From assembly GCF_006345805.1 (NCBI RefSeq), contig NC_043008.1, positions 29,202,001-29,266,000 of the forward strand: 64,000 nucleotides of DNA, in the 5' to 3' direction. The DNA comes from Octopus sinensis. Lineage: Eukaryota. Made by a program: the position numbers and the translations under genes. The notes under the pieces are model-generated. The model had not been told where the DNA came from. It was given only the letters and a program-made list of their open reading frames with translations, and made no database searches. How positions within the stretch are numbered: position 1 is the stretch's first letter; every line of letters starts with the position of its first letter. Positions 1 to 64,000 of the stretch are shown in pieces.

Positions 1-151
1 CTGCCTCGAGTCTCTTGGGTATTTGGTGAGGGTATCTTCTCCTTGAATTGTATCGAGGTAGCATTCAAAGTTGGTTGCCATAAAATTCTCGGTACTCTCT
101 GCCAAGCATTCGACATGTGCAATTCCTTCTATTGTTCATGTTTTCCATGCA

Positions 152-213
152 TATATGTATGTAAGTATGTCTGTATGTATGTATGTAAGTATGTATGTAT
201 GTAAGTATGTATG

Positions 214-270
<57 letters not shown>
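152..270. repeat. (TATG)n microsatellite
   Basis: Near-pure TATG array; explains the MYVC-repeat ORF 71..295. Confidence 0.95.
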
Positions 271-272
<2 letters not shown>

Positions 273-1344
273 CTATTTATGTATGTTTAAAATAGAATTC
301 TAAATTGTTTCATTTCGTTAAGAAATAAATATTTATTGAAATCTTGCCGTTTATATGTTTCATTATCAATGTGGAAGAAACTGAGACTAATATGAAATCA
401 TTCAGGGAATTTCAAGACGCCAGCTCTTTCTTCGTTTAATTTCAATTAACTTAACGGCGCCATTGACTTATTTCAGTTATTACACTTCATTTTGTTTTGT
501 TTGATTTTATGCAAATTATTGTCAGCTAAATGTTCGCCTTTGCGTTTTTCTGTATATGTGAACAATTCATCAAGTGTATTCCTCGTGACTGCAATGGTCT
601 GAGACATATTCATTCTGCTGTTGTCAATTTTCTCCCTAAGTAATTTTATATTTTCTGTTAGTTATGAAACTTTTATTTATTTATTTCCAATTATCATTCT
701 ATCATCTTTGTGTGAATCACTAACGTGTACTGCCAGGCTGTTGCCTATACCTATCTAAGAAAATGAGCTCTTCAACGTTTCATTTCATTATTATTTTGTT
801 TTAGTACTGATTTTTAAACACTAAATCCTTTTCGTGATAAATAATTGATATTTAAATAGTAATATTGAAATGCTCTCCCACATATTTAAATGGGATATAA
901 AAGATAACATGTAAATATAATAAGAAATATAAGATAATCTATTTGCAAAAATATTAAAATAAATGTATTGAGTATACGACATATTTTTCTGTTTTATACA
1001 TTCGTATGTGTAATATATAATACACAAACAAATTTGAATGGAGAATCTTATGTCTTGTTACCATACGTGTCTTTCTCATGTATACTAAGACAAATTTAAT
1101 TGCTTTTCATAGAAGAAATGAGATGCAAACGTAGTAGAAAGATCAAAAGTGCATGTATTAATTTGGAGAGAAATTCTTCAACATGATTTCTGACATAATT
1201 ACTTCGAGGGATTTCCTTGAATATTGACGGTGAAATAAACATCAGATTTTACACAATGTTTCTCTCTTTATTTGCAGAATACTGTACACCATAGGGATTA
1301 AATGCGCATTGTTTAGCCTCTTCGAATGAGTTTGAGTTTCGATC

Positions 1345-1487
1345 AGATCTATCATACAGTGCATGCTGTGTATGAACTCAATCAGAGCTTTTCAGCAAAG
1401 GAAGTGGCAGAAAATATTTGTTCTGTCCATGGAAAGTAAACTTTAAACGTTAGGACATGCCGATGACGACTTCTCCAGTTTCACAAT
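1345..1487 (+). pseudogene. Degenerate mariner transposase N-terminal (HTH) fragment
   Basis: With two frameshifts and two stops it reads QCML/YELNQSFSAKEVAENICSVHGK*TLNVRTCR*R/FSSF, resembling the mariner N-terminal pattern RHCMLYEF..G.SA.EA..NIC.V.G...L..RTC..WF. No TIRs seen. Confidence 0.6.
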
Positions 1488-1661
1488 GAATTATTGTCAT
1501 TGTCAATTGTCATTCTAATGTTTAAAATTGCAAATATGACGTAAATTTGCACTTGGAAATTTTGGCTTAACTAGCGTTGTAAGCAAATCTGAAACAGAAA
1601 CCGATCATTGAAGATGTACTAAGTTCTTCCTTTGTCTTCCTATTTGGATCACGAACTTAGC

Positions 1662-1663
<2 letters not shown>

Positions 1664-1728
<65 letters not shown>
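1664..1728. repeat. (TA)n microsatellite
   Basis: Pure TA run. Confidence 0.95.
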
Positions 1729-1735
<7 letters not shown>

Positions 1736-1869
1736 AAATGAAGAAAATGCTGACAAATAATTGAAGTAATTTAAGTAATTTAATTAGGTGAAAGTTCTTT
1801 TTACCGGTTGCGCATTTGTTATGCTTATCAAAATATAAAAGAGAGATTAGAGTCTGTCTCTTATATGTG

Positions 1870-2076
1870 AAAAAAAGAGGCTCCAGAGTTGTTTTGGATT
1901 TGCTTGGTTTCGCGCCTAAAATTTTGATTGGTCATTATGAAGGGGTCACGTGAATGTTTGAATGGAAGTTGGTGTTGGGGTAAGAAAAAAGGCTCCAGAG
2001 AAGTTAAAATTTGGCTAGTGTCCCGCCTAAAATTTCTTATTGGCCATAATAAGAGGGTCACGTGAATGTTTAGAAT
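1870..2076 (+). promoter_or_regulatory. Tandem 112-bp duplication carrying E2F-like, CCAAT and E-box motifs (candidate promoter)
   Basis: GGCTCCAGAG at 1879 and 1991; TTTCGCGCC at 1908 and TCCCGCC at 2021; ATTGG at 1927 and 2039; GTCACGTGAATGTTT at 1945 and 2057. Constant 112-bp period. The promoter role is inference. Confidence 0.4.
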
Positions 2077-2439
2077 TTTCGAAAATAGTGTTGAAAATTC
2101 TTATTGTTCAGGCTGGTCAGTAGACGTCATGTGGATATTTTAAATAGCTTTTTAGCGCGTAGTTAGGGAGTGTATTTTCCGCTTGACTGGATAAGTAAGT
2201 TCGTTTAGAACAGGGAGAGCTGTATGTATGTATGTGTGTGCGCGCGCGCGTGTGTGAAGTCAATATTTATAGCCATTTCCAAAAAATAGTGTTGGATGTT
2301 TTGCACCCGTATTCAATTATGTGTATGTGTGGAACCATATATTTGTGTGTGTCATGGTGTTAATATCTGGGTAAAGGTGTGTGTAGGGTGTGTGCAGGTG
2401 TAAGTGTGTTTGTTGTGGGTTCGTGTTAGGGGCATGTGT

Positions 2440-3528
<1,089 letters not shown>

Positions 3529-3571
3529 TAATTCATTTTTATTAATTCATTAATGTATATGTAATACATCG

Positions 3572-4290
3572 GTGTGCTCCACAACAAGAATACCCCTCGA
3601 TACAACACCCTTGGTAAAACTGAGTGAGGGAGTGTCAACCAGTCATCTACCTACGATGCTCCATCTATTTAGTCAGATGCCGAAATGTATAATGTACTTG
3701 ATAACAGACTGGCCAAAGCAAACTGCATTCAGTAGATTGTACGAAAGAGTCTGGAATAATAGCCATCTGAAGAAAGAATCCGACATCAGTATCTACAGAT
3801 CCGTCGTTCTGATTACCCAGTCACCACCACTTACAACGCCTTGTATGATAACAAATCTGCTGAAGATACATCTACGTTGGGCAGGACACTTCAACAGGAT
3901 GGGGGAACATCAACTGCCCAATATCATACTGTACGGTGAAATGTGCTCTGGTCATCGTGATATAGGAGTACCTATATACAAAATCCCGTCATATCTACCA
4001 CACTAAGTACTTCCAGTTGTCTGCTTTCACTGTTAAGCGTAAAACATGGAACCTTGATGTCCACTGTGTCATAGTCTCCTTTGAAAAATACCGCAAGACC
4101 ATACTTAAAGAAAAGAGGGAAAGAAAGCTAGTAACAGAGAGAGAAAGAGAGAGAGGAAGCGAGAGAAAGAGAGAGAGAGAGAAGTAAAATCAAGGACACT
4201 ACGGCCGTCCCGCTTCCATTGCTACCAATGCGGTCATGCTTGTCTATCTTTAATCGGACTCGTCACGTGTCAAATGCCTACAACGAACGT
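3572..4290 (+). mobile_element. RTE-clade (BovB-like) LINE 3' remnant
   Basis: TAFSRLYERVWNNSHLKKESDISIYRSVVLIT and LRWAGHFNRMGEHQLPNIILYGEMCSGHRDIG match the post-RT C-terminal motifs of RTE elements (LRWAGHV.RM...RLP..ILYGEL). A degenerate C-x2-C...H motif lies near 4215-4270. Confidence 0.8.
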
Positions 4291-5506
4291 GGATGTCCTC
4301 TCTCAATCTTCGTTCATAAAACCAAGCCGTTTTCATATTCGAGTATATGAATCATGCTGTTTTCATATTTTGAAATTTAGCTATACACTTACACAAACGG
4401 TCACACTAATAAATAAATGTACTTATACACATGCTCTCATTTACACATGTACACACATGTACACACATGCACACATACACACATACACGCACATGTATAT
4501 GTAATGAGAGAGAGAAATTCGCGCATACACATACAGCGTATTTGTGTGTGGCAGCATGTGAGATGTTGCGTATGTACGTACGAATATTTATAAATCTATA
4601 CATATCAACTTGCTTACGTTCATCACAAGAGTACAAATACGTAAAATATTTTCAAACACGATAGAAGAATGTAATTTATTCTACAATATGGATTTAGTGA
4701 CAGGAAAAAGCAAATTCTTTCTTTGCAAATTTCCTGTTAAAATCACGATTAAACGCACTGCACATACATTCTCGTGACCAGTGGCATAGATTGATGTTTC
4801 ACTACAATCACGCCATCATTTTTAACCAAAATTCACATTTAACTTAATTTATAGATATGCAAATAGTCGTATACTTATATACATGTTCTTTCAGTGATTC
4901 CGATTTCAATTTCAGACAAGATAAATTGAACCCTTTCGAAGTCAAAATACCAGTCGTATATAAGTCTTTATAATCTTAATGACCTCAGACTGATAATTTA
5001 AATTTATTACTTTCAAATATGCAAATTATGCAAAAGTATGCAAACATAAAAATGCTAAATGCCAATAACGTGTATTATAGTCATTTACTCTTTTAGAAGT
5101 GTTCTGTGTTAAACACACCTTTCTTCAGGCACCATCTTATCTACAAGACTTACACTCAGAATATGTGGCACCTTCAACAGTAGTAGTGTTCCCCACACAC
5201 CTTGTTTTACTTATCAAGGTACCAGTAATATTTTCAGTTCCATTCACAGGTCATACATTGCTACGCATTCTACTTTCAAAACTAACGAAAAATACTGAAT
5301 TCATATGGAATGACAACGTAAACTTTTCTGTCCTTGACATGTTTCTGAAAACTGCTTCATTAGATTGGAACATTTTACCCTCTGTTTTGATGTATATTAT
5401 ATGTCTTCAATATATTTTCTAACAACATAAACTATCGCACACAAGCAAGATACGTACAAAACGAAGGACTTGAATGTTCAGCTTCACGATAAATTCATGT
5501 ACGTAT

Positions 5507-5609
<103 letters not shown>

Positions 5610-5833
5610 AGTGAGAGAAAAATGGTACCATGCATATTATAGCTGCAGAAATAATTTTAATAAATCAAGAATCTGTCCTTGTTTTAAAATATATACGCAT
5701 TCGTCTCTGTTGCTCAAATGAACGCTACTGACTTCTCAGACTTATTTATCTGACATAGATAGATAGATAGATAGACAGACAGATAAAACACACGTACGTA
5801 CATATATGTACACACGCATATGATTTATACACA

Positions 5834-5875
<42 letters not shown>

Positions 5876-6747
5876 CATATGTATGTGTACACATATATAC
5901 ATATACAAATACACACACATACACACAAACACACACACACACACATATTCACACAACTCCTGTTCGTTTCATACTAAAATTTATCCAGGATTAAATGTAC
6001 AAAAGAGAACCTAATTTTTGCATATCAATTTATTTATGCATTGTCAATATTCTACCCAACATATCAATACTTCTAGCATTATTAAATAGTGTCTATATTG
6101 ATATATTTTAATGTAAGTAAAGCTATACTATTGCGGTTATCATCAGTTCTTAATGAGCCAATCTGTCGCAGAAGATGATTCTTTTGCCATAGACATAGCA
6201 TTTTCCAAAATTTTGTGTAATGAACATTTAGTTGTTATTTTCAGCATATTTTTGAACATTTCATCTTTTCTGCCGGTTCGCTTCAAATAAACATTTATTT
6301 TAAATAAAGTGGTTGATGATTTATACCGGTATTATAAAACTGGTCTAAAATAGCGATTATTCAAAGTTCACTTAAAAGAATAGACTGTTCTATATTCCCA
6401 GTAGAACTGTAGAACTTCTCACTAAATCAGTTTTGGAATTGCTGCATTTTGAATAACCCTTTGTGGAAACAAACCGTCTTTAACTGCTTTGCTGTACTAT
6501 ATAGAAATGTATAGAAACCGTGGGTCAGCAACTTGACTTATAAAGAAATATTATATCATTATGACACTGACCACAAATCTCTCTATTGCTGACAGCCAAT
6601 CATCATTGAAAAACGTTTTTTTTTTCTTCACCAATATAATAATGGTCATTTGAGGGAAAAAACATTGTTGATTTATCCGAAAGGAAAGATTCTTCCAACA
6701 TATTACGATTATTTCATTTTATATATATATATATACTATTTTATAAG

Positions 6748-6871
6748 ATCGAGAAATTGCTTCTCTAACGAATTATTTCTTCGATAATATGTTCATTCGG
6801 GAGGAAGCTCTAATATCGTTTCGGGATACAGATATTCAATCAACTATAATGCCATTCTCCAATATGGCATT
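6748..6871 (+). CDS. Candidate host exon (unassigned)
   Basis: TTTTATAAG acceptor and GTAAGT donor; one open frame (phase 1 to 2): REIASLTNYFFDNMFIREEALISFRDTDIQSTIMPFSNMA. No partner exon confirmed. Confidence 0.25.
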
Positions 6872-7033
6872 GTAAGTATGTTTATTTTCACTTGAGGCTA
6901 ATGTTGTGTGTGAGCTGTCGCTAATCCCTTCATCTCATATTTCGTTTCCTATCGGAAAAAAGTTGGTTTTGATTTAGATAGACTACCCTAAATGTAGTTC
7001 TTCAAAAGAATGACTAAATTATATTTCTTCTAG

Positions 7034-7075
7034 GTCTTTTGATGCTTCTGAATATAGATAATCTACGTGATGAAG
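7034..7075 (+). CDS. Candidate host exon (unassigned)
   Basis: TTTCTTCTAG acceptor and GAAG|GTAAGG donor; phase 1 to 1, GLLMLLNIDNLRDE. The frame stays open past the donor (ORF 7039..7362). Phase does not match the preceding candidate. Confidence 0.2.
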
Positions 7076-7305
7076 GTAAGGCTTTCTTCCTTTTTTTGCA
7101 AGATGACAATTTACTTTCGGACCTTATGGGTGTAAAGCTTGCATTATTTAATTATGACAAATATACAGGAGAATGGACCCCCAACATCAACACAACAATT
7201 GCTAAAAATCTTAGGACAAAGCTCGCAAAATATACGAATATTTCAAATATATCAAAATGTTTGAAATTTTTAATAAAATGTGCCAGCTGTAATTTAATTA
7301 TAAAA

Positions 7306-7356
<51 letters not shown>

Positions 7357-7833
7357 ATATAGCTTTATTTATATATGCACATATACATATATACAATAGA
7401 TATAATGAAATAGATAGATAAATAGATAGATAGAATGAAAGACAGAGAGAGAAAAAGAGAGAGAGGGAGAGGGAGGGAGACATACATACACATGTCTGTA
7501 CATAAATCAGTTATATGAATAGACAAAAAGTAAACAAAACAAAAAAAAGTTAAGCCAACCCATACTTTAAACGATATTATCCGATAGCCTTAGAGTTTTC
7601 AAAAAGAATTGAAACTAATCTATCAGATTTTCTTTTTGTTATATGTTTAAAGACCGGAATCATTAGTGTTTGGGACAAGGTATTACATAATTTCGTTTTC
7701 TCTCTCTAAATGGAAGGTCATGCTCATGCTTGAAGCGAGTTGTCATGGAAGCACGGACAACAATTAAGAGTGTCACCTGAAAAGTTCAAAAGCTGTCCAA
7801 GATATATTCTCATGGAATGTGATCAAAAGAAGT

Positions 7834-8837
7834 TTAAATTTCAAAATAGTTCCCCTTACACTCCACACACTTATACACCGGTGTTGCAGTTATTCGATCC
7901 AATTGGTATAAAAGCTTTCATACTGTTGGTCAAAAATGTCATCAACAGTAGATATAACGTCATCATAATTGCGATACTGATACCCAGCCAAGCGTTTTTC
8001 TTATCCTCCTGTGGGGGAAGAGATGATAATCAGGAAGGGACAAATAAGGAGGCAGGTCAAAGTCAAAGTCCCTCAAAGCAGCCACTGGAACCAAAGACGT
8101 GTGTGCTGGAGCGTTGTTCGGATGTAACAAGACCACTTTCGTCTATTTTCCAGGTTCTTTTCTTCGTGATGGCTTTACGTGACTGCCTCGGGATATTAAC
8201 ATAGTGATCCCCACCGATGATGTCTCCCTTTCGATATTAGTCCGTAAACTTAATGCCTTTTGCATTTCAAAGCCGAGGCCATCACATTTCGTGCAGATCA
8301 CACGATCTTGTTTTTACTTGTAGTAGATGTGGACAGGTGTTTCCACTGTATAGACGGTCTCCTTGTCTCTGACTTAAAATGATGAACGCAACACACACCT
8401 AACTGCGGAATCGTTCTATAAAACCACCTGGATTTGCCTCAAACATTGTCAGATTTCCCTCTCTGTGGTCAACCAGGTGCGCTTCTGATCAGGAGTCAGA
8501 AAATGCAGTACTCACCACCACATTCATTGAGCAGAATATTCTCAACATTCTAACAGATGATGCTAATAGAATTTGGTCTTTGATTTACAATCAATCGCTT
8601 CCCATCAATCACCATGTATTGAACACGATCGATGTTTTCCCCGCTAGTTTTAGTTGCAGGATGTCCAGATGTTGGATCTACTTCAACACTCTCCATTAGC
8701 CTCCTAAATGCAGGTGCCCATTTTGAAGCGGGAACGTCATCCACTTATTGTGCAACCTTGTCAGCATGAATGTCCTTGGGATCTAAGCTATTTTTACAAA
8801 CATGCTTAATAATTCCACGATGCCAAATTTAGTTCAT
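7834..8837 (-). pseudogene. Degenerate mariner transposase
   Basis: Fragmented reading recovers SKWAPAFRRLMESVEVDPTSGHP..T..ENIDRV, LTPDQKRT, WKH, a decayed DNAPAH motif, PDYHLFP and YRNYDDVISTVDDIFDQQYESFY; many stops and frameshifts. Confidence 0.8.
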
Positions 8838-8840
8838 TTT

Positions 8841-9164
8841 TGGATTTGGTTTGCAAGATTCTTTATATGATTTCGTGTGTTGAAGCATATTCTGTTGTAT
8901 CTGGGGAGAGTCATTTTCTTTTTGTGCCTTATAATATAACACACTCACCGGTAAAATTTCCACTTATTTCTTATTTTTATTTTCCTAAAATTTTCGTTGC
9001 GTCTTCCAACATTTTCAATAGTTTTGACGCAAGACTATTGAAAAGGTTCCAAGACGCAACGAAAATTTTAGGAAAATAAAAATAAGAAATAAGTGGAAAT
9101 TTTACCGGTGAGTGTGTTACATTATAAGGCACGAAAAGAAAATGGCTCTCCCCAGACACAACAG
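8841..9164. mobile_element. 324-bp insertion with 16-bp TSD, containing a 137-bp-arm hairpin
   Basis: AAATTTAGTTCATTTT at 8825-8840 and 9165-9180; arms 8890-9026 and 9030-9166, 3-nt loop, 8 mismatches, no indels. Confidence 0.9.
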
Positions 9165-12100
9165 AAATTTAGTTCATTTTGATGAAAAGTCGCAACTAGT
9201 TATATTTGAAATCTTTGAACAGTCAGAAGTCAGTTTACCTGAAAAGAAACAATGCAATTATTAATAAGATGTACTGAAATGCATGTGGGATTTCACAGCT
9301 CTAACACGATAATCAGTCTATAAACTTTGCAGTCAACTCTTGCATATGATCTTATGTTACTCTTTAATGGTACAAGGACGATGACTGAATTTTTGTAATG
9401 CATATACATCTATGAAGATGTTCGTGGTATGTCCATTATAGTTATGTTGAGTGTCATTTAGTGGAGTTGTAAAGCTTTATGTATCATAGACTTGGAAACA
9501 GAAGTTTCCTGGTGTGAGTGCTCGCAAATATATATTATCATCAGTGGCATGTAAGGCTGCAAGTAATGCTAACTAGACAGTAATAGTTAGTCATACAGTT
9601 GTTTGCATTTGATATTTATATTCATTTTGTGAAGCCGGGAAGCTTATATGCATGACATATAAGCTCAATTTATAGCACTGGAAACGGAAGTAATACACAT
9701 GTAATTTGTAGCCTCTCCTTCCTCTTGAGAATTATGCTATTTATATATTTCTTGTCAATAGTAACTATGGACACTTGAGAATGGAGGTAATTCGTTAATG
9801 CGTAAGAGGAAGATGTATGCCTATTTACTGGTGACATGACCTTAGCCAGCTCTGAGGAGCAGCGAGCTACTATTGTAGGAGCAAATAGAAGCAAATAGAA
9901 CAGTGTATGTTGCCTGTGGCGTATCTGTGATTCACATAATGCCATTCCGACGGGTGACGAGATGACCCTTCCCTCGAATGATGTGAAACAAAAACCAACC
10001 TAGTTGTGAAAAAATTACTCTATTATGGTCCCATTTGGGCGTTGTAAAGAATCGATTATTGTTTCGATTCGAAATATCAAGAGAAAGATCAGTCATTCGG
10101 ACGCAGTCGGAAATATATGGGTCTAACTTACGTGTTGCAATGCATCAAATTACTTTTCATATATTAATCCTCCTTTTAACGTTGTTTAAATTTTCTCAAT
10201 ACATTTTCCTTTCGGTGAGTATACAAGAGACTGTACATTTTCCGCCTGTTTTGAATATTATAGTCTCTTGCTTTTGGCTTTTTTAAGGGGGTGGGGACAT
10301 TTAACAGGTTAGTAAAGTTAATTTAGCTGAGATGTCATTGAAAAGCAATCTCTGGTGGTGAGCCACATCCACAGTTATATTGTCTCGTGAAGATGTATAC
10401 CCAAATCTTTTTGTTTTTTAATACAACAACGCTACCCTCGCTATTTCAAATCCTGATTAACGTTTATAATATTACAAGTATCGATGTTGCTGAAAATTCC
10501 CCACATTGCAAATACTACATCGAGATGAATTTTCAGTAAGGCTAAATTATAAGCACTTCGATCCATTTCTATAGGTCCATTTACTTAGATGGAGGCTGCA
10601 ATTCCATACCAATAAAAAGCATTTCTTTTTTAGGATAACGCCATCGAAAATGTACTCTGATCTTGCTTTGTTCACTCTTGGGAGCGTAGAATACGCTATA
10701 TTTTACGTACGAAATTCGCCATACGTATCTCAAAAATGGATAACAATTGCGTACTCTCATTCAACTGGCAAGGCCCGGAGGTATCCATTGCTCAAACACC
10801 CTCAATAAAGCACACATCCATGCACAAACATGTATTGAGATATCAAATAGTAAATTTAAAAAATCATTGTTCGTATAGAAAAGGCTGCGGTCAAATTTAG
10901 ACATTAGTAACAGTTGTATAGGCATGAAACAATCGTAAGTACAAGTGCAAACTTTGCAGCACAGACGTGGTTCTTTAAAAACTAACATATCATAACTCAT
11001 CCAAAGTTGGGTTTTAAGAAAACTTACAAATTCAGAAACAGATTGTTTTGGAGGCGGAGGAGGAAGAAAAAAACTATAATATACTGCTGCTAAACGACTC
11101 AGCGTAAATAAAGACAAATATACATTCGTGCCAAAATACATAAAGACACTTGCATACAAATACATGTTCATGTGTTTCTATTTGCTATATAGTTCCTATC
11201 AGTATTCTAGGAGCACTTTGCATAACCTCGCTGTAAATGACAAGGAATGTGGCTTACCTGAGTCTATGACACTTATTATGTCTACATATCGCTTAATGGG
11301 TGTTTTTCGCTTCTAGTCGATTTATATACAAGGCACACCTGCTTTTAAGAACAACAATATACTGTGCAGTTAAACTCGTAATTTTCTATTCTTTCTGATT
11401 TTTACAGCCTCTGAAGCAGCAAACGGTGTCCGAATTAAGTAAATGCTCTGCATGATTAACGGTTTTACATAGCCTCTGTTTTCTATGTGAGGTAGACAGA
11501 TTCATTTTACTTGTTTGTTTAATTCATATACACATTAAGGCACAGTCTTCTTGCGGAGTTAAGCTCACTATCAGTGTTAAGATATCTAATTCAGATAAAC
11601 CATTTTCGTTTCTACTACCTTGTTCACGGGCACCTTTCTGTAATATTTGTACATATACACACTAACACACACTCATAGACACACAAACACAGATACGCGC
11701 GTGCTCCCAACACACAAATACAAATATGCATACATTGCGTATGTATATATATGTAAATACACGCACACACCCAAACACACATATATATGAATGTATGTAT
11801 GTATATACGTATGTATTCATACATACGTACTTATATACATGCATACGTACCTACATTTATACATATATGTACATAAATACTGCATAACGCCTGCTTCTCA
11901 ATTTCTTTTGAAATAGGTGTGTGTAATTTTCTCAAGTTGTTCTAACATAATTATCTATGTAGGTCTCAGCAAACCAATGTCTCTATCCAACTATTTAAAT
12001 ATTCATAGGTATTCGTCTATGTCTGTCAACCAACATAGCCATCTACAATAGCTGCCACTTAAGCAAAATCCACTGAATTAAAAACCACCAGGCTCGTTGC

Positions 12101-12896
12101 TGGGCATGTACAAGAGTATTTGCTACATATGACAGAAGCACATATATATATACCTACACACACACACACAATTTTTAACATTCATACTTTAAGGAACATG
12201 AATACAAAGACTCGTGTATTTTCGATCATGTAGTAATGATAAATACTCGGTCGTTCTCGACGATGAGCACTCACTCTTGTTTTACCAATTAAGTATCATT
12301 ATATGAATTTAACGTGCAAATTTCTGTGTAATTAACGGGAATCTGAGCATATATTATACTTCTAGTGCGGAAAGTCATGACGCAATTTTACAAGTCCGGA
12401 TTATTTCTGTTACACGTCCATTATGAATGGAATGAAAGAGTTAGTGAGAAAAATCAAGTAGAGTACAACTATTTATTGACTTGGAAAGTCGAACGTCAAT
12501 GTCGATTGAGGTAGTATTTTGAAACATGGCTCAAAAATTTGAAAAGAATAATGCGAATTGCTCTTTTGAAATCTGCAAAGATTAATAACTTTTATACTTA
12601 TTTGTTTCTGTCAATGGACTACGGCTTTCTTGGTGTACTATCCTGAAGGGTTTCGTTGAACAAATCGAACTCAGTAATTAATTTTGTTTTTAATATCTGG
12701 TATTTAGTCTGCCAGCCTTTTTTATAGAACCGATATATTACGGGTACGCAGACAAATCAACAACGTTTTGTCAAGCCGGTAGGAGGATACACATAAACAC
12801 AAAGACCTCTTAATCTCATAACTTTGTTGTTGATAATGCTTTTCTTCTCAAAATATATTGTTCTCTAGTATACAACGAAAGTGACATAACATATTG

Positions 12897-13100
12897 GTTT
12901 CAAATTTTGGTTAAGGCTGGCAATTTTGGGGAGACCGTAAGTCGATTAAATCGACCGAAGTGCTCGACTGATATTTATTTTATCGACCCCAAAACGATGG
13001 AAGGCAAAGTTGAACTCAGCAGAGTTTGAGCTCAAACCATTAGGACAGTTGAAATGCCACGAAGCAACTTTTGCCCGGTGTACTAAAGATTCTGTCACCT
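12897..13100 (-). mobile_element. tRNA-derived SINE (family B), degenerate
   Basis: Shares blocks with 30731-30941 and 55095-55306 (GTTTCAAATTTTGG, TATTTATTTTATCGACCCC, AAGGCAAAGTTG). Confidence 0.7.
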
Positions 13101-13702
13101 TAGAATAGCATAACATAATGAGCATGATTTAGCAACAGGAAATTAACTAGCATGTTGAAAAAGTAAACAACGTTCATATTTCATCATTTGTCAGATTTAA
13201 AATAACAATTTTGTCATGTTAGTTGTCCATCTATTTCACATATCTCCACATAAGCTGTGTAGATCTCCATGAGAAATATATGTGTCTGTATGTGTGTGTG
13301 TGAGAGAGAGAGCGAGAGAGAGAGAGAGCGTGTGTATGTGTGTGAGTGTGTGTGTGTGTATGTTTGTGTCTCTCTGTTTGTGTGTGTGTGTGTATGTTTG
13401 TATCTCTCTCTTTGTGTGTGTGTGGGGGTGTATAACACAGATATTAAAGTATTTGTTGTTTGAAAATTATACAGTAAGACAGAGTCGATAAGAGTACTTA
13501 CATTGAAAAACAAAACAAAAACAGTGGTATTTGTATTTATTTCACCCAGCTATTTTGAAAAGCGTATAAGAATCTTGCGACCCAAAAAATTGCTGTAGTT
13601 ATTTAGAGCTTTTCTTGTGCTTTTATAGAATTTGATCTCGTTTACCTTAGCTTAAATATCTTAATTATGTTATGATGTGCGCGTGCATCTCTCTCTCTCT
13701 CT

Positions 13703-13755
<53 letters not shown>

Positions 13756-13798
13756 TAAATATATATGCATATATACATATATATATATATATATGTTC

Positions 13799-13835
<37 letters not shown>

Positions 13836-13850
13836 TTTTATTCTTTTCTT

Positions 13851-13952
13851 GTACTTATTATATCGGTCTATTTTGCCGAACCGCTAATTTACGGGAACGT
13901 AAACACACCACCATCGTTTGTCAAGCGATGTTGAGGTGATAAACGCAGACAC
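13851..13952 (-). mobile_element. SINE family A fragment
   Basis: TTTTGCCGAACCGCTAA...CGTAAACACACCA...GTCAAGCGATG is the reverse complement of 42715-42790. Confidence 0.75.
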
Positions 13953-14715
13953 TGTGTTTCTGTTTCCTTTTTTTATATTTATATATACATATAGCGGCAT
14001 ACGTACACACTTGCCCTCACTTATAGTAGCTATGTATCTAAATTTTGTACGACTCTTACTCTAACTTTTAGTCCCTTCATACATTCCTCCTCTTTCCTTT
14101 TTCTCTCTCCACCTCTCATTCTTACTCACACTTCTTGGACCTCTCTTTCTGTAACACTCGCCTTCCCCTTGTTTATCTCCCTTTTACTATTCCCCTTGTC
14201 TGATTTTTCTTCTAATCTTTCAATCCCACTACCCAAACCCTCCCTCCTTTTCCGGCCAGCCACGATCTTTCTTTGTTGGCCTGACTGCCGACCGCCAAAA
14301 CCTTTTATGTCAATCACCTACGTTTTTGCCTTTAGGCTTTCACTTCATACACGCCAGCTCAATTTGATTCGTTCTCAGTCGAATGACATCTGTTGTTATT
14401 TTCTTGTTGTTTGTATTTGTAATTGCGTACCATATACTCTGTTTCTTGCCTTTGTTGACGTACACATTCACTAACTGTGTTACAAAAATATTAGTGCTCT
14501 TACCTTAGAATTTTTTTGACACTACCAGATCAAACTCATTCAAGTGTAACTGCCCGAGACAGTAGGGACTGCTCGTAATTTGACTGATGAAAGAAGGCCA
14601 CGAATGACCCTGTCCTTCTAATTGTTGTTTCCTGACCCTCTAATTGTTGTTTCTCCTGTCCACCTTTGTATCATCTACCAGTCGAAATGTTTTATTGTAC
14701 TCTATTTTTTGTTCC

Positions 14716-14792
<77 letters not shown>

Positions 14793-15049
14793 GGTGTGTG
14801 TGTATGTGTGTGCATTTGCATGTGTATGTGCGTGTGTATACATATATATTTTATAATTATAAATATAATTAGGGTTCAGCTAATTATAATTACGTTTATA
14901 ATTACAAAATATTTACATAATTTTACCTATAATGGTTATTTTAACGTACCGAACTACTTGGTAAAATTATGAATTAATTGATTGATTAATTAATTAATTT
15001 AATTCATAAATGTTACCATTTTATTATTAACATATATATATATATATAT

Positions 15050-15344
15050 GCTGAGACTCCCTTCCGTCATGACTGACCATGGGATTGCACCTAGAAATTT
15101 ACCCTCCCAGGCACAAGTCCGGGCAAGGTTAGTTATGAAAGACCAGCAATCGCACATTCATACCGGCCTCGTCTCTCCACGCCAACAGTGTTGTCCAAAG
15201 CCCATACAGCGTGGTACCTGTGAGGTTGCAACTCATTTCTACAGCTGAGTGAACTGGAGCAACGTGAAATAAAATCTCTTGCTCAAGAACACAACACGCA
15301 GCCCTCTCCGGGATTCGAACTAAAAACCACTGAGCCATGTGCCT
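15050..15344 (-). mobile_element. tRNA-derived SINE (family C-like)
   Basis: B-box-like AGTTCGAATCC on the minus strand at about 15311-15321; head region resembles 23030-23114 and 25760-25830. Confidence 0.65.
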
Positions 15345-15389
15345 TGACACACGCACACAACCACAATGACACACACACGCACACACACG

Positions 15390-15480
<91 letters not shown>

Positions 15481-15484
<4 letters not shown>

Positions 15485-15591
15485 CGATGACCTTCTTTTA
15501 GTTTCCGTCTACCAAATCCACTCACAAGGCTTTGATCAGCTCGAGGTAATCTTAGAAGGCAACAAAGGTGCCATGCATTGGCCCTGAATCC
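15481..15591 (-). mobile_element. SINE family A fragment
   Basis: GTTTCCGTCTACCAAATCCACTCACAAGGCTTTG matches the reverse complement of 42545-42580. Confidence 0.75.
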
Positions 15592-16167
15592 GCAAAAATG
15601 CGATTGAATTATGAACTTCATTTATTTGCAGCTGATTCTGCTATGAGATGCAGTGGGCTCATAGTTGACTGCCTGAACAACACCTTATAGCTTCAGCTAC
15701 GAGGCGTAGTATTTTTGGGAATAGAATTACCTTTGTGTTCATCTCTTATTGTCGTTTCTTAGCGTCACTCTATTCTTATCTAGTAGCACACGTTCTTCAC
15801 TAGTTTCATAAAGGGTCACATAATTTCAAGCTCACCCACAAATGCATTCATAAGTATTCGACCCCATTCACACATATACACTTACACATATTTCTTATAT
15901 ACACAGGCGGACTTACGACACTCGGTTTAATCGAGTCAACATTATTAACCCCCTTCGTTCAGATACCTTCTTCCGGTCATTTCATCATGTTAAACTGTTA
16001 ATCCCTACACATTTTCCCCTTCTCCGTTTTTCGTTCTCTCTCCATTTTGTTTGCTTCTTGTCCCTTTCTCTCGATGAGCATAGACTTGAAACTTTAAAAA
16101 AAATTTTAATCGGCTTTTTGATCCCACCTGTCTTCGAATTTTCTTTTCTGCAAATATGAACAATATG

Positions 16168-16224
<57 letters not shown>

Positions 16225-16316
16225 GAGAGTGAGAGAGAGAGAAAGACAAAGAGAGGCTGAGGGCCAGACAGACAGGGATTTCGCGATAGATATGCATGTA
16301 CGTAGGTATGCATGTA

Positions 16317-16399
<83 letters not shown>

Positions 16400-16463
16400 C
16401 ATATACATACAAATACATATATAATATATATATATATACATACATACATACATACTACATACA

Positions 16464-16498
<35 letters not shown>

Positions 16499-17268
16499 GT
16501 GCATGTGCATGTGTAGAAGTAGGAGACGATCAGACGCGCATACGCATGCACAGAACACCACATGAAAGAGCAACACATCGTCTGCGATTCGTGGGTGTTT
16601 TTTAGTCAAGGAGCAGTGTCGCTGAGGCAGCGCTAAAGTGTTCCAATCCCGAACATCCCTCATCAACTTTACCATACGCTGTATATATAAACGCCTTATC
16701 TAATATGTTATTCATCATTCCATTAATATTTGCTTTATTTTCTTTTTTCAGTGTTTTGTAGCTTAGCAGGAGGAACGTGGTAGATATTTATTTCTGACGT
16801 CCCATGAACAATGACGATATATATGTTGTCATGGTTACTTTAGTCGTTGTTTGAGCACATCATTGGTCCTGATTGAGAGCAGAAGTATGATCAAAACCAT
16901 ATTTTATACCCATCAAGAATTTTTCATACTACACTCCCAACATTATATATTTACGATACCATCACTTATGTATAGTTTTGTAAGTCTCTCTCTGATATGA
17001 CTATTATGTAAAATGGGGTAGACATCGCCGCGTTATTGTCACGAATCTTTCATAACCACTGAACCGATGGATCAAAGCACTAAATTTTATTTTATACCAT
17101 TACGTTGCACCACTGTAACGAAATCTTTGAATCGATATATCATTCATAATAAACGTCACCATTAATAAATAACTTGCTTAAAAGATCATACACAAGCACG
17201 CAACGCAGATATACTATCTCTCATGTAGACAATTATACATAATTACTTACATACATATGCACATACAT

Positions 17269-17305
<37 letters not shown>

Positions 17306-17344
17306 CATACATATAAATATATGTATATATATATATATGTATAA

Positions 17345-17390
<46 letters not shown>

Positions 17391-17418
17391 ATATATGTAT
17401 ATATATATATGTATAAAT

Positions 17419-17453
<35 letters not shown>

Positions 17454-17473
17454 CATATATATATACATACTAC

Positions 17474-17599
17474 ATAAGGGTTTAGCAACGAGTTGCCTTA
17501 CCACATACCGAATTTAGAAATAGCAGTCAAAGGGTTATAGCTATTTCTTATAAAAAGGGTTATAGCTAGTGGTAAGGCAACTCGTTGCTAAACCCTTAT
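17474..17599. mobile_element. 126-bp MITE-like element with perfect 31-bp inverted repeats
   Basis: ATAAGGGTTTAGCAACGAGTTGCCTTACCAC (17474-17504) is the exact reverse complement of 17569-17599; can be read as TA|AGGG...CCCT|TA. Internal AAAGGGTTATAGCTA occurs twice. Confidence 0.8.
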
Positions 17600-18959
17600 T
17601 GCTTAGTATTACTTAAATTTTCCTCGAATGAGGCTTTTACATGCCGAAGACTACTTGGTGTAATTGATAATTTTTCCAATTACATTAATTTCACCCTTCA
17701 TTATTATATATATATACATATATATATATGTATGTATATATAATATATATATATATATATACACACATATATAAATAACATATATTTATACATGCAGACA
17801 TACACACAATCACACACACATATATATATATATATAGGCTTGCGTGTGTATGTATACATATATACATGCGTTTGTATTTATATCACTATGTATGTTTTTG
17901 TTTGTTCTAATTGCGTAATCTCGAAGCAGATAACGCTACAAATAATAGCGTGTAAATAATAAGTACAAAACTTGTTGGACAGAAAGATGCGAAGGCTATA
18001 TGTGTGACAAGAAAACACATCTGCAAACATGGCATGCGTTTTCCGACTTTTTCTATCTAAGCAATATTTACAAGGTAATATCTAATGCTTTATCTTGTTC
18101 GGAGAACCACTGTTTAAAAAAAATCTATTACAGATTATCTCGAATTTTCCATATTATGACTTGAACACAACAAGCACATTTTCATACAAGCGCGCGCGTA
18201 CACATACAAACACACTCGCGCACACACACGTGCACACACATGCGTACACACACACACATACACACAAATACACTCATGTGTGCTAAGAAAAGTTTGTATA
18301 ATGCTAGATGACTGAAGTTTCCATCAACCAAAATAACTTACACCATTCATAAAATAAATTTTCTTACCATTAATCCAACGAAGGGGTTTCTTATCTTAGA
18401 CAGACATGAGCAGTTTTTATACAAGAAAATGTCCAACAATTTAAAATGGTTCACATTGAATAAGAAGCGAAATTAATTCACACCTCCTAAGTAGATTCTT
18501 TGATAAACATGCTTAAACGCATAGCCGACTCATATATACTTAGTCATGTACAACTATTCACATTTCATTTCGTTATTTTGAGGTTATATTTTTTTATTCG
18601 TCATTCATTCATTTTTTTCCGAATTTCAATAAAAATGTCTTATGAGGATAACGATAATAATGGAAGACCCCTGGCACGTTACGAGTGGTATGTCATACTA
18701 GTTAAAATAGTGTGACGTAGGGAAGTCGGAGTAGTTGGTCATTTTGCTATAACGGAGAGCACGTTATAATAGTCTGACGCTGGATTACAACAGTAGCGAC
18801 CAGTAGCGACCAGCAGTTCACAAACGCACAAGAATCAAACAAACTCACAAGGTGTTACGAAACTCACAAACATATTTTGTGCAAGTTTTTGCGGTATACG
18901 TAAAATTATGTAAGATTTGTCGGCCGGTTTTCTCGAGTTAAAAAAGCAGCAACAAACAC

Positions 18960-19580
18960 AACGATTACAGCAAAAAATGCTGAATTTAATGAATAGTAAG
19001 TCGTCAAAAAATGCCGAAAAGTTGTTCTCGCCAGATTATGTTGCAAATTCAATAACGGAATTTAAGTAAGAACCAGATGAATAAGTTATCCTCGAGGCGT
19101 ACAGATCTTCAACAAAGATTGCAGTGATTGGGACGACGACATGTAAACGCATCTTATCTTAAGAAAACTGGCAGCAGGAGAACATGAACGTCCCAGCAAT
19201 TACGTACTCCCGAAGAAAAACCATGTGACATAAAGTTTAGAAACACAATAGACATATTGTGTAAAATTTTATGCGAGAAAAGCTTGCTGTTCAATACACT
19301 CTGGAAATGTTTGAACATAGAAAAGAACGACTAGGAGGAAGTACATTACATATGCTGGTAGATAAACAGTGAATATGAAAAATTCAAACTGGACGAATTA
19401 ACACCATCTATATTTACTCAGGAACTAAGTGCAGAAAAAGACGCTGAAGTGAAAACAATTCTCGCTAAGGTGAAACAAAACCAAGATATAACCTTACAAG
19501 TGTCAGAAGAGTGTAAAAGAATAGTAAATTTAACGCAGGACATTGAGAATATTGAAAATATAGATTGCACTTGATAGAAA
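18960..19580 (+). pseudogene. Degenerate ORF, possibly a non-LTR retrotransposon ORF1
   Basis: Long protein-like reading with scattered stops (EAYRSSTKIAVIGTTTCKRILS...YEKFKLDELTPSIFTQELSAEKDAEVKTILAKVKQ), preceded by a UTR-like region with a CAGTAGCGAC tandem. Family assignment is a guess. Confidence 0.3.
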
Positions 19581-20279
19581 TTTTGATGGGGATATCCCAC
19601 CAATATACCTTATTTTCATGTTTGTCTATGTATAGAATAATAGCACACATAATCACATTTGTCATGTAGCGTGAACTGCACTTTCGGTATTGTCTATATA
19701 GCCAAATTTATAAACAATGAGAGATAAAATTCAATTATATACTCGGTGAATTTGGGATTTACAACACTAAGATCTTGATACTGTAACACAACTCTACACT
19801 GCCAAGCATGTACATGAGTATGTAAATACATGCGTTTTTGCTTTTGTCCACGAGTGTTTGATTTAGATAAATGTAGTGTACATCAAATCCACATATAGAT
19901 GTATGATATCCCATATATCGCTTGACAAGGAAACAAATTATCTTCAATGTATTTATGAAATTACTAAATTCGAAATTTATATCTAAGTTCATTACTTATT
20001 TCTTGGTGTACACAATTATTAACGGTATGTTAGATACTTTTGCACATCCATATATTGAAAACACTATCAATTTGTATAACGATCCCTAATCTTTCATGTG
20101 GCACAAACTCTTTCTATGTTTGCTTCAATGCTTCTCAACCTACCTATTTATAAGTCCATACGTGAATATGTATACATTTCTTTCTATCGAGACTGTATAT
20201 ATATATATGTGTGTGTGTGCGCGCGTAATATTTTATATATATATAAAATATTACGCGCGCACGAATACATGCACATATA

Positions 20280-20383
<104 letters not shown>

Positions 20384-20916
20384 GGATTATATATATATGT
20401 ATGTATATATATATATATGAATATGTATATATGTATATATATATGCATATATACCTATATGTGCATGTGTGAGTGTGTATCCATCTATGTATATATTTTT
20501 AGATATTTAAACTATTACGCACACACACGCACACACACACACATATATTGTCTCGATAGAAAGAAATGTATGCATATTCACGTATATATAATTATGTATG
20601 TATACACACATTCTTCCATTTACTTGGTATACATATACAATTACGGACGATTACATTTTCCTATATACATACACATACATACATAGTCTTTTATTCTTTA
20701 CTTTCTTCCGGCATTTTACTGCAGCCTTCCTGGAGCACCGCCTTTAGTCGAAAAAATCGATCCCAGTACTTATTTTTGTAAGCCTAGTAATTATTCTATC
20801 TACATCTTTTTTCGAACCGCTAAGTTACTGGGACGTAAACACAAGAACATCGGTTGTCAAGCGATAATGGGGAGTGGAAAAACACAGACACACAAGTATA
20901 CACATACACATATATA

Positions 20917-22207
20917 CGAGGGGCGTTCAATAAGTAATGCCCCTGACCCACTTCCCATAGCAGTAGAGCAACGAAACTTGGCACAGTTATTAGTCTTTTT
21001 CTACATAGGAACCACCCAGAGTTACGCATTTCTCACATCGTTTGATGCAGCTCTGAAGACCGTTTTTGTAGAAGACCCTAGCTTGGTCCTCCAACCACGA
21101 CGTGACTTCAGAAATCAAGGCTGCATCATCTGGGAAACGCTTTCCTTTCAAAAACAACTTCATGGCTGGGAAGAGGTGAAAATCAGAGAGTGCAGGTCAG
21201 GAGAGTAGGGAGAATGGGGGATGAGTTCATAGCCGCACGCCTTTGCTTCTGATCTGGCGACACGCGAGTTGTGGATCGGAACGTTGTCCTGCAGGAGGAG
21301 GATGCCTTTGCTGATTTTGCCCCGCCTCTTGATTTTGATAGCTTCTCTTAATTTCCTCAAAAGTGAAGCATAATAGACTGCTGTAATTGTGGCACCCTTT
21401 GCCAAGAAATCTGTCATCACTACTCCGTCCTGGTCCCAGAAGACTGTGAGCATGACCTTGCCAGCGGAGGGCTGCACCCTTGCCTTCTTTGGAGGAGGTG
21501 AGTCACGGTGCTTCCACTGCACTGACTGGGCTTTGGTCTCTAGATCATAGTGATGGACCCAGGTTTCATCCTGTGTAATCAGTCTTTTGGAAAATTTTGA
21601 CTCATCTTCTTGGCACATCTTCAAATTCATCCTCGCGCAATCGACGCGTTCTTGCTTCTGGAAAGGTGTGAGCAGCCTGGGAATCCATCTGGCAGACACC
21701 TTTTGCTTATGCAAATGGTCATGAATGATAGTCTCCACAGACCCGGTACTAATCTTGACCTCATGGGCTATTTGGCGAATAGTTATGCGTCGATCTTCCA
21801 AAATGGCAGCCTTAACTTGACGGACAGATGCCTCATCAATGGCAGAAGGGGGCGACCAGATCTGGGAGCTGTTTCCACAGAGTTCCGACCATGTTTGAAT
21901 TCACGATGCCAGCGTTTTACAAGATCATATGATGGCGTATCATCACCATAAGTTACTTTTATTTCATCAAAAGTCTCCCGTGGTGTGCGTCCTTTCAAAT
22001 ACAAAAACCGCATCACTGCTCGACACTCAACAGGCTCCGTTTCATACTTGACTCAGTTCAAACACCTGTAAATCAGAAACCACAATTAGTTCAGAGCTGT
22101 AATTTGCCACTTAATCTATAGAGATATAAATAATTACACATACAAAATTTCAGCTAGATCAAACAAATGCAAGTGGGTCAGAGGCATTATTTATTGAACG
22201 CCCCTCG
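20917..22207 (-). mobile_element. Full-length mariner transposon (1291 bp)
   Basis: 37-bp TIRs at 20917-20953 and 22171-22207 (35/37 match); TA on both sides (20915-16 and 22208-09). Confidence 0.97.
20990..22040 (-). pseudogene. Mariner DD34D transposase, about 350 aa, inactivated
   Basis: VSARWIPRLL, ITQDETWVHHY, KVMLTVFWD, LLQDN, HSPYSPDL motifs. Start codon reads ACG; single-base deletions at about 21850 and 21193 split it into ORFs 21783..22016 and 21160..21801 plus the C-terminus ending YVEKD*. Confidence 0.93.
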
Positions 22208-22760
22208 TATGTACGACGTGCCTCTTTCAGTTTCCGTCTAGCAAATCCTCTCACAAGGCTGTGGTCACCCCGCGGCTATAGAAGAAGATACTTGCACAAG
22301 GTGCCACGCAGTGGGACTGAAGCCGGAGGCATGTGGCTGGAAGCAAAACACTTACCGCTATATATGTATATTATAAAATGGGTTGAATGAGGATTCGTCA
22401 ATTAACTAGAGTAGTTTCCGAAAGTTTCCTAACGTTGATTCTTATAGAACGAAGTTCGACAAATTCAATAATTTTTTTCATAAATGGTGGAGATTTGATG
22501 TTACTATGGGATAAAATATTTATTCAGTTCGCTAGACGATCGTTTTATACGGAAGACAATAAATTCATTTTAAGAATATGAGTTGTCTAGCAATACTCAT
22601 CAGTAGTACAATAAGAAAAAATAAGAACTCAAGAGAGAAAAAAGTGGACTTAAGGATTACATGGGTATTGTGTTCTTACTAATTTTTAATGTGTAATTTG
22701 TTTTCATATGAAGATTGAAAAAAAACGACCTTGTTTGTAAATAAATTTGGACTTGAGTTT

Positions 22761-23114
22761 GCAGCCCCTAAGCAAATTTCGTTCCCGCGCAACTGTATAT
22801 ACACACATCGTGGCACTCCGATCAATGGAACAGCCTGCTCGTGAAGATAACGTGCAAGTGCCTGAGCACTCCACAGACACGTATACCCTTAATGTAGACC
22901 TCAGGGAGATTCAGCGTGACAGAGAGTGCGATAAGAAGGAGTGAAATATAGTTGTGATGGAATAATACAGCAGAGTTTGCCATCACACCATGTCGGAGCC
23001 ACGTGGAGCTTTAGGTGATTTCACTCAATAAACACTCACAACCCCCGGTCTGGGAATCGAAACAGCGATCCTATGACCGCGAGTTCACCGCCCTAACCAC
23101 TGGGCCATTGCGCT
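22761..23114 (-). mobile_element. tRNA-derived SINE (family C)
   Basis: B-box-like GTTTCGATTCCC on the minus strand at about 23052-23063; body GGAACAGCCTGCTCGTGAA...GAGCACTCCACAGACACG, which I recall as an octopus repeat. Confidence 0.7.
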
Positions 23115-23316
23115 TTACATATACACACACTTATACACACATTTATACACATATATATACATATATAAACACACGCACTCATATATACCTACATATATGT
23201 ACTTAAGTTTGCATATTCATATTTCTCTATGCATTTGTCTATCTATACTCGTACACACACACATGCAAACACGCGCGCATACATACATATATGCATATAT
23301 ACATACATATATATTG

Positions 23317-23350
<34 letters not shown>

Positions 23351-23351
<1 letters not shown>

Positions 23352-23384
23352 GATAGATAGATAGAAAGATAGATAGTTAGATAC

Positions 23385-23420
<36 letters not shown>

Positions 23421-23433
23421 GTAGATAGATAGG

Positions 23434-23532
<99 letters not shown>
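23351..23532. repeat. (GATA)n microsatellite
   Basis: Seen directly. Confidence 0.95.
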
Positions 23533-24126
23533 CTACGCTCTCTCACTCCAAACTCTGCAATGAGGTTATGCTGTACTACGTGAAAGTTTTGCTGATATTT
23601 CTAGCAAATCGACTAGACTCTTCAATATCAAATCATAGTTATTATTAGTGTTGTTGCCGTAAATCATGCCGGTTTTGGTTCTGATGATTTTTAACTTTTG
23701 CTAGGTCTTCATTTGGTCACGAGTCTCTGAGAATGCGAAAACTAAGAAAGCTTAGCTACCTGGATTGCATAATCCGACCACTATTGAAAGACGTATTACA
23801 TGACGTAATTAAATAACATCTAAACCGATTCTCCAATATTGATTTCTCATATGTACTCTGTGATCTTTCGAAGTGTAGAGACGTGTGAAAGGAAACTATG
23901 ACTATAATATGCAAGTTCATGCTCTGTTTTCAATTTCGGATGCACGTGTTTTTCTAAATAGTATTTATGTGTCACGCAATCAATATCTTGTATAAACAAT
24001 ATATGTACGTATTTATATACATATATCTATTATATATTTATATACACACACGCACGCACACACGTACACACACATACAATAGATAGATAGATAAAATATA
24101 TATATATATATACAAACTCATACTAA

Positions 24127-24680
24127 TACCTCAATTTCTCCTCCTCCCACGCTAAACGCACCAAGCTCTCCATCCCGTATACCCAAATCCTCTGTCTACG
24201 CCGGATCTGCAGTGGCGACCATGAGTTTGAGACTGAATCTCAACTCATGGCTCGCCACACCGCCCTTGCTAGAGCACATTCCATGGACCGTACATCTGCT
24301 CTTTACCCCTACTTCCGCCTCGCCGTCACTCATTCTCCCCTTTCTCTTCACCTACTACCCCAAGACCATACCTCTCCAACGCACCCTTCTCCGAGCCTTC
24401 CGGCGAATCCAATCAGGCCACTCCACTTTGCACATCTTCCCTAACCGACCCCTCCCATCCTTCAAAGAAGCCCACAATCTTCGAGACCTCTTGGCCCACA
24501 ATTTCTTCCCTATCCCAGCCTCTCAACCCACCTTGTGCCTTTGCTCCCGCCCACGCTGACGCACTTGCCCTTGCCTCCCCAACACCACTCTCCTCACAGG
24601 CACTCATCATCGACCCTATCACTGACTCCTTCACCTGCACTTCTAACAACGTCATCTACTGCATCTCCTGCTCTCTCTGT
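24127..24680 (+). mobile_element. Penelope-like element remnant: RT C-terminus, linker and start of GIY-YIG
   Basis: YLNFSSSHAKRTKLSIPYTQILCLRRICS; FTYYPKTIPLQRTLLRAFRRIQ...IFPNRPLPSFKEAHNLRDLL; PR*RTCP (decayed CxxC linker); DSFTCTSNNVIYCISCSLC. Truncated before the YIG motif. Confidence 0.85.
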
Positions 24681-25934
24681 CGTAACCCAACCCTAAACAT
24701 TCCAACCCCTCCATCCCTATACATCACATCACACTCCCACACTATCCTTTACATCCCACCTTTGCTTCTCTCCTCTCGCTTCACCCACACCCCAAAACTA
24801 TCACACACCACCACCGCACCCCCCACACCAAACATCATCACAGCACCACGCACTCATTAGCACTGACCACTTTCCAACACCCACACCACCGCACAATCTA
24901 GCACTGAGCACTTCTCAGTACCCACACTTTCATCCACACACCTACACATGCACACGTCAAGGTCACTAGCCCCCTTTCACACGCACATACACGCCTTTAC
25001 ATACATACGCACGCGCACCTTAGTTTTAGGATCACCCCTACTTTATTATATCCCCTTCTTCTTAGCTCTCCTGTGTGACCCCTCTGTGCGGCATTCGCCA
25101 TGATAGATTGCTAGCCACTAAACCTGTTTTATTTTCCGTCCCTCTTTATTTCTGTGTTCCTTTCTCACTTCCCGAGCGTTAAACTAATAGACCTGTTTAT
25201 TGTTTCGTATTTTCCTTTAATTATTTTGTAAATTCTCACTATGTATATACATATATATGTTTGTATTTGTATGGAGGTGTGTGTATTTTTGTGCACGTAC
25301 AGATATACTATTTAGCAATCACCGTTGTTTTGGTAGGGAACCGTAAAATAAGCGCAGAGATCGATACAATAACTACCAGATTTTAGAAAAAGTACATGTG
25401 AGTGTTGTTCTGACGAATAAAACCTGTATATCCCAGCTGCCCGTAGCTTAATGCCTGAAACAAGTAAAACATACAGTTATACATACATACATAAATATAT
25501 ACATACATACACACATACATACATACTTACATACATACACACATACATACATTTCGTTGAATTGTAGTCACTCGCATCCGAAGAAGACGATTCCGCAACT
25601 TCTTGCCGAGCAACATGTACAGATGATTTGTTTACATTGATGAAATGCTTGTGCTGCACATAAGCTCACACCCTCCATGAGATCTATACTTGCATCCATA
25701 CTATAACTTCACAGGTCCACAGAGTGCCAAAGGCCAATGTCGAAATGTACGTAGAGTAACATGAGATGAAGTGTTTTGCGGAGGAACACAACGCAACAAC
25801 TAGTCCGATAATCGAACCTACGATTTCGCTATCACCTGTGCAAATCCCCTAACAACGCCCACACACATTACACACACACATACACACACCCACATACACT
25901 AACACAAATATTAATTGTTTGGGTTTATGTTAGA

Positions 25935-26260
25935 ATAAAGCCAATTTTACATTACATAGTAAAATTCAACTTCACTTGCCCCTCTGAAAACCACATTTAT
26001 GTTATCAGATGCTCAGGCTCCCATAAAAACTATATAGAGTCGACAGTAATGTCGATCGGACCGAGATGTACTATACACGGATATCACATATCCTCCCCAC
26101 AATATCGTCAGATATATCTCAGTGAACACATTGACAGATGTGCAGGACAGCTGCAACTACAATTCCTAATCTTCCCATTATGTGAATTTACTATTTGAGT
26201 CTGAACACAAGTACGACTTTAAAAGGGGCCTAATTTTCTGAAAAATATACCCCAACTATT
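25935..26260 (+). mobile_element. Second Penelope-like remnant: GIY-YIG endonuclease domain
   Basis: One frame reads VKFNFTCPSENHIYVIRCSGSHKNYIESTVMSIGPRCTIHGYHISSPQYRQIYLSEHIDRCA..QFLIFP, matching the PLE pattern FTC.S.N.IY.I.C..C...YIG.T.....R...H. Confidence 0.8.
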
Positions 26261-27664
26261 TTAAGAATAAAATGTAGACCAATATTTTTTGTTTCAAATA
26301 CAGATTTACCTAACCTTTACTGTAAAATACATTGGTTACCAATTATTCCCGCTAGCAAACTAAATTCAGAAATTCATCCAAATTTATTATTTGAAAAGCG
26401 ATAACGAAACGGCTTATCATGTTGGAAGAATAAATCTTATTTTGTATAATATTGTATAATACTTTTACTATTGTGATTCTAATATATTTTTGGCCTTTTA
26501 AAACAAATCTATGTTTTATCATCTTATTTCTTTCCGAATGTGTGTGCGTGTGTCTAATTGTAATCATACACACGCGCACGCAGGCACACACGCATATTCA
26601 TAAACACACACATATTCATAAACATACACAGATACATAGTTTCAAGCAGGGATACATTTGCCCATAAATCATTGAAGATTTTAAGCTCCCATGCAAGTGT
26701 CTCAATGCAATATTAAGATTTGCAGACTTACTGTGATTATTACAGTGATTACAAAAAAATATATCAGAAATGTTGTGGAATTAACTTTGAAATGTTGTTT
26801 TTATTTTCCCAAATAAACAAAATATTACATTACATGAATTCTGCACACATTTTGCGCATATTGGGATTTTCATGAATAATTGTGTGCATATTTGCAACAT
26901 CAATTCCAAAATATTTGCTTATTGTTCTGTAGACGCACGACAGACTTCATTTAGAAAATTGCAAATTTTCTCTTACAGCTTTGATAACCTGACGTTCTTT
27001 CCCTTTCATATCTCTCATCGTTTCTCGCCTCCGCTCTACCGTCCTACACCCTACCGAGACCGCATTAAGCATATTCAACTCATACAGTGTTATCCCATAA
27101 ACAGCCTGGACAATTACATGTTTCTGCATGGCTTTTGCCTAGTTTCACACGAACATCTATTGTATAGGGGGCTTCCACATTGTCTTCATCTCCGACTGTA
27201 TTCAGCGAACCAGTACTCTGTCACAAATGAAGTTGTTACAGCTGCCTCTGGAACTGAAAAATTAAATTGGATAGTCAGCTGCTCCAGCATGCCCGCAGCC
27301 CACTGACTGAAACAAGTATAAGATAGTAATGCATTGTAGTGATACACTAAAATCTGAAAAAATTACCACAGTTACAACTTCTCCCACTAAAAGTATTTCA
27401 AAACCTTTGGAATGCATCTCATACAACATAAAATCCCATTGGTATACATATATTCCAATATTGCATGTATGTGTACATATGTTACATACATATATCCATC
27501 CATGCATACACGTAGGATTAATATGGTCAGTTTGTAAACCTTTTTAAATCAATAATTAGCGGGAATGTTTCATACGTCAAACTAATAGACCATGCAACAA
27601 TTTTAAACACAAATTACTCGCTTGTTTTGTACGAAACATACGGAAGAAAATATTGTTTTTATAG

Positions 27665-27792
27665 TTGTATGTATTTCTAAATTATCTTCTCGAAAATGAC
27701 ATAATTTCGAAGGTGGAATATACAAATGTAATAAGCTCATTGCCTTGCAAAAAATGCAATATCGGAATGACAGGCAGAATCCTAGATAAAAT
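27665..27792 (+). CDS. Candidate host exon with a CARD/death-fold-like pattern
   Basis: TTGTTTTTATAG acceptor and AAT|GTAAGT donor; only one frame open (phase 0 to 2): LYVFLNYLLENDIISKVEYTNVISSLPCKKCNIGMTGRILDK. Resembles the CARD pattern L.YLL...II...EY..I.......R.LLD. Confidence 0.4.
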
Positions 27793-29307
27793 GTAAGTAT
27801 TTCTTCTTTCGTATTTCTACTTGAACGCACCTCTAGAATACATCTTCTGTGCTACTTTATAGCTTGCTAACTTATTCTGATTGTAGTTAAAAATACCCAA
27901 TGAGTCATTCGGTTATATTCTTATCCTACAAATGCTATGTCACAAAATAATTAATTTATTTAAAATTATCTCTCTCAATCTTAAACTTGTATTGTAACAA
28001 TCACATTTTCCCGTAAGCATTTCTCTATTACATTGCATTTTCTAGATAAGGCTGCAAAAGTAAACATTTTGTATCAATCTTTCCTGTGAAAGAAAGAAAT
28101 CGCATCAAGCTTCATTTAATTAGAAAGAGGAAATGAAATGTTGCGTCATTTAACTCTCCATTTAAGTTATCCTCATGGACTCTAAATTTTAGATCGTTCA
28201 CCAAGTACCACAGCTTAGTATATCCTATTTATTTAGAATATAAAAAAGTATTTTATTCTAACCACAAAATCCGGGACAAAATGTACCCGCACAAATTGTC
28301 ATTATAGAAATAGTAATATAAAGAACAATTTCAATCATATGAACTGTAGTACTTGTTACTTATACCATATTCTTTACATAATAATATAATATATTTAAAT
28401 TATAACCAATATCGAATTGCAAACTTGCATGGGAATATTTTCTTTACAGTTTTAATTAAGCAATAATAACCGCTAACAAAAATTTTAGAACCCTTAAAAG
28501 AAAATATGAAATCTCAAATTTGAAGAAAAAAAACAATTTCACTTTGAGTTGAGAATAGAAAAATTAACGCCGCATTGTAATGGCGCATAGAACTAAATGC
28601 TGAATTATATACCGGCAAAAAAAAACAAAAACATGGTAGTTTCTATGTAAAGTTTTCAATCACATATTCGACAGAGGCACTATGCTCAATGATCATATCA
28701 AAAGTCTATACTTACGTAAAGAGCAGTCCTTGACAACTTACTCTTGCTACTAACACAAAGTTTTTCCAAATAGATTAGTGTTACACACCCTTTTCTACAC
28801 TCTATAATATCCAAACTACAAGTTATCTGTTATATCATTTCATGACGATTGGATTGGAACTGCACTCTTAACTTTTTGTGATATATAGTTTTTTAACTTG
28901 TACTCGGTTATTTATTATAGTACACATACACTTAGAATTGTACCTTTCCAGCCTACTTATTACGTTTAATACATTTATCTGTCACCCTATTTTATCGTTG
29001 TCTGCTACCCTAAAATGATTGGGTTACTTATCTACTTTACATCTCATGTTTCATAAATCAATTACTCAAAACCTTTGTTATATTTTGTAAAGTTTGTTTT
29101 TATCATTTAGTTAATTTGTTCATGTGCCACTAAGTCTTATACTCACTACATATATATATATATAAATATATCTTTAGATGTATATACATACATACACACA
29201 CACACATACACATACAAAGACGCATGGCTCCCTGGGTTAAGGATATTAAGTTGAATAAAAACCTCAGTATTTTAATTCTTGACGGGCATTTTACAAAGAA
29301 TCTAGAC

Positions 29308-29614
29308 CAGGTGTGGCCAACTCGAATTGCATTGCGGGTTACTTTAATCACAGACAGTTTTTTAAGTGTTGCGTGTATACTGACATAATTGAAAGCGTTA
29401 ATAATGGATGAATGATCGCCGATTCCGTATGAAAAATGATAGTTGCAAAAACAGTAGCGTCTTACTTTAAAGTTTTCATTATAATCTTTACTTTTTGATA
29501 AAATTTTTCAAATGTTTGTTTAATTAAACCAATTTCAAGAAAGTATCAAGTGAGCGTCAAGATAGGAGTCTGTGGGCCGCATGCGGCTCGCGGGCCTCAG
29601 GTTGGTCCGCCCTA
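29308..29614 (+). mobile_element. hAT (Charlie-like) non-autonomous element, 307 bp
   Basis: Ends CAGGTGTGGCCAAC and GTTGGTCCGCCCTA; 8-bp TSD ATCTAGAC (29300-07) / ATCTAGAT (29615-22) fits the Charlie NTCTAGAN preference; subterminal GGGCCGCATGCGGCTCGCGGGCC. Confidence 0.85.
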
Positions 29615-30134
29615 ATCTAGATACTTTTGTAATATAATCCAATATAATATATTTTACTTGCAGGTAAGCTTATACAAACACCATCAGGCATTTTACATCT
29701 GTTCCAAGCCTAAACATGGCTGAACATTAAAGAATATTGTATTTAGATGCGTTTCATTGTTATGAATAAGTCTTACATTATTGTATTTTTATTGACGCTA
29801 CAAACATAATTTTCTTATTTATTACATTTTATGGTATCATTTCTACTGTTTTTTTTTTTCACACAGTTTACGCCTTCTGGGCTGAACAAAAATAATACAG
29901 TACGCTATTCTTAGTTTTATATCTTTTACTCATTTTTGTTGTTGTTATTGCGACGAGATAACACGATCGTTAGCCGTTGGGCAAAATTCTTAGTGGAAGT
30001 TCTGGCTTTATATATTTACAGTTAAAATTTCGTGAGGTTTGACTTAGCTTTTCTTTCTTTCTGCCTCGATTAAGCACGCAGCATTGGACAATCTATTTCG
30101 AAGAAATGGCATGGCGTCCATATCCCTCAAAATC

Positions 30135-30136
30135 AC

Positions 30137-30190
<54 letters not shown>

Positions 30191-30193
30191 ATC

Positions 30194-30254
<61 letters not shown>

Positions 30255-30276
30255 CATCATCATCATCATTATAATT

Positions 30277-30307
<31 letters not shown>

Positions 30308-30620
30308 TTATTATTATTCTTGTTCTTATTGAGTAAGAGAGCTGCACATGCCATCGAAATGACACAGGGGGACAAATATACGTGTGTCACAACCATATGT
30401 GCTCGACATTCTTATTACTGGTTAAGGTCAAGTCAAGCAACAGACGAGCAAATCTGTTGTATTGAGCAGAATATTTGGTGTAGCCTATCTTTCATACCAA
30501 AACAAATGAATATACATGATAACACTTCCAATCATTTAAGTTCCAAAGCCATGAAAGCCACTACTAGGTAGTGCATCAGGTATATTATTATCATTATTAT
30601 TATCATCATCAAAATCATCA

Positions 30621-30702
<82 letters not shown>

Positions 30703-30730
30703 TATTATTATTATTATTATTATTTTTATT
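30135..30730. repeat. (ATC)n and (ATT)n trinucleotide arrays
   Basis: Arrays at about 30135-30320 and 30590-30730 with unique sequence between them. Confidence 0.9.
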
Positions 30731-30941
30731 AAGGCGGCGAGCTGGCAGTATATTTAGCGCGCTGGACGTTATGCTTACCGGTAAATCGCCCGTCGTTACA
30801 TTCTGAGTTCAAATTCCCCCGAGTTCAACTTTGCCATTCATTGATTCAGGGTCGATAAATTAAGTACCAGTTGAACACTGGAGTTGATGTAATTGACACA
30901 TATCACACAAAATGGCTGCCATTGTGGCAAAATTTGAAACT
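30731..30941 (+). mobile_element. tRNA-derived SINE (family B)
   Basis: Head GGCGGCGAGCTGGCAG, B-box-like GAGTTCAAATTCC at 30805-30817, tail GGCAAAATTTGAAAC followed by (TAT)/(TGT) repeats. Confidence 0.8.
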
Positions 30942-31529
30942 ATTATTATTGTTGTTGTTGTTGCTTTTATCTTTGCCATCATAATCATCATCACTGCGAT
31001 TCTTGGTATTGCTTTGTTCCTCTCGATTTTGCTTTCTTCTGGGTTTTTTTAATGGTAATACACAATCTTTAATTTAAGAATTGCCATTTTCTCCAATAAA
31101 TGCTGTGCGTTTTCCCTTATCGAAAATATTCAATTTGGCGTTTGTCTTTACCACTTCCCCCTCTACAAAATCTATTAGTATTTTCTATTTGCCCTTAATA
31201 TTGGCAACTAATGTTGATGAAATTTCTCTTATTAGAAACAATTTCATCATATATGCTATGTACCTGATCTCAGTTATCACTAATAATATTACTGCAGTGC
31301 ATGTGTATTTCCTAATATATAAATAGAAATATACAGACACTGTTAAATAATGAGTTGTTCGTTTGTCACACAGTTATATATATAACAACGATTGGTTGCC
31401 TAAACTATGAAATCAAATTTCCATTAATTTCACGAGTAAATCAGATTACGTAATGATGTCAAAGAACTAGCAGTTAAATATTCAAATAAAATTTCTATTC
31501 ACTCTTGAGTCTATCAAAACTTCAGTACA

Positions 31530-31740
31530 ATTTTAGAGGAATAGATTCAAGAAAGACTGGTCTTGTCCGAGCAACAGCGGCAAGAGATCCCAGTTGATTT
31601 TGTTGATAGCATCACTACGAGGAGATAAGATGACTCGATCACAGAACCACAGACTGTTGCTAAAGTTTGTACATTATTTATGAGCACGTGCATCATGAGA
31701 TCATTGACAGTTGGTACCATCTCACCACAGGCTTTTTCGC
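31530..31740 (-). mobile_element. Helitron Rep/Hel (Pif1 helicase) C-terminal remnant
   Basis: With one frameshift: CGEMVPTVNDLMMHV...SNSLWFCDRVILSPRSDAINKINWDLLPLLLG, matching the Helitron helicase motif WL.ERAILAP.N..V..IN..LL..LPG. Confidence 0.65.
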
Positions 31741-34489
31741 CACCTCTGACTTTGGACTTTCAGAAAAATGGATATTTTGATGAAATTTTCTACGAATATG
31801 TGTTATATCATGTAGATTCGGAAAATACAAAATATTTTGGGGAAAGTCTATTATGAGGGGGAGGGAAAATTTTTCCACTTCAATTCATCTTTACTGTCAG
31901 GAGAATAAATATCTTTTTAAATGAAATTGTCTACAAATATACCTTGGTCTATGTAGATTCCAAGCATAGGATATTTGAGAAAGCAATTCGGGGTTGTTTT
32001 TGCGAACCGTTTCCCACTGGAGGGTGTTTCAGAAGAAGTCGTCCATATTTGTTTCAGTTTCTCCGTTTAGTGCGCGTGTGCATCCATATATAACCCTTAA
32101 CCTAGTTGTAAAATTTCGGGGTAAAAATAGAAAAGTTAAGGAATTGGTGTATTAAAATGTCTGAAAGTAGGTATTTTTGCATATTAAGAATCTCCGTTTG
32201 AGACAAGGTCAGAAACCGTAGAAAAAAAAAAGCACATAGAGGTGACATGCTTGTTCTCAGTATCCTCACACACACATATAAATATAAGGAAAAATTTCAA
32301 ACAAGGAATTATTCCATTCAATATCAAATTTATTATAGAGATCATGTAGCTTATTATACTTTACACTTCTATATTTAACTGTGCGTGTATTTTCCTTATT
32401 TCTTGCTTCTGGTGCCTTCTGCCTTTCTATTAGAACTGTTTACCTGGGATTTACTTAAAATGAAAAGCAAAATCATAAGCAACGTTTCAAGATTATCTGA
32501 CCGAACAGAAAATGTACATTGTGTTATAAGAAGGCGATTTCAAAAGACCTTGCTCAAACCACCTAACTTCTTACCAATATATCGACAAAAGTAAAGTTTG
32601 AAATCTAGCTGTATGTTACATTCAATCAAGTAGAAAATAGTAGAGAACTCAAGTGCCACATGTTAATGAATCTAAGAAATGCAACTTTTGCGTAGCTGAA
32701 AGATCGTGCATTCATTTTCGATCAAAGAATTCCACTGCACTACTAAATTCCAGAAGCGAAATTTTCAGTAAATAAAGGCATATGGACAGGTTTATTTTGG
32801 TGAACGGGAGTACATACAATAACCTCCCCAGATAAGGCAGCTGTCGCGTAGATTTTAAGCCCTGTTCCGTGGAACAGTTCTATAACTAGCTTAATTATGT
32901 TTTTATGGCCAAAGAGCACATAACTGTAATGTTCTTTCTGCTTTTATTCATCCTTCCACATTTTACATCTACAATCTTCACGTGTTTCTCATGATTTCTC
33001 GCATACCACCGTCCTGATTTGCAAATAGAAGAAGCTATGTGTTCAGAGCCTGTACGCTTGGGGACAGGTGTATCAAAAACAAGGAACTATTATTAGTACG
33101 CATGTTTAAGATGTGCACGTTGAAAATTTATCTCTCACATGATGGAGTACTTTTTTGTTGATCCTCTGTACCTAAAGGTGAAGCTCAGTGAAATTTGAGC
33201 CAAATTATATATGCGCGTTTGTGTGTGCGTGCGCGCTTGTGTATACGTGTGAATGTGTGCGCCGGTACGTGTGTGCATCTGTGATAGCGTAAATATATAC
33301 GAGCTCACACACATCTCCACACTCATACATTCACACGTATACACATATACATACATACGTATAACTCATATTAGTTATTCAATAACATCAAGCACTAATC
33401 AAAAGTTTCTAAACACAAAAACCTAATAACCAACATAAATAATTTCTTTGATAAAATTTTACTCACTCCCAACAGAAAAGTGACTAAAATTATTATACCT
33501 ATAACTAGAAATACTTATGATATCTAAAGTAAATTAATTATGAAGTAAGTAAATTAAATAAAAGTGAAAATTTAAAAAACAAATATTGTTGCAGTGACAA
33601 CGAAGAGAGTGAAGCAGAATATAATACACGGATAAACAGGGAAATCGCAATCCTTCTACTAATCAGATGTCGTGATTTAGTCCTGAGAACCATTATAAGG
33701 AAGCTGTCATCAGTGGTAAAATGCAATTTTAAATAGGAAGAAAATTCAGGAGTATGTGTGTGTGTGTGTGGTGTGTGTGTGTGTAGGCGCGGAAGTGGTT
33801 GTTGGTAAGTAGCTTGCTTCCTGTGAGTCTTTAAGACTTCCCATGAGTTTTGTTGTCAGTGTTCGTATGTGCCATTGTGTTGTGCACTGAAGAAGATAGC
33901 TGGCTGTGTTCAGCCTGCCAAAAGAAACCGCTGCAAGGTAAAACTTTTCTCTTGGACCCGGTCAGGGTCGTTGTCTGTGCGTATATATTTTACAAACAGG
34001 GAATCCTCACTGAATTCAGGATGTTAAGTCTACTTGTGGTTCACCAATATGGTCCATAGTAAATGAAGATTTTTTTCTCATTGTCTGGTGGGCGTATCCT
34101 TCAAATACTTTGTTTTTACGACAACAACATTTCCCATTATTGGAAAACTGTAATTCAATTGTTCCCATGAAGTGAACTTTTTTTCTCATTGTGAGAAATA
34201 TAGTTTGGTGACTATCCTGCCACCGAAAGTCGTTCGCTGTTTTTAAATAGTGTGTATTTTACGACAACGTTGGAAAGCTGTATTCAAGTGGAGCGGTCCA
34301 GGTTCTAATTGGAGTACCACAAGGGTTTGGAGTACATAAATGCCCAGATTTTATTGGTGTGTTTTCTTTTTTTTGAACTATTGTTTTCTTCTTCTATTGT
34401 GACTTTTTATTGAACTGTTTGCTTTTTATTTATTTCTTCTTCCCTTTTGTTTTCTTTTGAATTCTCTCTTTCTTTTTTTTTGTAAACTA

Positions 34490-35620
34490 TTGCTTTGGAC
34501 ATGGCAAAAAAATACGGATAAGATTGTTGTGTGGGAGATTGTCCCACCGAAGCAGTGGTTAAAAGATATGGAGGAGAGGAAATTACACGCGCACGCGCCC
34601 GCAGACAAATCGGTATATATAAAATTCTATTACACACGCACGCATACACAAACACACGCATGTATATATGCTCGCTCTCGAAGGAATTTAATCGGTGGTG
34701 GTTAGAACTTATTCTAAAGTTCTTTATTCTATCACCGTCTTCCGGAAACCAGTTATAGAACATGAACTGAAAGGCTATTTGTCCTCCGTGAAATACATAT
34801 CCCGCAGTGTCAAATATGCAACCGTATAGCTGCTGTTTGACAACCGGGAAAAGGCTCGCAATTTTGCGAGCCAGCCCTTGGAGAGCAACGAAATTCTGTT
34901 CCTGCTGTCCTACTGCGGGAGGAAATTAATAAGGGCCTGGGTATGTGGGTTACCCCCAGGCACCGAGGTGGGTTGGATTGAAGATACCATCCGACGGGGA
35001 CCGTAGGATAGCGACCCAGGCTCTTATATGTAAGGGTATTGCTGGCGGTCGATTGGGAAGGGTCAAAAGCGATTTCGACCCTGTGGACCCCATCGGCCGC
35101 AACAGACGTGATTTTTCCAGATTTTGTTTTGATGGATGGCTCAAGGTATCCAGTGATACTTGAGTGTTGCCCCCACTAAGTGTCACTCGAGTCTGGAGTC
35201 AGGTCACATTAAGAAGGACAGCCCCCGGGGCTGTGGTAAGGTCCCGGAGCAGGGAAAGCTGAAGGTGCCCTCTGCTATCCCATTGAATGGAGAAACGGAG
35301 GAAGTCGTTGAGAAGTAAAAGAAAGGTGAGCAACAATGGTTGCTCACCAACAGATGCGCTGGTTGTGGGAGAGTAGGAGGATCCCCTGGGTGTGCCGGTT
35401 GAGGCCCCTACCCCCGCAACTGTAAGGAGGAAAAATAAAATATAGAGAAACGGGAGACGGTCAGCGGATGTCGTTGTGCCGCCTACCGAACCCGATGCTG
35501 TTTGAGGTCATGGTGACCTGTAATGAGGAAGAATTTGCTTTCCTCTTTCCGGACCTCGACCTGCCGATGCATGCTTTCCTGCAGGCGGCAGGTCATTTGC
35601 TTGGGGACTCCGATGAGGAG
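34490..35620 (+). mobile_element. Non-LTR retrotransposon ORF1 (gag-like) remnant
   Basis: GC-richer island; LLFDNREKARNFASQPLESNEILFLLSYCGRKLIRAWVCGLPPGTEVGWIEDTI; decayed CCHC knuckle CHSSLESGHIKKDSP at 35181-35225. Interrupted by a 110-bp insert at 34584-34693. Confidence 0.6.
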
Positions 35621-36404
35621 GATTGATTGTGTGTATACTGAATAATTTTGTAATGGACTATTAAGCTCAATAATTGTAAACACTGTCGTAAAAAAAAAAA
35701 AGATCAATATTTTAGAGAAGCAGAAAATCGCCGGGCGTTTTCTGCCTTCTCCCATCAATATCATCCTTATTTCATCATTCACCACATCAATGTATATGTC
35801 CTGCCCGCAAGCTACTCTTTGTAATGCCTTTATGACAAGTTTTAATGAAATAATGTAGCTTGCTCATCAAAATCATGGTTCCGGGTTCAGTCCACCTGCG
35901 TGGCTCCTTGGGCAAGGTATTGTTAAAACTGCATTATATCATAAGAGCGATATATAACTTAGCTGAATGTAAAAATATGCTTCAACCCATAACTCCTCAG
36001 CAGAACGAATGTATCAGCCGTTATCACCACAGCCACCAGCTATAAAATGAACGACTGAAGTGAAAGGGAAGTAGTGAAACGTGAAAGAGACTCGGTGTAC
36101 TGACGGAAACCATGATACCTCGAAGAAAATTAAGCACAACAACAAATGTAAGAGAAAAAAAGGAAATATTAGTTAACGAAAAAATATGGCAATAACAATA
36201 AAACATCATTTTTTTTTCGCTGTGAGGAAAGAGTTTATCAAATAATGAAATGATAAATAATCTAATTTCACTTCTTAAGTTCGATTATTTGCATCAATAT
36301 CTGTAAGTTGTAGCTTAAAATATGTTTATACTGTATTTAACTACAGTTAACAAAAATATCTGTAATATCAATTAACAAGTGCAGCAGCGTTATGAAAAGT
36401 CTGC

Positions 36405-36516
<112 letters not shown>

Positions 36517-39247
36517 AAATGTATATACATACACACGTACGTCTGTGTTTGTGTGCGTGTGCGTGCGCGTGAATGTGTGTATGTGTCTGTGTGTCTGTGT
36601 GTTTGTCTGAGTTTTTCTCCCTACACTTGACAACAGATGTTTGTTTTCTTCCTCATAACTTAACAGTTCGGCCTCGAAAAACACAGATAGGAATAATCGA
36701 TACAAGTAGTGGACGTACGCAAACAAACAATTTTAAAATATAAACATCGTACTGAAATTGATTTGTTCTCTGAAACCTTTGAAGACGTTGGTCCAACATG
36801 GCCACAGAGTCCAATGACTGAAACAGAGGAAAGATGAAATATCAATAAACGATACCTCCATCATATCTTCATAAAATGCTTGCATTGTAAAATATTATTG
36901 TCTAAATAGTTTACTGTTGCAAACATCATTTCACGATTCAATTAGAAATATGAAATACATCAAACTTCCAGACCCACAGCGTCTACGAAGTGAGACGAGT
37001 GCAAAACATGAAATATTGCATCATATTGTTGTTTTTGAAATTTTGAACTCTTCCTGAACTGTCGAAGACTGTTTCACTGCACCAAACCTCAGGAAATAAT
37101 GCGGCACGCCTCTTCTCTGCAGAATTGATGTGCTTTGTTATCAATAATATAGCCCTTAGTGTGATAAGAACAACCAATGAGGGACATCTAAGGGAACATA
37201 ACAGTGTATATGCATTTCTTGAATAGACTTTGCAGTCCATTGTGTACTGATCGATAATGTACATTTAGTATCTCCTAGCACCAGTAAAGCATTAAGTGTA
37301 TTTTGCTTTAAGCTTATGTAACAAACATCTTTTCGTGCATACAAACGTACACTCGACATAGACAAAATTAAAGAATTCCATACTAAGTTTGGTTGCTACT
37401 TAACATGCCAAAATCATCTTCAGTATCGATCTTTCCAGTCTGGAATGACAAGTTTGGAAAAAGGCATAAGATCGCCTAAATCAAAACGTGGTTATTCATA
37501 GCGTTATATGAGGATCGTAACTCTAGTGCACAATTCTCACAAAAAATACCAGAAGTATGGGTTGCTAATAGTGTTCGTGAAAAAATTAGTGCATATGTTA
37601 TTTTATGAAACCGGGATCACATAAATATGCATCTAATTTTGGTCATGGCAGTAACGAACGGTTTCTGAACGGAGAAACCTCTCATACAACTAATATTATT
37701 TACGAATTGATCATACTCCATGTGAGAATCTTGGTAGATATGACGACAATGGGGAATTAACATTGAGGCCCCAGCTTATGTAGCAGAACCAGAGCGACTA
37801 CAGCCGAGGTACATCAGAAACTATCATCCAGCAAGCTGCAACACCGTGATAACTTTAAAGACACAAGATGCATTCTCAAGTCAGGAAATATCTAAAGTTT
37901 GTCTGGAGACATTGGCCTTCTTGTCAATATTACACAGACTTACGAACCAAATCACTCAGGCGAACGACGGAAAGAAATCAACTTTTCAGACACTCTAGAA
38001 CTGACTAACAATTAACGCGAATATATCATTAGCATGGCTTAGCAGTAAGCATAGTTTACTTTCCAAATAACCAGGTATGTTTTCTTAGCTACCGAATAGG
38101 AAAAATCGCGCAGAAGAACAACGCATTTCAAAGCCATACTAAACTAGAATTAGGAACTTTGTAGTATGTTATTTATGTGCAAATGTAATGGGATGAACTG
38201 GCAAATTATTTGACGGACCACATGATTTGTTGCATTTTTCCGGCTTTACGTACTCAGTTCAAATTTACTTTACATTTCATCGATAAAATAGATATCAGTT
38301 GAACACTGAATTCAATGTAATCGACTTAATTCCGCCTCAGAAATTGCTGGCCTTATGCTTTTATTAGAAAGTGTGGATCATTGGCGAATAACCAGCAAAA
38401 GCTGAAACGGACCCTCTATGAGGGAGCCCAACATATCTTTGTACGAATCGAACATCTAAACGATAAACGTGATCGCATGCAGTTAAACGTCCGATCTGTA
38501 TACAGTAGAGAGCTGAACCCGTATATTTTATATATGGATATATTGGGTTCAGAGAATTTTAATGCTTGTTGACAATGTTTCTTAGTCCTGAAAGCCGAAA
38601 AATAAAAGGATATAATATCGGAAACTATCCTATTTTCTGTCTAGTAAACTTCAATGAAGCTCCATATATCTATGGATATTTGCGAAAAAGACATGTAGAA
38701 TTACGAATATTACCATGAACATATGCAGCAATTAGAAGAAAAAGGGAGGGAGACAAGGACAGAGATTATGATTGTTTTTGTGTGTTTGAAGGAAAGAGAC
38801 AGAAAGAAAAAGAGAGACTGAGAGACACAACATCACAAAGAGTAAAAATAACAGCGTCAAATTGGTTATAAGAATAGAAAGAACAGAGTCGATACAGAGA
38901 GTGAGAGATAGGCAATCAGAGAGAATGTTTATCTTTGGCTGTGTGTGTGCAAGTGTGTGTGTGAGAATATGTGTGTATATATATATGTGCGTGTACATAT
39001 ATGTGTGCGTGTACAAGTATGTGTGCGTGTACATGTATATGTGTGTGTGTAAATGTATGCGTATGCTGTCCAGTGAGTGCAAAGAATAAAAAATGATAGA
39101 AGCATTGAGCAGAGAGGGGAAAAGGAAGAGGATGATGGCAAACGGTTTTAAACTATTTGTATGTGTCACTATGTGTGTGTATATGTTTACGAATTAGATA
39201 ATTTAAGTGACTATATGCGTGCGTGATGGGTGTATGTGAGTTTGTAT

Positions 39248-39302
<55 letters not shown>

Positions 39303-39908
39303 TGTGTGTGCGTGAGCACGTAAGTGTTTGTGAATACAACACGTGTATGTGTTTGCAAGTGTGTATGCATTATGACAACGTTTATACAAAAATAGTAAAA
39401 TTTGAAAGAGAGAAAGAGAGAGAGAAAATAGAAAGAATTGTAGAGTATAGTGAGATTGATAGAGAGGAAATAAAGAGCGGTAAGAGAGAAAAGAGAGAGA
39501 TCATAGACGAGAGAGAGAGAGAGAGAAAATGAGAATGAAACATATTGCATTTGCGTTTGCGTGTGCGCATGTGTGCGTGTGTGTGTAGGTGTGTGTGTGT
39601 GTGAGTATTGTCATGTTAAGAGAAGAAACGTCATAGAAGGGTAAGAAAGAAAAAGATAGAGCGACATCGAGAGAGATGTTGAAAGAGAGAGAGAGAACCA
39701 GGAAGAGAAAAAGGAGACGGATTGCAAAGTTAAGAGGGGTAGTCTATGTTGATATGAATATGAGAAAGTGAAATAATGGGAGAGAAAGAGAGGAAAAACA
39801 GAGAAAAGTGAAAGAGAAAGGCATTGTGTTTATGTGTTTCAAAGTGATGACATTGTATAGAAAGAAAAAAAATGAGACGGAAGAGAGACCGAAATAGATA
39901 AACAACTT

Positions 39909-39974
<66 letters not shown>

Positions 39975-40446
39975 AGATAGATAGATAGATAAAGAGAGAG
40001 GCAGAGGGGGAAGATAGAGAGAGATAGTGTGTAAGAATAAAGAAGAGAGTGGGAGTTGAGAGAGTTGAGAGTGAGAGAGAGAGAAAGAGATAGAGCGTGG
40101 AGGAGAAAAGGAGATTCAAAATTTTACTGAGACGGATAGAACGACGAGCAAGGGAATAACCGAATGACTATGTGTTTCTGCGAGAGATTCTGACTTTTGA
40201 TTGCGTGCGTGTGTGCATGCGAGTGTTTGTGCGTTCGGAGTATATATGTGTTTATATGCGCGCTTGTGTGTGTTTTAGTGTATGCATGTATGTGTTCATG
40301 TATGTATGTTTCTGTGCGTTCATAGAAGTGAGATTGTGTTGGAACAAAAAGCAAGCGCTATAGTGATATCGATGGGAAAACATGTTGACATATGTGTGTG
40401 TTTATGCATGAATGTGCTTATCTATCTATCTATATATGTATGTATG

Positions 40447-40695
<249 letters not shown>

Positions 40696-42073
40696 GTATA
40701 TATATACATAAAGAAGAGAGAGAGAGAGAGAGGGGAACAAAAGAAGAGAGGCACATACACACAGTGATTGATCTTAAGCATTATGGGACAACTAGTTGAG
40801 AGACAGAGAGATGAAGAACGTGTGAGAAAGAAAAAGTGTAGACTCAGATTGCAGGCGACATCCTCACCGATTCAAACAACTCTGTGTGTGTGTGTACGTT
40901 TGTGTGTGTGGAAGAGAAAGAGGGAGAGAGACAGACAGATGGACATAAACTGAGAGAAAGAAACAGACAGACATACATACAGAAAGAGAGGGAGAGAGAG
41001 AGAGATGGTAAGATTGCGTGACACGAAGACGCAACTTTATACAAATACAGTCAATGAAAAATGAGTTGTACTCCTAAAACAAGACCACGTTCCACCACTG
41101 GACATGCACACACATATGCCTCCATGTATGCATATGTATATATGTATGTGTGTATGTATGTATGTATGTGTGTATGTATGTATGTATGTATGTATGTGTG
41201 TATGTATGTATGCATGTATGTATGTATGTGCGAGTGTGTGTGTGCATATGTATATACTGTTATACTGTAGATATAGATATAGATTTATACTGGTGCGTTT
41301 GTGTGTGGAAAAAAAGAGAGAAAGGCTTAAATATATGTGTGCGTGTGTTTGTGTAAACACATAAGAGAGTATACACGCACTTACACATATATATTGCAAG
41401 CATATCGACGCGTGAGTGTGTTGTGTGTGTGTGTGCGTGTGTGTGTGTTGTGTTTGTGTGTGTTTGTGTCTGTGTGTCTGTCTATTGTGACAGTAGAGAT
41501 ATCACAGAGCTTGCTTGTGTTTAATCCATTTTATTAAAGAATTTCCATATTTCCTTAATTGTTGCTTAGATTTCGAATAGCCAAAAAGTAAATGATATTT
41601 CATAACCATTTCCAAAAGATTCTCGCTCGGCCTTGGCACCAGAATTTAAATGATTACAGTGGAGTGTTGTTCCAAAATAAATATAACGGATTAACAATGA
41701 AGTATGCAAAAAAAAAAAAAAGAATACTAAATTGAGAAAATCAGGAAAAACAAAGCAAAAAGGTTTATCCCGAATATTTCTTGTTTTTTCAAAAAGATAT
41801 GTTTACGAACAAAATTCCCCCCTCCCGCACATAAACGAAACGTGCACGGACACCTACACACACACACACACACACACACTAATACACACACACAAACACG
41901 TTACACCCACGCGCGCACTCACACAAAGAAACACGCAAATACGGGCACGTATATGTGTGTGTGAACAATACTGAATAACCTGTAGATAGATGGCTATGTA
42001 TACATCGATTAATCTGGTTAGCTACCAATTTCTTCGTGTATGTATACACACACACACACACACACACACACAT

Positions 42074-42343
42074 TCTTTCTTTTATTTGCTTCAGTTATTT
42101 GACTGCGGCCATGAGGGAGCACCGCATTTAGTCGAGCAAATCGACCCCAGGACTTATTCCATCGGTCTCTTTTGCTGGGGACAAACACAGACACACAAAC
42201 ATATGCGTATGCAGTTTCCGTTGACCAAAACGCTTTGGTCCACCCGAAGGTATAGTACAAGGCACTTGATCAGGTGCCACATAGTGGGACTGAACCCGTA
42301 ACCATGTGTTAAGCAAGCTACTTACCACACAGCAACTCCTGCG

Positions 42344-42344
<1 letters not shown>
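42074..42344 (-). mobile_element. SINE family A, internally deleted copy with tRNA-like head
   Basis: Minus-strand head GCGCAGGAGTTGCTGTGTGGTAAGTAGCTTGC...GGGTTCAGTCCCAC (A/B-box-like); several body blocks are missing relative to 42519-42900. Confidence 0.85.
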
Positions 42345-42383
<39 letters not shown>

Positions 42384-42430
42384 TTATGGATATACATGTA
42401 TATATATATATATTATATATATATATCTAT

Positions 42431-42480
<50 letters not shown>

Positions 42481-42518
42481 ATATATATATGTATATATAT
42501 ATATGTGTGTATATATAT

Positions 42519-42602
42519 CTCTTCTACTAGAGCCTCGGGCCGACCAAAGCCTTGGGAGTGGATTTGGTAGACGGAAACAGAAAGAAGCCCGTCGTATATA
42601 TG

Positions 42603-42636
<34 letters not shown>

Positions 42637-42898
42637 AGTGTGTGTGTATGTGTGTGTGGTGTGCGTGTGTGTGTGTGTGAGTTTGTATGTTTGTGTTTCT
42701 GTGTTTGTTCCCCCAACATCGCTTGGCAACCAATGCTGGTATGTTTACGTCACCGTAACTTAGCGGTTCGGCAAAAGAAACCGATATAATAAGTACTAGG
42801 CTTACAAAGAATAAGTCCTGGGGTCGATTTGCTCGAATAAAGGCGGTGCTCCAGCATGGCTGCAGTCAAATTACTGAACCAATGAAAGAGTAAAAGAG

Positions 42899-42900
<2 letters not shown>
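42519..42900 (+). mobile_element. SINE family A, head-less copy with central TA/TG microsatellite
   Basis: Best-preserved body in the window, ending in GAGTAAAAGAGTA tail repeats; used as the reference for the other copies. Confidence 0.9.
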
Positions 42901-42939
<39 letters not shown>

Positions 42940-44004
42940 AGTGACAGAGAGAGAGAAAGGGAGAGACAGAGAGAGTGAACAAAATATTAATAAACAAAAA
43001 GGACGAGTGAGTGAATGGCTGAAATGTGTATGAAATACGGTAAGATTGGATGGATGTTAGTATCAGTTGTATGTGTGTGTGTGTGTCTGTGCCTGTGTGT
43101 TGATGTGTCTGTGTTTGTGTGAGTTTGTGTGTGAGTCAGTGTGTGTGTAACAATGTGTTTATGTGTGTGTGTGTGTGTGTGCTGGCTTGAGCGAGTGTGT
43201 GAATATCCTCTCTTTCAATATGCATACGGGTGCGAATGTGTGTGCCCGTGAGAAGGAAGGGACAGAAATAGACAGAAATTTATATATACTTGTAATGAGA
43301 CACACGCACACATAGCACACATACACATACACACACATACACACACACACAAACACACAGAGATATAAAGTGTGTATATATACTGTGTATATAAGAGAAG
43401 AGGGGATGCTGCGTAACAGTCAGTTAGAGAGATATACGACAAATAGAAAATAAACAATAAGTTATCACATAGAAAACGATTGACAGAAATATATGTTGTG
43501 TGTGAGTGAGAAAGATAAAGGGAGGAGAGAGAATGAGAGTGAGAGAGAGGGGAAAAGAGACAGGGTGAGAGAGAGAGAGAGGAGAAATACACACGGAATG
43601 AGAGACAGAAAAAGGCAGAGATCGACACCGAAAATCGGAGAGAGGCAGAGGAAGAGAGAGTGTGCGAGAAAGAGAGAAAGAAAGAGAGAGAGTGAGTGAG
43701 AGAGAGAGAGAAAGAGCGTAAGAAACTCATTGGAAGAACGTGTGTCTGAAACACCAACAGTGGGATATTTTTAGAGGTCGCTCTATAAAAGATGTGTTGG
43801 AGTGTTTGTGGCAAGCCGGTTTCGCATCAAACTACCACGGAACATATTATTAACAACAGGGACTATCATCGACATTTATAGCAAGTCAAACCAGGAGTAT
43901 TTACCGGAGATATTAAATAACACAAGAAAGAGAAAATAATATATATTTATATATATATATATATATATATATTATTATTATTATTATCATTATTAATATT
44001 ATCG

Positions 44005-44056
<52 letters not shown>

Positions 44057-44466
44057 GTCCTGATATTTCTTTCCTTTGTATATTTCAAATGAAATGAAGG
44101 ATATGAAAAATTCGTTCAAATTCATATTATATAAAGCAAGCTTGTATAAAATGTACACAACATACACTTAAAACACGCGCACAGAGCTTATGCATACGTG
44201 TGTGTGTGTGTCTCACTCTATACTATATATTTACATACATATATATATATAGAAATCTATCTGTCTGTCGCTCTCTCTCTCTCTCAACACACACACACAC
44301 ACAGACACACACATATGTACATACATATGCACATGGTACGTGTATATGCGTTCATATATTCACATATGATTAGATATCAGATATACGGCACAACTAGATA
44401 CTTGTAGCTGTAGGATTGTACACACGCTCATTCACATACACATACAAAGACACTCATACACACCTG

Positions 44467-44506
<40 letters not shown>

Positions 44507-44830
44507 GTATACTTAGACAGAAACACGCACCTGTATATAGGAATACATATACATGCATATAAACATGCATACGTATACATATACGAATTCATACATATAC
44601 ATTTAAGTATACATGCATATGCATATACGCATACATCTATAAATCCCTTTCCTTCTACTTTTACACATATACATATACATACACACACACACTCACGTAC
44701 TCATATTTTCCGTTGTTTATTGGTCACGCTCTACAGTAATATGTATATGCACAAACAGACAAGTATACATATATGCTTACAATAACACCTAAAAACACAT
44801 ACATATATATTCATAGCGAGTCTTTCCATC

Positions 44831-44904
<74 letters not shown>

Positions 44905-46314
44905 TACATACATCTGCATTCCAGGAAATGGGTACATGCATTAATTATATATAAATTCGTCTCTGTCTATCTGTCTGTCTGTCTGTCTCTCTTTCTCTCT
45001 CACACACAGTCTCCCTCTCTCTCTCTGTCTCTCTCACACTGATATATAATATATATATATAATATATATATATATAATATATATATATATAATATATATT
45101 ATATATATATATATATATGCCGTATAAATGAATGCACACACGGAACCAGTTCCATTCTTGAATAAAATAATACAAATATATATATATATATGTATAGCAA
45201 CATGTATATAGTTATAAATATTCTCTAGATATACACATCGGAGCGCGAGCTTGCATAAACGCATACATCCATGCGGGAACACACAGAGCCACATACACAT
45301 ACACGCACATACACACACAGACACATACGGATACACACAGACACACACAGTTCAACACACATGCACACACCCACACATGGGGATGTATGTACCCGGGGAG
45401 GGATGACTGTAAACAAATAATTGTCGTCATACACAGACATGCTTATACATTTATACACGTAGATATAAAGTTGCTTGAATTATAGAAAAAATAAAAATAA
45501 ATAAATAAATAAATAATATATATATATATATATATATTTTTTATATATATATATATCTATATATGTATATATCTGTGTGTATAAATATATGTTATATTTA
45601 TATATTCATTGATTGAGACGCGTATATGTATACCGAACCATCGTCGAAAAAGAACACACACGCACCAGTACACGTAGATTTAAACATACTTGTACGTAGT
45701 TTTTAATATACATTCACAAAATATATTTCCATATATCTCACATACATTCACAGATACATGCAAAAATCTTACATAGTTGTATTGATGCGAATACAACACA
45801 TGCAGGTACGTACATAAACATAACTCAGTGCGCGCGCACACATACAAACAATACTAGTAACCCATGTCTAACACGCGCATAGAAAGGCATGCACACACAT
45901 AATAATATGAATAGTTTGTCACACACGTACTAGCCCTCCTACATAGACAAACGAACACGCACACACGCACAGACGTCTGTAGACGCACTGATACAAAAAC
46001 ACCCGTATATACCAATTTCCCAGTGTGGGTATTATAGAATTGCGTTTACATTAAGTTCTTTGTGAGTTTAATACTACATACATATACACGCGCACGCGCC
46101 CGCAGACAAATCGGTATATGTAAAATTCTATTACACACGCACGCATACACAAACACACGCATGTATATATGCTCGCTCTCGAAGGAATTTAATCCAAGAA
46201 AATAAAATACACGCAAACAAATAGAAAATACACACATTCATACATAGACAGACACATACATACATACATTCATACATACATACATACATACATACATACA
46301 TACATACATACAAC

Positions 46315-46360
<46 letters not shown>

Positions 46361-46981
46361 TATATATATAATATATATATATATACGTGTGTATGCATGT
46401 ATACACACTCACACATTTATCTATGTAAAAAAAGGAATTAATGAGGAAGGATAATGTTCAGATCTAACAAACATCTTGAATCACGGAAGTAAGAAACCTA
46501 AAATACTATGCACACGCCATCTTCGGGTACTAAATTTTTAAATGAATGAATATACCACACCTCTGCTTCGGACTGACACTTTTACCGGATGTCAGACCTC
46601 ATTGCAAATATTACAGGTAAGTGTCTAAAGTATTAAAGTCTATTTCCTCGTTTTATAAGAAAAATAATTTTTGAAATGTACGTCTTTTGCTTATTGATAT
46701 AAATTTTATTGAATTTTTCTTTTTACAGTAAGTTTTTTATTAATATCTGAAAGATTTATTCCGCAATCGTCATATATGTATGTATTTCATTAACGTGTCA
46801 TCTTCCATAGAATGCTATTAGCGATGAAAAAAAACAGATTAAAAAAACAAAAAACAAAACTAAACTAATAATATCTTTTTAAATGGTTTACCTGGGGATA
46901 ATGGTATAGTATATTTTAAAATATTCCTCAGAAAAAAACGATAAACTAATACAAAAAAATGTGAGTGTGTGTATGTGTGTG

Positions 46982-47060
<79 letters not shown>

Positions 47061-47358
47061 TATATTATATATATATATATTATATATATATATATATATG
47101 AGAGTATGCATGCTTATGTGTGTGTATGCATGTATGTTTCTAGTTGTACATTGATAAACAGACACACTAAAAGCGTACGCTTGGGTGTGGGTAGACCAAT
47201 CATATATATATATATATATATATATACCACACATGCTTGTGTGTTTCAATGTCGGTGTATGAATGTGTGTGTGGGTGTGTGATGAATACAAGTACATATG
47301 AATATACATATATATTTGTATACATGAATGCACAGACAGACCACACACACACACATAG

Positions 47359-47393
<35 letters not shown>

Positions 47394-47880
47394 ATACATA
47401 CATCGCTCTATCTCTATATACATATATATATATATGCATCTTACGTATGTATATATATATATATATAATATATATATATAATATAAATATATATATATAT
47501 ATATACAAACACATATATGTATGCCCATTTTTATATGTAACTACTCACGCATATATACACACACATGTGTGTATATATGTGAGTGTATACATATATATAT
47601 GTATGAGTGTGCATATAGATGTGTGTGTGTGAATGAGTGTGTCGAGTGAGATCGAGTGTGTATATATCTTTGTAATTGGATGCACATATATATACTGAGA
47701 ATGCATGTATATGAAGATGTAGAAGGAAATATTTCGGTGTGAATTACATGTATATATTGGTCCCTGGAAGTCTGACATCAATGTCATTTCCATATAGATA
47801 CAAATATCTTCTTGTATGGGTGTGAGGGAATGTCAATGGACATATTCTTATGTGAGTATATTGAGGTATATGTCGATGCA

Positions 47881-47926
<46 letters not shown>

Positions 47927-48080
47927 ATCTATCTATCGATCTATCTATCTATCATCTATCTTCGATCATATCTTTATCTATCTATCTATCTATCTATCTA
48001 TCTGTCTGTCTATTTGTCTGTTGTCTGTTGTCGTTTTTCTGTCGTCTGTCTCTCTGGGTCTGTTATTCATCGACCTTATC

Positions 48081-48114
<34 letters not shown>

Positions 48115-49097
48115 ATATATATATATATAATATATATATATAGTATATATTATTAAAACACACACAGAAAAATCGACCACATATGTGTTTGTGTGGTATG
48201 CATATATCTATGCATGTGTGTATTACATTTCTTTTGTATTCTAGTAGTTCTACATATGAATATATACGTATATCATATATATATATAAATATATATATAT
48301 AATATTTATATGTATATATTAATATACGTATGTTAACATATATCATATATATATATATATGTGTGTATATATATTTTATACATATATGTACTATATATAT
48401 ATATATATCAATGTATATACATACACACATATACACACGTACGTACACACAGAGGCTCATAAAGACACACATATATACCACTTTAAATATGTTATATTGT
48501 TGTCTTGGTATTCCTATATGTGATTATTCAGATATCCAGTTACAGAAATTGTCGTGAAAAGTAACATCCAAGAAATGCATGCAACTAACGGACACGCTAA
48601 CGCACACATACACACACACGCAGACTCACTCACACAGACACATATACACTTACATGCACAAGCACATACACACACATATATACACACATATATACTCCAT
48701 TTCCAATCGGTTTTGTCTGTTTCATATATATGTATATGTATATACATACATATATTGTGTGACAACTATATTTGTGTGTGTGTTTTGTGAGGTGCAGTGA
48801 GCAAAGGTGTGTCACTCTTCTCGTGTGTGCTGTGCATGTATCTGTATGCATGAGTGTGAGTGTATGCATCGATGTATGCATATGTGTAAGTGCATTTCGT
48901 GATTTCATTGCAATCCAAACTCGGAGTAACAGTTGTGAATATACTCTGTGCTCTGTCGCATAATGACAGTCTATTTCGATTCTGTGTATTCTTTTCTTAT
49001 TTGCTTGTATGTATGTATGTATGCATGTACACACACACATACATACCCACACACATAGATATATACGGTTAGAAACACCCACACACATATAGCCGCA

Positions 49098-49128
<31 letters not shown>

Positions 49129-50419
49129 TGATATATATATATATATATATATATAGATATATATATATATATACACACACATACATACATATATACTCTC
49201 ACAAACACAAAAATAAATACACATACATACACACATATACATAATACATACAAACATACATACATATGCATATATAAAAAGACAAATGCTGCGTATTATT
49301 TTCACACATGCAGATTTGTACATAGCCACACCCGTATACGCACACTGAAGATACATATTTCACTGTACTGTACAGCACACATCATACAATACAGTATACA
49401 CAGTCAGACGCACAAATAAAGATAACACTAATGGATTGTGGAAGGTGATTGTTTGAGAACATTTGCGGGCCGTTTGAATTAAAGCAATGTTTAGAGATAA
49501 ATAATTTTTATATGGTCTTCATATTCGTTGTAAGGGTTAAGCATTTTTGAAAGGGAACATTGTATTATTTCTGACACAAGCGAACAACTGCGATATTATT
49601 TTATCGAGTTCCATCCACAAAAGTGAATGAAAAATCGCCCAGAATGGGTGTTGAACTTGGACTCAACTGGCGCATAACTAAATATAGTTAATCATTTTGT
49701 TCGATGCACTGAACTAACAGTGAGCTAACAAGTTTCTGAAATCAAATTTTTTGTGAGGAAGAAATTTTTCGAATCCTTCGACCCATTGTTTCACTAGTAC
49801 ATAATTTCATCTACACCAAAGGGCTGGAAGGCATGATGACCTGGGTCTCATTTGAATTCGGAATGTTAAGATTTAGCACATATATCGCGAGACACTTTTT
49901 CCGACTTTCTACCAAATAAATGCTTTTAACTCTTAACTCTTTTTAAATTAGGCTCAAGGCCACGAACTTGGATGAGTTAGTTAAGTAAATCGACCTGATC
50001 TTTGGTTGCATATTTTTCGACAAACAATTATGAAAGTTAATGTTCATCTCATCCGTATTTGAACTTTGAACATCAGATGTTGGTAATATGATAAACAACG
50101 ATTATCTGTAATATTTCCTTACATAAGCGTGGCTGTTTCCAAAGTTATGTCTGAGTATATTGTATTAGATGAACATAAAATCTCAACTGGCTCCTAGCTT
50201 TTTAAACCCTAAATGATTAAATGAGAAGTTGTATGCGTAAGTACGTGGCACTATAGGGAGTCTATATCGATATCTGACTTGTTCTAAAGTCAAATGTAAT
50301 GTTAAAATGTCTTTCAACGAGAAAACATATAAAAACGCAAAGTCCCAAACTCAAAACTTTTGCTGCTGCTGCTGCTGCTACTACTACTACTACTACTACT
50401 AGTGCTGCTGCTGCTGCTG

Positions 50420-50459
<40 letters not shown>

Positions 50460-51190
50460 TACTACTATAATAATGATAATGTCGAGAATTATAATATTAT
50501 AAGCAATAATGATGATAAATTCTGGCAGGGGCACAAGGCCATGAATTAAGAGAGAAGAAAAAAGTTGATTGCACATGCACAATATTCAGTTGGTTCTTTA
50601 TATTTATCCACCTGAGAAGAATGTAAGCTAAATTCTCACTTGGCAGGAGTGGATCTTACACCACAATGAAGGCAAATACTGCATATTATTGCTGATGTTA
50701 CTGACAGTAACACTACAATTGCCACTACGTTATTTACATCATCAATACCAAAAGGCAATAGAAATAAAAAAAATGATAATATTGACAATGATGATGATAA
50801 AGATAGTGTTGAAGATGTTGATGATTTATTTTATTGAGTGCAAAATCCCTAGATTTTGAAGACAATATGAAAAGATGAAATGCAGAACACAAAAGATGGT
50901 ATTTACATCGACCATAAGGAAATCAACAAGAAGAATCGTTTTTAATATAGCATATACACACACACACATACAAGCATATATATATATATATATATCTATA
51001 TATATATATATATTATATATAATATATTATATATTATATATATATATTATTGGTGAATTGAAGAAATGGAGCTGAACGCAGATTGAACAGAAATCGTTTT
51101 ATTTCATTCTACACGTGTTTCGAAAGGCACAAATTACCAAATCCGATTGAATAATGGGACAATTATATATATATATATATATGTATGATC

Positions 51191-51254
<64 letters not shown>

Positions 51255-51391
51255 TATATATTATATATATACATGCATATATGCATACATATATATGGTG
51301 TGTGAGAGAGTGTATACAAATATGGATGCATGTGTATACACTCTCATACATACATATATATATATATAGTATTGGTATGTAGTATATATAT

Positions 51392-51443
<52 letters not shown>

Positions 51444-53639
51444 GAAGGAGCTCTACAGGACCTAGAACTGTTTCATTCAAGAGAAAATCATCAGAAGCTC
51501 CTCTATATAATAAATTAATTTACTCTGCTATGTATTGAGTAGCTTATTTACTGTGGTTCCCCCGAATCAACCCGGGCCTACTATATATACTATATATATC
51601 TATTAATATATAAATATATTATATACTATATATATATATAATATATATCTATATATAAGTTACAATTGCAGTTGATATAAAGATATTTTACGATAAACGT
51701 AATACTGAAACGGAACACAACCACTAAGAGTATGAAGAGAAACTTCTGAAATATACATATCATCGTATATTGATAGCAATAATGTAAATGACATTATTGG
51801 TAAATGGATACTATATTTGAAGAGTTCGTTGCGTATCTCTGTGGGCAGCGTCATGGTTGGTGTGACATATCGAGCTGCAGTATATCGCAAATAATTATTT
51901 TCTTAGGACGAGAAGGTTAAAACTTATTGAGTTGTATGGATTACAGAATTAACCACAGATTAGTACCGACACAATACACCACAGATAATTACATTATCAG
52001 TGTAAGTGTTAAGAAGAATAATGCCAATAATATTACTTATAATAACGCCTCTGGGGACAATACACAATAACATGTATAAATCTATATTCAATACACACAC
52101 ACACACACATATATATTATATTATATCGTATTATATTTTATTATATGTATATATATGTATGTGCGTATTTATGTATATATAGTTTCCTTTCTGTGTGTGG
52201 TGCATATATTGTATATATTTTATACCATTGAAAGGCTTGTCTTCGCGAATGTATTTAAATAATCTGATAGAAAGCATCATCATCATCATCTTCATCATTG
52301 TCATTGTCGTCGTTACAATTATTATTGTTGTTGTTATTGTTATTTTTGTTATTATTTTTGTTGTTCTCGTGGTTCATAGAATTGTTATTATTATTCTCAT
52401 TATTTACATCATTGTGGATGCTGTTCTCTACACTATTCTGCATTTCATCTCTGTACATTTAAATCACAATTGTATTGTGAAAGATGAGGAGCCCTCTCTA
52501 TGTCATTCTCTAACCATACGGCTCTAGATTTTAGCAAGAACATGAAGATCAAATCTCATCCATATGATTCCTCATTTGAATTTGAGGTCCTCATGTAGAT
52601 TACTCTGTATAACTCAATGCCATATGCTGCATCCAGTTTGGTAGCTTATATAATATTGTTCTATTTTGGTGTTGATACTTCCTGTTACATATTTATAAAA
52701 GAATCTACCATTTTTGGATTCATTTAACCGTTTTCCAAGAGCCATATATTCCTAGAAATTCTTGTGTTCTCATTTTTCCAGGTTTCGCATTGTGGCCAAT
52801 ACATTTTAGGTTCATTCTAAAATCTTTGGTAACCACCTTCACCTAATTCCTTCATCATATTACTGCTTCTTCTCCTCTTCCGCCTCCTCCTCCACTTCCA
52901 CTTCTCTACCTCCTCCACCTTCTCTTCCTCATCACCCACCCTGAAACAGATAAATCATATTAACCATTTTTAAAGCAATTACTTTCAAATTTGTTTTTAT
53001 TCTAAGAATGGTTCGTCTAAATGAAGATCATCTATAGCTTCTCCGTGCGTGGTCTTCTGTCAATTTCAGGAACCCCATCATCATCATAATCAGGATCATG
53101 ATCATCATAATCATCGTCATTATCATCATCACGATCATCATCAGTCTACGTTGTCGTGTTTGTCGTCATCATCACTATCACGATTTGATTATTTGTGTCT
53201 TATTTTAAACATAACTTCAAAATACGCACAAAGGATTCAACAACTATATCAGTTCTGTCGATGGATCGTCTCTAAATGTAAGACCGTTTGGTCATAGCTG
53301 CAGTAACGGTTTGACATCGAATGTCGTTCCTCGGAGTTGAATTGGATCTGCAAAACAACAACAGCAACAACAACAACAACAACAGCAAAAACCTTATCAT
53401 TTCTTTTCCCCTTTCAGATCCTTCTGACCAATTCTTTCTTCTGAATTGTAAGGGTTTATGAAGGAGGATATTATTATTGTTGTTTATTTAATTACTTATT
53501 ATTGTTGCTGTTATTGTTGTTGTTGTTGATGTTGTTATCATCTTGGAATTTCGCTCCCATTGTTTCTATCGCTTTAGACATTACGCGCCTTCATGTAACC
53601 CCACATTATATCACATGTCATATTGTACTGTTTTGTCAT

Positions 53640-53688
53640 GTACCGTCCCCGATCTGACTGTGAACCGTTAGTGGTTAATAAAGAAATC

Positions 53689-53726
<38 letters not shown>

Positions 53727-54042
53727 CACCATCATCAAAATCGCTGTCATCATCATCACCGTCATTATTGCTATTATTAGTGATCGTCATCACAAAAATA
53801 AAAATTAAAATAAAAGTACAACTAATAATAACAATAATAGTAGTAGTAGTAATAGTAATAGTAGTAGTAGTAGTTTTTGAAACGTTAATTACTTGTTATT
53901 ATTGGTGTTTTTGTTATATTGAAGTCTAGTTGTACACAGTTGTTATTACTGTACATCATTATTTAATCAATATGACAAAGGACGTCACAGCCATTGTTAC
54001 CATGAAAATACTAGCAGCCATCCCAAACACCATCGCAACCAA

Positions 54043-54073
<31 letters not shown>

Positions 54074-54163
54074 TTCATCGTCATCGCCATCGTCATCACC
54101 AAACCAGCACCATCACCACCACCATCACCATCATCAACATCATCGTCGTCGTCATCGTCTACA

Positions 54164-54229
<66 letters not shown>

Positions 54230-54754
54230 GCCAACAAAAGTAACAGCAACAAGAATAACAACAACAGAACGCAGTGGCAGCAGCAGCAGCAACAACAACC
54301 GCAACTATAGCATGAACATCAACATTAACAACTTGTGACAACGCTGTTTCTATGACTCCACAGTTGTATCCACAGTTGTAAATTTTACAATTAGTGCTTC
54401 ACCACCTAAACTACCACCACCACCACCACCACTACCACCACAATGACCATAATCATCACCGATTGCACCACCACTACTACAATCACCATCACCACTGCCA
54501 CCGACACCAAAACCTATAATATAATCAACATGACATGTTTACACCAATTACCCAAGTAACAAGGAACTGTGAAGACTGGATTGCTTTTGAATACATATCT
54601 GCTCAGTCAGGCCTAACCTAGGGCTAAGAAAACACAGCAGCAATACTTAATCAATTCATAAAATTTAGAACTGGAAAAGAAATTCAAAACAGACATATAT
54701 AAACCTATCACAAGTATTCAAGTATTTCATATAATTTCATGCGATCAATAACTC

Positions 54755-54792
<38 letters not shown>

Positions 54793-54963
54793 CTGTTGTT
54801 GTTGTTGTTGTTGTTGTTTTTGAAACGTTAATTACTTGTTATTGTTGGTGTTTTTGTTATATTAACTACTACCACTACTACTACTACTACAACAACCACC
54901 ACAACCACCACAACCACTACTACTACTACTACTACTACTGCTGCTGCTGCAACTACTACTAAC

Positions 54964-55020
<57 letters not shown>

Positions 55021-55036
55021 CAACAATAATAATAAT

Positions 55037-55083
<47 letters not shown>

Positions 55084-55306
55084 TAATAAAAGTAATTTCA
55101 AATTTTGCCACAAAGACAGCAATTTTGTTTTTTGGATGAGTCGATTACATGGACCCCAGCTTTCAACTGGTATTTATTTTAACGACCCAGAAAGGATGAA
55201 AGGCAAAGTCGTCCTCGGAGAAATTTGAATGCAGAACGTAAAGCCGGATGAAATGCCGCTAAGCACTTTGCCCGGCGTGCGAACGATTCTGCCAACTCTC
55301 CGCCTT

Positions 55307-55355
<49 letters not shown>

Positions 55356-55470
55356 TAATAATAATAATAATGATAGCAATAATAACAAGAACAACAAGAA
55401 CAACAATAATTTTAATAATAAAAATTATAATAAAAATAACACCAACAATAATAATTGTAATAATAATAAC

Positions 55471-55539
<69 letters not shown>

Positions 55540-55564
55540 TGTTTGTTGTAGTAGTAGTAGTTGA

Positions 55565-55608
<44 letters not shown>

Positions 55609-55616
55609 TAGTAGTA

Positions 55617-55648
<32 letters not shown>

Positions 55649-56582
55649 ATTTTCTGCAACTAATATTATCATCACCGTTACTGCCTGCCGATACATGAAC
55701 GGCATCGGAGCATTTTTAAAGAGCCACTAAACCTGCTAAAAATAGCAGACGAATCCCTACAAAGCACGTCTCTCTCTCGTGAAAGATTTGTTCCTGGTTT
55801 CCTTGGACATCGGGAAAAAGACAAGGATGGTTGCTGCACGAATGTCTTTATTAAATTTGTGTTTATCGAATTGGGCCAGGGGGTTAAATCTAACAAAAAA
55901 ATATTAAAAATCAAAAACCCTGCAAACCATTAATCGTCCCACCAATTAGTAAAAGTTTCAACCTAAAAAGGGCGAGAAACTCTCTAAGTGGTTGTTAAAT
56001 CTGCTAGAAATAGCAACTAAATCACACTTTGCCGTGAAAGAAAATTAGAACATGTATTTGAAAATGTAAATGGTCAATGCAAAGCGACTTGGGTGAGGCG
56101 ATAGCACCCATCTCGATATGCTTCGACAATAATATTGGCACAAAGATGGGAATTGTTTGAAAGTGCCGTCATTTATATGCGACAGTCAAGCTTCTAAACT
56201 CCTAACTTTGGTTTGGCAAAGTTGACATAGTTGGAGATTGAACATATATTTCATATAAATTCGACTAATTTTCAATCATCACGCACGTACGCGCGCGCAC
56301 ACACACACAAACACACACACACACACAAACACACACACGAATCCACATACTTTTCTTCTTACTTTTTATAGATTCGAAATGAAAAAATGGAATTAAGAAC
56401 AAGAATATTTTAATGCAACGTCAGAAACAAAAAATAAAAACAACATCAACAACAACCACTACTACTACTAGAAATAATGCTTCCACTACTACCACTACTA
56501 TCGCTACGTCTTCTAAAACACAACTACCACTTCAACAACTGCAAAAACTACAACAACTACTACTACTACTACAACTACAACG

Positions 56583-56616
<34 letters not shown>

Positions 56617-56670
56617 TACTACTACTACTACTACTACTACTATTACTACTACTACTACTACTAATATTGA
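53640..56670. repeat. Cluster of trinucleotide microsatellites (CAT, TAG, TAA, TAC, CAG, CAA)
   Basis: Many adjacent arrays; explains the poly-H, poly-Y, poly-T, poly-I and poly-L ORFs. Confidence 0.9.
55095..55306 (-). mobile_element. tRNA-derived SINE (family B)
   Basis: Reverse-complement similarity to 30731-30941, from AAGGCGGAGAGTTGGCAGAATC to GGCAAAATTTGAAA. Confidence 0.8.
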
Positions 56671-57963
56671 TGCTATTCATGCTACTGAAGCTGCTGGTGC
56701 TGCTATCGTTACTACCGAAGCTGCTGCTATGAATAAAAGCCGATCACAACTTTGTCAATAGGGACGGCAATGTTACAGAAGCAAGACGATGCATAGTTTA
56801 CATTGAAAATATATACACATATGTAGTTGTAGCACAGCTAGGGTCTGATTTAAATATAATCTATAGTCGTAGCACTAACTACTCGGGTGCGGAATTCTAA
56901 TAGATGGGAGTACTGAATGGATATTTATTTCCTGGTCAGCTGATAAGAGAAGTTTTTTGACCCTAAGAATGATATGGAAAGTTAATGTTGGTGTTGATAA
57001 ATTGAGGACCGTGGATAGAAGTGATTGTGTTGGTCTTTGATTGAATTGTATTCTACCCGTCATCAAGCCACATATTATAGCGATAGTGAATCGTCGACCA
57101 TATTAACCGATTGAAATTCACTTATTTCAGATATTAGGTTCTGTGTGTGATTAGATGAATAGTGGCCACTAATTGCAACAGCTTGAGTAAACACAGACAA
57201 AAAGAAAAAAAACACATTCAGCGAAACAGGTTTTTGCAGTTGTTTTTTAACCGTAGGTCAATTGGTCTCTAAGGTTACAAACTGGTAGATTCTTACTGTA
57301 ACGAACAAAATGATTAGTCACTTTTCTTCCAGGTCTATACTTCAACTTTCTGAGTTAAAATGTGAGCTTGTCGGAAATTTAGCTTCTATATCTAGCACGA
57401 TGGAGGACATGTAAGTGAACCAAACATACATTCGTTGAACTCATAACCCACTGCATGTTTACTACTTTTATAAGTTGAAGGTGAGAAAACAATATAAAAT
57501 TCAAAGTGTGTTTTATGATCAGTTACATATACAGCCGGATGCTTGGGATCGGATGAAATTACACACGCAACCTCTGTACGAATTTTATATATGTGTATGT
57601 ATTTTCCACATAAATGCAGGCATGGTACAGTGGTAAATAAACGCAATGGACTCTAAAAGTCTGTCCTTCATTAGAAAAGATCACCCCATAATTTAGAAGT
57701 GAAATTGACTAGACGTCGTGTGATGACCCATCGAACGGGTTATATACATAAATACATACATACATACATGCGTACGTATACAAAGACTGATAGACAGACA
57801 GACAAAAACACACACATGAACACACATACGTACATATAAGTATACACATACATTTCAAAAACAAAACATGGTGTGTATATGTACCGCATATACTGATAGA
57901 TGAATACAAATATACATATATACAATATATATATAATATATATATTATATATAATATATATAT

Positions 57964-58015
<52 letters not shown>

Positions 58016-58482
58016 TATATATGCATGTAGATTATTTATATATATACACACATATACATCCACACCACATACATGCGCTCTTATTTTGTGTCAACAAGTC
58101 CTCTAACAGTTCGATCTCCCCGTTAGATTTTGTTGTTAAATCTCCCTAAATACGTCCCCCATCTTATCTTCTTTAAACTTGACAGTCACATTTTGAAATA
58201 CATGTGTGTAAAATACAACAGGACTATACTTCTATGCATACTTACATATAACTAAAAGGTGATACAACCGGTGGCTGACTTACCTGCACAAGCCATTTCT
58301 AACACTGATTCCAACTAGGGAATATTTTAAAGAAGTCTCGACCGAATACTCGGCCATAGCGTCAATAATGAAATGAGAGAGCAACTCAATACATAGTACA
58401 ATAAACGGATACCAATTTTCCCTTTTGTTTTGACATTGTTAATGCTATATTCGTAGTTCGACGTACAGTAATCAAAAATATT

Positions 58483-58604
<122 letters not shown>

Positions 58605-58615
58605 CAATCTATCTC

Positions 58616-58653
<38 letters not shown>

Positions 58654-58833
58654 TTACACATATATATATATATATAATATATTTATATCTATCAACCTAT
58701 CTATCTATCTTTATCCGTCCTTCTATCAATATATCTATCTTACTATCTATTCTCGTACCTAGTTACTATGTCTCCCTTTCTGTCACCCACATCTCTTTAC
58801 ATATACACATATACACACACATATGAGTATGAT

Positions 58834-58911
<78 letters not shown>

Positions 58912-59428
58912 GTAAATGTGATTAACGAATGGCCACATGCATATGATTTATCAATAAAATTATAACTATACTGCATGCGCAAATACTCACACGCACGTAT
59001 ATACACACACACTCTAGTACAGAAACACGCAGTCGTACAAATATGTGTGTGTGCTAGTATGGGCGTGTGCGTGCGTGTGCGCGCACAAATATGCTTATAT
59101 GTTATGTGAGTATGTTTCATGAAAACCAAAAACAAGCTCGAAGCTTATATATTGAAACCAATAAATAACTACGTCTGTGAGTGTGTGTGTGTCTGTTTGT
59201 GTGTTGAGGCATGTGTGTTGCAGTTCTCTATCCACCATGACGGGTTCAAGAAATATATAAATATGTGTAAGTATGCCTTTCATGTTATATTAATCTACAT
59301 GTGAGGCGTGAGACTATATTTAAAACACACACAAACACACACACACACGCACGTGTGTGTGTGTGTGTATATGCATACGTAGATGCGAAGCGACGTTAGT
59401 CTTGAGATCATGCATCATTAATATATAT

Positions 59429-59502
<74 letters not shown>

Positions 59503-59826
59503 TATGTGTGTATCAAAAGTTCTTATTTCGTTGTTTATAGCCTCAGGTCGATTTTCATCAAAAGCGTTTTACTTGCGATTATATGGTCGTTTGATTTTCG
59601 AAATGTATGTCTGTCTATATTTCCGTCAGGCTGTTTGTGCGTGTTTTTCTAAATATCTATCTTAAAAGGAATGTTTACATGTTTATAAATGGAGATGAAC
59701 GGACACACACACAGACACACACACACGTACATGTTTCTTTATACATACTATACAACAAAAATATATCTATATACTGTCGTGTTCTTTCCTGTCCAACCCA
59801 TTACTTATACATACAATAGATACATA

Positions 59827-59878
<52 letters not shown>

Positions 59879-60216
59879 ATATTATATATATTATATATAT
59901 ATATATATGTATATATAAATACATGCAGACACACACACTCACACAACAACAAGATAAGACTATATAATCACATAAACATGCCTACTACGTAATACAGTGT
60001 GTCCTGCTATTGATCTACTCGTTGTTTTTTCTTAATATTTACTTCTATGTCTAGCAGGTTGAATGTCTTTCACTAGCTAGACTATATTAACATTAATATG
60101 TATAAGCAAAAGTGAATGCCTCTACGCACGTTTGTAGGCATTTTCGTGTTATTTGTCACGAATGTACCTATATGTGTGTGTGTGTGATTATGTGTGTATA
60201 TCTATCTATCTTCCTG

Positions 60217-60271
<55 letters not shown>

Positions 60272-60779
60272 GTCTATCTATATACATATATATGTATATA
60301 TATACATACACACACACACACCCACACTCACACATATGTATATGTATAAATATACATGTTTCACATATACATATATAAAATGTGTATCAATACTTATGTA
60401 TGTATAAACTAAGCTAAATATAATATGTAAGTATACAGCGTACGTATTAATTAAGAAATAAAAGTATATGTAGGTTTATGAATTATATTTATGCTCTGTT
60501 ACCTCTAATTTACCAGAATATTATTCGGAAGGGTTCAACTTTAATACATACCGTTTTAATATCTAGCACTGTGCATTTAGAACTACTCAGTTCAATGTGA
60601 TCCACATCGCTTGTATATTCTTTTAGACGAGTATGTAATGTGAAATATTTTGTGCCACTTTGCTTGTATATACATTAAGATTAGATTGTAATTTCAGATA
60701 TTTCGTAGTTCTTTCTAACACGACAAAATAATTAACAAAAGAAGGTCAAGAAATTTATTGCACGTTGTCCATATTGTTT

Positions 60780-61221
60780 CACGCTGCTGTGTAATGGATT
60801 ATGTCAAGGATGGCAAAGTGTATAGGTTTCTGCCTTCCCTATGGATAACATTGGTGGTGTAGAGAGAGGAGGCGACTATGCACAGGCGACTGGTAGTCGT
60901 ACATAAACAACCGTACCCGGAATTGTGACACGGAGGTGAACATTATAGGTGCACTCCAATGATCATTTATAACTGAAGGGTGTCTTTAGCTTTATATTCT
61001 TTTATACAGCTAAAGACACCCTTCAGTTCTAAATGATCATTGGAGTGCACCTAGAATGTTCACCTCCGAGTCACAATTCCGGGTACGGTTGTTTATGTAC
61101 GACTACCAGTCGCCTGTGCATAGTCGCCTTCTCTCTCTACACCACCAATGTTATCCATGGGGAGGCAGAAACCTATACACTTTGCCACCCTTGACATCAT
61201 AATCCATTACACAGCAGCGTG
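60780..61221. repeat. Fold-back palindrome, arms about 217 bp
   Basis: 60780-60996 pairs with 61003-61221; 6-nt loop; about 7 substitutions and 2 small indels. Confidence 0.97.
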
Positions 61222-61225
61222 TGTT

Positions 61226-61420
61226 CTTTTATACTTTTGTTTCAGTCATTTGCCTGCGGCGATGATGGAGCACCGCCTTTAGTCGAGCAAATAGACCCCA
61301 GGACTTTAGCTTTGTAAGCCTAGTACTTATTCTATCGTTTACCTTTGCTGAAATTTAAAGTTACGGCGACATAAACACACAAGCATCGGTTGTCAAGATA
61401 TGGTCGGGGGATAATCATAG
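61226..61420 (-). mobile_element. SINE family A 3' half
   Basis: GGAGCACCGCCTTTAGTCGAGCAAAT.GACCCCAGGACTT...GTAAGCCTAGTACTTATTCT matches the reverse complement of 42790-42890; abuts the hairpin. Confidence 0.85.
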
Positions 61421-62217
61421 ACACACACACATATACATACACCGACCGAAACAGAAACGACGAACTGGAAAGCGACTGACGATAGAAAGTTCCGAATAAC
61501 CTGTTCATCATTTTACATGTATTTTGTGTCGTCTAACTGGCCGGATGATTTCTTCTCACCTGCTATGTTCATGTTCCATTTTTTGTTTTTCTTTATATAT
61601 ACATACGCACCTATATATATATATAGATATATATATATATATTATATTATATTATATATATATATATATAATATATATAGCATATTCATCTACCTCTGGT
61701 ATTTCAGTACTCTTCATTCTACCTTGTTTCGCATGTATGTGCTCACTTCCTCTCTCTCTCTAATATATATATATATATATACATAAATATAAATATATAT
61801 ATATAAATATATATATATAAATCTATATATATGTATATATGCATGTATGTATGTATATATATACATACATATACATACCTATATTTGTGTTCTCTAATTT
61901 TCACACGGGTAATTTAAATATGACTACAATACTTTAGATAAATTTAAGATTGTATAGGTCGTTTTGACGCCGAATTATTCAGCCAGCGACTGTGGGTTTT
62001 CTTTAGTTTGATAAAATGTAATTTCTACGTGTATGTAAATGTATATATATTTAGATACATACGTACACTTTTGTACAAAGGCTACCGTTAAAGTAGCATG
62101 TTATACATTGGCTCTTGATAGTATTACATCCTATATTTCTATAGCTTATAAGCGTAAGTATATATATTCAAGCATGTTAACATAGCGGAAACTTTTAAAG
62201 AATTTATGTATATATTG

Positions 62218-62273
<56 letters not shown>

Positions 62274-62760
62274 ATATATATATATATATGTATATGTATA
62301 TGTGAATACATATATATATATGTATATGTAAATGTATATATATATATATTGATATACATATATATATATATGTATGTATATACATATATATGTATACATA
62401 TGTATACGTGTATCTACGCGTATGTATGCGTGTGTGTGTGTGCGTGCGTGCGCGCGTTGTATTTCTGTAAGGGTTTACTACAATCTACATGAGGTAAATT
62501 CAGTATACGAATACATACGTAGTTTGACTATTTGTAAACACGGGAAAGGTTCAAAAGGGAACAGAGGACCGGGAAATCCGTGTGTGGAACATATCAAACT
62601 GATAATGTGTCAATAAGAAATCTTCTCCACTTGCGTCACTTCTAGAACTTACCGTTCTCTGTACGAATATGCATAGTCACACGCATGTATAGAGGCGCGC
62701 GCATATATTAGTATATCTATGCACGTATGCATATCAGTGGCTATCTATCTATCTATCTAA

Positions 62761-62792
<32 letters not shown>

Positions 62793-63133
62793 TTCTTCTG
62801 TTGTTTCATCTGAGAGCTGTAGCCATGCTGATGCACCACCGTTTTGCTACAATTTTATTACTAAGAGCCTCTTCTAATATATATATATTTCTTAAATATA
62901 GCCACGAAACACGTGTATTTATTTTAGCCAATATATACGTTTTGTTTATTATCTGGCACATTACTTAATCATTGATATATGTGTCTTATCTTATATTTAA
63001 TTTTTCTATAGGATGTAATTTATTTCTATGTGGTATAATCGAATTTTTTCATTGTTCAATTAATAAAATTTTTTCTAATTTATATACATATATACATATA
63101 AGACAAAAGGGTACGTGCGTCGCTATATATTTA

Positions 63134-63173
<40 letters not shown>

Positions 63174-63176
<3 letters not shown>

Positions 63177-63420
63177 AAAAAAATACAAACTGGGGCAACA
63201 ACGCAAAACATTTAGAAGACGATACAAAAAACACGGGAGGGACATTCGAAGCTTTCAATCTTCAGTCAAGAACCGGATCATTCTCGCATTTCGGCTGATA
63301 ATCTTGTGCGAGGATGATCCGGTTCTTGACTGAAGATTGAAGGCTTAGAATGTCCCGTCCGTGTTTTTTGTATCGTCTTCTAAATGCTTTGCGTTCTTGT
63401 CCAAGTTTGTATTTTTTTAC
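63174..63420. repeat. Fold-back palindrome, arms about 115 bp
   Basis: 63174-63288 pairs with 63307-63420; 18-nt loop TTTCGGCTGATAATCTTG; about 9 mismatches and 1 indel; TA-rich runs on both sides. Confidence 0.95.
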
Positions 63421-63431
63421 GTATGTGTATA

Positions 63432-63479
<48 letters not shown>

Positions 63480-63842
63480 ATAAATGAAAGAATGGAGACG
63501 TACGAAGACGTTAACAAAATTCCTTTACTCTCGACTTATGTTTCGAAGACAAATGTTTCATTCCAAGGAATAAAGGGTGCATTATGCAATCTTCTCATCA
63601 GGAAAGAAAGGGAGCCTCCGACAACAAACAAACAAAACAAAAAATTATCGCTTCGTTTACCATGTAGGCAGTCATCGAAATTTTTGTTTGTCTTTTGTCG
63701 AGAGAGGCACCCTTTCTTTCCTGATAGAAGATTGCATAATGCCCCTTTATTCCTTTGGAATGAAAATATGTTGTCTTCGAAACATATGTCGAGAGTAAAG
63801 GAATTTTGTTAACATTTCGTTCGACTCCATTCTTTCATTTAT
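63480..63842. repeat. Fold-back palindrome, arms about 170 bp
   Basis: ATAAATGAAAGAATGGAG (63480) pairs with CTCCATTCTTTCATTTAT (ends 63842); pairing continues inward to about 63651/63676; roughly 85-90% identity. Confidence 0.92.
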
Positions 63843-64000
63843 TCATATACAACACACAAATTCTGCACATGAATCCGGAGTTTCTACCTTGGCCAGGTCG
63901 CTTCAACCGTGTTTCTGACGTGAATTTGCTACCCCAGGTTTCGGTTAAACGAATTTTCCACGCTGACGATAGACATAAGATAATTCATTCACCTATTTAT

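What the first reader, a model, noticed from the sequence alone, without database searches (positions are those of the whole stretch)
60780..63842. Cluster of three unrelated long hairpins in 3.1 kb: candidate fold-back retro-insertion and dsRNA system
With 8890-9166, the window holds four sequence-unrelated palindromes of 250-440 bp with 3-25-nt loops and no coding capacity. Shared architecture without shared sequence argues for a common process rather than one MITE family. The TSD-flanked example points to reverse transcription with fold-back. In a lineage with very high ADAR activity, such a process would continually seed editable dsRNA or endo-siRNA sources. This is my best candidate for an under-described system here; the mechanism and function are hypotheses.
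Basis: inference. Interest (0 to 1): 0.7.

Follow-up and report, generated by a model that had tools for sequence, protein, structure and literature searches.

The report
Retroposon-made hairpins in octopus DNA
The four long hairpins are real, but they look like ordinary by-products of short retroposons landing in TA-rich DNA: one is two separate SINE insertions lying tail to tail, and three have the head-to-head layout already described for Penelope-like elements, not a new dsRNA system.

Summary
The window has exactly four complex palindromes: 8890-9166, 60780-61221, about 63174-63423 and 63480-63842. They are unrelated in sequence and far beyond chance.

The window is octopus DNA.

Hairpin 60780-61221 is not a fold-back. 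Its arms are two 5'-truncated copies of one SINE lying tail to tail. The left copy runs 34 nt further, and the right copy has its own 11-nt target duplication, TTCTTTTATAC, one copy of which forms most of the "loop".

The other three have the opposite geometry, with 5' ends at the centre and 3' ends outward.
- 63480-63842 carries a type-I hammerhead ribozyme motif of the Penelope-like kind and abuts (TA)n.
- 63174-63423 sits between two (TA)n tracts.
- 8890-9166 has a 16-nt target duplication and a 49-nt extension on one side only.

These features match the published insertion signature of Penelope-like elements: an inverted 5'-truncated partner, a one-sided tail and (TA)n targeting. Only one hairpin has element-specific evidence.

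No octopus DNA could be fetched, so copy numbers and junction variability were not tested. The arm mismatches show no sign of editing or of selection for pairing. Verdict: known kind, modest interest.

The parts
8825..8840 (.). H4 target-site duplication, copy 1 (AAATTTAGTTCATTTT)
   Evidence: Exact 16-nt direct repeat with 9165-9180. It is the only flank-to-flank repeat of 8 nt or more.
8841..8889 (-). H4 one-sided 49-nt extension, inside the TSD but outside the palindrome. Inferred to be the 3' end of the inserted element.
   Evidence: Sequence and arm alignment. Comparable to the 30-40-bp 'tail' found at only one end of PLE insertions (PMC8557442).
8890..9166 (.). H4 palindrome: arms 8890-9026 and 9030-9166, loop 9027-9029
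   Evidence: 129 of 137 positions pair, no indels, MFE about -202 kcal/mol.
9165..9180 (.). H4 target-site duplication, copy 2. It overlaps the arm end by 2 nt (microhomology).
60746..60996 (+). H1 left arm: a 5'-truncated SINE-A copy with a short TA-rich tail. It extends 34 nt beyond the palindrome boundary at 60780.
   Evidence: Local alignment to the SINE-A copy at 15054-15341(-) continues upstream of 60780. nhmmer E = 1.8e-26 to that copy.
60997..61007 (.). TSD copy 1 of the right-arm SINE insertion (TTCTTTTATAC). It makes up most of the H1 'loop'.
   Evidence: Exact 11-mer repeated at 61224-61234. Reached in 1 of 300 shuffles.
61008..61223 (-). H1 right arm: a second, independently inserted 5'-truncated SINE-A copy
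   Evidence: Its homology to SINE-A stops exactly at the palindrome boundary. It is flanked by the 11-nt TSD.
61224..61442 (-). SINE-B copy. Its 3'-terminal 11 nt (61224-61234) is TSD copy 2 of the H1 right arm.
   Evidence: Alignment with three other SINE-B copies in the window, all starting with a microsatellite followed by TCTTTTAYTCTTT. Translated SINE-B hits only Octopus bimaculoides proteins.
61443..61595 (+). Single-arm relative of the H2 arm family ('R2'), followed by (TA)n at 61596-61680
   Evidence: nhmmer E = 1.1e-3. Alignment A3. Sequence.
63139..63173 (.). (TA)n tract abutting the H2 left arm
63174..63423 (.). H2 palindrome: left arm 63174-63288 (sense on - strand), loop 63289-63306, right arm 63307-63423 (sense on + strand). 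3' ends point outward.
   Evidence: Polarity comes from the single-arm relatives, which end T-rich plus a microsatellite.
63432..63477 (.). (TA)n tract shared by the H2 right end and the H3 left end
   Evidence: Only 8% of window positions lie within 15 nt of a (TA)n run.
63480..63842 (.). H3 palindrome: left arm 63480-63646 (sense on - strand), loop 63647-63677, right arm 63678-63842 (sense on + strand). 3' ends point outward.
   Evidence: Polarity comes from the 5'-truncated single copy at 51050-51161.
63528..63606 (-). Candidate type-I hammerhead ribozyme in the H3 left arm: CUGAUGA, helix II GAAGA/UCUUC with a 46-nt insert, then CGAAAC-AUAA-GUC. The right arm (about 63711-63801, +) has the same motif with a 1-nt core deletion.
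   Evidence: The only hit of a descriptor scan over both strands, against 0 hits in 40 shuffles. Rfam Hammerhead_1 aligns end to end with all core bases, at 12.6 bits against a gathering score of 34. The centroid fold reproduces helices I and II.
51050..51161 (-). Single-arm, 5'-truncated relative of the H3 arm family ('R3'), with (TA)n on both sides. It keeps CGAAAC-ACGU-GUA.
   Evidence: nhmmer E = 2.8e-5. Alignments A4 and A5. Sequence.
14580..14720 (+). Single-arm relative of the H2 arm family, ending T-rich plus (TG)n
   Evidence: nhmmer E = 2.4e-4. Alignment A3. Sequence.
15035..15341 (-). Reference SINE-A copy, with A-box-like TGGCTCAGTGG, B-box-like AGTTCGAATCC and an (AT)9 tail

Best explanation
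The hairpins are passive products of short non-autonomous retroposons integrating into TA-rich and microsatellite DNA in an octopus genome. They arose by two routes.

Route 1 (H1, shown). A SINE-A copy already lay tail to tail against a SINE-B copy. A second 5'-truncated SINE-A then inserted in the opposite orientation at that TA-rich junction and duplicated 11 nt of target. Two same-family copies tail to tail form the 442-bp palindrome. The 'loop' is the first copy's tail plus the target-site duplication (TSD).

Route 2 (H2, H3, H4; architecture shown, mechanism inferred). Each is a head-to-head pair of one short element, with 5' ends at the centre and 3' ends outward. Each was made in a single integration event. 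This is the insertion signature described for Penelope-like elements (PLEs): strong 5' truncation, an inverted 5'-truncated copy adjoining the 5' end, a one-sided terminal extension, a variable or undetectable TSD, and a preference for (TA)n.

H3 carries the PLE-type hammerhead motif, so it is a PLE terminal fragment or a PLE-dependent element. H2 and H4 are assigned by architecture only.

The inverted arm most likely arises in one of two ways. The nascent cDNA may snap back on itself at the template's 5' end. Alternatively, both cut target strands may prime reverse transcription. Neither is shown here.

If transcribed, all four would form tight dsRNA and be ADAR substrates, but nothing indicates that they are maintained for that.
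For: Host: translated SINE-B hits only Octopus bimaculoides proteins.

H1:
- The arm is 73% identical to the SINE-A copy at 15054-15200 (E = 3e-19; alignment).
- The left arm's homology continues 34 nt past the palindrome boundary, while the right arm's stops at it.
- The exact 11-mer TTCTTTTATAC flanks the right arm and was reached in 1 of 300 shuffles.
- That 11-mer is the conserved 3' terminus of SINE-B.

H3:
- It holds the only complete hammerhead descriptor hit in 128 kb of both strands, against 0 in 40 shuffles.
- The Rfam Hammerhead_1 model aligns 1-45/45 with every core base matched.
- The third family copy keeps GAAAC-(palindromic tetraloop)-GUH, with the loop changed from AUAU to ACGU.
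- A helix III of 1-2 bp capped by a palindromic loop is the metazoan and PLE type (PMC4209133).

Polarity and family structure:
- Single-arm relatives of H2 (14580, 61443) and of H3 (51050) keep the outer end next to a microsatellite.
- They lack the inner part or the other arm.
- This is the pattern expected of 5'-truncated retroposons.

(TA)n context: H2 has (TA)n at both ends, H3 at its left end, and the 51050 copy at both ends. Only 8% of window positions lie near such a run.

H4: a 16-nt TSD encloses the whole structure, with a 49-nt extension on one side and a 2-nt microhomology at the other junction.

Literature:
- PLE inverted partner, one-sided 30-40-bp tail, (TA)n bias, and PLE remnants in Octopus (PMC8557442).
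- cDNA snap-back at the 5' junction of target-primed reverse transcription (TPRT) (PMC11371274, PMC11331408).
Against: - No octopus genomic DNA could be retrieved, so copy numbers, consensus sequences, a partner autonomous PLE and junction variability are all untested.
- H2 and H4 have no hammerhead motif and no similarity to any coding element.
- No RT or GIY-YIG ORF was found among the ten best ORFs of the window.
- The H3 hammerhead scores 12.6 bits against Rfam's gathering score of 34, has a 46-nt helix II insert, and is broken in one arm.
- The H2 and H3 family relatives are weak matches (E from 1e-3 to 3e-5).
- A 16-nt TSD with snap-back fits an ordinary LINE as well as a PLE.
- TSDs cannot be read for H2 and H3 because the flanks are (TA)n.
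Confidence: 0.6

Rival explanations
1. H2, H3 and H4 are snap-back products of an ordinary LINE-driven TPRT acting on SINE-like RNAs, with no PLE involved. The reverse transcriptase reaches the RNA's 5' end, folds the cDNA back and copies it before the 5' junction forms.
For: The 16-nt TSD of H4 fits a LINE well, as do a nick context of TTTT/GA on the priming strand and the 2-nt junction microhomology. Very short loops (3, 18 and 31 nt) are natural for snap-back. Snap-back junctions were observed with R2 protein in cells (PMC11371274, PMC11331408). H2 and H4 have no hammerhead motif.
Against: H3 carries a PLE-type hammerhead motif. The combination of (TA)n targeting, a one-sided extension and an inverted partner is the described PLE signature (PMC8557442). 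No LINE 3' end in the window matches the arms.
Confidence: 0.18
2. H2, H3 and perhaps H4 are palindromic MITEs or Foldback-like DNA transposons that moved as whole units by cut-and-paste.
For: They are near-perfect palindromes with short loops. The TA-rich flanks of H2 and H3 are compatible with a TA duplication. Tc1 and mariner remnants lie in the window. Clear TA-flanked palindromic MITEs occur in the unrelated control contigs.
Against: H4 has a 16-nt TSD and a 49-nt one-sided extension. No cut-and-paste superfamily I know of makes duplications that long (my own knowledge, not tested). The terminal bases of the H2 and H3 arms do not form crisp TIRs next to TA. Single-arm relatives keep only the outer end next to a microsatellite. 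H3 carries a retroelement-type ribozyme motif. There is no similarity to the window's Tc1 TIR CAGTGGCGGCC....
Confidence: 0.08
3. The palindromes arose after insertion, by DNA-level fold-back. Examples are replication template switching, or hairpin-primed repair at breaks in (TA)n, which is self-complementary and fragile.
For: TA tracts abut H2 and H3 and lie at the centre of H1. (TA)n covers 4.4% of the window.
Against: The right arm of H1 has its own 11-nt TSD. The TSD of H4 encloses both arms with a 3-nt loop and no TA tract, so the arms must have formed at integration. The centres of H2, H3 and H4 hold no TA repeat.
Confidence: 0.07
4. The hairpins are a maintained dsRNA system, such as hpRNA or endo-siRNA loci or dedicated ADAR substrates, and not neutral debris.
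For: The predicted dsRNAs are very stable. Octopus has an exceptionally high fraction of loci able to form long near-perfect dsRNA and the strongest hyper-editing signal among the animals compared (PMC5625713).
Against: Arm mismatches are as often transversion-type as transition-type, with no excess of G.U and no A-to-G bias: 9 wobble, 6 A.C and 16 transversion-type in all. H3 has 8 indels. No Rfam family reaches its threshold, and the sub-threshold MIR hits occur on both strands, as for any long hairpin. The arms are plain TE fragments.
Confidence: 0.03
5. The hairpins are assembly or sequencing artefacts, that is, chimeric fold-back reads.
For: PLE-type tandem and inverted structures are known to trouble assemblies (PMC8557442).
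Against: The arms differ by 3-8% substitutions plus indels. Two of the hairpins have clean TSDs. The structures are short and embedded in ordinary sequence.
Confidence: 0.02

Closest known systems
Penelope-like element insertion structure: pLTR with hammerhead, an adjoining inverted 5'-truncated copy, a one-sided 30-40-bp tail and (TA)n targeting (Evgen'ev & Arkhipova 2005; Arkhipova 2006; Craig et al. 2021, PMC8557442; Cervera & de la Pena 2014, PMC4209133)
   Same: H2, H3 and H4 are head-to-head inverted pairs with 3' ends outward. H2 and H3 have (TA)n flanks. H3 has a type-I hammerhead motif with a 2-bp helix III and a tetraloop that is palindromic (AUAU) in the right arm and mutated to AUAA in the left arm, which holds the intact core. 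H4 has a one-sided 49-nt extension and a TSD of non-fixed length.
   Different: No RT or GIY-YIG coding sequence is attached, and the arms are only 115-185 nt. They are therefore extreme 5' truncations or non-autonomous derivatives. H2 and H4 lack a hammerhead. Helix II of the H3 motif carries a 46-nt insert. No partner element was identified.
cDNA snap-back at the 5' junction during target-primed reverse transcription, seen with R2 protein in human cells (PMC11371274, PMC11331408)
   Same: It predicts exactly the H4 layout: TSD, then the template's 3' part present once, then arm, a tiny loop and arm, joined to the target by microhomology.
   Different: It was observed for engineered R2 insertions. 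It has not been shown for octopus elements or PLEs. It cannot explain H1.
Closely spaced inverted SINE pairs, such as inverted Alu pairs (PMC3215922)
   Same: H1 is two copies of one SINE in opposite orientation that would form dsRNA if transcribed.
   Different: The spacing is only about 16 nt, tail to tail, because the second copy targeted the TA-rich tail junction. In human DNA such tight inverted pairs are depleted.
Palindromic MITEs, such as the about 200-bp Harbinger repeat that dominates hyper-editing in Xenopus (PMC5625713)
   Same: A single locus folds on itself into tight dsRNA without needing a neighbouring inverted copy.
   Different: Those elements are cut-and-paste units with a palindromic consensus. 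Here the arms are retroposon copies, single-arm relatives exist, and one hairpin has a 16-nt TSD.
Metazoan non-LTR retrozymes (PMC7229834)
   Same: They are short non-coding elements with a type-I hammerhead, low GC and TSDs longer than 4 bp.
   Different: Retrozymes occur as head-to-tail tandem units, whereas H3 is an inverted pair.

Membership tests
Penelope-like element (PLE) insertion | ORF with PLE-type RT and GIY-YIG endonuclease | tested here: not met
   The arms are non-coding. The ten best non-repetitive ORFs of the window gave no RT or GIY-YIG hit. Hairpin ORFs have no homologues. At most these are terminal fragments or non-autonomous derivatives.
Penelope-like element (PLE) insertion | Hammerhead ribozyme motif in the terminal repeat | tested here: inconclusive
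   H3: one descriptor hit against 0 in 40 shuffles. The Rfam Hammerhead_1 alignment is full-length with all core bases, but scores 12.6 bits against a gathering score of 34. H2 and H4 have none. Some PLE clades (Naiad) also lack it (PMC8557442).
Penelope-like element (PLE) insertion | Inverted 5'-truncated copy adjoining the 5' end (head to head) | tested here: met
   H2 and H3: polarity set by single-arm relatives that keep the outer end plus a microsatellite. H4: polarity inferred from the TSD and the one-sided extension.
Penelope-like element (PLE) insertion | 30-40-bp extension ('tail') at one end only | tested here: inconclusive
   H4 has a 49-nt extension on one side. H2 and H3 show none that can be told apart from microsatellite.
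Penelope-like element (PLE) insertion | Insertion bias for (TA)n, with a TSD that is variable or cannot be read | tested here: met
   H2 has (TA)n on both sides, H3 on its left side, and the 51050 copy on both sides. The background is 8% of positions. H4 is the exception, with a 16-nt TSD in unique DNA.
SINE (arms of H1) | Pol III A and B boxes or a tRNA-like head | tested here: inconclusive
   TGGCTCAGTGG and AGTTCGAATCC can be read in the 15054-15341 copy. ARAGORN and Rfam find no tRNA. The H1 copies are 5'-truncated and lack the head.
SINE (arms of H1) | Dispersed copies, 5' truncation, a simple-repeat tail and a TSD | tested here: met
   There are three copies in the window, with an (AT)9 tail on one and an 11-nt TSD on the H1 right copy.
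MITE / Foldback DNA transposon | TIRs with a fixed short TSD flanking the whole palindrome, with copies moving as units | tested here: not met
   H4 has a 16-nt TSD and an asymmetric 49 nt. In H1 the TSD flanks one arm only. H2 and H3 have no crisp TA-flanked termini, and single-arm relatives exist. H2 and H3 alone would be inconclusive.
Metazoan non-LTR retrozyme | Head-to-tail tandem units, each with a type-I hammerhead, and circular RNA | tested here: not met
   H3 is an inverted pair, not a tandem. Circular RNA cannot be tested here.
miRNA / hpRNA locus | Match to a curated family, or small RNAs from the stem | tested here: not met
   There are no Rfam gathering-level hits. The sub-threshold plant MIR hits occur on both strands and are generic hairpin matches. 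Small-RNA data cannot be tested here.

The most novel reading that the evidence does not exclude
Integration-coupled inverted duplication by a (TA)n-targeting retroelement machinery, either PLEs or whatever mobilises the (TA)n-tailed octopus SINEs, is the main generator of the tight self-folding hairpins in octopus. Those hairpins give octopus the highest density of near-perfect dsRNA loci among the animals compared (PMC5625713). The process would then be a principal feedstock for hyper-editing and possibly for endo-siRNAs. Each insertion would also seed a new (TA)n target, which would produce clusters like this one.
Probability: 0.15. Interest if true: 0.6.

Novelty: new member of a known kind. 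Interest (0 to 1): 0.3.

Why it matters
Octopus is reported to have an unusually high fraction of loci that can form long near-perfect dsRNA, and the strongest hyper-editing signal among the animals compared (PMC5625713). That study did not say which repeats are responsible, because octopus repeats were not annotated there.

This window gives a concrete and testable answer for four such loci. They come from retroposon integration geometry, either tail-targeted SINE pairs or PLE-style head-to-head pairs, and not from palindromic MITEs as in Xenopus.

It also gives natural examples for the still unexplained step of PLE integration that makes inverted copies. In H4 the TSD, one-sided extension, 3-nt loop and microhomology junction are all readable.

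For annotation, it is a warning. Such hairpins draw sub-threshold miRNA hits and look like a 'system' when they are TE debris.

Tried and rejected
**Finding other genomic copies**
- Exact look-up of the 142-aa ORF across H3 found nothing.
- A protein search with concatenated hairpin ORFs gave 0 hits.
- SINE ORFs hit two O. bimaculoides UniRef proteins, but their genes are not on record.
- Contigs fetched through the mariner transposase (L001-L003) lack SINE-A and SINE-B, so they come from another species. They were used only as a rough control.

**Nested-insertion TSDs in the loops of H2, H3 and H4**
- None rose above the shuffles.

**Footprint of ADAR editing or of selection for pairing**
- The arm mismatches show neither.

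**Hammerhead motifs in H2 and H4**
- None was found. The CUGANGA...GAAU strings conserved in the H2 family do not form helix II, so I rejected them.

**Rfam**
- There were no gathering-level hits. The sub-threshold MIR hits are generic. No tRNA was found in the SINE-A head.

**Link to the window's Tc1 and mariner elements**
- The TIRs show no similarity.

**PLE or LINE coding remnants**
- No Pfam RT or endonuclease was found in the ten best ORFs.

**A TSD for the left SINE-A copy of H1**
- Only a non-significant 7-mer turned up.

**The H2 loop as the continued 5' sequence of one arm**
- The only support is a CCGAAA match to relatives, which is too weak to use.
Full report
**Observation**

An inverted-repeat search of the two regions and a self-BLAST of the whole window with a composition filter show exactly four complex palindromes.
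- H4, 8890-9166: 137-nt arms, 3-nt loop.
- H1, 60780-61221: arms of about 215 nt.
- H2, about 63174-63423: arms of about 115 nt, 18-nt loop, (TA)n on both sides.
- H3, 63480-63842: arms of about 166 nt, 31-nt loop.

All other self-complementary hits are TA or CA microsatellites. The four share no sequence.

Arms in dinucleotide shuffles reach only about 20 nt. Predicted RNA folding energies are -176 to -402 kcal/mol. Three of four random points fall within 3.06 kb with P = 0.025.

Substitution divergence between arms is 2.8-7.9%, with indels in three of the four. That argues against assembly artefacts.

**Host**

The window is AT-rich, and (TA)n of 10 nt or more covers 4.4% of it. Translated pieces of an abundant repeat (SINE-B) hit only two Octopus bimaculoides proteins in a database of 5.8 billion. 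The window is therefore octopus or a close relative.

No octopus genomic DNA could be fetched with the tools. Everything below rests on the window and on the literature.

**H1 is two independent SINE insertions**

The H1 arm is 73% identical over 147 nt to 15054-15200 (E = 3e-19). That stretch is the 3' two-thirds of a SINE copy (SINE-A, 15035-15341, minus strand). The copy has A-box-like and B-box-like motifs and an (AT)9 tail.

In H1 the SINE 3' ends meet at the centre. Local alignment shows that the left arm's homology to SINE-A continues 34 nt upstream of the palindrome boundary, to 60746. The right arm's homology stops exactly at the boundary. The arms are therefore two copies with different 5' truncation points.

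The exact 11-mer TTCTTTTATAC lies at 60997-61007, inside the 'loop', and again at 61224-61234, immediately right of the right arm. Only 1 of 300 shuffles reached this match. The 11-mer is the conserved 3' terminus of SINE-B, as shown by alignment with three other SINE-B copies.

Before the last event, a SINE-A copy and a SINE-B copy lay tail to tail across a few TA-rich bases. A second SINE-A then inserted there in the opposite orientation and duplicated 11 nt. H1 is a tight inverted SINE pair, not a fold-back.

**H2 and H3 have the opposite geometry**

Profiles built from the arms find weak single-arm relatives.
- For H2: 14580-14671 (E = 2.4e-4) and 61473-61535 (E = 1.1e-3).
- For H3: 51058-51161 (E = 2.8e-5).

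Alignments and the sequences themselves show that these relatives keep the end that faces outward in the hairpins. That end is followed by (TA)n or (TG)n. The relatives lack the inner part and the second arm.

This is the pattern of 5'-truncated retroposons with microsatellite tails. In H2 and H3, then, the 3' ends and tails point outward and the 5' regions meet at the centre. H2 lies between two (TA)n tracts, and H3 shares one of them. No TSD-like repeat links their loops to their flanks, so the H1 route does not explain them.

**A hammerhead motif in H3**

The sense strand of the H3 arms reads, in order:
- helix I, 5' strand: CCCUUUCUUUC
- core: CUGAUGA
- helix II: GAAGA...UCUUC
- CGAAAC-AUAA-GUC
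- helix I, 3' strand: GAGAGUAAAGG

A descriptor scan of both strands of the window finds this as its only hit, at 63528-63606 on the minus strand. It found none in 40 dinucleotide shuffles.

Rfam's Hammerhead_1 model aligns end to end at the same coordinates with every core base matched. It scores only 12.6 bits against a gathering score of 34, because helix II carries a 46-nt insert. The centroid fold reproduces helices I and II.

The right arm has the motif with a one-base core deletion and an AUAU loop. The truncated copy at 51050 keeps CGAAAC-ACGU-GUA, again with a palindromic tetraloop.

A helix III of 1-2 bp capped by a small palindromic loop is the metazoan type found in the terminal repeats of Penelope-like elements (PMC4209133).

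**Comparison with the literature**

Craig et al. 2021 (PMC8557442) describe PLE insertions as follows:
- They are strongly 5'-truncated.
- They often carry a 30-40-bp extension at only one end.
- Their TSDs are variable, or unreadable because of a bias for microsatellites, (TA)n in particular.
- Hammerheads sit in the terminal repeats of canonical clades.
- Octopus genomes hold PLE remnants.

H3 meets four of these: the inverted partner, 3' ends outward, (TA)n, and the hammerhead. H2 meets the architectural ones.

H4 has a 16-nt TSD enclosing the whole structure, a 49-nt extension on one side, a 3-nt loop and a 2-nt microhomology at the other junction. This means that the palindrome formed during integration.

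The molecular step that makes the inverted copy is unknown for PLEs. Snap-back of the cDNA, seen with R2 protein (PMC11371274, PMC11331408), or priming from both cut strands would each give this layout. That part is inference.

**What is not shown**

- H2 and H4 have no hammerhead motif and no link to a coding element.
- No RT or GIY-YIG ORF was found in the window.
- An ordinary LINE with snap-back remains a fair rival for H2 and H4.
- MITEs are disfavoured by the H4 TSD and asymmetry, by the single-arm relatives and by the ribozyme motif. For H2 they cannot be excluded without genome-wide copies.

**Function**

If transcribed, all four would be tight dsRNA and good ADAR substrates. This fits the reported excess of such loci in octopus (PMC5625713).

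The arm mismatches show no excess of G.U and no A-to-G bias: 9 wobble, 6 A.C and 16 transversion-type in all. H3 has 8 indels. No curated RNA family is matched.

A 54-kb control from an unrelated invertebrate also contains complex palindromes, including a 560-bp one and a TA-flanked MITE. The evidence points to neutral TE debris, not a system.

**Clustering**

(TA)n tracts are both tails and targets for the short retroposons in this window: SINE-A, SINE-B and the H2 and H3 families. Insertions therefore pile up in such tracts. That pile-up, and not a local hairpin-making activity, accounts for three hairpins within 3.1 kb.

**Verdict**

The finding is real and is explained mostly by known transposon biology. 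It counts as a new member of a known kind, of modest interest. There is a testable larger idea: that PLE-style integration geometry is a main source of self-folding dsRNA loci in octopus.

Noticed in passing
window 63528-63606 (-), with a degenerate twin at about 63711-63801 (+): A candidate type-I hammerhead ribozyme with a 46-nt insert in helix II. It scores below Rfam's threshold but is core-complete and is the only such motif in the window.
   Followed up: yes
window 15035-15341 (-), 20662-20910 (+), 42676-42922 (-), 42077-42155 (+), 61224-61442 (-): Two SINE families (here called A and B) have tails that are (TA)n, (CA)n or (TG)n microsatellites and not poly(A). Most (TA)n tracts near them may be SINE tails or targets. 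SINE-B is exonised in two O. bimaculoides protein models (P0121, P0122).
   Followed up: partly
window 61224-61442 (-) and 61443-61595 (+): A 5'-truncated SINE-B and a copy of the H2-arm family lie head to head with their tails outward. This is either a mixed-element version of the hairpin layout or a simple insertion into SINE-B's internal CA/TA repeat.
   Followed up: partly
window 34584-34693 and 46085-46194: A 110-bp direct repeat, 99% identical and 11.5 kb apart. This is far more similar than any other repeat pair in the window. Its origin is unexplained.
   Followed up: no
window about 2440-3205 (-): A Tc1-like transposon remnant with a 140-aa N-terminal ORF. It ends in the TIR CAGTGGCGGCCAAAATGTTCAGAAC directly against (TA)n and has an inner repeat of the TIR at 2988-3010.
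   Followed up: partly
window 21160-22052 (-): A Mos1/mariner-type transposase remnant (HTH_48 plus Transposase_1). Relatives 84-88% identical lie on ENA metagenome contigs from a different, unidentified species, which suggests a widely shared mariner lineage.
   Followed up: partly
window 30584-30950 and 55085-55455: A 371-bp inverted repeat pair, 77% identical and 24.5 kb apart, belonging to another unclassified repeat family. Further pieces lie at 12940-13100.
   Followed up: no
window 3554-4003 (+): An ORF containing ...HLRWAGHFNRMGEHQLPNIILYGEM..., which from memory resembles the C-terminal region of LINE ORF2 proteins. Pfam gave no hit.
   Followed up: partly
L001 11535-12094; L003 7309-7462: Unrelated invertebrate contigs hold a 560-bp palindrome (86%) and a 154-bp TA-flanked MITE-like palindrome. 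Complex palindromes of this size are common outside octopus too.
   Followed up: partly
window 8890-9166 and 60920-61080: Long hairpins draw sub-threshold Rfam hits to plant MIR families on both strands (up to 103 bits against a gathering score of 195). This is a likely source of false miRNA calls in cephalopod annotations.
   Followed up: yes
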